This document shows positions 1 through 64,000 of a stretch of DNA of 64,000 bases, one piece after another. A program made the position numbers and the translations under genes. This stretch comes from Octopus sinensis (lineage: Eukaryota). The notes below the pieces were generated by a model. That model saw only the letters and a list, made by a program, of their open reading frames with translations. It was not told the origin of the DNA and ran no database searches. The stretch spans positions 76,136,001 through 76,200,000 of the forward strand of contig NC_043001.1 of assembly GCF_006345805.1 (NCBI RefSeq), read 5' to 3'. The stretch's first letter is position 1. Every line of letters starts with the position of its first letter.

Positions 1-220
1 AGTTATTAATTAACGGACAAGATTGAGTAAGCGCTATGAACATGCTAATTCGGATTCCATTCGAATTTTAAGTAGTATCAATTTCAATTCCACTTCTATT
101 ATATTTGTAAATCTGGTTTCTATTTTACGATGATTGTACTACTATTATATCTAGATATCTGGGGTCATATTTAACTATGGTTGTATTCAAAAGAATTAGA
201 GCATATGTAGTCAGTAAACA

Positions 221-377
221 TATTTCTTTATTACCCACAAGGGGCTAAACACAGAGGGGACAAACAAGGACAGACATAGGTATTAAGTCGATTACATCGA
301 CCCCAGTGCGTAACTGGTACTTAATTTATCGACCCCGAAAGGATGAAAGGCAAAGTCGACCTCGGCGGAATTTGAAC
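221..377 (-). mobile_element. tRNA-derived SINE, family A, 5'-truncated copy
   Basis: Reverse complement matches the repeated unit GTTCAAATTCCGCCGAGGTCGACTTTGCCTTTCATCCTTTCGGGGTCGATAAATTAAGTACCAG...CCCCTTGTGGGTAATAAAGAAATA seen many times in the window. Confidence 0.85.
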
Positions 378-417
378 AGTATACAGCTACACACATTAAA
401 TATATTATAATACATGC

Positions 418-472
<55 letters not shown>

Positions 473-659
473 GTATATATATATATGAATATGTATATAT
501 ATGTATGTATATACATCTATACATATATGTGTTTGTGTGTGTGTGTGTACAGGCTACGGTGAATATATTGTCGTCTAAATTACGTAAAAATGAAAATAAC
601 ACTGACATTTCATTTTAATAGATATATTTACCAAAATTACATTAAAATATCTTGAAATA

Positions 660-1428
660 CTAAAGAGTAAATTTATTCATTAAAATTGCCATTTGCTTTA
701 ACCACGGCCTCCAGACGACTTCGGAATCTCCTGCAAATCTTCTGGACGGTCTCCTTGTAAGTTGGTGAATGCTATCATAATCCTTACCTTTAGTTCATCT
801 TTGGTGTTACAAGAATCTTTGTTGGTCTCTTGCTCATCTGAGCCCCAAACATAATAATAAAGTGGCTTATAGGCTGGGGAGTTAGATGGCCAAATGTTAC
901 GAGTGATGTGGTCGTAGATATTGTCTAACAACCATGACTGGGTCCTCCTGTTTGTGTGACATGGTGCAGACTTTTGTTGCCAGACATAGGGTCTTCCAAC
1001 AGCCACCTTCTTGATACAGGGCAGCACTATTTCTTCCAGGCACTTGATGTAGGACTTTGTGCTGAGTGAGGGGTAGTGTGAGAATATGAATAGAGGTATA
1101 ACGTCACCAAAACTAGTGATCACTGAAAACACCATGATGTTGACTGGATATTTGATTTTTATCACTCTCGGTACTTGTTTTGGGGACACGGCAAGCCAAC
1201 GGTTGTTCTGTATGTTCACTGTCTGTTCGTATTGGGCCTCCAGCACGAATGACAAATACAGCGTGTCGTTTCCAAATTTCTGGCAGAGTGAATTACGTCA
1301 TGGTGCTACTTTGCCTGCAGACGGTGTCCAACTGACCCTACCATACTGTGTAGTCGACAACATCAAAACCAAACAATGCGCATGCGCAAAATTAAAAATA
1401 TAAAATGGCGACAATTTACCCATCGCAC
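660..1428 (-). mobile_element. Degenerate Tc1/mariner-superfamily transposase remnant (DD37D/maT-like)
   Basis: ORF 698-1255 has KYPVNIMV, VWQQKSAPCHT and WPSNSPAYKPLYYYVWG, decayed versions of the QQDxAPxH and WPPNSPDLNPLDYxVW motifs. Confidence 0.75.
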
Positions 1429-1429
1429 T

Positions 1430-1979
1430 TTTCAATTGCATGAAATAAAAGTCGGAGGGGGACGGGATGAACTACATGCATCAACGTCTTATAAAAGCTG
1501 GTAGTAATTTCACCTTCCACTTATTCTTAGTGCAAGTTTTGAAGAAAGCAGTTCGATTTTAACAATTACTTTTTCAAAGCTATAATGTAATGACAAAGGA
1601 GCATATTCGGCATATTTTGCTTTATGAGTTCAATAAAGGCAACAACGCAAAGGAAAGTGTGAAGAATATTAATGCAACATATGGAGATCGGACAATAAGC
1701 ATAAGCCAGTATCAACGGTGGTTCCAGAAATTCCAAGCCAGAAACTGCAGATTAGAAGACGTGTCTCATCCTTAAAGATCTGTAGAGCTCGACGATGACG
1801 ACCTGCAAACTCTGGTGGAACAAAATCCCATCGTAGCTGTTGAGCAACAGGCAGAGAAGCTTGGATTTGGTCATTCAACCATTCATCGACACCTGCGTGC
1901 CACCGGAAGAGTCAACAATTTGGGCCAATGGGTTCCTCACAAACTTTCCGAGTCTAATCCATGCTGTCAGTGAATGTGT
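1430..1979 (+). mobile_element. 5' part of a mariner (DD34D) element, cut off by the assembly gap
   Basis: MTKEHIRHILLYEFNKGNNAKES...QRWFQKF N-terminus and WVPHKL-like motif near 1928; same family as the 41.4-42.6 kb copy. Confidence 0.85.
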
Positions 1980-2079
1980 NNNNNNNNNNNNNNNNNNNNN
2001 NNNNNNNNNNNNNNNNNNNNNNNNNNNNNNNNNNNNNNNNNNNNNNNNNNNNNNNNNNNNNNNNNNNNNNNNNNNNNNN
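1980..2079. other. Assembly gap (100 N)
   Basis: Run of N. Confidence 1.
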
Positions 2080-2156
2080 TGTAACAAACCGAACGCGTCA
2101 TTTACACTCAGAGATATGTGTGTGTTTGTGCGTGTGCGTTTGTGTGTGTGTGTGTG

Positions 2157-2188
<32 letters not shown>

Positions 2189-3390
2189 ATATTGAACTTA
2201 TCACATACCGCCAAATTGTTTGCCTTGTGCCAAAATTTGAAACCGTTGTTATTGCTCTTGTTATTATGCTTTTGATAATCTTAGAGTTGATGGTTAGGTT
2301 TTTTATTTGTATTATTCTGTTTGTTGATTTTAGTATTTTTACTATTTTCCACCCTCTTTTGTATTCTGTGCCATTCACCAAGGTAAAATGTCACACCATC
2401 TTGAGGCTGAAATAAGCATAAAATCCTGCTTATGTCTCCTATATTTGTCTTCATTCACATCACAGTGGAAATGTTCTTCCTTTTCTTTCTAGTTGGTAGG
2501 GGTGGTGCATATAAGCTGTCTTAGTAGTTGTGATCGATGTCATTGTTGTTGCTACTGTTGTTGTCCTTATTGTTATTATTTATCTTGTTTCCTGTTGATG
2601 TCGTTAACTTCAAGAAACTATCGTCGAGGTGTTGCGTTTCAGTATGTCTTGCAATATACCTTCAAAAACATGTCTTTGTTAATAACCTCACAACCACTGC
2701 ACTCTATCTATCTATCTATCTACCTATCTATCTATCTATCTATTTCTCTATCTATCTATTTATCTAGCTATCTATCTCTATCTATCTCCCTTTCTTTCTC
2801 ACTCCCCCCACTCTAAATTAACCTTTAACCTTTGCATTTCTAACCTCTCCTATTTACTTCCTGCCTCCCCTTTTCTACCATCACAACCTACACCATCATT
2901 TCCAGTGCTCTCTTCTGTTCAATTTACTCTGTTTTCTATTCTTTCTCTTCATTTAGTCCCTCCTCATGTCTATAATACTCAACATTTCGCTCTATTTTTT
3001 TTTATCTTTCTGCCTGGTAATTTTTCCGTCTTCATACATCTACACGTTTCTCTCTTAGTGGTGTTCCATACGTCTTTATGCAGCCGAGATCTTATCGACT
3101 ATATCCCCTACCCTAAAGTTGCTGGCCTTGTGCCAAAATTTGAAACCGTTATTTACACAATTTGTAATATAACCAAATACGCCAATTTTGGCGTAAAATT
3201 GTACTTTGTTCACTTTCGTTCGCATGAATAATGTATACACTTTTGCTGTTATGGCTTAATAAATGCTCCTATATGATTGACAAAACACAGCATTCAAGCG
3301 CTATCGAAACTGATTTTAAAACTCAGAGCCTGTTAATATCCCTATTTGAAGTTCATTGATATCCCTTCGAAGTATGAAGCGTAGAATATC

Positions 3391-3792
3391 TCTTTTACTT
3401 GTTTCAGTCACTTGACTGTGGCCATGCTGGAGCAACGCCTTTAGTCGAGCAAATCGACCCCAGGACTTATTCATTGTAAGCCTAGTACTTATTCTATCGG
3501 TCTCTTTTGCTGAACCGCTAAGTTACGGGGACGCAAACACACCAGCACCGGTTGTCAAGCGATGTTGGGGTGGGGAACACAGATGCACAAACATACACAC
3601 ACACACACACATATATAATATATATATATACGACAGGCTTCTTTCAGTTTCCATCTACCAAATCCACTCACAAGGCTTTGGTTGGCTCGAGGCTATAGTA
3701 GGAGACACTTGCCCAAGGTGCCACGCAGTGGGAGTGAACTTGGAACCATGTGGTTGGTAAGCAAGCTACTTACCACACAGCCACTCCTACGC
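3391..3792 (-). mobile_element. tRNA-derived CORE-type SINE, family B, with internal (TA)/(CA) microsatellite
   Basis: Head GGCGTAGGAGTGGCTGTGTGGTAAG (A-box-like), CORE-like GCACCTTGGGCAAGTGTC, tail ...GACTGAAACAAGTAAAAG. Confidence 0.9.
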
Positions 3793-5719
3793 CAGTACAT
3801 TTTGATAAACATTTCTCCACAAGATCTAAGTTAGTGTCCTGTGAACTTAATTATTCGCTTTACACCTTACACCTTACAGTGTTATCTCAATGTTTGAGTC
3901 TGCAGTGCAGTTTATTGATGTTTATTCCTAGTTGTGTTATCCACATGGGTGGCATACGTCAATATATTTATTCACTATTTATACTGCATTTATTTCCTAA
4001 GTTGTTTTATTTTTTAAACACTGCTTCTCAGAGCGAGCGGTATCACCCTGGGTGGGGGCGTGGAAAATTTTATATGCGCACTGGGAACCAAGGAGGCTTT
4101 AGGGGGCGGTTGATGCATCCGCTTAGCTCTTAAGCTTTTGTCTCCTATTTGAATATTAACTTTGAAAAAAAACAAGTAGCTGTAATATTATGATAAAACT
4201 ATTTGTTAGCCACAGTCACAATAACAGCGACAATATCAATAACAATAGCAAAGACAACTCTTAATTGGAGCATAAAGATAAATTCCAACTGTACACAAAT
4301 ATACACACACACGTGTGTGTGTCTGTGAGAGTATGTGTGTGTATGTGTGTGCGTGTGTGCGTGTCTGTGTGTGTATGCACGTGTTAGAAAGAAAAAAGCT
4401 GGCACTGATTTTGAATTTCGAAGTTACTGTCTACTGAAAACTGACTTCTATCCCACACAATACCTACTCTTACATACCACAACACTTTCATTCTCTACGA
4501 TATTTTGGGTTTTTTTTTGGTGGGGCGGCGGGGTTCCTTCAGATTTCACACATTTATAAGTTAAAACTTGTTCAGCACATCTCGACATCCACTTCTTTCT
4601 TCCCACCTGCTACATATCAATCACTAAGATATTGACCTCACAGTGATCTGGTGGGAATTGACTAAGATATTTCGGTAAAGTGTGAATATAAAAAAGTTTA
4701 GCCAAGCAAACGGTAGGCCTATCACTGTTTTCATTCTTGGCTATAAGATTTTTCCGGATCATATATCTAAAGCTAGAATCAGTTAAGGTTGACCATGGAC
4801 GTTGCCTCCTATTTTTGGTAGCGTTTTTCGTATCCAAGAAATCATTTCCATTAGTGGCAATCTTTATCGCAGAAAGGAATCTACACTCAGTTTCGGGTTT
4901 GTCTCTGTTCTTGCACTCTTTTCCGTGGGCCCTTTTAAATGACTGCAGAGTCTAGCACTCTCTCGGTCCCTATCTCAGTGATTCCCAACGTAGGAAAATT
5001 GTGGTGGGGTGTAGGATCCAAAATTTTTCTTTTTTTTTTATAGTGAGGTATGAAATTGTGAACTAACAACACTTAAAGCAAATTAACTACACTCATAGTA
5101 GTGGTGGCGCTTGCTACTGCTAGTGGTACTTGTGTTGGTGATGGTCATCGTCTTATTGTCCTTGTTTATCCCCAAATAAATCTCGATCGGGCAAATTTCT
5201 AATACAAAGCATTCTAGCTATGACCTTCTCAACTGTTTTTATATACCTATCATTAAATCATCCATGTGTCCTGCCTTCATTTTCAAAGATAGTAGAGAGT
5301 TATAACGAAGCTATCTACAATTATCAGCAAGTCGGGTGACCACAATCCCAATGATAGCAGCTCTACCATTGGAATTATATTATTGTCACTGTCTAGTGAT
5401 AGTTGGCGAAGACATATTACATAACAACAGGCATCCAGGTTTAATGAGCGACAGAATCATTCCTCTGCACCGAAATTATAGATGACATCATAAATGAACT
5501 TGTTGTTACAACTGGATATTGAAACAAGATCAACCACACAACGCTCCAATCGCTGAAATCCCGCTCTAATCTATCATACGGATTACACCACAGGGGGTTC
5601 GAATGTTATACTCGTGACTTTTTTTTTTCAGAGTATTACATCAGTGATGTGCGTGTGTGCATGCGCGCGTGCATGTGTATTTATATATATGCTAACGACA
5701 TTTCCAAATAATAGTAATG

Positions 5720-5925
5720 ACCCTTCCTACCAAAGGCACAAGGCCTGAAATTTGCGGGTAGGGATTAAGCCGATTACATCAACCCTAGTGTTCAACTGGC
5801 GCTTATCCTATCGACCTCGAAAAAAAATGGGAGGCAAAGTCGACCTAGGTGAAAGTTGAACTCAGAACGCAGCGATGTGCGAAATGCCGCTAAGTATTTG
5901 GTCCTCTGCCAGCTCTCCGTCTTAA
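5720..5925 (-). mobile_element. SINE family A, degenerate
   Basis: GGCAAAGTCGACCT...GAACTCAGAACG matches the family A reverse complement. Confidence 0.7.
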
Positions 5926-5945
5926 TAGAAATAATAATAATAATA

Positions 5946-6002
<57 letters not shown>

Positions 6003-7113
6003 GAGAGAGAGACATACATATATATATACATATTTGTGTATATAATTATGTATGCGTGTGTATATAAGTGTGTATGTATATGTATATATGGGGGGGCCTG
6101 TTTTATGTACTTATATATACATACACACACACACACACACGTGCACACATATATATATATATATATATATAGATGTACGTGTGTTTAAATATATATGTAC
6201 ACATATACATACGTGTATGTATATATATATATATATGTACACGTATGTATTTATGTACATATATATTTAAACACACGTACATATATATATATATATGTAT
6301 TAATGTATGTATATATGTATGTATATAACACGTCCACATATATATTGTGGGCTAGATCGTGGATTCGATTCCTTGATTGGATGGCGCGTTGTGTTCTTGA
6401 GCAAAATACTTCATTTCTCGTTGTTCCAGTTCCCTTTCGGAGTGGGGTGTATGTTGGCCTACCCGACTAGCCAGTGGGGTGGCGGCATTTCAAAGCCAAA
6501 ACAACGCAAAGCGCATTGTGACCAGCGATGTGTAACAACTTCTGTTAGTCTGGTCGGCAGCTTTTGTATTTTTTGTTCGATTTTGATGAAAATTGATGAG
6601 TAAGCGAGACTCATGGCAGTGAATTAATGTCAGTGTATGGCGTTGATAAAAAATCGAAAATTGCACCTGAGCAGTGGTTTTATAAAATCAATAGGCTTTT
6701 TGCATGCAAATACTCATAAGGATTATATTTTTGACTGCAACTTTTATATTTTCAAGAAAATGGTCACATGGATTCTATTTTATGATATAACCTTAACACT
6801 TTTCTTCGGATTTTGCTGAGACTGGACACGCTGATCAATTTTGTACAGAGGGTAGCATTAAAGGGAGAGAAATAAACAAACGTCACTCTCAATGGGTTGA
6901 TGCACACCCAAAAGTTTGACTTCGATTTCAGACGGTCCAATATGTAGAATTATCTTGAAAACGTTAACCGGGTAAAATCCCTGCCAAACCAGATATAACA
7001 TCTTAATTGGTAATAGTCGGCACGGAGGACGTAGAAGATTTCAATACAAGGTCAGAGGTGGACTTAACTTCAAGACGGAAAACACAAGCAGTGCCATATC
7101 CAGCAGCTAGTAT

Positions 7114-7155
<42 letters not shown>

Positions 7156-7166
7156 ATATAATATAT

Positions 7167-7917
7167 ATAATTAATCAATATAGGGTGGCAAAAAATTTCG
7201 TAGAATTTTTTTGCCACCAGCGGCCTAGTGGGAAAAAATTAAATAGTCATAGACCATTTATAAATTCAACATCAAAATCAAGGAACGGCCATAATAGGCC
7301 ATTCACCCACTAGAAATAACAGCCAAAGCTTCAACCGCAAAACAACATTAATTCCGCAAACCAGGAGAAAATTAAAAAAACATTTACCCTGTAGTTCCTT
7401 ATACGATGCACCGTTTCATCTATTGATTTTGATGTTGAATTTATAAATGGTCTATGACTATTTAATTTTTTCCCACTAGGCCGCTGGTGGCAAAAAAATT
7501 CTACGAAATTTTTTGCCACCCTATATTGATTAATTATGAATTTTCTGGTTAATTCCGTAATGGAATCGGCGGCTTATATTTGCTGCCGATAAATTTGGCG
7601 CGATTGCGATGATTTGAAAATTTTAGGTCAGATATTGCCGAGACAGTGATTGAAGTGCCTCGTGTAAATATCTGCTCCGATCTGGCTGTTCTTACTGACG
7701 AATCTATCGGCCTATGGAAGACTAGCTTGATTTAATTTAATCAGGTTAGTTTACCATTAAACAATAGATGAAACGGTGCATCGTATAAGGAACTACAGGG
7801 TAAATGTTTTTTTAATTTTCCCCTGGTTTGCGGAATTAATGTTGTTTTGCGGTTGAAGCTTTGGCTGTTATTTCTAGTGGGTGAATGGCCTATTATGGCC
7901 GTTCCTTGATTTTGATG
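7167..7917 (+). mobile_element. Non-coding hammerhead-ribozyme retroelement (retrozyme or Penelope pLTR-like) with 5' inversion, inserted in (TA)n
   Basis: 7167-7281 is the reverse complement of 7423-7537; 7270-7425 is the reverse complement of 7762-7917; (TA)n on both sides; hammerhead at 7688-7793. Confidence 0.8.
7688..7793 (+). ncRNA. Type I hammerhead ribozyme, intact core
   Basis: Stem I GTTCTTA/TAAGGAAC; CUGACGA 7695-7701; stem II ATCTAT/ATAGAT with a 14-bp inner hairpin containing G-U pairs; GAAA 7770-7773; stem III ACGG-UGCA-UCGU; GUA cleavage triplet 7783-7785. Confidence 0.85.
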
Positions 7918-8146
7918 ATATATATATATATATATATATTATCTACATGCTTTCAAGCACTCTACTTAATTCTGTATTTATATATTAACGAGCAGGAATG
8001 AAAAACGGAACCGAATGAAAGAATGAAATATTGAAAGAATTGAAGAATAAGAAAATAAAGACGCAAACAAACATGAAAAGAAGAAATGTGAGAAAAATGC
8101 ATGAGAGTTTTACCAATGAAAGAAAAAAGACTAAGAGAGAGAAGGG

Positions 8147-8414
<268 letters not shown>

Positions 8415-8799
8415 CTTTGTTTAAAGGGAAGAATGAGTGCTAGAAAAAATAAGTAGAGGAATAGAAAATAGGAAAGTAGAAAATAATATGTAGAAAAAGA
8501 GTAAAACAGAGGAGAAAAACGGAATTAAATAGAGTGGGTGTTGAAGAATTCAGATGTATGTAGATGATGGGAAAAAGTGTGAAGAAAAGCTGTCATTGAA
8601 TGAGTGTTACCTGATAAGTGTTTTATTTTTTATCCGCTAGGGGGCAAACCACATCTACTACGATACGGACATAATGTGAAAATATATACGTAAAAAAAAA
8701 AATAATAAAATAAGTCCAACGTTAAGTCATGCAAACTCAGATGTCTTGAATGAGAATGAACGAGAACATAAGGACAAAATGTCTAAATGAAAATAGCGT

Positions 8800-8831
<32 letters not shown>

Positions 8832-8962
8832 ATGCGTGTGTGTGTATATTATACGCATATAGAGACGCACACAACTACGTATCTTCGTACGTAAGTCCAT
8901 CCGTTCTTATGTATTGATGTGTATGTGAGTGTGAATATATATATATATATACGCGCACACAC

Positions 8963-9011
<49 letters not shown>

Positions 9012-10011
9012 CACAAAAGAAAGAAAAGAGAACTCTTATGGAACCATGTATGTAATTCGAACTCCAATAGTTTGTCCTTCTAGACCGCTGTCGTGTTCCC
9101 CAGCCAAAAAGCACGAAAGAATTTTAATGGGAAAATAATATGAATGATGGTGTTTGTCAGAAAGTAAAATTTGTTTGTATTGTAAAGGAAATGTTATTTG
9201 TTTGGTAAAACTACTTCGTTGATGGACTGTTTAAAAAGTGAACGTCATTTTCTTTTGTCTCGTGGATACTTCAAATAATGCACAGATTTTTTAAATTTAT
9301 ATTGTGCTTTGTTTTGTTTGTTGCTTTAGGGTTGTCTTTTATTTTTTCACAACTTACAAAGAAAATAGGTTGCCACATTATATTTTTTTTCTTTTTGTAA
9401 TATTTCGTTCTCAGATACTTAGATCAAACCTCTTACTGATGGTGACCAGAAGTAGGTAAAGGGGAGGACAATATCTCTTAGATGCTATATATTCCTTGAA
9501 ATAACTAAAATTCGTGTGAAGCAGCGTTGAATAAACTATAACCGTGTATATTTAACAAGTTTGTGTACCAAAGTTTGTGGAAAAACTTTACACTGAGGAA
9601 ACAGTCCGAAAGAAAATTGTCTCCACGCACACCAGCAAATGTACTGTTTGCTGTGCTAATGAGAGTTATCATCCTTATAAAGTTGGGAAGAACAAATTCG
9701 ATATTCGTAACTGATACCACTCAATCACATAGAAATGCATGGTTCCTACGATCCGATAACGTGATTTACCAGCCAATGCCTTTTAGACATATTGTCTATG
9801 AATATCTTCTCACGAGGTTATTTCCATAGCGAAAAGTCTTCTCATATTCGAGTGCACACGAACTTGTTATATATATTTTTCACTCGGGGCAGCTTCGTGC
9901 GACTCTTCATCTTTAATTCCAAGCTCTACACACACTAACAAATGTGCTGTCTGTTGTTCTTATATATAAGAACTATCGTTCTTAAAAGTCTATGAAGAAT
10001 GAATTCAGTAC

Positions 10012-10058
10012 TCGTAGCTGACGACACTCGATGATACCGAAACGCATGCATGCTACGA
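10012..10058 (+). ncRNA. Degenerate type I hammerhead ribozyme
   Basis: TCGTAG-CTGACGA-(decayed stem II)-GAAAC-GCATGC-ATG-CTACGA: perfect 6-bp stem I and palindromic loop 3, but stem II and the cleavage triplet are mutated. Confidence 0.6.
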
Positions 10059-10244
10059 TTCCATGACACCATTTATAGACTAGTGTGTTTTATGAATATT
10101 ATCTGAATAGAATTTTCTCTGGGAATTACTTCCGCAGCGAAAGGTTTTCCGCGTTCGCCGATACACCTACATGTTACGTACAACTGTACATAATCAATAT
10201 ATATAAAATACGATACGTACTTTTGTATCTTTTATTTTTTATCG

Positions 10245-10566
10245 TTTACTTGTTTGTCATTTGACTGCGACCATGACATTTTTAAGCTTGCTACTTATTC
10301 TATCGGTCTCTTTTACCGAACTGTTAGGTTACGGGGATGTAAACACACCAACACTGGTTATCATGGTGGGGATGGGCACAGACACAAGCAAACACACACA
10401 CCTTTATATAAGACGGGCTTCTTTCGATTCCGTCTACCAAATCTGCTCACAAGGCTTTGGCCGGCCTGAGCCTATTGGGAAACACCTAAGTTGCCCCGCA
10501 GTGGAACTGAAACCGAAACCATGTGGTTGGGAATCAATTTTCTTACAACACAGTCACGCCTGCGCC
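10245..10566 (-). mobile_element. SINE family B, degenerate
   Basis: Matches family B blocks (TACTTATTCTATCGGTCTCTTT; CACAAGGCTTTGG; ACCATGTGGTTGG). Confidence 0.8.
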
Positions 10567-10573
10567 TGGCTTC

Positions 10574-10808
10574 TTATTTCTTTATTGCCCAGAAGGGGCT
10601 AAACATAGAGGGGACAAACAAGGACAGACAAACGGATTAAGTCGATTAAATCGACCCCAGTGCGTAACTGGTACTTAATTTATCGACCCCGAAAGGATGA
10701 AAGGCAAAGTCGATCACGGCAAAATTTGAACTCAGAACGCAAAGACAGACGAAATACCGCAAAGCATTTCGCCCGGCGTACTAACGTTTCTTCCAGCTCG
10801 CCGCCTTC
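10574..10808 (-). mobile_element. SINE family A, full length
   Basis: Complete unit from TATTTCTTTATTGCCC to CAGCTCGCCGCC. Confidence 0.9.
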
Positions 10809-11711
10809 TTACCACGCCTGGTTTCTTACCACGCAGCAACACTTTAGCTTTTGGGGGTGTTGAATATGTTCCCCTTATGAGATTATTTTCTAAATCATTC
10901 GATAGAAGTTGGAGTTGCTCTGTTTATTTTTTGTATTTGTCTCACAATACTAAATGAAATAGTTTGAAGTTTTCTAAATTAACCATCAGTGTTTCTTCTT
11001 TCTTACTGCAACAGCGTCACCCTTTAGTTGTTCTATTTATCTTTTGTATTTGAAAGTTCACTCTGCTTTTTTAGTGTTTAACTAATGTTTCAATATTCAT
11101 AAATTTTGACGATTTGCCATGCATCACAACATTTCGGAGATATTTCTTCATCATAATTGTAGCCCGGCTGTTCTTTTGAGGCAAGTTGTGGCGGCACAAT
11201 AGAACAATGACACTTAAGTTTGATTTGATTTTTTTTTCTACTAGAGCTAATAGAAATATTTTTCTTTAATTTTAAGACACTTGCTAGTGTTGTTCTGTTT
11301 ATTGGTGGGGGATTCAGAAGTTCATTCTGCTATCTTCATCATCTCATCGTTTTAATGTTCATAAATTCAAATGATTCGGCTGGCATCACAACATTCATAA
11401 TAAATTTCGATGCTACGTTGGCGTGCGGCCTACCGCAGTATATCGACTCTACGCTGTCAGATTATCTGATCGGGGTTAGGGTTAGTGTCAGTTATGAACA
11501 TTTTGAAATTACAGACCGAAAATTCAGATCAAGGTGTGTTAGTACCTCCTCATGTCTACACAAGAAACGTTCTTCTTCGTGAACTTCTGCAGTGAATCAT
11601 ACCTGTATAACATTTTGGGAGTGATAGATAACATTTTCTTATCTTCCTGTTCATTTTAGCATTTTTATATACATTCTCATCCTCTAATTACCGACTTTCA
11701 TCACTCTTTTA

Positions 11712-12172
11712 CTGTTTTACTTGTTGCAGCCATTTGACTACGGCCAGACTGGAGCACCGCCTTTAGTCGAGCACATCGACCCCAGGACTTATTCTTTGTA
11801 AGCCTAGTACTTATTCTATCGGTCTCTTTTGCCGAACCGCTAAACTCAGAACGTATTGTCGGAAGAAATACCACTAAACGTTTTCTCCAGCGCGGTAACG
11901 ATTCTGCCAGCTTGATGCCTTAATAAATCCGTAATTATTTATTTCTTTATTGCCAACAGGGGGATAAACATAGAGGAAACAAACAAGGAGAGACAAACGG
12001 ATTAAGTCGATTAAATCGAACCCAGTGCATAACTGATACTTATTTAATCGACCCCGAAAGGATGAAAGGCAAAGTCGACCTCGACGGAATTTGAATTAAG
12101 AAAGTAACGGCAGACGAAATACCGCTAAGTATTTTGCCCCGCGTGCTAACGATTCTGCAATCTCGCCGCCCT
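11712..12172 (-). mobile_element. SINE cluster: family B 3' part fused to a family A head, then a full family A copy (about 11940-12170)
   Basis: Sequence matches; TCCGTAATTATT direct repeat flanks the full family A copy. Confidence 0.8.
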
Positions 12173-12504
12173 AACTCCGTAATTATTGACGGCTTGAATA
12201 CGCTAGTAATATAGTTTCTTTGTTTTTATAAATTTTTGTTCAACAAACTTAACCTGTTTACATGGTTTTTAATACCCTACCACAAATTTTTAAAATTCAT
12301 TTATCTCAAATAGTGTTATGAACTAAAGAAAACAGGAATTGAATAATTTTAAATATCCATTATTAACACGTTTGAAGGCGCTTTTGATGTAATTGGACGT
12401 TCTTAGCGATGATGCTAATTATTTTATAATTGTAGCTATGTAAAACAGCTTTTAAACCTTTTCACATTGGCTGCCAGCTATCAATGATTACAAAAATGTT
12501 ATTG

Positions 12505-12773
12505 TCACGTGGCTGTGTGGTTAGAAAGTTTGCTTTGCAACCAGATGGTTTCGGGTTCAGTTGCACGGCACCTTTTCTTTCTTTTATTTGTTTCAGTCAT
12601 TTTACTGCGGCCATGCTGGAGCACCGCCTTTAGTCGAACAAATCGACTCCAGGACTTATCGGTCTCTTTTGCCGAACAGCTAAGTTACGGGGACGTAAAA
12701 ACCCCAACATCGGTTGTCAAGCGATGATGGAGGGACAAACACAGACACACAAAGATATACACACACACACATA

Positions 12774-12838
<65 letters not shown>

Positions 12839-13702
12839 AAAAATACAAACTGGGACAAGAACGCAAAACATTTAGAAGACGATTCCGGGATTCAAACTCC
12901 CAATCTCACGGTCGTAAGTTCGATGATCTGACCACTGAGCATTATATACGTATACATACGACGGGCTTCTTTCATTTTTCGTCTACCAAATCCACTCATA
13001 AGGCTTTGGTCGGCCCGAGGCTATAGTAGAAGAAACTGGCCCAAGGTGCCACGCAGTGGGACTGAACCCCGGAACCATGTGGCTGGTAAGCAAGCTACTT
13101 ACCACACAGCCATGCCTGCGCCTGGGTAAGTATCTTCCACTTTAGCCCCAGGGCGACCAATGTCTTGTTCGTGAATGTGTTAAACGGAAATTTTGTGGAA
13201 GTCTATCGTGTGAGTGTTTGTGTGTGTGTGTGTGTGTGTGCGCGCGCGCGCGCGTGCGTGTGCGTGCGTGTGTGTGTATGTGTGTGTGTGTGTGTAGCGC
13301 GCGCATATGTGCGTTTGTCCTCCCTCCTCCACTTGGCTTGGCAATCAGTGTTGATTTGTTTCTGTTCTCTTAACGATCCGGTAAAAGAGACCAACAGTAT
13401 AAGTACAAAATATAAGTTCTGGGGTTGATTTCTTCGACTAAACCCTTCAAAGTAGTGCCCCTGCATGACCATACTCCAATGACTGACACAAGTAAAAGAT
13501 AGAAGAAAGACGCTGAGTTTTGTTAGTAATTGGCGCAGAAGTGACTGTGTGGTAAGTAGCTTGCTTACCAACGACATGGTTCCAGGTTCAGTCCCGCTGC
13601 GTGGTACCTTCGGCCAGTGTCTTCTACAGTAGCCCCAGTTCGACCAAAGCCTTCTGAATGGGATTTGGCAGACGAAAACTGAAAGAAGCCCGTCGCATAT
13701 AT

Positions 13703-13760
<58 letters not shown>

Positions 13761-13963
13761 TATGTATATGTATATATGTATGTATGTATATATATATGTA
13801 TATATATGTGTGTGTGTGTGTATGTTTGTGTGTCTGTGTTTGTCCTCCCGAACAACGGTTGACAACCGATGGTGGTGTGTTTACATCCCTGTAACTTAAC
13901 GGTTCGGCAAAAGAGACCGATAGAATAAGTACTAGACATACAAAGAATAAGTCCTGAGATCGA
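12505..13963. mobile_element. Nested family B SINEs: an older plus copy split by a minus copy (about 12575-13123), followed by another plus copy (13532-13963)
   Basis: Head at 12509-12573 continues at about 13124 (GGGTAAGTATCTT) after an inverted full copy. Confidence 0.75.
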
Positions 13964-14773
13964 TAATTACGCACGGAGGTGTTAGATCCGGAATATAGAT
14001 CTACAACAAATATTCGTAAAAACTTATTACATTGATTTAATTTTGCGACAGATCTATGGATTATAAATAATTTAAATGTTGCGATGCAATTTAGAAAACT
14101 CCGATTTAGAGTTTCCAACGCGGCGTATTGAACAAAGTGATTGACGCATTGCTAGCCTACACCGACGTTATTGTTCACATGCTTGGCATAAATTGTAAAC
14201 TAAAGGAAAAGAGGAGGAAATAAATAGACTTAAATAGAGTGGACGTTGGGGATGTTTATGTATGAGACCACATTTTCTATAATATAGACAAAATTATAAA
14301 TATGTATAAAAAAATAAGTGAAACACAGGTATGCAATCCCAGATATCTTAAAAGAGAATGAACGAGAAAATATGGACAAACTATCTAAATAAAAATAATG
14401 TGTGCACATATGTGGTGAGGATTGTTCTCAACTGTTATGATAAAACAACTGCTATGCCGATGAGATCTACCGAGGCAGAAACACGTATGGACAGCTCTCC
14501 TCTTGTCGACAGACTGTGTTTCCTTTAATCGCATCTCAGATTTGGAAAAATTTTGATTCTTGATTTTTATCTTTCCTTCCCGTTTTGGTGTTGGTTCCGA
14601 TTGCTACCAAGCGATTTTTGCACTATAGCAGAAAGCGAAAATAATTTCAGTAAATAAAGAATTTATCTCTTGTATGGTAATATGGTATTTAATACATCCT
14701 TATTCGTCATATGTGTGTGTGTGTTTGTATGTATGTGTGCATGCGCGTATGTATACATATATATGTGAGTATA

Positions 14774-14805
<32 letters not shown>

Positions 14806-16414
14806 TGTGTGTGTGTACATAAATATATATATATATATATATACACACACATATATATACATACACACACACATACAAACACACACATACACATACATAT
14901 ATACAAATAATGACTTACAGGTTTAATTTTTTTAGCAAATACCTTTCGCTATTTCCAAAGCTCATGTAAGACATTGAATCTGATCTGTATGCACAGTTGA
15001 ATTATTTCAAAGTATTTCTTTCTCGTTCCAACGTTTAAAATGTATATGATTCATAACAGTCAAATCATGTCTGTCAATGTTATATGAAATCAAAGAATTA
15101 TAGTTAGACAGTGTATTTATATTACATTATTTCCATTAAAACAGACATAAATAAAAAAAACTGCTCTACAGTTATCTTAAAGTCGTACTGAATCGTCTTC
15201 GAATTTCTTATCTTGATTTAAGTATGCATAAGTATACATACTTATGTTTGTGAATGAGTGTATTTGCACGTGTTTATAAATTCACACTGGATAAGTACTC
15301 TCACTCGAAATCTGGAATATTTCTCGACAATGGCCATTTTGCAGTTTTGCTTGTAGGCATTTTAACAATTTCAAACACTTAGAATTTCTCATATTAAATA
15401 CGCAATTATCAGTATGAAATTTGATGTTGCGTCCTTTTTTTTTTTTTGTTATTTATATTTTTTATTTTATTTCATTACTTTTCCCCCAATTTCTAACTCC
15501 TAGGTCTGGAACTTTATAAAATCTCAAACAGACAGTGGATTTTTCGCTGAGGTAATCAATGTAACACAGGCATTTGCAACAATGAAATAGCACTAATTTT
15601 CTATTTTCCTTCTTTGTAATGTCAAATCGAATACACAGAATCTGAAACATGCCAAACAAAATGCTTACCAGCATTTCTTCCGGCTCATTACATTCTGAGT
15701 TTAAATGCAGTCGAGATCAGCTTAGCCTTTCATCTCTTCAGGGTCGGTAAAACAAAATACAATTTCATATAATCAACAAGCTCCATCTCTCAAAATTGTT
15801 GCCCATAATGGACTGGCGTTTCGTTCAAAGGAGTGCTTTGATTTGCATCACTTATACGCCATGGAAAACAGATACTCAGCTTTATGAGTCTTGGAGCTCC
15901 AGAAAAATTGAAAACGTTAAAATGACCGATCACGAAATTTTTAATATAAGCTGATGCAATAGCGATTTTCCGCTCGTATGTGCGTAACTGCATTCTCTGT
16001 TGAAGTGCCATCGGTATCTAAGAAGAGGCAGTCTTATTAAGCTCACATTGGTAAAAGCCTTATGGCATTCTGGGATCCCAGAACCAGAACATGCTACAGC
16101 ATCAAAAGGAAAGAGGAATGAAGCGCAAAAGATGTTCATGGTTGATAGCGAATGGAAAGTTGCCATGTATATATGTATGTATGTATGGATGTATGTATGC
16201 ATGTATGTATGTATGTATGTATGTATGTATGTATGTATGTATGTATGTACGTGTGTATGTAGATGTGTATGATGAATGCATGTGTGTATGTATGTATGTC
16301 TGTATGTATGATGTATGTATGAATGTATGTATGTATGTATGATGTATGCATGTGTGATAAGTGAATTTATGATACATGCATGATGTGTGCATGTATGTAT
16401 GTATTTATGTACGT

Positions 16415-16454
<40 letters not shown>

Positions 16455-16519
16455 TGTGAATTTATGTTCCCTTTTTGATTTTGTGTAAATTAAAAAGGAA
16501 AGCGAAGGAAAGCATTTTA

Positions 16520-16830
16520 TTTTGTTCATCATCCTTTAAACCTTAAGATCTTGCAGATTTCTAAAGTCCCTGATATCGTGTTCATTTGGAGAGTATGAAT
16601 TAAGGATTATGAATTGTGATGTATGATGTATATCTGTATGTATGTATGTATGTATGTATGTATGTGTGTATGTATGTATGTATGTATGTATGTATGTATG
16701 TATGTATGTATGTATGTATGTATGTATGTGTGTATGTATGTATGTGCGTATGTATCCTTAAAAACACAAATATAAATATATGCATGCGTACGTACATATA
16801 TCCAATCATACATACGTAAATATATATATA

Positions 16831-16868
<38 letters not shown>

Positions 16869-17750
16869 TATATACGAGCATACATTGATACATGCATGCA
16901 TAAAACATGTAAATTCGTACTTACATATACATTCATACATACATGCATACATCATACATACATACATACATCATACATACATACATCATACATATAGACA
17001 TAAATACATACACACATACATACATAAGTAGAGTATGGATTTAAGGATCCCAATTTCAGCCATACTTTGCTCCAGAGGGGATCATATGTATCCTGCTGCT
17101 CCAATCATAATGGTGTAAAGCTGAAAGTGCATCTTGGATACTGGGTTTTCAAACTCCTTATTAGTGGTCCATAGATGTTCTCTATCTCTTGTATTTTATT
17201 TCATTACTCCCCCACCCCCACCAAATTTCTAACTCTTGGGTCTGGAGCTTTATAAAATCTCAAACAGACAGGCATCTGCAACAATGGAATAGCACTAATT
17301 CTCTAGTTTCTTTCTTTGTAATGTCAAATCGAATACACAGAATCTGAGACATGCCAAACAAAATGCTTAGCAGCATTTCTTCCGGCTTATTACATTCTGA
17401 ATTTAAATGCAGTCGAGATCAGCTTAGCCTTTCATCTCTTCAGGTCCGGTAAAACAAAATACCACTGGTATCCAGAAGGCAGCTGATGTCCACAACAGAA
17501 CGTATCTTCGCCTTGCGATCTCACGCAACAATGTCTGGCCGGTTCTGTTTTTACTTGGAGGCTGTTTTAATTTTTAAGTTCCACCAATATTTCTTTGGCC
17601 CATCGGTCTCAATATAGTCAACTTCGTCTTCTGCTGTTTTCTTTGTGTGTGTATGTACTCAATATTATCTTGGTAATAATCTCATAACCTGCATTTAAAA
17701 GCTCCTGTACTGTTATTGAATACCATATGGCTTCATACAAGGTTGTGGAA
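16520..17750 (-). pseudogene. Fragmented R4/Dong-like non-LTR retrotransposon 3' end (RLE endonuclease)
   Basis: Minus-strand peptides KYWWNLKIKTASK*KQNRPDIVA*DRKAKIRSVVDISC, IMIGAAGYI and LIHTLQMNTISGTLEICKIL are collinear with the C-terminus of the 33.5-35.4 kb LINE; followed downstream by (CATA)n. Confidence 0.7.
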
Positions 17751-17922
17751 CTCCATTAGTGTATACAACCAATATAAAAATTTATAGAAAAAGAAATTGA
17801 AAACACAGGCTTTAATTACAAATTGCAAAATTTGTTTCTGTGCCGTTGCTTGAGTTTTAAGTTGCTGAGTTGTCATTCTTATATCATTACATAAAATTTT
17901 TCTATAAATAATCATATAAATT

Positions 17923-18094
17923 AGGCGTAGGAGTGGCTGTGTGGTAAGTTGCTTGCTTACGAGCCACATGGTTCCGGGTTCAGTCCCACTGCGTGGCACC
18001 TTGGGCAAGTGTCTTCTACTGTAGCCTCGGGCCGACCAAAGCCTTGTGAGTGGATTTGGTAGACGGAAACTGAAAGAAGCCCGTCGTATATATG

Positions 18095-18129
<35 letters not shown>

Positions 18130-18340
18130 TTGCGTGTCTGTGTTTGTCTCCCCAACATTGCTTGACAACCGATGCTGGTGTGTTTACGTCCCCGTAACTT
18201 GGCGGTTCGGTAAAAGGAGTCCGATAGTATAAGTACTAGGCTTACAATGAGCAAGTCCTGCGTCGAATTGCTCGACTAAAGGCGGTGCTCCAGCATGGCC
18301 GCAGTAAAATGACTGAAACAAGTAAAAGAATAAAAGAGTA
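17923..18340 (+). mobile_element. SINE family B, full length
   Basis: Complete head, CORE-like block, internal microsatellite and tail. Confidence 0.9.
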
Positions 18341-18978
18341 AATGAATATGATTCGGCTACAGCCGTGTGCCAATACTTCATCACGTAGATTGTACGTATG
18401 GATGAATGAAGGATGGATGGATGGATGAGTGGATGGATGGATGAATGAATGAATGTGTATATTATGTATATGTATATGTAATGTCATGTATATATGTATA
18501 ATGTTTGTATGTTTGTACATATGCATATATGTTTGTATGTATGTTTGTATGTATGTATGTGTGAACGTATAAATGTATGTACATATATATTTGAATGTCA
18601 TGTATGCATGGATGTAAATACGCATATGTAAGTACGAATTTACATATGTTTTATGTATGCATGTATCAATGTATGTTCGTATATATATATATATATGTAT
18701 GTACGTATGTATGATTGGATATATGTACTTACGCATGCATATATCTATAGTTGTATGTTTTTTAAGGATGTGTCTGTGTACGTAGTTATATATTTATATA
18801 ATAATACACGAATGTAATGAAAGCATATATGTATGTGTACATGTATGTACGCTTTTATGCGCATACATATATAAGCATTTACATATATATGTACGTGTAG
18901 GCTCCCGAGCGTTATACTAATACATCTGTTTGTTTTCTACACCACCTGTCTTCGTCTTTTGTTTTTTTCGTGAATTCT

Positions 18979-19038
<60 letters not shown>

Positions 19039-19934
19039 TCAGGAACTATTAGACCTGACACCGTATATTAACCGGTATTGTTCAAACGATGAATAGCCTT
19101 CGCGTAAATCACTGGTTCGTTTTGTTCTCTTACTTTATTGTCATCTTATAATCATCTCATAATAATGACCTTTATGACTCGTATTACTACCTCAGTCAAT
19201 CTAAATGTATATATTTGTCACTACCTGTCATAAAGAGCCTTTTTCTATTTGCAATATGCATTTTCGTTGATTTTTCATATTTTACCCTTACATTTCCACG
19301 TGTATTTTATATTTTCTTTTCGTAACATATTTCTACTATATATATATATATATATAATACACACACATACACACACACACACAACACGCACATATATACA
19401 CTAACAGGTGATAAAAACCACTGTTTAGAAGTTTGTTGGTGATCATTAACTGTTGTGTACGACTTCTCTTCCGCCGGGTTGTTGTCATTCACTGTAGTGT
19501 ACAACACACTTCCGTTGGGTAGTTAGGACTGGCTTCCGTCCGTTGACAGATATCGTTCTGTCGGTGTTTTGCAGCGTAAGGTTAAGACGTGAGTACGGTT
19601 TCTGTTCATTTCTCTGCAATACGTAGGGTTTCCCTATCGCTAACATTTTATCGGTAGTAATTTTGTTTCAGCATTATTCAATGTTTATAGTTTGTAAGTG
19701 TATATATTGATTTAAACTACATGCATATTTATTTATTCTATAATTAAGAGTAGTCTAAATAGTTCCCAAGTAATAAGCTCGTGGGCCGTTTATTTATAAT
19801 GGATCGTTTAGTTTCTTTGCAGTTAAATGTTATTAAATTTTTATGTTTCAGTAATAGATGTATGTGTGTGTGTATGTATGTATGTATGTATTATGTATGT
19901 ATGTATGTATGTATGTGTATATATATATATATAT

Positions 19935-20268
19935 CTTTTACCTTTTACTTATTTCAATCATTGGGGCACCGCCTTGAATGGTTTTAGTCGAGTAAATCGA
20001 CCCCAGGACTTATTTTTCAAAGCCTGGTGCTTATTCTATCGGCCTCTTTTGCCGAACCGCTAGGTTATGGGGACGTAAACACATCAACACCGGTTGTTGA
20101 GCAGTGGTGGGGGTCAAACAAAGACACAAACACTCGCACATATAGATATATACATATATATCAGCCCGAGGTTATAGTAGAAGGCATTTGCCCAAGGTGC
20201 CACGCAGTGGGACTGAACCCAGAACCATGTGGTTAGGAAGGAATCTTCTTACCACACAGCCACGCCTA
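19935..20268 (-). mobile_element. SINE family B with internal deletion
   Basis: Sequence match to family B. Confidence 0.85.
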
Positions 20269-21168
20269 TATATGTAATATATAAAGAAATTCTCCATTCT
20301 GATGGAACTGCTGTCGCTAAGGAGCTTATATTCTTTGACAACATTCTTTGCCAACACCATGTCACCCGTCTTGACTAATGGCAGCCTATCTTCTGGTAGC
20401 TACCTTTGATTTCCTATACCTATTCATTCGGCAATACAAAGCCTGAAAGAGACGGGCTCCCGTTAGGAGCCTACGAAACTTGAAGTTTCCTTCAACCGAA
20501 TCCATTCGCAAGGCTTTGGATATATTTTGTTGTATTGAACTTGTTTCATAGTTATTGATTTAAGTTTGTCCTTTTCCTTGTACATTGTTCGACGACAGTG
20601 TTTACCTACAATGAACTATTCTACTAATCGTTATTAGACTTGTTTAGGGGTGTGGTATCTTTTTCATGATGTGATGTTGATTGAGAAGTAAAGTATCTAG
20701 TTGTCTATCTTTGTTGTATTCTCTGAATGTCCTTTTTGGAGTAATAAATTATCACTATTTGTTTACTCTTATGTTGCTACTTGTAATAAATAGGTGGATT
20801 CTCAGGCAGTGTCTAGATTTGTAAGTCTGTGGACATCGACAGAGTAAATGGTACTGTTCAGGTGTGAACAACATACGTCATGCTCCATAGTGAATTTCTT
20901 ATATCTTAGTCTTACTATTCTAGGTTGTCCTTTATTCTTCTAAAGTGGAAAGTGTCTGAGGATTCATAGCTTGTGGGTATCGCTTACTTTGGTATTGTTT
21001 GGTTTTCTTCATAGGCAACCTAACTAGGCTTGAACAACAATTAAATATTGATGTCTTGTGAGGTTCTGTGGAATATATACATAGATACATGTATACGTAC
21101 GTATTCATAATTGCATGCATTTGTGTATATTCATAGAAAAGAAAACAAAATATGAGAAATTGCTTATA

Positions 21169-22429
21169 TTAGGTAGTCAAGAACGTTCTTGCGGAATTTT
21201 TAATTTTTCTTTTAAATGATGTATTTTCAAATTAATTTTCGTTAAATTACTTTGACTTCATATATCATTTTAAAGCCCATTTTTCGCTCTATCTAATCGT
21301 GTTACACTTTTTCTTTGTGTATAATTAGGCCATTTTTTCTGGAACGTTGAAAACAACATGGACAAAAAGCAAATTCGCACAATGTTATTATTCCAGTTCA
21401 AGCTAGGCCGAAAAGCAGCGGAAACAACTCGCGATATCAACGATGCATTTGGCCCAGGAAGTAATAATGAACGTGCAGCACAATGGTGGTTCAAGAAATT
21501 TCGTAGCGGTGATGAGAATCTTGAAGCTGATAAGCGTAGTGGTCGGCCATCGGATGTTGATAACGATCAACTAAGTGCCTTATTGGAAGCCAATCCACGC
21601 ACAATTGTTCGAGAGCTTGCTTCTGAATTAGACGTAATTCTGAATTTCCAACCACTTGAAATAGATTGGAAAAACAAAAATAATTGAACGACAACCAAAA
21701 AAGAAAACGCCGTTTTGAAGTGTCGTCTTCCCTTCTTTTACGCAACAAGAACGACCCGTTTCTCAACCGGATTGTGACTTGCAATGAAAAGTGGATTCTT
21801 TACGGCAACCGGCGACGCTCAGCTCAGTAGTTGGACGCCGACGAAGTTCCACAGCACTTCCCGAAGCCAGAGTTTCACCAATAGAAGGTTATAGTGACTG
21901 TTTGGTGGTTTGTGGCCGGTCTCATCCATCACAGCTTTTTGGATCCAGGCGAAACCATTACGGCGGAGAAGTACTGTCAGCAAATGGATGACATGCATAA
22001 TAAACTCCGACAACAACAGCCAGCATTGGTCAATAGAAAAAGACCAATTCTTCTCCACGATAACATTCGGCCGCACGTCGCACAACTGACCCTGCAGACG
22101 TTGAACGAATTGGGCTACGAAGCTCTGCCTCATTCGCCATACTCACCAGACCTCTCACCTACCGACTACCACTTTTTCAAGCATCTCGACAACTTCTTGC
22201 GTGAGAAATGCTTCAAAAACCAAGACGATGCCAAACACGCCTTCAACGACTCCATCGCCACCAGAACGGAGGATTTTTACGCTACTGGCGTAAATAAACT
22301 TGTTTAGTGTTGGCAAAAGTGTGTTGGTTCTGATGGTGTTTATTTCGATTAATAAAGTTTTGCATGAGCCTAGACATTTGCATCTGAATTTAAAGGTTAA
22401 CAACCGCAAGAACTTTCTTGATAACCTAA
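21169..22429 (+). mobile_element. Full-length, inactivated mariner transposon (cecropia subfamily, Hsmar1-like)
   Basis: About 26-bp TIRs TTAGGTAGTCAAGAACGTTCTTGCGG / CCGCAAGAACTTTCTTGATAACCTAA, TA TSD; transposase from 21358 (MDKKQIR...GRKAAET) to HDN...YSPDLSPTDYHFF, with frameshifts and stops. Confidence 0.95.
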
Positions 22430-22839
22430 TAAGATGTAAGTACGTATGTATGTATGTATGTATGTATGTATGTATGTATGTATGTATGTATGTATGTATG
22501 TATGATGCATGCAGTATGAATTTGCATGGCTAAATATCTATTCATGAAGATGAATTGTAAATAGTTTCAAGGCAATTACTAAAAGCGTGCAATGAGAGAC
22601 AGGTTCGTTATCTAAACTTTAAAGGAGAAAAAGGGGCCTACGAAACGAATTATGTAAGATTTAAGACCCTTCAAAATATGATGGTTATCTAGAGTGAAAC
22701 ACTTGAGGAAATAACTCTGCATTTAGTGAAGTAGTCTAAATTGTGCCATAGCTACATGTACGCACATGTTTAATGTGATGGTGGTGTTTCATAAGGTCTC
22801 GGTGAATGTGGGGGTTATTATGGTAGTGCTTAGTGTGAT

Positions 22840-23340
22840 AGTTGATGTGTGGGAGGGACATAGTGGTTGTTGTAGGTATTGTCGCTGTGGTTAATGTGCT
22901 CATTGTTGTGATGGTTGATGTGGTGGTAGTGGTGGTAGTCATCGTCGTCGCGATGGTCATGGCGGTAGTCGTATTTATAGTAGTAGGTATTATGATGGTC
23001 GATGTGGTTGGTGTAGTGTTGATGATTGTAATGGTTGTGAAAGTTAGTATGATCGCTGTTATAGTAATGGTTGTTGCAGTGGTTCCGATGGTTGTTGTGG
23101 TAGTAGGTGCGGTGGTGAATTTGTTAGCTGATGTTCTGATGATTAGATTGGTGATGTTTGCTGTAGTTGCGATGACGGTTGTGGTGGTGGTTGTTGTTAT
23201 GGTTAGTGTGGTCTTTGCTCTTATAGTCGCAATGGTAGTTGTTATTGCAAAGGTTTGTGACTGCGGCGATGGTAGTGGTCCTGGTCGTGGTCGTGGTGGT
23301 TTAGCGGCAGCGGAGTGGTGATGGTGATGGTGATGATGTT
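22840..23340. repeat. Degenerate (GTG/GAT)n trinucleotide low-complexity tract
   Basis: Direct inspection; gives a spurious poly-Val ORF. Confidence 0.85.
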
Positions 23341-23785
23341 GGTACGGCCGTCACCATTGTTGTTGCAGTCGGTGCGCTTACTTTTTTCCTGTTTGGAGTG
23401 ACTACAATCTCCCGTGGCCAATTAGCATTCTTTGACCAGAATCAATGCCTACCCGCCAATACCCGCCAAAAAATGGTGCCATCCATAATATTTTTACTAC
23501 GAAGAGCAGAACAACAAGATGTCCACCTCACCATACATGTTCTTCTCCATGATGTTCTTCATGTCACGACAGCTTTGATATATTAACGTCTGTACTAAAA
23601 TACTTTGACAACTCACTGAAAGACAAACTAGAAATTTTTATTCTCTTGGTTTCACTTTACACGAATCGAGAATATTAGTTTCCACTATGAATTATAAGTT
23701 TCTCGTTCTTATCGTCGTTGTTGTACTTGTTTGCATATTTATTTAGTTGTTTGTTGTTGTTTTGTGATGGAAATAGGCTAAAAAA

Positions 23786-23838
23786 TCACTGAGAAAGTTC
23801 TAGAGTGTAGGAGTGTATATAAGGAGATGGGGGGGCGG
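23786..23838 (-). promoter_or_regulatory. Candidate core promoter (GC box, TATA, Inr) for a minus-strand transcript
   Basis: On the minus strand: CCGCCC (23838-23833), TATATA starting at 23821, TCAGT initiator with A at 23790 (TATA at -31); a GTAAGC donor follows at 23381. Confidence 0.5.
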
Positions 23839-24321
23839 AATACTTATAAGACAAGGGGATAGTAAACCGAGGCGGTTTGCTTTGCTTTCTAGCTGTGCTG
23901 CTGCTGTTGTTACTATTGCTACTGCTGCTCATCATGATGATGATAATGGAAGGGTTCCTGAGTGTGGATGTGTGTATTGGCTGGAGATAGAGTGTGTATG
24001 TGCGTGTGTGTATGTGCGAGTATGTGTGAGAGAGAGAGACAGAGACAGAGAGAGATGATAGGTGGAGAGGTGAGGGATTACAACATTTGACTGCATGCGA
24101 TAAAACAACACGACCTCCAACCCCTACCCCTACCATCTCTTCTTCCACCGCTTCCTTAATCCGCATCCTCACCCGCCCACCCTCATTCCCTACCCCCGCC
24201 GAGACCACGACAATCATCACCGCCCCACCCATCCACCCACCCACTCCCGATTTCCTCTCACCTCACTCTTCACTTCTAGTTTGAAATAAACGAGCTAATA
24301 AAATATGGTCTGACTCAATAT

Positions 24322-24356
<35 letters not shown>

Positions 24357-24877
24357 TATATATATATACAAACATATACACACCCATGCACAAGTGACAC
24401 AGACATACTCACAACAACAGCAATAACAACAGTGGCAAGTACACAAACTTAAAAAGATAACATTCACTGGAATGGTAAAGTCGTCTGAATTTCGAGAAAG
24501 AATATGAAGTTATTTTACAGAAAAAGAATTCCTATGAAATACACACACTTACACACACACTTACACACTCACAAACACACACACACACACACGCACACAT
24601 ACATACATACATACATACATACATACATACATACATACATACATACACACATACATACATACATACACACATACATACACACGCTTACATATGCACACAC
24701 ACGCACACACATATGTATACACACAAATACATCTATATATATATAAACATATGCAAACACAATCATGCATAATATATATGTGTATGTACGTACGTACTTA
24801 CAAATAATGTGTGTGTATATATATATATATGTGTGTATATTTATGTATGTGTGTGTATATATATATATATAAATATT

Positions 24878-24912
<35 letters not shown>

Positions 24913-25527
24913 TTGCATGTATATGTCTATGTTTATGTAATTTTGTATTTATATGTTATTCTCATCGTTTTGTTTTTGTTTGTTTTTCTATTTTGTCTTC
25001 TTTTTAAAGTTTTTTTTTTTCTCAAGAGCATTTTAGAAACAATTGAAGCTTGCAATTCTGTTAGAAATGACACCGACTTATTAATCTTTATTCGGTACTT
25101 TAGTACGCAACCATTTTAACTCTGCGTTTCTTTCGATTCAAACCGTAGAACCAAGTGAAAGTCGTCTACCTATAACCATCCGATCTTTTATTTAGACAAA
25201 ATGTATTTGGAACTACATTTTCTGTAGCCTTCCGTTGTTGCCCCTTTCAGACAAAGCATAGAGGCCACGGGGTCGAAAGCTTGTGAACATAGCTATCTGC
25301 TGACGATACGGAAAAGTTTCTAACGTTGTAATGGATTTAGAAAAGAGCTTGAAAGTTCTCTGATGAGCTCCTACACTTTCAGCGTGAAGCAAAGCATATT
25401 CGATGTTTCACCAAAAACTATATTTTCTGTGTCCTTCTGATTTCATGACAGCTAAGGTGTGATTTGAGCAAAATTAAGCTGATATTTCTAGTAGTTCGGA
25501 TTTGTTAAGTGAGTGGAAAGCCTATAC

Positions 25528-25846
25528 CGGGCAGTTTTCAACCATTTTTTTTTCTATGGAATACTTTGATTACTATTCTATTCTGATAGAACCCATAACT
25601 ATTCGATGTTTAAAAATTAATTTTATAGATCATTTTTTTCAAAATCCCTATTTTGTTATTTATGCATTAACTTGTAAAGGTTGATGTAAAACGTTAGAGA
25701 AAGAAACCTAACTGTTTCTTCCAATAAATACATCAAAATCAAAACGTTTTCATGGACATGTAGCATACCACTGTGGATCCCCAATTTACTATATGGCTTC
25801 CATGGACACCGCAACACCTTATATGGACCCCGGTTGAGAACTACAG
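25528..25846 (-). mobile_element. hAT-type MITE
   Basis: Decayed termini related to CAGTGGTTCTCAACC, flanked by an exact 8-bp TSD GCCTATAC (25520-25527 and 25847-25854); same family as 59154-59979. Confidence 0.8.
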
Positions 25847-26773
25847 GCCTATACAGACAGGATTTTGAAAACGAAGAAAGGATTGGACAAAGTGTTTCGT
25901 GGAGACGAGTTAGAGTAAAGGGAGAGCTGAGGCAGGGCTGGTAGATGGAATGACGTAGAAGGGCGAAGAGAGCCGTATTGAATTGTGAGAATATAACGTA
26001 TTATTTTGATACTATGTTCTAGAGCTTATATTTTAGCCCTTTAGCATTCAGATTTCTGTCAAGTGTAATGGTTATCTATTCACAGGTTTTGAGATTTCGA
26101 GGATGCGATTGTGTACTTTTAGAATGATATAGTCTCTCACTGGATCTGGTGGATTTGAATATAAAACAACTATAATATGTGTGCCTGGTATGGCCAGTTT
26201 AAGTGCTAAAAGGTTAAACCGGAAAACTGAAACTAGTAGATAAATAGTTATGTGCTTTGAATGAGATTGATTCAAATTTCATTCTTAAATAATATAATAC
26301 ATTTTCCTTTTATAAGAAAATCTATAATTAAAGTGATTTTCTGCGATGGACTGGCGTCCCGTCCAGCTGGGGAACACATACCATTGAAGCCGGGAAAGCG
26401 GGCCCATGAGCCTGGCTAGGCTTTAAAAGGGCGCATTTATTATTTATAGTGCTTTTACATTAGCAAAACAAAAAACTGATTGTTCAGTATTCTAGCAAGT
26501 CGACCATTTTGCTTCTACTTATGTCAAGATATCGCTATATTGTCGCCATCGAACTTCAAAATCATTGTTATATTTATGGCGTAAATGTCATTTGAAGGTG
26601 CATGCCCAAGTGGTTAGGGTGATGCCCTCACGACTGTAAGATCGTCGTTTCGATTGCGAGATAAGTGAAGCTGTCAACAACTTCAACGTTCTCACCCGGG
26701 AGACAAGCATCTGGCTCCGTTATACGCGGGCGAGTGTGTGCTCGCGCACGTATGTATATATATATATATATAT

Positions 26774-26989
26774 AACGGGAAGCTTTATGAAAATAAACAA
26801 AAGACGAAGGCAGGTGGAAAACAAACGAACAATTGTATTAGTATGGCGCTCAGGAAATATAAATAAAACAAGTCTTTAACGTTTCGAGCCTACGCTCTTC
26901 AACAGAAAGATACACAGAGAGAGAAAAACACAGAAAGAAGGAGAGAAAAAAAATGCGTGCAGTAGCTAACGAATCAACATGGCGATCTG

Positions 26990-26990
<1 letters not shown>
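26774..26990 (-). mobile_element. Short hammerhead-bearing insert inside (TA)n
   Basis: Flanked by (TA)n on both sides; hammerhead-like motif at 26873-26910; homologous truncated copy at about 18898-18982. Confidence 0.65.
26873..26910 (-). ncRNA. Minimal type I hammerhead-like motif
   Basis: Minus strand TCTTT-CTGTTGAA-GAGC-GTAG-GCTC-GAAAC-GTT-AAAGA: stem I 5 bp, stem II 4 bp, palindromic AACGUU stem III; core variant CUGUUGA plus an extra A. Confidence 0.6.
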
Positions 26991-27057
<67 letters not shown>

Positions 27058-27462
27058 ATATGTATCGTGAATGTATATGTATTAAGTATTGACCCAAAAT
27101 GTTTGTTACCTTCATAATTCTAGCTTTGCTCCGTGTTTAAGTCGAATCCCAGTTTTTACAGTTAAAACCAAGTATAAAATATTGCGAAATACTGTAGTGA
27201 CAATAAGTAATTCTTTCTCATTTCGGAACAGGACCAGTTTATAATGATTGTTTCAAATTTTAACACAAGGACACAAATTTTAGGGAGAGAGAGTTTGACG
27301 ATTAAATCAACCCAGTACTTACTTTTAAACCTGTTATTTATTCTGTAGGTCTCCTTTGCCGAACCGATATGTTACGGGGAAGTAAGTAAACAGACTAAAC
27401 CCGCTTGTCAAGCGTTGGGAGTGGAACTAGACAAACTCAAAGACACACAGACATACACGCTT

Positions 27463-27494
<32 letters not shown>

Positions 27495-28189
27495 GCTTTC
27501 GCATTTTCCGTTTACCAAATTCACTCACAAGGCATTGCTCGGCTCAGGGATATAGTAGATGACCCTGACTCAAGGTGCCGCCCAGCGGGACTGAACTTAA
27601 ACTAGCGACTACAAGGAGAGCCTTTTAACCACGCAGACATACCTGTTTTTCATTTTTGCTTTTGTTTTGTTTTTCCGATGTGTTTTTTTTATTTTTTGGT
27701 AACATAAAAAAATTTTTAATTCTCATGTGTTTTACGAGTTTTGTTATCAAACCGAGCGAAAACAAAACATAACTAAACGATAAAAATAAAAAAGTTTTAA
27801 AAAGAAACAGAAAATAAGACATTGTAATCCCATTGTATGTGTGTGTGTGTCGCGCGCGCGGTGAGTGTAAGGTTTTTGAGATTAGTAGTGGTGTCTGAGA
27901 GGCTGTTGAGGGTGGGCACCTTACTAGACGTCTTGCTCAATTAAATGCGAAAAGACAAGAGATAGCAAATTTAATTTTTTGCTTTATTACCTTCTCGTCA
28001 TTTATTGTTTGTATCTTATCACCATCAACTCAGTTCGTTCACGTCTTTGCTCGTTGTATAGTTGTTTCCTTTTATATATACAAGTCGTTATTCTACTGTT
28101 GTTTTCTGTAGCCTTTTCTATTGTTATTTCAATGACAGATTCTATGGTTATTTTTTCTACTGTATCTCTTTAAGCATGCCTCATGGTTT

Positions 28190-28263
<74 letters not shown>

Positions 28264-28876
28264 CTGGTAATAAGGGCAGCGTTGGCTAAGTGGTTGAAAA
28301 ATTTGATTCGCAGCCATGTGATCTTAGATTCAGTCCCACTGCATGGTACCTTGGGCAAGTGTCTCGTACTATAATCTCGGGCCAACCAAGCCTTGCGAGT
28401 GGATTTGGTTCACAGAAACTGAGAGAATCCTGTAGCATATATATATGTAACTTATATAGTAGATATAGAAACAGGGCTAATTTAGCTATTTCTCCATAGC
28501 CGTAATCAATTTACGAATCTCATTGGATTCTCATCAGTCATCTACATCAATTTAGTTAATCTCTCCCAGAGAAACAAGCAACTAATCTGTTCATATACTC
28601 AAAAATTAGATTACAGGTAAGTTCACCAACATCAATTCATCACAGGAAAGTTCACTGCCATCAATTAACCATGAAGAAATCTCACCGCCTGGAAAGTATA
28701 CCGAGAAGATATATCCATAGTACCTCACTGTTAATAGTTAAAAACTATTTTATGGGGGGAAAAAACGATGAATTGATGACAGTGAACCATCCCTACGGTG
28801 AACTGATGACAGTGAACTTACACACCATAAGTGTTAACATTATTTTATTATCAGGTGCCTGTCAATAGGGATCTCA

Positions 28877-29240
28877 AGGCACACGTGTGTTAAGTAGCTT
28901 GCTTACCAACCACATGGCTCTGGGTTCAATCCCACTGTGTGGCATCTTGGGCCAGTGTCTTCTACTATAGCCTCGGGATGACCAAAGCCTTGTGAGTGGA
29001 TTTGGTTGACGGAAACTGAAAGAAGCCCGTCGTATATGTTTGTGTATCTGTCTTTGACCCCCACCACCACCACCACCACCACCAGCATCGCTTGACAACC
29101 GATGCTGGTGTGTTTACGTCCCCGTAACTTAGCGGTTCGGCAAAAGAGGCCGATAGAATAAGTACTAGGCTTACAAAGAATAAGTCCTGGGGTCGATTTG
29201 CACGACTAAAAGCAGTGGTCCTTCATGACCGCAGTCAAAT
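28877..29240 (+). mobile_element. SINE family B
   Basis: Sequence match. Further degenerate or partial copies at about 27300-27640(-), 28275-28440(+), 39025-39330(-), 52515-52665(-), 54880-55060(-), 57495-57630(+) and 63677-63885. Confidence 0.85.
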
Positions 29241-29563
29241 TATTTACAGAATCGACACCGCTTACCAGGTCATCGCAGAAAATGCACATGTATGTTTGCT
29301 TGTAAAAACAACATTATGAAAGCTTATAAAATATTATTACTTACAGCCATATATATATATATAAATATATATAAATATATATATATATACATATATATAA
29401 CGCATATTTATTGTGTATCTCTCAATATTCCCAAGAACTGAACTAACCTATTTGTATTGCGAATACTATTTGAAAATAACGAATAATTCCCACAAATGCA
29501 ACTAGTTTTTAAATATTGGGGTAAAGACGTTCTTACGGAAAGAGAGAGAAAATAAAGGAGATA

Positions 29564-29798
29564 CTTATTTCTTTATTTCCCACAAGGGGCTACACACAGA
29601 GGGGACAAACAAGGACAGACAAACGAATTAAGTCGATAATATCGCCCCCAGTGCATAACTGGTACTTAATTTATCGATCCCGAAAGGATGAAAGGCAAAG
29701 TCGACCTCAGCGGAATTTGAACTCAGAACGTAGCGGCAGACGAAATACCGCTAAGCATTTCGCCCGGCGTGCTAACGATTCTGCCGGCTCGTCGCCTC
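29564..29798 (-). mobile_element. SINE family A, full length, with 13-bp TSD
   Basis: AATAAAGGAGATA at 29551-29563 and 29799-29811. Confidence 0.92.
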
Positions 29799-30358
29799 AA
29801 TAAAGGAGATATTGCTAGCATAAGCAGTTGCTAATATATCTCATCAAATTTCTTTGTCATTTATATGTGAACTAAGTAAATCATTTTTGTCACAACTCCG
29901 TGTTCAACATTATCTTTAAGAATTTGAGACAGTAAAGTTCGTATTGCTAGAAGTCAAACTGCGGTTGTGTTAACCTAATGACGTCGTTGTTCGAGAGTCT
30001 AGGTTTTCTTTGAGAACGATTCGGTTCCGACTTCTGATTTAAAAAAAAAAGTAATCCTTTAAGTTCTCTCTATCAATTACATCGTTCAGTGTTTTTGCGT
30101 GTTTGTACATTTTAGGTGGGTGTGGGGGATGTGGGTGTGTGTATACGTGCATACACGTGTCTGTGTGTGTGTTTGCGCACGCGCGCGTGTGAAAATATTT
30201 TGTATACTCAGCGCTAACATCTTTGTGTACCGATGACTATGTACAAACTATTTTTTTCTTTGTATGAGTATATGCACACATGCATGCACACACATGCACG
30301 CGCGTGTACAGATATATGTATACATATAATAAGTAGGTGTATAGTGAGAGAGACAGAC

Positions 30359-30463
<105 letters not shown>

Positions 30464-30547
30464 TAGATAGATAGTAGATAGATAGATAGATAGATAGATA
30501 GATGATAGATAGATAGATAGAGTGTATTCTCCTTAATATACATATGT

Positions 30548-30624
<77 letters not shown>

Positions 30625-31355
30625 GCAGACAGACAGACAGACAGACAAACAGATACATAAATTGATTGACAGATGGATAGATGAATACATCGATGGATAC
30701 ATATAAACAGACAGACAGACAGATAGCTAGAGAGGCAGGTGGTGCATTAAAAGCAGCAACGATCGACAATCAGTAGAGCCCGTGATATTTCTCATGATTT
30801 GGGACAAGCATAGCTTTAAACTTATAGTTATATAAGTAAATTTCGAATATTTATTATGCAATAATGGCATTACTTACGCTTATTCCTAATGAAACAGCTG
30901 GTGAAAGTGATTAGATTGTAAAACATCTGTGAAATGTATGCCTTTCTGTTTTTTATTCTAAATAAGCTTAGAAACCACACTCGGTGTGGACTTTTTAGCT
31001 AGCTCCTGCAGAGGGCTAGTTGTGCCTGCGGCCCAAAACTACACTGAGCTAAATAGCATGACAATAATACGTCTATAATGACTATATGCCTGGCGGTGTT
31101 TGATCAGAGGTTAAGGGAGGATAAGAATTAATTCTGTAGTGCAATTATTCTATTTTTCCAGAAAAAGCAACCCAAATGCTTTTATATCAGATCCCAATGC
31201 TGGATGTTAAATAACCAAATGAGGGGGCAAATTTTCAATCCCGGGATCATCCTGATTCCAAAAAGATATAATGTGTCTATGTAGAGCAAATGTAGATTGT
31301 GATACAGGGGTCCCAGACGGACCCCTGTAGAATTTCTCTTTTATTATTAAAGATA

Positions 31356-31999
31356 TAAAGTATAAAAGCCATCTCAATATGGCTAACCACAAAGTGGGGT
31401 GTTACTGTAGCTTTTTAGCCCCAGGAGATCATCGTTTCCAGCTGGTTTTAGACACACTTTCTGTGCCCTTGAAGTATTTGCAAAGGGAGGCCATCCCTTC
31501 CTCGCAAGATGATCTCCTGGGGCTAAAAAGCTACAGTAACACCCCCACTTTGTGGTTAGCCATTTTGAGATGGCTTTTATACTTTACATTGTCGAGCTGT
31601 TACTGTTTACATCTCGCTCTGAGATTTAATAATGCTTACAGTCAGTTTTTCGAAATCAGTGGCAGACGTCACTAGAAAAACTCTTATATATTTGCAAAGC
31701 AGGCCTTGTCTTTCATCGTGACCTGGTGGTTACCGCCCGTTGATAAGAGACAATAATCTCGAAACCGGTCCGTGCGTATCACTCAGGCTTGCGAGGAAGG
31801 GATGGCCTCCCTTTGCAAATACTTCAAGGGCACAGAAAGTGTGTCTAAAGCCAGCTGGAGACGATGATCCCCTGGGGCTAAAAAGCTACAGTAACCCCCC
31901 CCCCCCCACTTTGTGATTAGCCATATTGAGATGGCTTTTATACTTTACATTGTTGAGTGGTTACTGTTTACATCTCGCTCTGAGATTTGATAATACTTA
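31356..31999 (+). mobile_element. Non-coding hammerhead retroelement (about 355-nt monomer plus terminal direct repeat, 5' inversion, 15-bp TSD)
   Basis: 31356-31508 is the reverse complement of 31788-31947; 31508-31638 is repeated directly at 31863-31999; TSD TTATTAAAGATATAA at 31344-31358 and 31997-32011. Confidence 0.8.
31734..31776 (+). ncRNA. Minimal type I hammerhead-like motif (core mutated)
   Basis: CGCCCG-TTGATAA-GAGA-CAATAA-TCTC-GAAAC-CG-GTC-CGTGCG: stems I and II, palindromic ACCGGU stem III, GUC triplet; core UUGAUAA instead of CUGAUGA. Confidence 0.65.
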
Positions 32000-32113
32000 T
32001 TAAAGATATAAGTTGGTCTAAAGTAGTGCTTTTTGTGTGTTTCGTACATCATCACTTTTTTAATGTATATTTATATATACATGCATGTGTGTGTATGTGT
32101 GTGTGTGTGTGTG

Positions 32114-32164
<51 letters not shown>

Positions 32165-32303
32165 GTGCGCGCGCCTATAAGTGTTTCACCAGAAGATCCT
32201 GGTCGCGCAAAACTCGAGTCGCAAGACAAACCCTTCCTTAGTTTCAATGAAAAAAAAAGAAATATGTATTTGGGCTTTCTTCTTTCATTTGACATTAACC
32301 AAC

Positions 32304-32352
<49 letters not shown>

Positions 32353-32374
32353 TATATATATATTATATATATAT

Positions 32375-32427
<53 letters not shown>

Positions 32428-32605
32428 CTTTATGTGTGTTCTTCGAGGCATACTATTCCAAATACAGTTATTCCATGTTATCTTGAAGGTTTATAAAATT
32501 CTTGAGGTAAAAAATACATACATATACACACACGCACATATATATGCATATATATATGATTATTATATACATATATGTGTACATATATAAAGCAAAGTTG
32601 TAAGG

Positions 32606-32847
32606 TTACCTGCTTGAGTCATACCGACACATAAGGGCCGGTTTCCCAGTTTTATGACGTATATATATATTCCTCACCTGGACGGGACGCCAGTCTGTCA
32701 TAAGGTTATTCATTTTTGCTTGCTGAATGGACTGGGGTAACGTGAAATGAAGTGTTGTGCTCATGAACATGCGTTGCCCGATCCAGGAATTGAAACTAGT
32801 CATTACGATCATGAGTCCAACAACGTAACCACTAAACACGCGCCCCA
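32606..32847 (-). mobile_element. tRNA-derived SINE, family C, with a V-domain-like block
   Basis: Minus-strand head GGGGCGCGTGTTTAGTGGTTA...GTTTCAATTCC and block GACTGGCGTCCCGTCCAG; a related 3' fragment lies at 26341-26440(+). Confidence 0.65.
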
Positions 32848-32881
32848 ACTTATACATATACAAACACACACACACACAATC

Positions 32882-32966
<85 letters not shown>

Positions 32967-33505
32967 TACATATATATATATATATAATATACTATAAACG
33001 TTAAGATTCCTGATGTGAAACCGTGTGTTGAAAGATATAGTTGTATTTCGGGAGGGTCATTTTTTTTGTTTTACCAAATAAACACACGCATTATATATTC
33101 GTTCTTCACTCATTTATTACTGTTCTTATTCTAACTCATCTCCATTGTCCGTAAATCTTTCGGCACACATATGTGACCTCTTCCGCGACACTTTCCATCC
33201 TCATGAGTGTTCCTGCTCGGCTTAATCTATTCTGTTCTTCTGTGGTGTGTATTCTTATACGCGCAGGCATTTGCATCTGCATTTGTGTATGTGTGTGGTT
33301 GTTCTTAGTCGCACTATGACCCTCCCTTCAACCCCGTCCCCTCCTCCGTTGGCGCTGCTGCTGCTCTTGTTCCGACCTTTGGTACTGTTTTTACATCTTT
33401 CTGTATTTGTGTGTTCGCCCACGCTACTGCAATCATGGGTGTTGATGTTGCTGTTGTTGGTCGCGTTGTTGATATTGTTGCCGAGCTATTGCTAATCAGC
33501 CAAAC

Positions 33506-35615
33506 TGTGATGTCAGAGGTGTGAGAGCATTGGAGGAACCTAGTTTCAATGTGGCTAGATTACAAGAAAGACTTTGACTCTGTTCCCCACTCATGGATGC
33601 TAGAAGCCCTTCAACATGCTAACGTTCCAGTAAGAATAGTCAAAGCCATAGCTGACCTGACTTCATCGTGGGCCAACATCTTGAAATTAAACACAAAGAG
33701 TGACTGTTATTATCACCGATAGAATACAATATCGCAAAGGCATATTCCAAGGAGACAGCCTAACTGTGATGTTGTTTACACTTTCTGTAAACCCCTTGTC
33801 ATTCATCTTAAAGAAGTCTGAAGGATATCTCACTGGTTCACAAGGAAACAAAAATGCCAAAATTACATACTGTCTCTTTGTGCGTGATTTAAAACTGAAT
33901 GCAAAGAATATGCACGAGATGACCTAGTTACAACATTCTCAAAGGATGCAGGGTTGGAGTTTGGTCAGAATAAATGTTGTTATATGATTGTGAAAAGGAG
34001 GAAGAGCATAAACCAGACTAGTAACATCTCCATCAATGCTTTGACTGTTTCCCCTGTATCTGACGAGGAATGTTGCAGGTATCTAGGGGAGGATGAAAAT
34101 ATATTTTACAATGGTACCTGTAACAAAACACGTGTCACTAAAGAATATTACAGCCGAATAAAGAAATTTGGACTTCAGAACTCTGCATTCAATAAAACAG
34201 TGGCTCACAATGTATTTGCAGTGCCAGTACTCATACCAACATTTGGGCTGCTTGATTGAACGTTTGATGAGATCCAAGCCATTGATGTGAAATCCTGAAA
34301 AATACTAACAAGCCCACATAATTTCCACATAAACAGTGACATAGACCATCTCTACCTTAAACGTAAAAAAGGCGGCAGAGACTTAACATCGATCCAAAAT
34401 GCCTTTGAATGTCGCATCATATTCCGTCGGCAACGTCTTTTAACCACCACCAAGTTTGCATACATGATGCTGATAACATCATAAGACTTGGAAGGCAACC
34501 GCTTGAGCAACAATCTGTCTGATAACCTAGAATACATGCCCAAAGAAGTTGCACGGCTCTACCATAACGTATCATCAGATAAAAGGGTGAGCCTATATAA
34601 TCAGAGGACTATGCATGGATATGTTAGTAGAAAGCTCAGTGATGATACTAACATCGATCATCAAAGCAATTTATCATGGACGAATAGTCGGATTACTACC
34701 TCCCACTTTGAAGGGTATGCATTTGCAATCCAGAAACAGGAAATATCAACCAAGTACCTGATGCACAAAAGCCGTAAAATGTGACAACCGATGCGGACTT
34801 TGTGGAGTTCACACTGAAGATATCAACCACATCATAAGCAGTTGTCCGAAAATGTCATCACGGTATTATCTACCAATGAGACATGACGTTGTAGTTAGGA
34901 CACTCCATAGTAAAATCCGTACGAAGGATAATCCCGAGGACAAAGAAATAAAAACCCATTATATGGTAAAAGCCATAGCCACTCATAATGAAAAGGAATA
35001 CTGGTGGAATGTACCAGTGAAGACCTCAATAAAATGTAAGCACAACAGACCTGATATAATGATTTGAGATAGAGAAGGAAAGCTGTGCACAGTTGTGGAA
35101 ATTAGCTGCCCAGCGGATGTTAACATAAAGCTGAAGATCAGTGAAAAAGAGAACAGCTGTGCTGAACTATTGAGAAATCTGCAATTATTCTATCCAGGTT
35201 ACAAATTCTTGTTTATATTTGTAATTATTGGAGTCCTGGGATATGTAACACACTGCCTAAATACAAGTCTTGAGAAATTAGGTTTCTCAAAGCCAGAAAG
35301 GAAAAAGCTAATTCGAAGACTACAGATCCAGTCCATCACTGGAACTGTAAAAATCTGTAAAACTTCCCAGTTTATCATTTAAATACATATGAGCATGTCA
35401 AGATATGTAACTATATTAATGAGAATACATACATAAAACATACATACATGCATACATACATACATACATACATACATACATACATACATACATACATACA
35501 TACATACATACATACCCTGGTGTTGATTTTGAAATTCAATGAAGGAACCTTGGATCTACGTTAGAAACCGGTTCTTTCTCTATTGGCAAGAAATCTTGAA
35601 ATAAACTGAATAATG
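33506..35615 (+). pseudogene. 5'-truncated R4/Dong-like non-LTR retrotransposon (RT, CCHC knuckle, RLE endonuclease)
   Basis: WLDYKKDFDSVPH, KGIFQGDSL, LFVRDLKL, EFGQNKC, RYLG, CxxC...H...C followed by RHD, NRPDIMI, VEISCP; many stops and frameshifts; ends in (CATA)n. Confidence 0.9.
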
Positions 35616-35892
35616 ACATACATACGTACCTAGGTACGTGCATACGTACATGCATGCATAAAATAATTATCAGTGAAGTTGTCGAGGGAATCAAATAAAT
35701 ACTTTACCCCTACCTGTCACGCAGAAGACCTGTGTTCAACACCTCGCTGAAGACGTTTATGTTTTAATGGCGACGAGCCTGCATGGCCACAGCCACCGGC
35801 AGAAATATGTGTTTTTATATGTTTTATATAATTTACATATTTATAGATGTAAAGATAGGATGATAAAAACATGTAATAACTAGTATGAAGAT

Positions 35893-36028
35893 ATGAATGT
35901 GAAAGAAAATAATGGAAGACATCTTAAGAAATTAGTTATATTACTTATTACTGTTGTATTAACTCTTGCTGTTGTATTAGACTTTCCTTCATCTTGTCTC
36001 GCATTAAACAGCGACAATCCGAGAGGAG
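35893..36028 (+). CDS. SCUBE: Candidate first coding exon (signal peptide) of the SCUBE-like gene
   Basis: MNVKENNGRHLKKLVILLITVVLTLAVVLDFPSSCLALNSDNPRG has basic, hydrophobic and cleavage-like regions; ends in phase 1 at GAG|GTAGT, which joins in frame to exon 57805 (G+TT = Val); pyrimidine-rich acceptor ending CAG at 35724. Confidence 0.55.
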
Positions 36029-36122
36029 GTAGTAGTGCCTACCACATTCAATTATGTTATATAGTTTATATAACTATTTGGATAATGATAATTACGATGA
36101 TGAACATATATGAATATATATG

Positions 36123-36568
36123 AAGGCGGCGAGTTCGCAGAATCGTTAGCAAACAGAACAAAATGTTCGTCTGCCTTTACGTTCTTCTGTTCGACTTTGC
36201 CTTTCACTCTTTCTATGAAATAAGTACCAGTCAAGTACTGGGGTCAATGTAGTCGACTTAACCCTCCTCTCAAAAACTGCTGACCCTGTGCTGAAATTAT
36301 TATTATTATCATTATTATTATTATTACTATTATTATTATTATTATTATTATTATTGAGGCGGAGAGCTGCCAGAATCGTTAGCACGGTGGAGGAAATGCG
36401 TAGCAGTATTTCGCCCATCGCTACGTTCCGAGTTCAAATTCCGCCGAGGTCGACTTTGCCTTTCATGCTTTCGGAATCAGTGAAAGTCTGGGGTCGATGT
36501 AATCGACTCATCCCCTCTCCCAAAATGGCTGTCTTTGTGGTAAACTTTGAAACCATTATTATTATTAT

Positions 36569-36621
<53 letters not shown>

Positions 36622-37209
36622 AGACGGCGAACTGGCAGAATCGTTAGCACGCCGGGCGAAATGCTTTGCGGTATTTCGTCTGCCGCTGCGTTCTGAGTTC
36701 AAATTCCACCGAGGTCGACTTTGTCTTTCATCCTTTTGGGGTCGATTAAATAAGTACCAGTTACGCACTGGGGTCGATATAATCGACCTTGTTTATCCCC
36801 TTGTGGGTAGTAAAGAAATAGGTGTTTCATCTGCCGCTACGTTCTGAGATTAAATCCCGCCGAAGTCGACTTTGCCTTTCATCCTTTCGGGGTCGAGAAA
36901 TTAAGTACCAGTTGAACACTGGGGTCGATGTAATCGACCCATCTCTCCCCTAAAATGAATGCCCTTGTGGCAAAATTTGGAACCATTATTATTATTAAAG
37001 GTGGTGAGCTGGTAGAAGCGTTAGCACGCTGGACGAAATACTTAGCGGAATATCGCGCGTCGCTACGTTCTGATTTCATATTCCGCTGAGGTCGATTTTA
37101 CCTTTCATCCTTTCGGACCCGATAAATTAAGTACAAGTGGAATACTGGGGTCGATGTAATCGATTAGCCTCAACCCGGAATTCCAGGCCTTGTGTCTATA
37201 GTAGAAAGG

Positions 37210-37210
<1 letters not shown>
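36123..37210 (+). mobile_element. Head-to-tail array of about five family A SINEs separated by (TTA)n/(TAG)n
   Basis: Repeated GGCGGCGAG...GTCGACTTTGCCTTTCATC units at about 36123, 36357, 36622, 36822 and 36999. Confidence 0.85.
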
Positions 37211-37274
<64 letters not shown>

Positions 37275-37287
37275 CATTATTATTATT

Positions 37288-37719
37288 GAGTGCGAGAGCA
37301 GTGCATGCCATCAAAGTGACACTGAGATAAAATATACGAAGCCCAGTATACTCATCTGATAAGGGTACACCAGGCACATGTATCACAACCATATTTGCAT
37401 GACATGGTGATCTCACATCAAGATAAACAGCGCACAACCTTGCAGGTGGGACCCAGTAAGAATTTTCTTCAGGTCGAGTAGCCCATCCCGCTCAAAAGGT
37501 TCCTGAATAAGGGTTGCTTAAGGATGTTGAAAGAAACACCCATGTTACCAAATGTGAACTATCCAAAGAATACCTCTCACCACATAGCAACGATGCTTCC
37601 CCACTACTTCTACTCGTGATCAGACATGCACGTATCTTCAGCCACTAAGGGGCGTGCCCATCTGGTAAAGGTCAAACAACCGACAAATAAATCTGTGGCA
37701 TTGTGCAAAATATTTACTC

Positions 37720-37720
<1 letters not shown>
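37288..37720. mobile_element. Unclassified ~430-bp insert embedded in a (TTA)n tract
   Basis: Complex sequence flanked on both sides by long (TTA)n; no ORF. Confidence 0.5.
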
Positions 37721-37779
<59 letters not shown>

Positions 37780-38763
37780 CATTATTATTACTATTATTAT
37801 ATATCCAAACTACTGTCTTACTCATCACCAGGAGAAGTTCCTACTGGGTTTTTTTTTTATTCTACTTCAGACGTTTTTTTTTTCACTTCGTTCTGGCTAT
37901 TATATTCTTTAACGCCATATTCTCAAGTCAACCTGGACACTTTACAACTGGATACAATTACCCTAATATATCAACTTTAGTAAAGTGTGGCTATTCTTTT
38001 TTTTTCATAGTAGGCTGCAGTGCATAAGGATTCTTATTAAACGCTTCTTCTTAACCTTTTTTTAGATTTTTTGATCTTGTTCTTTTGTTAGTCTTTGATA
38101 AATGAGTCATTCTCAAAGAAAACAGTCGTGTTTTTTTGTTTTGTTTTTTTTTTTTTGTTTTTTGTTGTTTTTTTTTTCAATAAATTTAGTGACAGTGAAT
38201 TGTTGCTGATCGTCTGGGAATAGCTCCACTATAAGGTATCTATTATGAGTCGAGTTTTAGGATAAGATGTTAGGCAAGAAAAATGACGATGTTACAAGGC
38301 TGATGACTCAGAGTGCTTTCAGAGTAGATTAGCTTCCTGCGTGAAAAAGACATATATATTCTTCACAAACAGTCGATATCTATCTCCGGCGGACAGCCGT
38401 TCCTTTGGTATTTGTAGATCTTAATATAACAGTGTTTCAGAGGAGCTGTCCACATCTTTCCAGAAGGTTTGATTTATTGCCCTAAACAAATAATAAAATT
38501 TAGTGATAAATTCGCAGATATTCTGTTAAATTACCAGTCACTTTGCTTCCATAAGATTCATTGAAAATATATTTGGTCATCGAATATTAAAAGAAAGTAT
38601 TACTTTGAGACGACATATCATGTCTGTGTGTGTGTTTGTGTGTGTGTGTGCGCGCGCGCACGAGTGGGTGCGGGTGTATGTACGAATGTAGTATATGTAC
38701 ATACATATATACATATATGCATAGATGCATACATACATGCATGTATTTAGACAGACAGATAAA

Positions 38764-38924
<161 letters not shown>

Positions 38925-39698
38925 TACACACACACACACAGATACACATAGGTTTAGTGATGCGAACAGGAAAATGGAACCCAAAACATAACTATATATA
39001 TATTATTATTCTATTCTTTTAATCTTTTTACTTGTTTCACTCATTTGACTGGAGCACCACTTTGAAGGGTTTTAGTCGAACAAATCGACCCCAGGAGTTA
39101 TTTCTTAAGCCTAGTACTTATTCTATCGGTCCGTTTAGCCGAACCGCTAAGTTGCGGGGATGTAAACATACCAACACCGGTTGTCAAACAGTGATGAGGG
39201 GGAAAAAGAAAGACACAAGGACACACACACACACATGAGTCTATAGTAGAAGACACATGCCTAGGGTGTCACGCGGTGGGACTGAACCCAGAACCACGTG
39301 GTTGAGAAACAAGCTTCTTATTACACAGTCACACACACACACACAAATACACACACACATATATATAGGTATGTACGCATGTATCTATGTATATATATAT
39401 ATGTGTGTATATACATATACGTGTGTGTTAGAAACAGAGAATGAGTAAATAAAACATGTGGTACCGCTTTAGAACATTTGGTTTACAATTTAAACATAGT
39501 GCAGAATAGTTTTAGTAAATACATACATATATACATATATGCATACTGTACATACACATACATACATGTATTAACATATAGACATAATACGTATTACATA
39601 CATACATACGTACATACATACATACATACATACATAACTGAATGCATAAATACATACATACATACATACATACATACATACATACATACATACATACA

Positions 39699-39729
<31 letters not shown>

Positions 39730-41396
39730 GCTATCAGCAACCGACTTGCGCGTGCAGGAGGTGGGGTGATTTAAAATTTGTTTTTAAACATTTTCATTTC
39801 CAATTATACCGACCTAAAGAAGCACAGGTCAATAAATGCCCTTTTCCCCTTCTTTCATGAATAAGAGAAAGACTTTCTGCTCACCAACTTATCGTTATTC
39901 ATATCAGATTTTAGAAAACATATTTTCATCACATAGAATTTCGCTGAAGTAGTCACGATAGACATCGATAACAACACCACGAACTCTGTCATGAAAGCAT
40001 ATATATAATCATTGGGAGCATTTGTTTACGTTAAAAAAAACTGGGTGTGTCAAACAAATACAATCTGTAAGCGGAAGAATAAAAATGTACAGGACTTTTA
40101 TCAAGTTTAACATGTAACATTTCATTCCTTTTTGTTTTCTAAATTCTAGCGATAGAGTATTTTCTTTGTTGGAACCAACTCCTTTCTTATAGGAATTATT
40201 CAAATAATTAAAACAAATAACGTGCATATATATATACGAGTATATATGAAATCGAAATATGTCATGTAGACTTAGAGGAATTCACTTTCTTTTCGTATAA
40301 ACAATTTTTTCCACTAAATTTTTGCCATTTATACAAATGTTGCAAAAGAATTAAAATACTGTCTTTAAAATACTAAGAAGCATCAGTTTAGAGAAGATTG
40401 CAGGAGTATGCAAACAAAAAAATTGGCAAATAACACGTGGGATATAACATGTAGTATATGATACGTGACATATGATACGTGATATATGACACGTGGTGTA
40501 TGACACATAGCATATGACATGGTATATGTCATGTGGGTTACTACAACATATATGATGGCAAAGAAATTCTAGTGGAATTATTAATTTAATCAATACATGT
40601 ACCAATTCTATAAACTGACTTGGGAAGATCCTTCAGTCTGTTACATGAAGGTTATGAAGAGCTAGTGCTATGTAATATATCCCGACTGCTTACACTTCAG
40701 CGAGAATTAGCTGCTCCAGAAAGCTATTGTTCGTTGAAAAGGAAAATGTTGTTCCACATAATAAAATCACCCGTCGAAATTTCACAGTAAATACGCGTAC
40801 ATATGTTACAACAAAAACACCGACAATAACAATAACATCGAGATAAAACTATCACAGTTAACGGACAGGAAGTAGCTGCTTATGAAGAATAGAAATGATT
40901 GAATGAAACAAACAGTTCATGAGATACAGTTTACGATAAAATTTAAGAATAGCTTTACTGAAAGAGAATAAGTATGTCTAGTCGATAGAAAACATACTAT
41001 GATGTTATACAAGATCGATTTAGTTGTTGAAGTATATATACACAACACAGATTAAAATTACGTTTTGGACATGGAATGTCTTTAATGTATTATGTAGCAA
41101 TTGTCATTCACTAAGTGATTGCAGTGGCAGAGATCGATCGAAATAACTCAACCAAAATGGATTACCTCTTTCCACAAAAACATCGAAAGACAACGGGAAA
41201 ACACCGGACAGAATACTATGCTTAAAAATAAGTGGAATAATGAATTCACAAACCACCAGCTTCAGCATTATGATAGACTATCCAAAAATCTACGGGAGAT
41301 ATTCGTAGGTGAACTAATCGCTTTTAAACACGAAGAGCCGTAAGTCAAAAGTTTTGCTATTGTAGAAAATTACACACACACACACACATATATTTT

Positions 41397-42640
41397 GGGT
41401 CATCCAATGAATAATGCGGTTTTTTATTCTTCTTTTATTTTTCAAAATTCAGATGAAATTCTTTTTTAATCTAAAATATGCTCTCCTTCATTTTATACAA
41501 TGCTCTTCCATCTATCTGGTAGACTTACAAGGCCCCTCTTCCAAAATTTACTTGTTCGTGACGAAAAATACTCCTCCAGTACTGTTCTGACCTCGTCTAC
41601 AGAATGCATATTTTTTCCGTCTAAATGATTTTGAAGACTACAGAATAAATGATAATCAGATGGGGCACTGTCTGACGAATATGGTGGGTGAGGCATCGTT
41701 TCCCATTTAAGCTGTTCCAGCCTTTGGAATGTCATCTTCGCTGTATGTGGCCGAATATTAACCTGAGGGAAGAACACCTTCCGTCTTGAAACCAAAGATG
41801 GTCGTTTTTCTTCGAGCGCTGACTCAAGCCGCTCAGGCTGCTCGCATTAGAACTCCTTTGTTATCGTTTGGCTTCGGTTTAAAAGTTCAAAGTGGACTAA
41901 ACATTTGATATCCCACCAAACAAATAAAAACACCTTACGTTTAGCCTGGGGTGCCGGTGCTTCTCCTTTCCCTACCCACTCTCTTCAGCGCTTGACATTT
42001 TTATAGAGAACCCATTTCTCGTCACCAATCACTATTCGGTCCAAAAAGAGTTCATTCGTGAGATGTGGCATCAAAGAAGAGCACACATTGACTCTCTACG
42101 CACGATTAGACTTCGAAAGTTTGTGAGCTCAGCTTGAGGATTTTTTCCAATGGCACGCAGGCGTCGATGATTGGTTGAATGACCAAATCCAAGCTTTTCT
42201 GCTAGTTCCTCAACACTTACGATGAAATTTTGTTCCACAAAGGTTTGCAGGACGTCCTTATCGAATTCTACAGATCTTCCAGGATGTGGCTCATCTTCTA
42301 GACCGTAGTTTCTAGAACCACCGTTGACACTGGGTTATATTTATTGTCCGATCTCCATATACTGCATTAATATTCCTCGCACTTTCCGTTGCGTTGTTGC
42401 CTTTATTGAACTCATGAAGCAAAATATGCCGAATATGCTCCTTTGTCACTTCTATTATAACTTTGAAAAAATAACTGTTAAAATCGAACTGCACTCTTCA
42501 AAACTTGCACTAAGGATAAGAGCAAGGTAAAATTACTACCTGCTTTTATATCAAATTGATGCAGGTAGTTTATCCCCTCTCTCTCCGACATTTAGTTCAT
42601 GCAATTAAAAAATAAAAACGCATTATTTATGGGATCATAC
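41397..42640 (-). mobile_element. Full-length degenerate mariner (DD34D) transposon
   Basis: Decayed TIRs (GGGTCATCCAATGAATAATGCGG / CGCATTATTTATGGGATCA); peptides TKEHIRHILLHEFNKGNNATES and PHPPYSSDSAPSDYHLF. Confidence 0.9.
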
Positions 42641-44189
42641 ATAAAATTTGTAAATACTTCTATTTGAAAGGATCTGTAGTTATTCTGAGGCGAATTTGGA
42701 ATGTAATTAAGCATCATAACCGTGGTGCAGCATGTTTAAAGAAGCTACGAAGTGAGTACAGTACAAACATCTCAGATATGTCTTCGCTGTCCAGAAACAC
42801 GGAACTATAATTAATTATGCGATCAATAAGATAGACAAGAACGTCTCCGAACCTACACGTTAAGACAGAACGCACTTATGTCGATTGCGCCATACCAGTG
42901 TCAAAGATACCTCTCGCATCAGCAGTTGCCCAAACTCGTTGGCAAGCTTCCACCTTCTTTGAGACAACATAATTGCCCAAATCATTCTCATTGTTATCCG
43001 CGGGAGTTTTTATCGTTTTGACCATTGCACAGAGGTATCTAAAAGGAACAAAAGTTTATGCACTATTGAGAGATAATGAATGACTTGTCTGAAGTTGTGG
43101 ATAAAGAGAACATCTATGGTGAAGTAATGTGGAAAGTAAACATTTTATACCTTGGCTATAGATTTTCATTTATAACTGTTGTCATAGAATCAGTGAGCTA
43201 TGTTGTAACAGACTGACACAAAGGTCCGGAAATGCTGAAGTTTTCAAAGAAAAGCAAAGCAAACCGACTCGCATCCTCCAAATACCATCGTTTAAGGGTT
43301 CAGTGAAAATTAGCATTTTAGTTTCTTGAAGTGAATACATACACATAATCATAAATAGAGATAATGGTGCAAATTTACAAATAAAACCCTTTAGGCTAGA
43401 TTCCCAAAATACACATACATATTACACATGTAAATCGAAAGAAAACAAAAACTGAAAATATTCAGATATTTATACATTTATAGGACAAACTTACATAGAG
43501 TACAAAGACACAGAAAATTAAGGGGAGACAGTATGGTGCTACAGGTCCGACAGCTGTTTCTAAGGACTCAGAATTACTTTACAATGCGGACAGATGCCGT
43601 TCGCTGAAATCAAGGGTGTATAATCTTATATATGTATATAGAATACATACACACTCATATACATAAAGTAATCACAGACACTCGTGCACTAGAGAGATAT
43701 GTGCACCTATTGCATGAGTACACGTATAAGCACTGTATGCCATACCATATATGCACGCATTAACTCTCTCTCTCTCCCAAACTTGCAGGTCACCAGAAAT
43801 TCCTTGAGTGAAAAATAATCTATTCATTTTGTTAGTGACAGGCTTGAATTTTGTGAAGAAGTTAAATCTAAAAACGAAAAAATGTACCCGCGTCTGTACA
43901 TAGACACATTCATACATTCATACGTAGATCACATGCAGATGTTATTAAGTGTTTAAGTAACAATCGCGAAAAATTAGAGTTTACAGACAAAGGTATGAAC
44001 CATCTAACTTGCGTTTTGTAAATTTAACACACACACACATATGTATGTATGTACATGTATATATACATATATATTTCCATAACATTTGAATATCTACATA
44101 AATCCACAAATGTCTCTCTCACGTACACACGATTTGTATGTGTGTATACATGCATACATACACACATGCACACACACATATGTATGTGC

Positions 44190-44226
<37 letters not shown>

Positions 44227-44504
44227 CATATATATATATATAAATGTGTGTGTGTACGTATATGTATGTATATATATATATATATACACACACGCCCAAA
44301 CAAAAGCACATCTTCAAAAACAATCAAATGAATTCCTTTTCTTTTTACTTCGTTTTCTCTGAAGAAAAAAATATGGGCGATGGAAAAGTATTGAGAATGA
44401 GAGTGTGTAAGAACTAGATTTAATTAAAGCACTAACATAACATGTGTGTGTGTATGTGTAGGTATGTATGTATACGCATATGTATATATCCATATATGCA
44501 TACG

Positions 44505-44538
<34 letters not shown>

Positions 44539-44679
44539 TGTATTTATATTTATATTTATATTTGTAAGGAAGTAAAACTAAGTCATACTGTACAAGACTT
44601 GAACAAGAGAGCAGATGTATAAACTTAGAAGAGGGATGGAAGGGGGAATAACTAGGATTAGAAAGAAGGAGACTATATA

Positions 44680-44733
<54 letters not shown>

Positions 44734-47020
44734 AGACATGAAATTGCGTAGGATCTAGAAGATTAGTTTAGCAGGTGGCTCTTTGCAGAGGTCACTGTAG
44801 TGTAAAAAAAAATGGTAAAGACTAAGATTGTTAAAGTTATAGTAGGAGACTGGTGCTGAGGAAGTGGGTTTTTTTTTCGAATTTTATTTAATTTTACTGA
44901 GTTTTTTCTGAATTTTTTTTTGTTTTGGAGGGGGTTTGTTTTGCTTTATGTTGTTTTTGTTTTTGGGGTTTTTTTTTTTCCTTTTTGTATTATTCTTTTG
45001 GTTACATTTTCAACTTATTCTTACTTTTCTCTCTAATTGTCAATCCTGTGGATATACATACAATTATTGCGGCACTGACTAATAGACATTTCTGGAATGC
45101 AGAGACCTGGTATGTAGAATGGAACCTATTGGCGACATTCCTCGCTGTTTGCGAATTTTTTTCATTATTGTTTTTTATTCATTTATTTTGTCGCATTTTA
45201 TTATTTTTTATATTTTATATATATATTTTTTTCCTTTCATTTTGATTTTTCCGACATCTGAACACTACCGGCTCTCTTCAATGTTCTCTCAATACGTATG
45301 CAGACGCATGTATATGCATACACATATGTATCTATGTTTGTATATATATATATATTGTGTATATATGAGTGTGTGTGTACTCACACATGCATAAATATAT
45401 ATATGTGTGCATATATATGTGCGCATATAAATACATATATGTGTGTGTGTGTGTAAGACTAAGCTTTTGCTGAACCGGATAGATATGTGTCCAGTTTCGT
45501 TCACTGCTTAAAATCATTTAATTTCTTTTCATACTGAAATCTTGGAACCCGTTCCTTTTCCTTTATTATTTTTCTCTCAATAAAGTACCCCCATCATTTA
45601 TGTCACACCTATTTAAGAAATCATTGTTGAATAATACTCCCCATTCATGATAGATGGATACCACCCAGTTATATCGTTTCTAGTGAACTGACTCTCTCTT
45701 TATAGATGTCTTCGGTAAAGCCACGGACTTCACTCATTAAAAATCTGGACCTGTAATTGTACATACGAGATAGATACCGGTACGATTCCAGTAAAACGAA
45801 TACGTAAATCTTTTTGAGGTATTGAAAGTGATATCTTTGTGTATAGTAGGTCAATAAACAGACATCATTGGAGACAGATTGTTGTTGAGAGTGATTTGGC
45901 TGCTATTTTTTGTATTTCTAACGGATCAAGTGACGACGTAGAGAGATTGTCATTGAATAAGTCTGAAACGACGGGAACTCTCACAACTAATTGGCCTTTA
46001 AAATAAAGTCTGCCGAAGGTGACGAACTGGCAGAAACGTTAGCACGCCGTATATATCTATGCGCTTGCGCGTGTGTGATTTAAAGGATTCAGTTTATTAC
46101 AAAAGTCCCAGTCATGGGATATGAATGTAGAACTAGGAAAAAGCTACAGTTCTTCCAGGGTTATCCAGACAATACTGAGGCTGGGTGTAGTTTTCTGGTA
46201 TGAGAAGGCAAAAAAGATAAACTTGATAATCTTGCAGTCCGATGAGAAGGATATGACGATCAAACCTTTGACTAAAGAGCACCAACTACCAAAAGCGTTT
46301 GCAGGAATGCAAAAAGAAGGGATGGCAGGGATAGGTATTCCCAGTGGAAGTTGCCTGTAGTGCATCCCATGTTTTGTCGGTATAGGGAACGCTTACAGCT
46401 ATTAGAATAAGAAAGGAGAGAGAGAGAGAGAGAGCTGTGCGAAAGATTGGAGAAGCAGTACAAAAGGTCCCTTGCTTGTTATGGAGTAAGAAAGAAGAGT
46501 TAAGCTGTAGATCAGGAGGCGATGATAAGCAGTGATTTGGTCACCACTGCTGATCCACCAACGGGAGGGTGTTACGGTTCAGAGTCGAAACACGATATAA
46601 TTACTGGACACCGACTGATTATATCAATACCTCCAGATCAAAGCTATATTCACCAAATATGAATGGAGAATCAACTTCAGTCACACCTGATCGTTTTTCT
46701 GTCAAAGTCTGAGTTTCAGAATTGATGATTTAGTATTTAATTTGGAAAAGTTACTTAGAAAAGTTTTATACGCTGATTTCCAAAACTCAATAAAATAAAG
46801 CTACATATGATTACTACTGGATATAAATGTTAAGAACTTCGTAATAAGTAAGAAGCGAAGAAAATGAAATATATGAATTTGATGCACATTTTCTTTATTC
46901 CTTAATTTCAAATTCAAACATCTAATTCCGCCAAAAGGGATAATTATTGCCCTTGTATTAACCGTCCGCTAGATTAGTCGAGTTTATTTCAGATATTCTC
47001 ATTTTAAAATACTACGTATT

Positions 47021-47406
47021 TTATTACCTCCGCCTTAACGATGGCGGAGGTATTGTTTCCAGTCGTGTTTGTTTGTTTGTTTGCTTTCCGTGGACAAGAT
47101 ATCTCAAGAACTGCCGGATGGATTCGGATGAAACTTTCAAGGATGTTTGGCCTCGCGACTAGCACGAACTGATTAGATTTTGGGATCGATACGGTACCGG
47201 ACAAGGATTCTGAATTATTTTTCCGTTTTTTTGTTGTTTTTTTTACTTAATTTTTGAGAGGAGTCGGGTTCATTATTATTATTCTCGTTTATGAGAGCAG
47301 TCGAGTTTATTTCAGATAATCTCATTTTAAAGATCATCTTCGGTTAATCTTTGAGAGGACGTTGGTGTTACCTTGGCGGATGTTTGCGCTCTCTGAGTAC
47401 TCTTGT
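47021..47406 (+). mobile_element. HINE/DINE-1-like non-autonomous Helentron-type element
   Basis: 5' TTATTACCTCCGCC with adjacent inverted copy GGCGGAGGTA, (GTTT)n, 3' subterminal repeat GGCGGATGT and terminal hairpin GCGCTCTCTGAGTAC before a T-rich end. Confidence 0.75.
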
Positions 47407-49654
47407 ATGTTATGTTTTCATTCTTTTACTCATACGTAATGGCAATGACATTATTTTGAATATAGTGGATAAGACCGTTGTTTTAATATGGCGCAAATCC
47501 AACACAAGCATGGAGAAGCAAGGGTTATAGGCCACAAATAATCTAACAAAGGTATGGAGAAGCAAAGGTATGGGCCGCAAAACGAATCTGCAGCTGTTCA
47601 AGACATTCATGCGACTAGAATTAATTCTACGGATGTGAGAAATGGAAAGTGACAAAAATGGGGGGAAATGGGCAACTTCCAGTTCACATGCTTAAAGACA
47701 TCGAGTGGCTGCAAAGGGTCCGAAATGACACAATTGTGTTCTATGAAGAAGAGTTACTATGATTATCACGATACATTATTAGTTTAGAATGTTTAAATGT
47801 TTTATAAGTTTTGTCTGCAAGTCAGTATTCTTGCAGGAAGCCTGTTCATTTTAAGTTTCTTTCGAAAATTTCTTAGGCTTTCGTTGCTTGAAGGTAACAG
47901 TGGCTTTTTATTCCTGTTATATTACTGAATATTTTATATTCTATTCCATTTGTTTATATTTCCTATATACATACATATACATATATCTGTGTGTGTGTGT
48001 GTGTGTGGTGTGTGTATGTGTGTGTGTGTGTCTCTGTGTGTGTGTGTGCAGAAACTGAATTGTCATTACAACTATCAAAGACCAAAGTTACATGTGCTTG
48101 TATGTTGATCATAGCGTACTTTGAACACTTCGCTCTCTTTCTTTCTTTGTCTTCTCTCCCTCTCTTTCTCCTTCTCTCTATATATATGTCTGTGTGTGTG
48201 TGTGTGTATGTGTGTGCGCGCGTGTATATATGTAAGTATGTATGTATTTGATACATTTTATGGCTTAAATCTGCTTTGGGTGGAGTACCATTGAGGCTTC
48301 ATTAAATAAGTTTTCATAGAAAAATCAAAGAATTATAGATGTTTCTGCAATGTTATTTATAACAATTTTAGAATTATCAAATAGTTTTCTTTATATATAT
48401 AGATAAGTGTTCTTTTTTGTTTGTGGTAAGATAAAATAATAGATTGCTCAATGTTAGGGTGATGCCTAAGAAATTTGTGGTTGTAATGCTGTAATGCTGT
48501 GATTTTAAATTAATGATATTTAAAGAACGACTGTAAACCCTTTTTGATTTGGTTCATCTTTTATAAGTTGAAATTGCTTAGAAGTAGCTTACTCTTGACT
48601 CGATAAGGATTTTCTATCATTTGGAACACATTTTTTAGCTTTCACAGTCGATACAAACCTACCAAATCATTATCCTTGGCTGAATCATCTAAACCCATAT
48701 TAACCTCACATGAGATATGAGAATTTTTCATTCATATGAAATTATCGTTTTGTATCGTCGTTTATCGAGCAAGCATCAATTATTCTATTTTTTTCTCTTT
48801 TATATTAGTTATATTATAGATTAGTTATAGCTGCTATGAATAAAGGTTTAGTTATAAATCTATAGTACTCGTGAACACCAAACTGTAAGATCATTCCCAA
48901 CTCCTTTCATGAGTTAGGTGATTCAAGTTATTCTTTTACTTTATTAGTATTGTTTCAAAGTGTTACTGTCTATATTTTCTGTTAAGGTGTAAAATTATTT
49001 TTCTAATACTTTTTTTTTGCTGATTTGTTGGTTTCCGCCGTCTTTATTTATTTTTTTTTTTTTTGCAAATTTTAATTATGTTCTTTAAAAGAAAAGTACA
49101 GTAATTTAGATATCAGAAGTTCAGTTCGATATGTTATACAAAAGAAGATTTCTCAACACTTGGTTGTTTATCTTGTAGTTTGAATGATAATCTATTTTTT
49201 GCTATATGTGTCAGTGACTGAATTTGAAACGTGCGTTTGATACGACTCTGTAAATTATATATAGGTTTATATTTGGCCTGACTAGAAGTATAATTGATTA
49301 GAACTGTTCTTGATCCAATGTCTTCTGAAGAAATTTTTTGGCCTTTATAAATTTTATATTTTCAATTAAGAAGAGTTCGTTAATTGTTTTAGATGACTAT
49401 GAAGTTGCTAGAAAACATTGACATCATCTCGGTCCTCCCAGCCTTCATCATGTAGCACAGGATGTGAAGGGGAGAGGAGAAGGTTGCACCATTAAACTCA
49501 TTTCTGCTGAGTATACGGGAACAACTTGAGAAGTTGTAACTCACTCAAATACACAACATATATTCTTGAAATAGATGAAGTTATAAATAACAGCGTGTAA
49601 ATATTGAGTGTATACATACTCGAGGTCACACATACGCACACACAGATGTGTATG

Positions 49655-49685
<31 letters not shown>

Positions 49686-49766
49686 TATATATTATATATA
49701 TATATATACAGAACGAGATGAAAATCCAAGGGTGTGAAAGATTTCAGAACATTTATAAATATAAAG

Positions 49767-49812
49767 TCTTACAGTTGTTTCCGGGATAATTTATATATCC
49801 TTTCATCGGAGA
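49767..49812 (-). ncRNA. Type I hammerhead-like motif next to (TA)n
   Basis: Minus strand TCT-CCGATGA-AAGGATA...TATCCCG-GAAAC-AACT-GTA-AGA; U4C core variant, short stem I, near-palindromic loop 3. Confidence 0.55.
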
Positions 49813-50256
49813 TGGTGTGAGAAAATGGTTAAGCAATAGTTATTCTAGATAAGATGTGAAATAGAGAGTGAAGCGGAGGAATGAAAATAGACGTGAGATA
49901 TGCAGGGATATTATATCTTCACTTCCATTACTTAGGCAGAATGGTATGCATATAAGATTCCTGTACCTTGGGATTAAGTTCCAGTAGTATTTATAAATGG
50001 TCATTCCAAACATAGAGTTTGTAAACAGTCACTTAAAAAAAACTTGATTCAATAACATTCTGCCCAAATAATGGAACTGAAGTAATGGAACTAAAGTAAC
50101 AACATAATTGATCTTATTGTTTACATCCCGTTTAACGAGATAGATTTTTTACAACGCTAGATTGATAGTTTAAAGTTTAAAATTTCATATAACTGGTTTT
50201 CATCACTAAGATAAGTTATGTTTTTACTTTGCATTAACATTGTTAAATTTTATTTT

Positions 50257-50352
50257 TTGACCTGAAGAGTGGCTATATATTTTTAAATTGAATTAATATT
50301 AACTTTTAATATTATCGATATATATATTTAGTCATGAAACGCGCATAGTCAA
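50257..50352 (+). ncRNA. Type I hammerhead-like motif upstream of (TA)n
   Basis: TTGAC-CTGAAGA-GTGGCTA...TAGTCAT-GAAAC-GCGC-ATA-GTCAA: stem I 5 bp, stem II 7 bp with G-U pairs, GCGC palindromic loop; AUA is probably a mutated GUA. Confidence 0.65.
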
Positions 50353-50478
50353 TATAAAGTTTGATTTGTTTTGTGATTTTTAGAATAATAATTATAATAT
50401 ATTTAATTAATTTCTATATGGTTATTATAGTTAATATCGTTTCAGTATTGATTGAATAACTAAAGAGCGGTTGCCTCT

Positions 50479-50524
<46 letters not shown>

Positions 50525-50532
50525 ATATATTA

Positions 50533-50576
<44 letters not shown>

Positions 50577-50647
50577 GAATTTCTGATTTAGTGTGCTAAA
50601 CTGAATTTTTCCCTGTTGGCTTGGAATTATTACATTCCCTAACTATT

Positions 50648-50693
<46 letters not shown>

Positions 50694-50808
50694 TAGAAGT
50701 AAATATATGGCCCAACGAAGTACCGATATTTACTGGAAATAGCGAACGTAATAATTTTCCCTCGCGGGCTATTCTTTACTGGAAAGCAATACTTTCGTAT
50801 TGCATTAC

Positions 50809-50865
<57 letters not shown>

Positions 50866-50869
50866 ATAT

Positions 50870-50901
<32 letters not shown>

Positions 50902-51079
50902 CATATATATATACATATATATATGTGTGTGTTTGTATACGTATATATGCATATAAGCACGCACACAATATTTACGCTGCACTATGGAAATCTATTCTTA
51001 CCTAAAAGACATTGCAGTTATATTTATATAAGAAATTAAATACAGCAATGTATGTGTAGTCGCCCTTCTAATGGTCGCC

Positions 51080-52160
51080 ATTGATGTCATCGTTATCGTC
51101 ATCACTATCATCACCACTATCATCCACATTATCATTTTCGGCAGCAATAGCCCGTACATCACCACACCACCACCACCATCTCCTTCATCATCGTCGTCGT
51201 CACCGTTGCCATCATCGTCATTGTCATCGTCGTCGTCGTCGTCGTCGTCATCATCATCATCATCATCGTCATCATCAGTCTTCTCTTCTTCCACAAGGTT
51301 GTCATCATCTGCAGCAGCATCGCTTCCTTTCCTCTGCTTCTCCTCCACCTGCAACTCCTTCTTCTTCATCGTCGTCGTCATCGTCACTGTCGTCGTCATC
51401 ATCATCATCAATCTTCGTACTTTCCTCTTCTTCCTCATGCTTGTCATCATCTTCATCATCACCAATCTTATTACTTTCCTCTTCTGCCTCATGCTTGTCA
51501 TCATCATCAGCAGCAGCACCATCAGCAGCAGCAGTAGCAGCCGCAGCAATGGCAGTAGCATCGTCTTCTTCATTTTGCCCTTTCCTCTGCTTCTCCTCCT
51601 CCTCTTCCCCCCTTCCTTTACCGTCGTCGTCGTCATGATAAACAACAATGACAGCAGCAACGACGACTACAGCAACAACAACATTAATAGCAGCAACAGC
51701 AACAATTATAACCACGTTAATATCAACCTTCTCCAATTTCTCGGTTTTTTTAAAGAAGACGTTCAACATGAAGGAGTATGTTTCCTTCGTTCTCTTTGAC
51801 CACCATCTACTCCGCCGCCACCATCACTTCCACCACCACCATCACCTCCACCATCACTATCACTTCCGCCACCACCACCACCATGACTATCATCAATATT
51901 ATTATTACCGCCATCTTTACCATCATACTACTTCCACCATCATCACCATCACCACCACCATTATCAACACCGTCATTACCATCGCGACCACTATCACCGT
52001 GATCACTATCATCACCACGATCACCACTAATGTCACCTTCATCGTCATTACCACCGCGATTACCACCACCACTAACACCATCACCATTACTACCAACATC
52101 GGTACCAACTCCCTAAACACACCACCATCATCACCACCAACACCACCACCACCACCACTA
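51080..52160. repeat. Degenerate (CAT/CAC/CGT/CAG)n trinucleotide low-complexity tract
   Basis: Direct inspection. Confidence 0.9.
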
Positions 52161-52826
52161 TTTCGACTGTCAGCATCCTTTCCCCCACCAAAAACAATAA
52201 GACGTTCATTATTACCCTAACCCGTACTAAACACATCAACGCCATAAAAGTTCACTAGACTCCACCAGAAAAGGTAATTTTCTCAGCAGAAGTTATTTTG
52301 AGGTCGTTCACCGCTATGAGGAGTTTTAAAAATAAAAAAAAAGAAAACGTGCGTTCTTAATTCTCTTTTTGATGAAAATATCAAAAGAAAGTCCGTGTTG
52401 TTACAAATGGAGAAAAGCAGACAATATAATTACTACATGTTGTTGTTGTTGCTGCTGTATTGAGATACAATGCGTTCTTTACGCATCATAGTGATTCGCG
52501 ACTACAGTGTGTTAGATATGGCTTCTTTCAGTTTCCGTCTACCAAATCCTCTCACAAGACTTTTGGTCGATCCAGGGCTACAGTGGAAGGCACTTACCCA
52601 AGTGTGACCGAATCCGGAACCATGTGGTTTAGAAGCGAACTTTTAACAACATGGCCACGCTTACCCCTACGTATGGTGACAAGTAGATTTTAAACTTTGG
52701 AAGACCTATTTCCGTCGTATTTGCTTGTTACTTATTGCAACTGAGAATGTTGTAAAGGCGATAGTCATGATGGAGGTGGTGTTGCTGTTGTAATTATAGT
52801 ACGATATGTTCATATTAGATGTTATT

Positions 52827-53215
52827 AAGGCGGCGAGTTGGCAAAATCGTTAACACACCGAGCAGAATGCTTAGCGGCATTTCATCCATTTTTACGTTCA
52901 AATTCATCCTTTCGGGGTCTATAAGATAAGTACCAGCTGAAAACTAAGGTCGATCTAATCTACTATCCCTCCCCCAAAATTGCTGGCCTTCTGCCAATCT
53001 TGAAAGCGACGTTAGTTATTATTAAGGCTGGGTTGTTAACACACTGAGTAAAAAGCTTACCGGCATTTCATTCATCTTTATGTTCTGAGCTCAATTCCGC
53101 CGAGGTTGACTTTACCTTTCATCCTTTTCGAGGTCGGTAAAATAAGTATCATGTCGATGTAATTAACTTGCTCCCCTCCTCCAAAACTTCAGGCCTTGTG
53201 CCTATTATAGAAAGG
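52827..53215 (+). mobile_element. Two tandem degenerate family A SINEs
   Basis: AAGGCGGCGAGTTGGC head and CATCCTTTCGGGGTC blocks. Confidence 0.75.
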
Positions 53216-53729
53216 ATATTTGTTGTTGTTGATGTTGTAAATGATGCTCTTTAGCCCTAGGACGTGGCCGTCCTCAACTTTTGTTGAGGGCTGGTCTGTC
53301 TAAGACTACAATATGTCTTATATATATTTAATATATAAAATAGAGTTTTGTGTGTATTCGCTTTTCACGTGAAAACAGCTTCACCAATTACTTTCATACT
53401 TGTGATGCATGAATAATTTAACCTCGGACATATAATAGGGTCATCATTTGATTATCCTTATTAAAAATAGAAAATATTGTTTTATATTTATGATTCACTT
53501 CTTTAAAAAGATTTTCCTATGTCAACTTCCGGCATTGACGTAAAAACGGCGAAGTCTCTCACTTCTCATTTCAATATTCGCTATTTGTAAACAACTACCA
53601 TAAATTACTGAAATAAATATTTACGAAGTTCACAAATTTAAATATTTCAGTGCAAGATAGTTTTTAATTTATACGATTTTTTCATTCCTTTTTGCAATGT
53701 GTTCTCTCTCTCTCTCTCTGTCTCTCACT

Positions 53730-53796
<67 letters not shown>

Positions 53797-54251
53797 ACGC
53801 ACGCACGCACGCGCACATGACATGTTTTATTTCGTTCTGAACTTCGTTAATTTCTGTAAAAAAAAAATAATTTTCTTTTTGCACGTCATGTTCAGCTCTA
53901 TGTATTTGTAGTTTGTCACACACGCACACATGTGTTTTTGTATGTACGTTTGTATACATTTACGTATGTGTGTGCGTCTGTGTGTCTGTGTGTGCATGTG
54001 AGTGAAGGTATGTGTCGTCATGTATACGTACATCCAAAATTACATATGCATACATCTTTTTTCTATGTATGTGTGTGTGAGAGAGAGAGAGAGAGTGATA
54101 TCTAAGTGACACTCTCTCTTTCTCTCTCACTCTCTCTCTCTCTCTCTCACTCTCTCTCTCTCTCTCTCTCTCACCCACACGCGCATACATAAATACAAGA
54201 AAAATTCATTTATGTATGTACGTATATATGACAACACACCCCTTCACTCTG

Positions 54252-54324
<73 letters not shown>

Positions 54325-55140
54325 TGTCCGTTTCATCTGATGTTTGATACCGTATGCATGTATTTCTGTGTATCAATATTTCATTTTGCTTACAACAGCC
54401 TGTTCTTTTGGTCAAACTATCGTATCTCCAGCTGCTTCAGATACCAAAATGCAAAAGCTGTCAAAGCTGTAGTACAACGGTTTAACATTTTTCAAAAGTG
54501 TAGTAAGTCCCCACATACGACAATATCATACCTGCATGGAGTAACGATTTCATATACCCAACAAAATATTATTGTTAAGCTGAAATTGTTGCTAATGTAA
54601 AAGGAAATGGAATGGTGAAATTATTTTTCGTTTTCTGAAAAAAACAACGGAGGATTACGTTCTGAATTCAAATTCCATGGAGATCAGCATTGACTTTCAT
54701 ACTTCTTAGTTTCGATAAAATGTAAATGGGGTAGATTTATCATTCTTATAAATTATCTAAGATCTAAAAGGAATCATAAAAACACATTATTCATTCTTCC
54801 TTTTTCGTTTTTTTTTTCTTTTTATTTACATTTTATTTTTTATATTTTGTACCAATCATTGAAAGTAAAAGTGGTCTTGGGGCACCACCTTAAAGAGCAG
54901 GATCTTAGTTGAGTAAATCGATCCTAATACTTGTTATTTTCTTAAAGTCTGCTACTTATTTTATCAGTGTATTTTACCGAACCACTAAATTACTGAGATG
55001 TAAACAAACCAGCACTGGTTATCAAACGGTGTGGGGAACAGTGATCAAGACATACACGCTAAGATACACTCATACATAGATATGTATCTACATAGGTGTG
55101 TGTGTGCGCGCGGGGGGGGTGTATTCCTAGATAGATAGAC

Positions 55141-55185
<45 letters not shown>

Positions 55186-55200
55186 TATAGATAGATAGAT

Positions 55201-55278
<78 letters not shown>

Positions 55279-55362
55279 TTAGATAGATAGATAGAGGAAA
55301 GTTACTGAGAAAAAGTGGTAAATGCGTCAAAAAGAAAATTTTGAAGCATTATATACATATAT

Positions 55363-55790
55363 AGGCGCAGGAGTGGCATAGGCGCAGGAGTGGCTGTGTG
55401 GTAAGTAGCTTGCTAACCAACCACATGGTTCCGGGTTCAGTCCCACTGCGTGGCATCTTGGGCAAGTGTCTTCTGCTATAGCCCCGGGCCGACCAATGCC
55501 TTGTGAGTGGATTTGGTAGACGGAAACTGAAAGAAGCCTGTCGTATATATGTTTATATATATATGTATGTGTGTGTTTGTGTGTCTGTGTTTGTCCCCCT
55601 AGCATTGCTTGACAACCGATGCTGGTGTGTTTACGTCCCCGTCACTTAGCGGTTTGGCAAAAGAGACCGATAGAATAAGTACTGGGCTTACAAAGAATAA
55701 GTCCCGGGGTCGATTTGCTCGACTAAAAAGGTGGTGCTCCAGCATGGCCGCAGTCAAATGACTGAAACAAGTAAAAGAGTAAAAGAGTAA
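55363..55790 (+). mobile_element. SINE family B, full length, with duplicated head
   Basis: ATAGGCGCAGGAGTGGC occurs twice, then the complete unit. Confidence 0.9.
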
Positions 55791-55797
55791 GAGTATA

Positions 55798-55830
<33 letters not shown>

Positions 55831-55834
<4 letters not shown>

Positions 55835-56069
55835 TAAGCAATAAGGGTTCAGCAACGAATTGCCTTACCACATACCGAATTTAGAAATAGCAGTCAAAGG
55901 GTTATAGCTATTTCTTCTACTAAAAAGGAGATCTCAGTAAAAACAGCAATTGCTGTTTTTACTGAGATCTCCCTTTTTAGTAGAAGAAATAGCTATAACC
56001 CTTTGACTGCTATTTCTAAATTCGGTATGTGGTAAGGCAATTCGTTGCTGAACCCTTATTGCTTAGTAT
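55831..56069. repeat. Near-perfect spacerless palindrome (about 119-bp arms) inside (TA)n
   Basis: Arms 55831-55949 and 55950-56069 are reverse complements with one indel; centre CAATTG. Confidence 0.95.
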
Positions 56070-56170
56070 TACTTAAATTTTCCTCAAATGAGGCTTTTAC
56101 ATGCCGAAGACTACTTGGTGTAATTGATAATTATTCCAAATTAATTAATTTCACCCTTCATTATTACGGA

Positions 56171-56220
<50 letters not shown>

Positions 56221-56932
56221 TCAACTTGTGTGTCTGTGTGTGCGTCTGTGTGTGTGTCTGTGTGTGCGTCTGTGTGTGTGTCTGTGTGTTTAACTTCCCA
56301 GCACATCTCTTCCTAGACAACAAATAGTAGAACCACCAAAAATGGGTCACTTAAAGTTTAGGCGAATGAAAATTGAACTGCGCTATTTCTGTTCTGAAAT
56401 TCATCTCGCAGGTGCAAAAATCGATAATGTGTTTGTTTAGGCCTTATCCCATGCATTGAATAGTGAACTTTACTCAGTCAGCTGTTTGACGTGAACTGTG
56501 TTCACCACCCGGGCAAGCATGCGTAAATTGCATGAAAAATTTTAAAAAATCAAGATATAAAAACGAATCGCCGTAAACATTGTAGAAATTCGGCAAAGAA
56601 ATGAATTTTCGGGATGTAGCCTGGAGGGTTTTTTCGTATTAATCGTTTGTGAACACATACCAATTGTTTTCATAACATTTTTAACGCTTTGAATTAAATG
56701 TGACCATTTTGCGTTGAGTCTGCTGTTTGAATCACTTTAACAAAATTTTAGCAGGCCGGGTTTTTGATCATCACGATACATCGCTAGCGACTCCCTGAAA
56801 TCCCCGTTGAGAAATCTATATATATAAGACTCAACTTGTGTGTCTGCGTGTGTATCTGTGTGTGTGTCTGTGTGTTTAACTTTTGGATCTACCAAGTTTC
56901 ATTATTAAGGATGGAAAGTAGTGTGTAGCAAA

Positions 56933-57323
56933 TCTATATATATATAAAGCTGAAGCTGTCTGTGTGTGGCAGGTTTGGTAGCCTTCAACTAACACTATCT
57001 CCTTCGAGACCCTGCAGCGCAAGTTGACCAAAATTGAGAGTATGATAGAAGAGGGCTTGCTCTTCATTCTGTAGAAGATAAAATTCAAATCGGTCCATGT
57101 TAACACCAAAAATTATTTACATAAAAAAAGAGCTTTTGTTCTATGAAAATCCCTATTTTTTACGATTTTTGACTGCTGTGTCACCATTTTTCGGTGTATT
57201 TCAACTGGAAAAATGTTCACTTGAAGAGAATAACAAGTTGCATAATGCAAAATTTTTACATTTCAAAAATTCCAATTCTAAAGGGTCGAAGCAAACCCAA
57301 GCAACACCGGGTGATACTGCTAG
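56933..57323 (+). mobile_element. Non-autonomous Helitron-like element
   Basis: 5' TCTATATATATAAAG, 3' GC-rich hairpin remnant CCCAAGCAACACCGGG then CTAG|T; similar 5' ends at about 56215 and 56815. Confidence 0.65.
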
Positions 57324-57630
57324 TATATATATATATATATATATAATGACACACACACCCATATATATTTATTGTGTGTGTGTGTGTGTGTGAGTAAGTG
57401 GAGAATGATTTTATTTTTTATGTATATATGTATGAAAAGCAAAAATATACCGATACGTTTTCACAGAATAGATGGTTTTGTATCATAAGGAGAAGCGGCC
57501 TTTGTGTGGCTAAGGAACTTACTTTCCAGTCATGTAAACTCGGGTTCAGTCCCACAAAACGGCACCTTAGGAACGTGTGCAAAGCCATGTGAGTGCATTT
57601 GGTAAACTCTAGCTGAAAGAAGTCTATCGT

Positions 57631-57732
<102 letters not shown>

Positions 57733-57804
57733 GTATTTTTCTACATATTTCCTGCTTGTTTATTCATTATTTCCCTCTTTTCTTTCTTTCTTTCTTTGTC
57801 GTAG

Positions 57805-57936
57805 TTAACCTGTGCAGTCAAGGATTGCACAACTGCAGCACTGATGCCATCTGCATTGACTTAAGAAGAACGGGACGGAAACCTTACAAGTGCAAATGTA
57901 AATCTGGTTTCTATGGTAACGGAATTATCTGCTACG
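57805..57936 (+). CDS. SCUBE: SCUBE-like gene, EGF-like repeat 1 exon
   Basis: Polypyrimidine tract + TAG acceptor, GTGAGT donor, 132 nt phase 1-1; (V)NLCSQGLHNCSTDAICIDLRRTGRKPYKCKCKSGFYGNGIICY. Confidence 0.9.
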
Positions 57937-58706
57937 GTGAGTAAACCCCCATCGCCGCTGAAACATGTGAGACCAATTTTTTTCACAGAAATTATGTCTT
58001 TATACTCCATCTGTTTGTTTATCCTGTTTGTTAATCTCATCTTAATGGTAAGGCGGGCAAACTGGCTTGGCAGTTACCTAGTTCGTTGGCTTCACGCTGC
58101 TCAGTTGATATCCAGCCAATGTCGACTCTTATGTCTAATCAAGCCAGTCAGAAGCAGTATCAGTCAACGAGACGGGCAGCTTCTTCTTGAAAAGGGGCCT
58201 TCATAATGGGGGTATTATATGGTTTAATGGTTATGTAATAAGTATAGAATAAATGAGTTAATTAATGAGGTTGAATAGGAAAACCATTTTCAGTCTCGCC
58301 AAGTAATTCCGGAGTTAAAACACGGTGAGAAGACGAGAGAGAGAGAGAGGGGGAAGGGAAAGAAACAAAAAATCAAGCAGACAAAGAGAGAAAGAGGGAG
58401 GGGGAGACAGACAGACAGAGACAGAGAGGGGCAGACAGACAGAGACAGGGAGGGGCAGAGAGACAGAGAGATATACGGATAAAGAAAGAAAGAAAGAAGG
58501 AAGGAAAGAAAGAAAGAAAGAAAGAGGGAGATAGATGAAGAAAGAAAGCGGGAAGTGGATAAAGAAAGAATGAAAAAAGAAAGAGAACACAGAGAGGGGA
58601 AGAACAGAAAGTGAGAGCGAAGGGGGAGGAAAGGAAGGAGAGTGACAGAGAGAAAGAGGGTAAGAAAGGGGAGGGCATGTCTGCCTGATTTAACAACTAG
58701 TATTTC

Positions 58707-58940
58707 TATTTCTTTACTACCCACAAGGGGCTAAACACAGAGAGGACAAGCAAGGACAGACAAACGGATTAAGTCGATTATATCGACCCCAGTGCGTAAC
58801 TGGTGCTTATTTAATCGACCCCGAAAGGATGAAAAGCAAAGTCGACCTCGGTGGAATTTGAACTCAGAACGTAACGGCAGACGAAATACTGCTAAGCATT
58901 TCGCCCGGCGTGCTAACGACTCTGCTAGCTTGCCGCCTTG
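58707..58940 (-). mobile_element. SINE family A, full length, with ~18-bp TSD
   Basis: TTTAA(C/T)AACTAGTATTTC on both sides. Confidence 0.9.
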
Positions 58941-59153
58941 TTTAATAACTAGTATTTCGCCTCTAAGTGGTAACTGTCTCTTTCAAATGACACTCTATTG
59001 ACTAAAGAAGGGAAAGGCATTGGACAGTGATAGTACTGGATAATAAGACAAAGATGGGCGTGGCTGGAATATTTTTCATCATAGATCAACTCATTTAATT
59101 CTAACCTAGGGCTAAACAACAAAGAAAGCCAACGAGACAGCCATTATGTAGTC

Positions 59154-59469
59154 CAGTGGTTCTCAACCGGGCGCCATATGACCTCTGAGGGTTCGTATAA
59201 GATTTTGAGGGGTCCATGCAAGCAAAATAGTGAATTGGAGATCCAAGGTAGGATTTTAGGTAGATTTTGCTTTAGATGTATTTATTGCACGGAAAGTGCT
59301 CAGTTTGTGGCTGTGTGGTAAGTAGCTTACTTACCAACCACATGGTTCCGGGTTCATTCCCACTGCGTGGCACCTTGGGCAAGTGTCTTCTACTATAGAC
59401 TCGAGCCGACCAAAGCCTTGTGAGTGGATTTGGTAGATGGAAACTGAAAGAAGCCCGTCGTGTATATGT

Positions 59470-59559
<90 letters not shown>

Positions 59560-59979
59560 ATATGTATGTATGTGTGTATGTATATGTTTGTGTGGCTGTG
59601 TTTGCCCCCCCCCCCCAACATCGCTTGACAACCGATGGTCGTGTGTTTACGCGCTCGTAACTTAGCGGTTCGGCAAAAGAGACCGATAGAATAAGTACTA
59701 GGCTTCCAAAGAATAAGTCCTGGGGTTCGATTTGCTCGAATAGAGGCGGTGCTCCAGCATAGCCACAGTCAAATGACTGAAACAAGTAAAAGAGATAAAG
59801 GAGATAACGTTTGGCATAGTTCAAACTACACAAGTGAATGTTTGGAAAACAAAATAAGAATTTTTAAGGCAGTCTCTATGAAACTAGCTTTTAAGCATCG
59901 AATGACTATGGGATGTCCACCGGGAAAAAAGTAGTAATCAAACGGGTCCATAGGTAAAAAAAATGGTTGATAATCACTG
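59154..59979 (+). mobile_element. hAT-type MITE interrupted by a family B SINE (about 59306-59795)
   Basis: TIRs CAGTGGTTCTCAACC / GGTTGATAATCACTG; exact 8-bp TSD ATGTAGTC at 59146-59153 and 59980-59987. Confidence 0.9.
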
Positions 59980-60090
59980 ATGTAGTCGATCGATCTGTTA
60001 GACATAGCAACTAGATTACTTTGAATCACACTTAGCTATCTATGCCAACAGAATTCAGAATCCGCCGAAGCCACCCTCGTTTTGGGTGAA

Positions 60091-60425
60091 GGCGCATGGC
60101 TCAGTGTTTAGAGTGTAGGGCTCACAATCATGAGGTAGTGAGTTCGATTCTTGGACCAAGCTGTGTGTTATGTTCTTGAGCAAGACACTTTATTTCACGT
60201 TGCTCCAGTTCACTCAGCTGTAGAAATGTGTTGCAACATTACTGGTGCCAAACTGTTTCGGCCTTTGCCTTTCCCTTGGATAACATCGTTGGCGTAGAGA
60301 GTGGAGGCTGGTATGCATGGACAACTGCTGGTCATCCATAAACAACCTTGGCCGGACTTGTGCTTCGGAGGGTAACATTCAAGGTGCAATCCCATGGTCA
60401 TTCTTGACTGAAGGGGCTCTTTACC
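60091..60425 (+). mobile_element. tRNA-derived SINE, family C/D
   Basis: A-box TGGCTCAGTGTTTAG, B-box AGTTCGATTC, CORE-like TGTTCTTGAGCAAGACACTT; related fragment at about 6350-6560. Confidence 0.75.
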
Positions 60426-61059
60426 ATTCGATACTTTTGTTCTAAATATGCAAAAATAAGCCACAACTGGAATGTATTTGATCATTGGTCAGCTGAATTT
60501 GGGATGACCTATGCATTAACAGCAACAGCATTTGCTGAACAATTTAACATCCTACCTCTATATATCATCATCGTCGCAGTCGTAGTCATCGTCGTAATCT
60601 TCGTTACTATCATTACTGTTATTCCAAGTATCAACATCGTCGTCGTTATCGTTGTCATCGCCATCATCTTTAAGATCTCCGTTACTATCACTGCTATTTC
60701 CATCATCACTATCACCATCACAATCACCACCCTCACTACCACCACAACAATCCTCATCATCATGCCCATCGTCATCATCATCATCATCATCATCACCACC
60801 ACCGACACTACCAACACTATAACAATCATCATCATCTTCTCCATCGTCATAATCATCATCACTACCACCATTATCATTATAACTACCACCACCACATCGC
60901 CACCACCACCACCATCATCACTATCACCTTCGCCCTCGCTACCATCATTCTTATCCACATTATCATCACCACCTCCACCAATAACAACAACAACAACCAG
61001 TTTATTGTTTTATTCGTATCCTGGAATGGATGGATTTCTGACTGCTCTTTCTCCAATAG

Positions 61060-61182
61060 ACGTCGACGAATGTGCTACAGAGAACGGAGGCTGTGTACAC
61101 AAGTGCGAAAACCAACCGGGAAATTACTCTTGTAGCTGCATGGAAGGTTTTCAACTCTCAGAAGATGGTCATAATTGTGAAG
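61060..61182 (+). CDS. SCUBE: SCUBE-like gene, calcium-binding EGF repeat 2 exon
   Basis: TAG acceptor, GTTTGT donor, 123 nt phase 1-1; [41 protein letters not shown] resembles SCUBE EGF2 (NGGCVHxC..PGNY..DGHNC). Confidence 0.92.
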
Positions 61183-62223
61183 GTTTGTAACTGTATTCTC
61201 CTTTTCAATGGCTGAAATGATAAAATAAAATGAAACGTTACGCTACCAAGCGATATGAAAAATATTGGTCATCAACTTATATTTTGTTTCTCTCGCTATA
61301 TATTGGTCCTTTCTGCCTCCTATCGACTACATCGGACATAATGACAGACAGTCACATATCCCTTTGATTGCAGGTTTTGTATGGCGATGTTCCATCATTA
61401 TATCATTTAGAGCTAATACTACTAAGGGTGCTAGGGTCATTGATCTTCCCAAGATTTGTGTAGTTCTCTGGGGTTTTCTTCGGTCTTTAAACTTCAAGCA
61501 GCAATAAATATATTCGCTCGGGATTCACAGTTTTAGTAACTTTCTTGAAGAAACCCAGAAGAAACTTGTATCAGTCTATTAAATCTACCGAATAATTAGT
61601 TGTTACTAGAGTTAATCGAGTCTTCAAGGTTGAGAGGCAAACTGATCCTATTTTAACCTGTTTGATGATCCTTCAATTTAATTATTGCTATTGTGCATAC
61701 TTTTACAGCTAATTATATATTTACACAATTCAATTGGGTAGAATAATGATCGCTTTTGGGAAACTGAAATTATATTCAACGTTTAGTAAGCTATAAAATG
61801 TTTTGAAGAGATCTCCCAATAAATCTTCATTTTTCTCATAAAATTGTAAGTTTATCGTTATTACGCTTTTGTGTATGTTATGTTAGAATTTATTCATTAC
61901 GAAGCCATTTTATTTCTCCATTAAAAATATTCACTTTTGTATATTTTCCTGGTAATTCTTTCGCTGTTTCTTAGGTCAGTTAGTATGAGACTATATTTAT
62001 ACTGAGAAATCTAAATAAGGGCAAAACATGTTCAAAGTTCTCTCCCGTTAAATTCATCGATTGATATATTTTTTACCACCTAATATTTTGTGTTCTGAAA
62101 AAAAAATACTGGCAGGAGGTGCAGTCGTCTTTCATCCTATCTCAGTCTTGGTCAATTACTGGTTCTCTAGAAATCTAAAGGGTGTCTTTGTGTACAGTTC
62201 CCATCTTTGTGATGAGGCCGCTG

Positions 62224-62315
<92 letters not shown>

Positions 62316-62874
62316 CCAGTCAAGAAATGTAGTTCAGATTGTTAGCACTGCTCTACATGTGTTCTATAACCAACAGTATATGTACCATGTCACTACCAAC
62401 ACTGTACACCACATGTATCTGCGTCACCAACCTATGTATCTGTATCCCAACATTACATCTGTCCGTTCATGACACCACATGTGTATATATACCAACACTA
62501 CATGTGTCAGTGCAACAAACTGCATGTTTCCACGCCACCGATACTAGATGTCCCGTGCACCAACACTGTATGTGCCCCTGTCATCAACATTGTAAGTGTC
62601 CACGGCACACAACTTCACATCACAAGCTCTATGAGTATCACGTGTGATTATAGTCCAGTGTTTGAAACACCTGTATTGTTCTGGAATTGGTCATTAATTT
62701 TTAGCGAATCAAACACCAGAACAGTTTAGTTACAAAGCGACTTCCTGATCCACATAGTCACCCCTGAGTCCATAAGTCCCATGTCTTTAAAGTGTCTAAT
62801 GTAATGTAGTCCTGCACTTCTTTTAACATTATTAATATCGTTGGAGTATTGAATGTCTCTCTTGTCAACTTTAG

Positions 62875-62997
62875 ACATCGATGAATGCAAACAGAGCCAA
62901 CGTCTCTGTGACCAGCTCTGTATCAATACCCAGGGGAGTTATGTGTGCTCATGCAAACCTGGATATTACCTCAGCCCTGATGGACGAACTTGCACAG
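62875..62997 (+). CDS. SCUBE: SCUBE-like gene, calcium-binding EGF repeat 3 exon
   Basis: TAG acceptor, GTGAGT donor, 123 nt phase 1-1; [41 protein letters not shown]. Confidence 0.92.
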
Positions 62998-64000
62998 GTG
63001 AGTTATATTACTATAATGTATTTTTAAAATCTAACCAGTATAAATCAGTGAAATCATGAACATTGTCGATGAATTAGCAAATAGACCTCTGTGAAACATC
63101 TGTAATATATCTTATTCGAAATAAGCTACAAACACAATATATCTTTTGTCGTATCTCGATTTCATTATACCACTAGCTCTTTCTACTCACTACAATAGGC
63201 ACAAGGCCTGAAATTTTTAAGAGAATGAGCTAGTCGATTACATCAACCCCTGTGTTCCGCTGATGCTTATTTCATTGATCTCGAAAGGATTAACGGCAAA
63301 GTCAGCTTCGACGAAATTTGAACTCAGGGCGTACAGCAGGGAGAAGTGCCGCCAAGCATCTTGTCCGTGTTGTAACGATTCTGCTAGGTCACTGTCTTCA
63401 TTATGCAAAAATAAACACTTGCACTAGTTCTGTTTCACTATTTTCATTATCATTAGTCAATTGCTTAACCATTTAACCAATTAACTAATCGACTGTTTTA
63501 TTAATCGTTCAGTTAAGCTCTCCAGTTGGTAAAGTATGAGTGGCTAAGGGACGATAGTCGTAATTAGAATCTCGGCCTCCTCAAAAAAAGGAATTTCCAA
63601 ACAGACTTGTATTTGTAGGTACGTATGCGTGCATGTACATATAAGTGCGTGGAGTTATAACTATATATATATATATTCTTTTGCACGTTTCAGCCCTAAG
63701 GCTGTGCCCATGCTGGAGTACCGCCAGTATATATATATATATACGCACACACACACACACATGCATATATATAGAATGAGTACAAAGAATAAGTCCTGTG
63801 GTCGATTTGCTCGACTAAAGGTGGTGCTCCAGCATGGCCGCAATCAAATGACTGAACCAAGAAAAAAGAATAAAAGAATAAAAGAATAAATATAATGTTA
63901 TATTATATATACACTCATAGTTATATATACATGTGTGTGCATGAGCGTATGAGTGTATGTATGTGTTGTAGCGTGAAGGTAGGTAGTTGACTGTGTATGT

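Follow-up and report, generated by a model that had tools for sequence, protein, structure and literature searches.

At positions 7167 to 7917 of the window, i. e. the whole stretch of 64,000 nucleotides of Octopus sinensis DNA that was analyzed, lies an ordinary member of a repeat family whose head-to-head copies combine one long outer end (A) with one short outer end (B). This pairing was found at 92 of the 95 head-to-head loci with a measurable junction; the remaining three have one damaged end each, and neither A+A nor B+B was encountered. In its sequence, the family displays the hallmarks of a non-LTR retrozyme, and its classification as a retrozyme mobilized by Penelope-like elements (PLEs) is very probable. 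An inverted 5′-truncated copy, a tail at one end and an AT-rich or microsatellite target are all present, and the unit contains no ORF of the RT plus GIY-YIG type that marks an autonomous PLE. The first-pass annotation, which had likened the element to a retrozyme or a Penelope pLTR, is supported by this family anatomy.

The element is set in a (TA)n microsatellite, as had been proposed, which is visible in the sequence on its left (7111..7166) and right (7918..7939) flanks. An inverted A arm (7167..7425, minus strand) comprises unit positions ~340–483 and then 1–115 and terminates in the family's long end A. It is joined to a forward B arm (7423..7917, plus strand) that holds the full 483-nt unit plus 12 nt and terminates in the family's short end B. 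At the head-to-head junction (7423..7425), the arms overlap by the 3 nt TTG, with a 6-nt near-match reaching 7428. The reverse complement of 7167–7425 (259 nt) indeed equals 7762–7905 followed by 7423–7537, and 7906–7917 repeats 7423–7434 over exactly 12 nt, which confirms the unit length of 483 nt. Of the monomer originally delimited as 7423–7905, this length stands, but 7423 is a variable inner end rather than a natural start; likewise, the 12 nt that had been read as a clipped repeat are instead the fixed short end B. Between the arms there is one mismatch in 259 positions by direct comparison, and a printed arm distance of 4.05% for this locus is an alignment artefact of the TA flank. The mismatching C at 7821 occurs in one of 175 family units (T in 163, A in one, ten unreadable). 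As the lone difference is confined to the forward arm, this is a young copy. The stretch from site B (unit position 11) to site A (unit position 115) constitutes a 104-nt tail, which is an internal read-through at the focal locus (7434..7537, plus strand). Folding predicts a hairpin in it 17 nt upstream of site A (7486..7520, plus strand), a copy of which lies in the A arm (7184..7218, minus strand). The A arm additionally carries the 3′ half of the hammerhead described below, from GAAAC to the cut site with the 3′ strand of stem I (7394..7417, minus strand), i. e. an incomplete ribozyme. No stop-free frame of at least 110 aa overlaps 7167–7917.

Directly left of the target microsatellite, window positions 6557–7090 are occupied by an older interspersed repeat with 2,267 candidates, which is 79–89% identical to other copies and lacks about 500 nt present in many of them. 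An AT/GT-rich low-complexity near-palindrome is located at 6133–6322 (95-nt arms, 84% complementary, no spacer), and fragments of a mariner/Mos1-type transposase (HTH_48, Transposase_1) were found at 21325–22304.

In the 2.7-Gb host genome, a similarity search with the unit yielded 1,412 candidates, 40 of which were scored, and one exact internal 25-mer occurs 2,734 times, so that the family has at least 2,734 units, distributed over roughly 1,000 insertions. The non-coding units measure 483–490 nt. As to the question whether copies are circular permutations or tandem arrays, they proved to be tandem arrays that are scattered over many contigs and reach about 12 units, with fixed outer ends at unit position ~115 (A) and ~11 (B). 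Genome-wide, 824 exact junctions of end A with (TA) and 595 matches of end B with (TA) were counted, the latter on the plus strand because a variable gap inflates the minus-strand count; both ends adjoin (TA)n. Clear slippage of the start site at B is rare (3/74; L027, L042 and L043). No empty site was seen in the contigs of public runs, and a TSD is unreadable within (TA)n. Inspection of the arms and flanks of 60 A-anchored loci revealed no ORF of the RT plus GIY-YIG type beside the copies. The unit is covered by contigs from runs whose RNA nature is a guess, and no RNA run is among the listed carriers of the unit. In run X12, the depth of the element relative to the neighboring older repeat was of the same order as in DNA runs, depth being a poor measure. 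A candidate intron with a donor near 7800 and an acceptor near 7478 was dropped, as no splice joint occurred in the run contigs.

A ribozyme within the monomer had been suspected as well, and a type I hammerhead layout with a predicted cut after 7785 was found at 7688..7793 (plus strand), based on sequence, conservation and compensatory changes. The elements CTGACGA (7695–7701), GAAAC (7770–7774) and GTA (7783–7785) are accompanied by a stem I composed of 7688–7694 and 7786–7793, a long stem II and a short, near-palindromic stem III. Rfam returned no match at the gathering score and no hammerhead among 12 weak matches, probably due to the combination of long stem II and short stem III. Across 75 loci with a divergence of up to 14%, CTGANGA is intact in 70 and varies only at N (C in 29, A in 27, T in 14), while GAAAC and GTA are intact in 71 and 74, respectively. 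When 66 loci were parsed, stem I opened with an A-U pair 51 times and with G-C 15 times without any mixed case, one pair of stem II was altered on both sides in seven, and a second, fully palindromic version of stem III was found in seven. To judge from the sequences, the motif is under selection, and self-cleavage of the transcript is predicted from the motif together with its covariation. The unconstrained fold of the unit is devoid of the active hammerhead core, and a predicted circle of the unit is strongly self-paired (z about −7 versus 30 shuffles).

The 95 head-to-head loci come from three pooled samples, i. e. 20 loci retrieved by an internal motif, 60 A-anchored loci and 34 loci found by similarity. 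In the internal-motif sample, taken in positional order, 17 loci have two arms, every one of them being A+B, for which the chance under a 50:50 expectation is 8e-6; by eye, the second arm in three of these is just 13–17 nt long. The A-anchored sample, which is unable to show B+B, comprises 47 inverted arms that end at B, two that end elsewhere and none that ends at a second A, as well as 11 of 60 loci without a visible second arm. Not counted among the 92 are L016, L146 and L202, each with one arm that ends elsewhere, along with a second neighboring fragment in L161, a locus that itself is B+A. The listings of 100 A ends and of 52 distinct B ends, inspected by eye, contained no two like ends that face each other at a distance of up to 30 kb.

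The inner ends behave differently from these fixed outer ends, being spread all around the unit without a sharp limit at the ribozyme cut. A pile-up at the cut site (16 of 192 inner ends in a 21-nt bin versus 8.3 expected, p 0.01 uncorrected) was not accepted, with other bins reaching 12. Arm lengths span ~15 nt to 5.7 kb, and 87 of 184 arms exceed one unit; therefore, the template was longer than the cleaved monomer. The focal arms agree with this earlier proposal, since together they extend over 598 contiguous unit positions and each of them runs across the predicted cut after 7785. The suggested circular or tandem RNA template is thus upheld as regards its length, but the crossing of the tail-to-head junction does not prove a circle because tandem arrays (to ~12 units) would also supply this junction. 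At 36 of 92 loci, including the focal one, neither arm fits within the other, and one arm is therefore not a simple copy of the other. Where the arms meet, overlaps of 1–6 nt (44/92) prevail over larger ones (8/92) and blunt joints (3/92), and the other 37 junctions contain inserts (1–5 nt in 17, longer in 20), many of them copied from nearby sequence. The two arms of a locus usually resemble each other closely, with a median distance of 0.62%, compared with 5.9% between them and typical other copies (63 loci). The sole clear discordance is L013, whose arms are 7% apart and each ~0.5% from other loci; it could go back to two templates or to recombination at a later time. Within the arrays of 20 focal-family loci, variants comprise 101 private and 108 shared minor alleles. 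A stem in which site B pairs with site A was considered and rejected (probability about 0.2).

A sister family with a 535-nt unit was discovered by chance beside a PLE. Its unit is 61% identical to the focal one over 241 nt spanning B, the tail and A (E 2e-5), and features its own hammerhead motif with a palindromic stem III, a tail of 129 nt and the same A-end motif. The copies, for example L249:1264-2360 (G000:C6:12735263-12736360) and L253–L290, are 95–100% alike and hence very young, and form arrays of up to about 17 units; a similarity search gave 589 candidates. Among 26 loci that were picked by similarity and examined, 18 are two-armed, of which 17 are A+B and one is unclear. Sister arrays show one haplotype across their units and usually across both arms. 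This homogeneity is compatible with, though no proof of, a bottleneck of a single unit such as a circle, a reading to which we give an even chance. In L290:1937-4405, a four-unit arm, one variant is alternately absent, present, absent and present, as a dimeric template or the duplication of a dimer would give.

Which PLE might act as partner was addressed by a GIY-YIG family search, 36 wider PLE regions and one endonuclease protein search. The genome contains intact RT plus GIY-YIG frames of 775–781 aa, including one of 781 aa in a young PLE family (L110:1174-4877 and L111), in two copies of which an overlapping 479-aa frame lies upstream that has no convincing Pfam match. No DNA similarity was detected between the unit and 85 PLE-containing loci (384 kb; best E 0.3 with blastn and 0.43 with nhmmer), a sample that covers a small fraction of the roughly 5,000 endonuclease candidates. 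Hammerhead-like motifs also occur near PLE loci (L114, L118 and L226), two of them with a long stem II like that of the focal motif.

According to the available text of the respective reports, metazoan non-LTR retrozymes are likewise non-coding tandem repeats with a type I hammerhead per unit (PMC7229834; PMC7761336; bioRxiv 10.64898/2026.07.22.740005), and they share low GC, occurrence as dimers to multimers and co-occurrence with PLEs with the focal family. The 483-nt unit exceeds the 150–450 bp given in the text of PMC7229834 and falls within the 51–972 bp of bioRxiv 10.64898/2026.07.22.740005. The portions of the retrozyme literature at hand mention neither head-to-head arms nor two fixed ends, and the word "inverted" does not appear in the main text of PMC7229834. 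For the focal family, a circular RNA like that of retrozymes is putative.

Closer parallels for the ends are provided by EN+ PLE insertions, for which the accessible text of PMC3846280, PMC8557442 and PMC11167929 describes a hammerhead upstream of two internal 3′ ends, as in the focal family, along with an inverted 5′-truncated copy, a tail on one end, AT-rich or (TA)n targets and partial tandems. Unlike these PLEs, the focal family has no ORF, and no matching autonomous element is found among the 85 sampled PLE loci. Its tail (104 nt, 129 nt in the sister family) is longer than the 30–40 bp stated for EN+ PLEs in PMC3846280 and PMC8557442. Furthermore, in the PLE descriptions as far as available the tail is optional or "often" at one end, whereas the focal family has one end of each kind in 92/95 loci; about 80% of its copies are two-armed, which also departs from these descriptions. 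Chlamys MRC1-type elements, non-autonomous PLE derivatives with multicopy head-to-tail insertions, resemble the focal family, but, by the accessible text, have 3′ sequence in common with an autonomous family that is known and fall into a clade that lacks canonical hammerheads (PMC8557442). Inverted copies with a tail on one end are hence already published for PLEs. In contrast, a retrozyme with such an anatomy, tails of 104–129 nt and a strict one-of-each rule was not found in the open-access main texts searched.

How do two different fixed ends come to face outwards at the same locus? We lean, with a little more than even confidence, toward a borrowed PLE enzyme that primes both target strands at two RNA sites, with the resulting cDNAs being end-joined. 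In such a process, a Penelope-like RT/GIY-YIG protein acting in trans would nick both (TA)n strands, using an RNA intermediate longer than one unit that may be a circle or an uncut multimer. Each nicked target end would then be primed via AT pairing over 2–4 nt, one cDNA starting at A and the other at B. Both cDNAs would run on for 15 nt to several kb, before their free ends are joined through microhomology or short templated inserts into the head-to-head form. Conceivably, an asymmetric, probably dimeric enzyme-RNA complex enforces one A plus one B. This model is supported by the one-of-each pairing in 92/95 focal and 17/18 sister loci, by the 36 of 92 loci, the focal one included, at which the arms are not nested, and by the discordant arms of L013. 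In the case of an anole PLE, both strands are cut and extended, two internal RT starts bracket the genomic tail, a dimer is predicted and uncleaved RNA is the main substrate (PMC11167929). Yet, the two strands did not differ in their start sites in vitro, which speaks against priming at two sites (PMC11167929). The model is also weakened by the lack of a partner PLE among the 85 sampled loci, by the scarcity of clear slippage at B (3/74), by the 11 of 60 A-anchored loci without a second arm, and by two observations that bring in a competing pathway: the arms nearly always share a haplotype, for which fold-back synthesis is the simpler explanation, and symmetric junctions are in excess.

Fold-back synthesis, which we regard as possible yet doubtful, would involve a target-primed cDNA that primes itself and is copied, whereupon the endonuclease resolves the hairpin at the other fixed site. 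Asymmetric junctions would then, just as tentatively, reflect a later loss of the centers from unstable perfect palindromes. Self-priming was proposed in PMC3846280 and resolution by an endonuclease in PMC8557442, as far as their available text goes. Junctions with inner ends at most 2 nt apart indeed occur at 14 of 92 loci versus 1.4 expected (maximum of 8 in 20,000 permutations). Several are centered on palindromic words, among them CTAG, which recurs at three loci whose flanks are unrelated and which represent two B-end subtypes, and the join in L184 lies at the natural hairpin of the tail. In the symmetric cases, moreover, one arm is longer than the other by about 104 or 379 nt, and the haplotype common to both arms fits as well. 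However, fold-back demands an extra, unobserved deletion at the 36 of 92 non-nested loci; at the focal locus, at least about 140 nt would have to be lost despite a one-base difference between the arms. Palindromic centers without a loop would better fit the annealing of two like cDNA ends, and both the discordance in L013 and a variant confined to the B arm at one site of the sister locus L266 also argue against the copying of one arm from the other.

Twin priming of the L1 type is improbable. In L1, second priming occurs at a variable site that directly adjoins the forward segment at its 5′ end, and the resulting 5′ inversions are head-to-head with junction microhomology and arms that do not overlap. 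The head-to-head form and the microhomology recur in the focal family, and the inversion resembling twin priming that had been proposed for the focal locus holds in a loose sense, but the outer ends are fixed, differ from each other and bear no relation to the inner ends. If one linear transcript were primed once at a fixed 3′ end and a second time at random, neither two fixed sites nor arms that overlap in sequence by hundreds of nt would be expected; in addition, the outer end of the inverted arm does not abut the inner end of the other arm, and a poly(A) tail is absent.

Even less likely is a foldback or MITE-like DNA transposon with long TIRs moved by a DNA transposase, notwithstanding the long inverted arms, the fixed termini, TA at both ends and the mariner-type transposase fragment within the window. 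Fixed termini with TIRs had been named as the finding that would point to such an element; the termini are fixed but unequal, and this is therefore not a foldback element with TIRs. The two termini are unlike in sequence instead of forming mutual inverted repeats, and TIRs extending from both outer ends were discarded, as one of these ends reaches 104 nt further into the unit sequence than the other at 92/95 loci. Further counterevidence comes from the span of arm lengths (~15 nt to 5.7 kb), the variable inner ends, the presence of one-armed 5′-truncated copies and a hammerhead under selection. Least probable of all is an assembly chimera at a microsatellite-flanked repeat: none of the short-read contigs listed bridges the focal junction, but the same architecture with different junctions recurs at 95 loci, and in contigs of the public DNA runs X2 and X1 the inverted arm passes into the forward arm at many different places (15 joints listed, with 71 more beyond the listing).

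In the available text of PMC8557442, it is called an open question how PLEs come to form head-to-head insertions that bear a tail at a single end, and the mobilization of animal retrozymes has been argued from co-occurrence and pLTR similarity in the accessible portions of PMC7761336 and bioRxiv 2026.07.22.740005. The present family offers about a thousand natural insertion products in which a short non-coding substrate bears PLE-type ends and the one-of-each rule can be counted, and the arm haplotypes of the very young sister family can separate synthesis from two primers from fold-back synthesis. As a more speculative extension of priming at two sites, an obligately asymmetric PLE complex could use two programmed sites on a circular RNA and perform rolling-circle reverse transcription on each strand. 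If this is true, every complete retrozyme insertion would consist of one long-tail and one short end, and the restriction of the PLE tail to one end would be explained. The strict A+B rule, shared by two families that are 61% alike, would then represent an in vivo footprint that links the circles of animal retrozymes to PLE enzymes.

What the first reader, a model, noticed from the sequence alone, without database searches (positions are those of the whole stretch)
31344..32011. 355-nt ribozyme monomer with terminal direct repeat, 5' inversion and 15-bp TSD
Seen in sequence: the layout is inverted(B+C)-C-D-[hammerhead]-B-C-D with a period of 355 nt (31508 versus 31863), bounded by TTATTAAAGATATAA on both sides. 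It has the same architecture as the 7.2-7.9 kb element but unrelated sequence. Established: long variable TSDs and 5' inversions mark target-primed reverse transcription. Inference: a second retrozyme-like family copied for more than one round around a circular or tandem RNA.
Basis: partly seen in the sequence, partly recalled or inferred. Interest (0 to 1): 0.75.

Follow-up and report, generated by a model that had tools for sequence, protein, structure and literature searches.

The report
Ribozyme-bearing Penelope-type mini retroelement insertion
This is one copy of a short, non-coding jumping element that carries a hammerhead ribozyme motif and was likely pasted in by the enzymes of Penelope-like retrotransposons; it is an ordinary member of a known class, present in thousands of mostly truncated copies in this animal genome.

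Summary
Window 31344-32011 has identical 15-nt direct repeats around an inverted arm (31353-31508) and a direct arm (31508-31999) of a 355-nt unit. A hammerhead motif lies at 31722-31792, with the predicted cut after 31770.

The unit is a dispersed family in this 2.7-Gb genome. One 30-mer near its 3' end occurs 6100 times; the hammerhead occurs about 366 times.

Copies show the published insertion signature of Penelope-like elements (PLEs):
- heavy 5' truncation and partial tandems;
- an adjacent inverted arm;
- variable 8-17-nt target duplications;
- two fixed 3' ends 48 nt apart, the PLE "tail".

Of 50 two-armed insertions with both ends classifiable, 49 carry one end of each kind. No PLE ORF is attached, yet arms run past one unit, so the template repeated the unit.

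The hammerhead has a U3-A8 core and a palindromic loop 3, implying a dimer-type ribozyme, with compensatory changes between subfamilies. Intact PLE ORFs exist elsewhere in the genome, but no partner was identified.

Whether the template was circular or tandem, and whether the ribozyme cleaves, could not be tested. Verdict: a new member of the known metazoan "non-LTR retrozyme" / non-autonomous PLE class. The scan has noted similar elements on other genomes.

The parts
31344..31358 (.). left copy of the 15-nt target-site duplication TTATTAAAGATATAA
   Evidence: family D5, 100% identical to 31997-32011
31353..31508 (-). inverted arm: unit positions q281-355 followed by q1-82, sense strand on the minus strand. 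Its 3' end (start site A, ..CTTTACAT) faces the left flank. Its last 6 nt overlap the TSD by imperfect microhomology (ATATAA against ATGTAA).
   Evidence: arm 157 nt, 97% to the family majority sequence
31508..31999 (+). direct arm: q1-355 followed by q1-131 (1.37 units). It ends at start site B (..AATACTTA); its last 3 nt (TTA) are shared with the TSD.
   Evidence: 486 unit positions, 96%
31722..31792 (+). type I hammerhead motif. Helix I 31726-31739 with 31771-31790. Core U3-U4-G5-A6-U7-A8-A9 at 31740-31746. Helix II 31747-31750 with 31757-31760. G12-A13-A14 at 31761-31763. A15.1-CCGG-U16.1 at 31764-31769. C17 at 31770, with the predicted cut after 31770.
   Evidence: HH9, 35.2 bits, E 5.8e-7, below the gathering score of 52; my own descriptor, the only hit in the window; conservation and compensatory changes; predicted dimer through ACCGGU
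31951..31999 (+). the 'tail': the stretch between start site A (q82) and start site B (q131), present at the right end of this insertion only
   Evidence: arm ends cluster at q66-92 or q111-140; 49 of 50 classifiable two-armed insertions have one of each; Frangieh 2024 and Craig 2021 for the meaning of the tail
31997..32011 (.). right copy of the 15-nt target-site duplication

Best explanation
Window 31344-32011 is one insertion of a 355-nt, ORF-less repeat family that carries a type I hammerhead motif and was likely mobilised in trans by the reverse transcriptase/endonuclease of Penelope-like elements (PLEs), that is, a metazoan 'non-LTR retrozyme'.

Inferred course of the event:
1. A staggered double-strand cut was made 15 bp apart in AT-rich DNA.
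2. Both freed 3' ends primed cDNA on family RNA at two fixed internal start sites that share the motif UUACA. Site A (q82) gave the left, inverted arm. Site B (q131) gave the right arm. The 48 nt between the sites are the PLE 'tail', which therefore sits at one end only.
3. The right cDNA ran 486 nt, more than one unit, so its template repeated the unit: either a read-through transcript of a partial-tandem parent or a circularised monomer.
4. The left cDNA ran 157 nt.
5. The two cDNAs were joined head to head at 31508 with 1 nt of overlap, and gap repair produced the duplication.

The hammerhead (U3-A8 core, palindromic loop 3) is predicted to act as a dimer between neighbouring or separate copies and would trim multimeric RNA to monomers.

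Shown here: the anatomy, the family, the fixed ends and their pairing, the duplications, the absence of an ORF, the compensatory changes in the hammerhead, and intact PLE ORFs in the genome.

Inferred: that a PLE enzyme did the copying, the order of events, ribozyme activity, and the topology of the template.
For: Family size:
- A one-unit query gave 137 matches from the 40 scored of 3130 first-look candidates, 82-100% identical.
- 30-mers at up to 2 mismatches: q47-76 occurs 6100 times, q319-348 966 times and q137-166 146 times.
- The hammerhead 32-mer occurs 366 times. Every reversed control gave 0.

Arm architecture:
- In 74 loci taken without regard to length, arms face outward. These were the 79 loci behind the first 100 perfect hits, minus 5 duplicates of one composite.
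- The arms end at q66-92 (A) or q111-140 (B).
- Two-armed units in this sample: 33 A/B, 1 A/A, 0 B/B. In 58 further loci: 16 A/B and no like pairs.
- Single arms end 22 at A and 10 at B.
- Inner junctions vary, mostly with 0-7 nt of overlap.
- The two arms of one insertion are 94.5% alike, against 89.5% to arms elsewhere, in 40 of 40 comparisons.
- Target duplications: 31 of 84 units, mode 12 nt, range 8-17, control mean 3.2. A further 17 units sit in low-complexity repeats.
- 17 of 115 arms exceed one unit.

No coding capacity:
- The longest stop-free stretch in three joined units is 102 aa.
- A PLE ORF fragment lies in the flanks of 2 of 155 family loci, outside the element.

Agreement with the literature:
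- Craig 2021, PMC8557442, passages read: 5' truncation, partial tandems, an adjacent inverted 5'-truncated copy, and a tail often at one end only.
- Frangieh 2024, PMC11167929, main text read: both DNA strands are cut and extended, RT starts at two adjacent internal sites, and the tail is the stretch between them.

PLEs in this genome: 5029 GIY-YIG candidates, 150 scored, 147 matches. [quoted passage not shown]

Hammerhead:
- U3 and A8 are present in 37 of 37 copies.
- 96.4% of pair cells are paired, against 21-46% when partners are slid.
- 5 pairs show changes on both sides, in 11 cells; 0 of 500 shuffles reach that cell count.
- Loop 3 is palindromic in 51 of 69 copies, as CCGG, CUAG, CCGCGG or CUGCAG.
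- The predicted dimer is -42.9 kcal/mol, against -37.8 for two monomers, with a 6-bp intermolecular ACCGGU helix.
- The unit folds at -116.8 kcal/mol, z -4.9.
Against: - The hammerhead match is below Rfam's gathering score (35.2 against 52), and no cleavage was tested.
- No autonomous partner was found. The unit shows no similarity to 36 PLE loci, apart from three separate insertions of diverged relatives. That is a sample of more than 5000 candidates.
- Neither Rfam (six PLE loci, E up to 0.1) nor my descriptor (36 loci) finds a hammerhead in those PLE loci.
- 29 of 79 two-armed units have at least one arm end outside the A or B windows. I did not resolve these.
- A clean duplication was found in only 31 of 84 units.
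- No RNA evidence. All runs offered were contigs whose RNA label is a guess.
- The 48-nt tail is longer than the published 30-40 bp.
Confidence: 0.85

Rival explanations
1. A full retrozyme cycle operates. Hammerhead-cleaved monomers are ligated into 355-nt circular RNAs, and the PLE reverse transcriptase runs round the circle from site A or B, which yields arms longer than one unit. This is a sub-case of the best explanation that fixes the template topology.
For: - Arms longer than one unit make up 17 of 115 in the length-blind sample.
- Long genomic arrays that could supply multimeric transcripts were not seen. There are no same-strand pairs among the 100 listed q137-166 hits and only 3 same-strand hammerhead pairs among 100 listed hits.
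- The unit is strongly self-paired (z -4.9), as described for retrozyme circles (PMC7229834, passages read).
- Inner arm ends pile up just 3' of the predicted cut: 20 of the 31 ends lying within q230-300 fall in q264-286, P 2.4e-4. The median A-arm length of 173 nt equals run-off at the cut.
Against: - No arm clearly exceeds about 1.75 units, except L168 at 2.8 units. There the two central units are 99.7% alike while the end pieces are 95-97%, so a later duplication explains it as well. A circle predicts no such cap.
- Parents with two hammerheads exist, and a transcript starting just upstream of the first would suffice.
- The pile-up of ends was not repeated in the second sample (3 of 9), and it has no sharp edge at q264: ends also fall at q255-258. 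RT stalling in the hammerhead hairpin fits equally.
- In vitro, a PLE did not need hammerhead cleavage to insert (PMC11167929).
Confidence: 0.35
2. These are ordinary 5'-truncated tail-end copies of an autonomous Penelope-like element, with the 355-nt unit being its pLTR plus the first bases of the ORF. On this reading there is no separate non-autonomous family.
For: - Every structural hallmark is that of a PLE insertion.
- A short ATG-led frame (21 codons) starts 24 nt after the cut, where a PLE ORF would start in the anole element (PMC11167929).
- Only 36 of more than 5000 PLE candidates were compared.
Against: - Arms that pass one unit return to the same 355-nt sequence instead of entering an ORF.
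- There is no long ORF in joined units.
- PLE ORF fragments lie near only 2 of 155 loci, and outside the element.
- No sequence similarity to the sampled PLEs was found.
Confidence: 0.08
3. A LINE-mobilised SINE-like element with classical twin priming, or a DNA-level foldback or satellite rearrangement.
For: Variable-length duplications and 5' inversions also occur with LINE-1 twin priming (recalled, not read here).
Against: - There is no poly(A) or simple-repeat 3' tail.
- The inverted arm starts at a fixed site rather than at a random internal one.
- The strict pairing of one A end with one B end (49 of 50) has no counterpart in twin priming.
- Variable inner junctions with fixed outer ends, together with 5' truncation gradients (6100: 966: 146), argue against a DNA transposon or a satellite.
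Confidence: 0.03

Closest known systems
Metazoan non-LTR retrozymes (Cervera and de la Pena 2020, PMC7229834, passages read; Li, Clavereau and Pollet 2026 preprint 10.64898/2026.07.22.740005, abstract and one section read)
   Same: Unit of 150-450 nt (here 355). GC under 50% (44.8%). Type I hammerhead in each unit. No ORF, LTR, PBS or PPT. Duplications longer than 4 bp. Co-occurrence with PLEs. A strongly self-paired monomer.
   Different: Here the copies are dispersed, at most about 1.75 units per arm (one 2.8-unit case), and mostly two-armed. Arrays from dimers up to 62-mers were described for a coral. Expression as circular RNA is not shown here. A sequence link to a PLE pLTR, as shown for Xenopus, was not found here.
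Insertion units of endonuclease-positive Penelope-like elements (Craig et al. 2021, PMC8557442; Frangieh et al. 2024, PMC11167929)
   Same: 5' truncation; partial tandem; an adjacent inverted 5'-truncated copy; a tail at one end; two internal RT start sites; AT-rich or microsatellite targets; a hammerhead upstream of the start sites.
   Different: There is no RT/GIY-YIG ORF in the element. The tail is 48 nt rather than 30-40 bp. The pairing of one tailed and one untailed end is nearly obligatory here (49 of 50), whereas the in vitro work saw no difference in start site between the strands.
Type I hammerheads of metazoan repeats and PLEs (Cervera and de la Pena 2014, PMC4209133, passages read)
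   Same: Helix I of 6 bp. Helix II of 4 bp. A 1-bp helix III with a palindromic 4-nt loop that implies a dimeric active form. The U3-A8 core covariant, described there for a Schistosoma PLE.
   Different: Here U3-A8 is fixed across the family (37 of 37 copies), with a CUGAUGA core in one diverged relative (L180). Loop 3 changes between four palindromes.
Plant LTR retrozymes (Cervera et al. 2016, PMC4918200, search listing and abstract only)
   Same: Non-autonomous, hammerhead-bearing, and thought to pass through circular RNA.
   Different: The plant elements have type III hammerheads inside LTRs, a PBS and PPT, 4-bp duplications and Ty3/Gypsy mobilisation. None of these apply here.
LINE-1 twin priming
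   Same: A head-to-head inverted 5' part inside one target duplication, made by priming from both DNA strands.
   Different: In twin priming the second primer lands at a variable internal site of the same RNA. Here both arms start at fixed sites, and there is no poly(A).

Membership tests
Metazoan non-LTR retrozyme | type I hammerhead motif in each unit | tested here: met
   The motif is below Rfam's gathering score, but core and helices are conserved, with compensatory changes.
Metazoan non-LTR retrozyme | short (150-450 nt), low-GC, non-coding unit | tested here: met
   355 nt, GC 44.8%, longest stop-free stretch 102 aa in three joined units
Metazoan non-LTR retrozyme | tandem arrangement (dimers to multimers) | tested here: inconclusive
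   Arms cover 0.1-1.75 units; 17 of 115 exceed one unit. One arm has 2.8 units. No long arrays were seen among the listed hits.
Metazoan non-LTR retrozyme | expressed as self-cleaved, circularised RNA | not testable with these tools
   Only contigs of runs whose RNA label is a guess were available.
Metazoan non-LTR retrozyme | co-occurrence with autonomous PLEs | tested here: met
   intact 775- and 781-aa ORFs with RVT_1 and GIY-YIG.
PLE-type insertion (non-autonomous derivative) | [quoted passage not shown] | tested here: met
   Ends at q66-92 or q111-140; 49 A/B, 1 A/A, 0 B/B among 50 classifiable two-armed units. 29 further units had an unclassifiable end.
PLE-type insertion (non-autonomous derivative) | 5' truncation, partial tandem, adjacent inverted 5'-truncated copy, variable target duplication | tested here: met
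   counts 6100: 966: 146 along the unit.
PLE-type insertion (non-autonomous derivative) | 3' module shared with an identified autonomous PLE | tested here: not met
   No similarity to 36 sampled PLE loci. The sample is under 1% of candidates, so the partner remains unknown.
Autonomous Penelope-like element | RT plus GIY-YIG ORF inside the element | tested here: not met
Hammerhead ribozyme (Rfam clan CL00010) | score at or above a family's gathering threshold | tested here: not met
   HH9 at 35.2 bits against 52. The U3-A8 core and the missing loop 3 cost score.
Hammerhead ribozyme (Rfam clan CL00010) | conserved core (C3/G8 or the covariant U3/A8, U4 G5 A6, A9, G12 A13 A14, A15.1-U16.1, H17) and three helices | tested here: met
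   The U3-A8 variant is documented in PMC4209133.
Hammerhead ribozyme (Rfam clan CL00010) | self-cleavage after H17 | not testable with these tools
   Only an indirect and unreplicated hint from arm 5' ends.
Plant LTR retrozyme | LTRs with type III hammerhead, PBS, PPT, 4-bp TSD | tested here: not met
   Type I motif, no LTR organisation, duplications of 8-17 nt.

The most novel reading that the evidence does not exclude
Every two-armed insertion uses each of the two internal RT start sites exactly once, one per DNA strand, and both arms come from the same template pool. That implies an asymmetric PLE ribonucleoprotein, probably a dimer, that sets one active site at A and the other at B. The drop in arm 5' ends right after the predicted hammerhead cut would then be a genomic footprint of self-cleavage in vivo, with arms longer than one unit made on religated circles.
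Probability: 0.3. Interest if true: 0.6.

Novelty: new member of a known kind. Interest (0 to 1): 0.35.

Why it matters
The element itself is ordinary: another hammerhead-bearing, PLE-dependent mini retroelement.

Its value is as a clean natural data set for a poorly understood mechanism. The unit is short and the copies are young and numerous, so both ends and the inner junction of hundreds of insertions can be read.

That turns the loosely described 'tail at one end' into a near-absolute rule (49 of 50). It also shows that both arms of an insertion come from the same source (40 of 40). Any model of PLE integration has to explain both constraints, and they differ from the strand-neutral start-site use seen in vitro.

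For annotation, it warns that thousands of 100-200-nt fragments and small palindromes in this genome are stumps of one family.

Tried and rejected
- **Rfam at gathering thresholds over the whole window:** no match.
- **RNA evidence:** no RNA holder listed. The contigs of X1, X2, X3 and X7, whose RNA label is a guess, hold family pieces but show no start, end, circle or back-joint.
- **Empty-site test:** I laid X17-X20. No listed joint skips 31359-31996, and the right flank had no cover at all. One 109-nt contig of X19 bridges the left junction exactly, so the insertion is present there. This gives nothing for or against an empty allele.
- **Partner search:** the unit against 30 GIY-YIG loci and 6 longer PLE loci gave only three separate insertions of diverged relatives.
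- **Hammerheads in PLE loci:** no hammerhead at E up to 0.1 in six PLE loci, and none with my descriptor in 36 loci.
- **Notes of this scan for this genome:** none.
- **5'-end hot spot after the cut:** significant in sample 1 but not repeated in sample 2. Apparent ends at q261 and q218 in diverged subfamilies are breaks of the alignment, not ends.
- **Length of A arms against B arms:** no difference (19 of 49, P 0.15).
- **L168 as proof of rolling-circle copying:** rejected, because its central units are 99.7% alike and its end pieces 95-97%.
- **Identity between the repeated parts of one arm:** 88-99%. This does not separate a circular from a tandem template.
- **The 7.2-7.9 kb element:** inverted arms inside a TA microsatellite, but no hammerhead at E up to 1 or by my descriptor.
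Full report
**What is in the window.**
- The 15-mer TTATTAAAGATATAA stands at 31344-31358 and again at 31997-32011.
- Between the two copies, 31353-31508 is the reverse complement of 31788-31950 (113 nt at 96% plus 47 nt at 96%).
- 31508-31638 recurs at 31863-31999 (95% and 93%). The period is 355 nt, or 361 after a poly-C indel.

I number the unit q1-355 from 31508. In these terms the left arm is q281-355 followed by q1-82 on the minus strand. The right arm is q1-355 followed by q1-131 on the plus strand. The two arms meet at 31508 with 1 nt of overlap. Each arm's 3' end faces a flank.

**The ribozyme motif.**
- The default Rfam scan finds nothing in the window.
- A permissive scan of 1 kb gives Hammerhead_HH9 at 31722-31792, 35.2 bits, E 5.8e-7. 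The gathering score is 52.
- The core reads U3 U4 G5 A6 U7 A8 A9 ... G12 A13 A14. So the C3-G8 pair is replaced by U3-A8.
- Helix III is A15.1-U16.1 closing the palindrome CCGG. The predicted cut is after C17 at 31770.
- A descriptor of my own finds this as the only such motif in the window.

The literature covers both unusual features. Type I hammerheads with a 1-2-bp helix III and a small palindromic loop are the usual metazoan form and are thought to act as dimers. U3-A8 is a described covariant in a Schistosoma PLE. Both points come from PMC4209133, passages read.

Conservation across the family supports a constrained structure:
- U3 and A8 are present in 37 of 37 copies from 30 loci.
- On 69 copies (68 distinct), 96.4% of pair cells are paired, against 21-46% when partners are slid by 1-3 columns.
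- Five pairs show changes on both sides: 3-8, 10.2-11.2, 10.4-11.4, one in helix I and one in loop 3. These cover 11 cells, a count that 0 of 500 shuffles reach.
- Loop 3 is palindromic in 51 of 69 copies, as CCGG, CUAG, CCGCGG or CUGCAG.
- Genome-wide, the listed hammerhead variants are the same paired combinations.
- A co-fold predicts a dimer at -42.9 kcal/mol, against -37.8 for two monomers, with the two ACCGGU stretches paired.
- The whole unit folds at -116.8 kcal/mol, z -4.9.

The copies are closely related, so the covariation is modest evidence. No cleavage was tested.

**A dispersed family.**
The window lies on contig C5 of a 2.72-Gb assembly. A one-unit query found 3130 first-look candidates, of which 40 were scored, giving 137 matches at 82-100% identity. 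Counts of 30-mers at up to 2 mismatches fall steeply along the unit towards its 5' side:

| Segment | Matches |
|---|---|
| q47-76 (near the 3' end) | 6100 |
| q319-348 | 966 |
| q137-166 | 146 |
| degenerate 32-mer of the hammerhead, up to 1 mismatch | 366 |

Every reversed control gave 0. Most copies are therefore 5'-truncated stumps without the ribozyme. Part of the gradient may reflect better conservation of the 3' module between subfamilies.

**Anatomy of the copies.**
I took two samples.
- Sample 1 is every locus behind the first 100 listed perfect matches of the q47-76 pattern: 79 loci. I dropped five loci (L085, L091, L101, L112, L124) because they repeat one small composite that is kept as L071.
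- Sample 2 is the loci behind the first 100 listed matches of the q319-348 pattern. 58 of these loci were new.

Findings on the arms:
- **Outer ends.** Arms always face outward, minus arm then plus arm. Their outer ends fall in two narrow windows: A at q66-92 (..CUUUACAU) and B at q111-140 (..GCUUACA). The two sites are 48 nt apart and share the motif UUACA.
- **Pairing of ends.** There were 79 two-armed units. Of these, 49 have one A end and one B end, 1 has two A ends, none has two B ends, and 29 have at least one end outside both windows. I did not resolve the last group.
- **Against chance.** Single arms end 22 at A and 10 at B. Independent draws at those frequencies would give about 43% mixed pairs (my arithmetic).
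- **Inner junctions.** They differ from copy to copy: 29 of 49 show 1-19 nt of overlap, 6 show none, and 14 have 1-14 nt of filler.
- **Same source.** The two arms of one insertion are more alike (94.5%) than arms of different insertions (89.5%), in 40 of 40 comparisons.
- **Target duplications.** Exact, not low-complexity flanking repeats of 8-17 nt (mode 12) bound 31 of 84 units, against a mean of 3.2 in mismatched-flank controls. A further 17 units lie between simple repeats.

**Comparison with known systems.**
This is the published insertion signature of Penelope-like elements.
- Craig et al. 2021 (PMC8557442, passages read) list strong 5' truncation, partial tandems, an inverted 5'-truncated copy next to the 5' end, and a 30-40-bp tail often present at one end only.
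- Frangieh et al. 2024 (PMC11167929, main text read) studied a purified PLE protein. It cuts and extends both DNA strands. It starts reverse transcription at two adjacent internal sites of the RNA, and the tail is the stretch between them.

Sites A and B and the 48 nt between them fit that description.

The genome holds many PLEs:
- 5029 GIY-YIG candidates, 150 scored, 147 matches.

**Not an ordinary pLTR.**
- Arms that pass one unit return to the same 355 nt instead of entering an ORF. This is so for 17 of 115 arms in sample 1, for three arms of about 1.7 units in the first set, and for one arm of 2.8 units with three hammerheads (L168).
- Three joined units have no stop-free stretch over 102 aa.
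- PLE ORF fragments lie within the 1.0-1.5-kb flanks of 2 of 155 family loci, both outside the element.

The family is therefore non-autonomous. This matches the 'non-LTR retrozymes' of animals (PMC7229834, passages read) and the recent proposal that these are non-autonomous PLE derivatives (preprint 10.64898/2026.07.22.740005, abstract and one section read).

I could not name the partner. The unit shows no similarity to 36 sampled PLE loci, a small sample of the candidates.

**Circular or tandem template.**
This stays open.
- For a circle:
  - the fraction of arms longer than one unit;
  - the absence of long genomic arrays among listed hits;
  - the compact fold of the monomer;
  - a pile-up of arm 5' ends just 3' of the predicted cut: 20 of the 31 ends lying within q230-300 fall in q264-286, P 2.4e-4;
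  - a median A-arm length of 173 nt, which equals run-off at the cut.
- Against a circle, or neutral:
  - the pile-up was not repeated in sample 2 (3 of 9);
  - the pile-up has no sharp edge, with ends also at q255-258, and RT stalling in the hammerhead hairpin would explain it;
  - arms stop at about 1.75 units, with several 5' ends at q174-215 just upstream of the hammerhead, so a linear full-length RNA from a two-hammerhead parent fits;
  - in L168 the central units are 99.7% alike and the end pieces 95-97%, as a later duplication would give;
  - hammerhead cleavage was dispensable for PLE insertion in vitro.

RNA data could not decide. Only contigs were served, and their RNA label is a guess. 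The empty-site test was also blank.

**Verdict.**
It needs one correction: this is the Penelope-type insertion form, not a twin-priming inversion. It is a new member of a known class.

The point a specialist might use is the near-obligatory pairing of one tailed and one untailed end per insertion, together with the common source of both arms.

Earlier notes of this scan describe similar hammerhead-bearing PLE stumps on other genomes. I used them as leads only.

Noticed in passing
window 7160-7931: A second composite with long inverted arms (7256-7428 against 7759-7931, 173 nt at 96%; 7160-7281 against 7423-7544, 122 nt at 98%) sits inside a TA microsatellite. No hammerhead at E up to 1 in Rfam or with my descriptor.
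   Followed up: partly
L147:318-1102 (G000 C2, about 195.844 Mb): A normal B-ended arm is preceded by seven to eight tandem copies of an 88-89-nt sub-unit (q310-355 joined to q1-43). This is a short-period array built from the junction of two units.
   Followed up: no
L071, L085, L091, L101, L112, L124 (also at the edge of L148): The same tiny composite (minus arm q17-82 joined to plus arm q108-126) recurs at six or more loci. It also appears as a frequent loose end in the DNA-like runs, so one particular insertion seems to have been re-amplified as part of something larger.
   Followed up: no
L168:222-1219 (G000 C8, about 14.416 Mb): An arm of 2.8 units with three identical hammerheads of a diverged subfamily (loop 3 CUGCAG). 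The two central units are 99.7% alike and the end pieces 95-97%.
   Followed up: yes
L180:1331-1411 and L173:908-988: Diverged relatives of the unit carry other hammerhead forms. One has the canonical CUGAUGA core (C3-G8); both have loop 3 CUGCAG. The 3-8 pair therefore covaries within the wider family.
   Followed up: partly
L061, L063, L065 and many places listed: A PLE family with an intact 780-781-aa RT plus GIY-YIG ORF is present at many loci with identical domain scores. This suggests recent activity. Several copies abut microsatellites.
   Followed up: partly
window 31225-31322: The left flank of the insertion is itself a repeat. Contigs of all laid runs cover it at about 90% identity and stop at 31322.
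   Followed up: no
window 3477-3573, 10283-10379, 12639-12735, 20019-20115, 27326-27422, 39106-39202, 54944-55040: Seven copies (62-85% alike) of a roughly 97-nt stretch, probably part of a SINE-like repeat, are scattered over the window (family D20).
   Followed up: no
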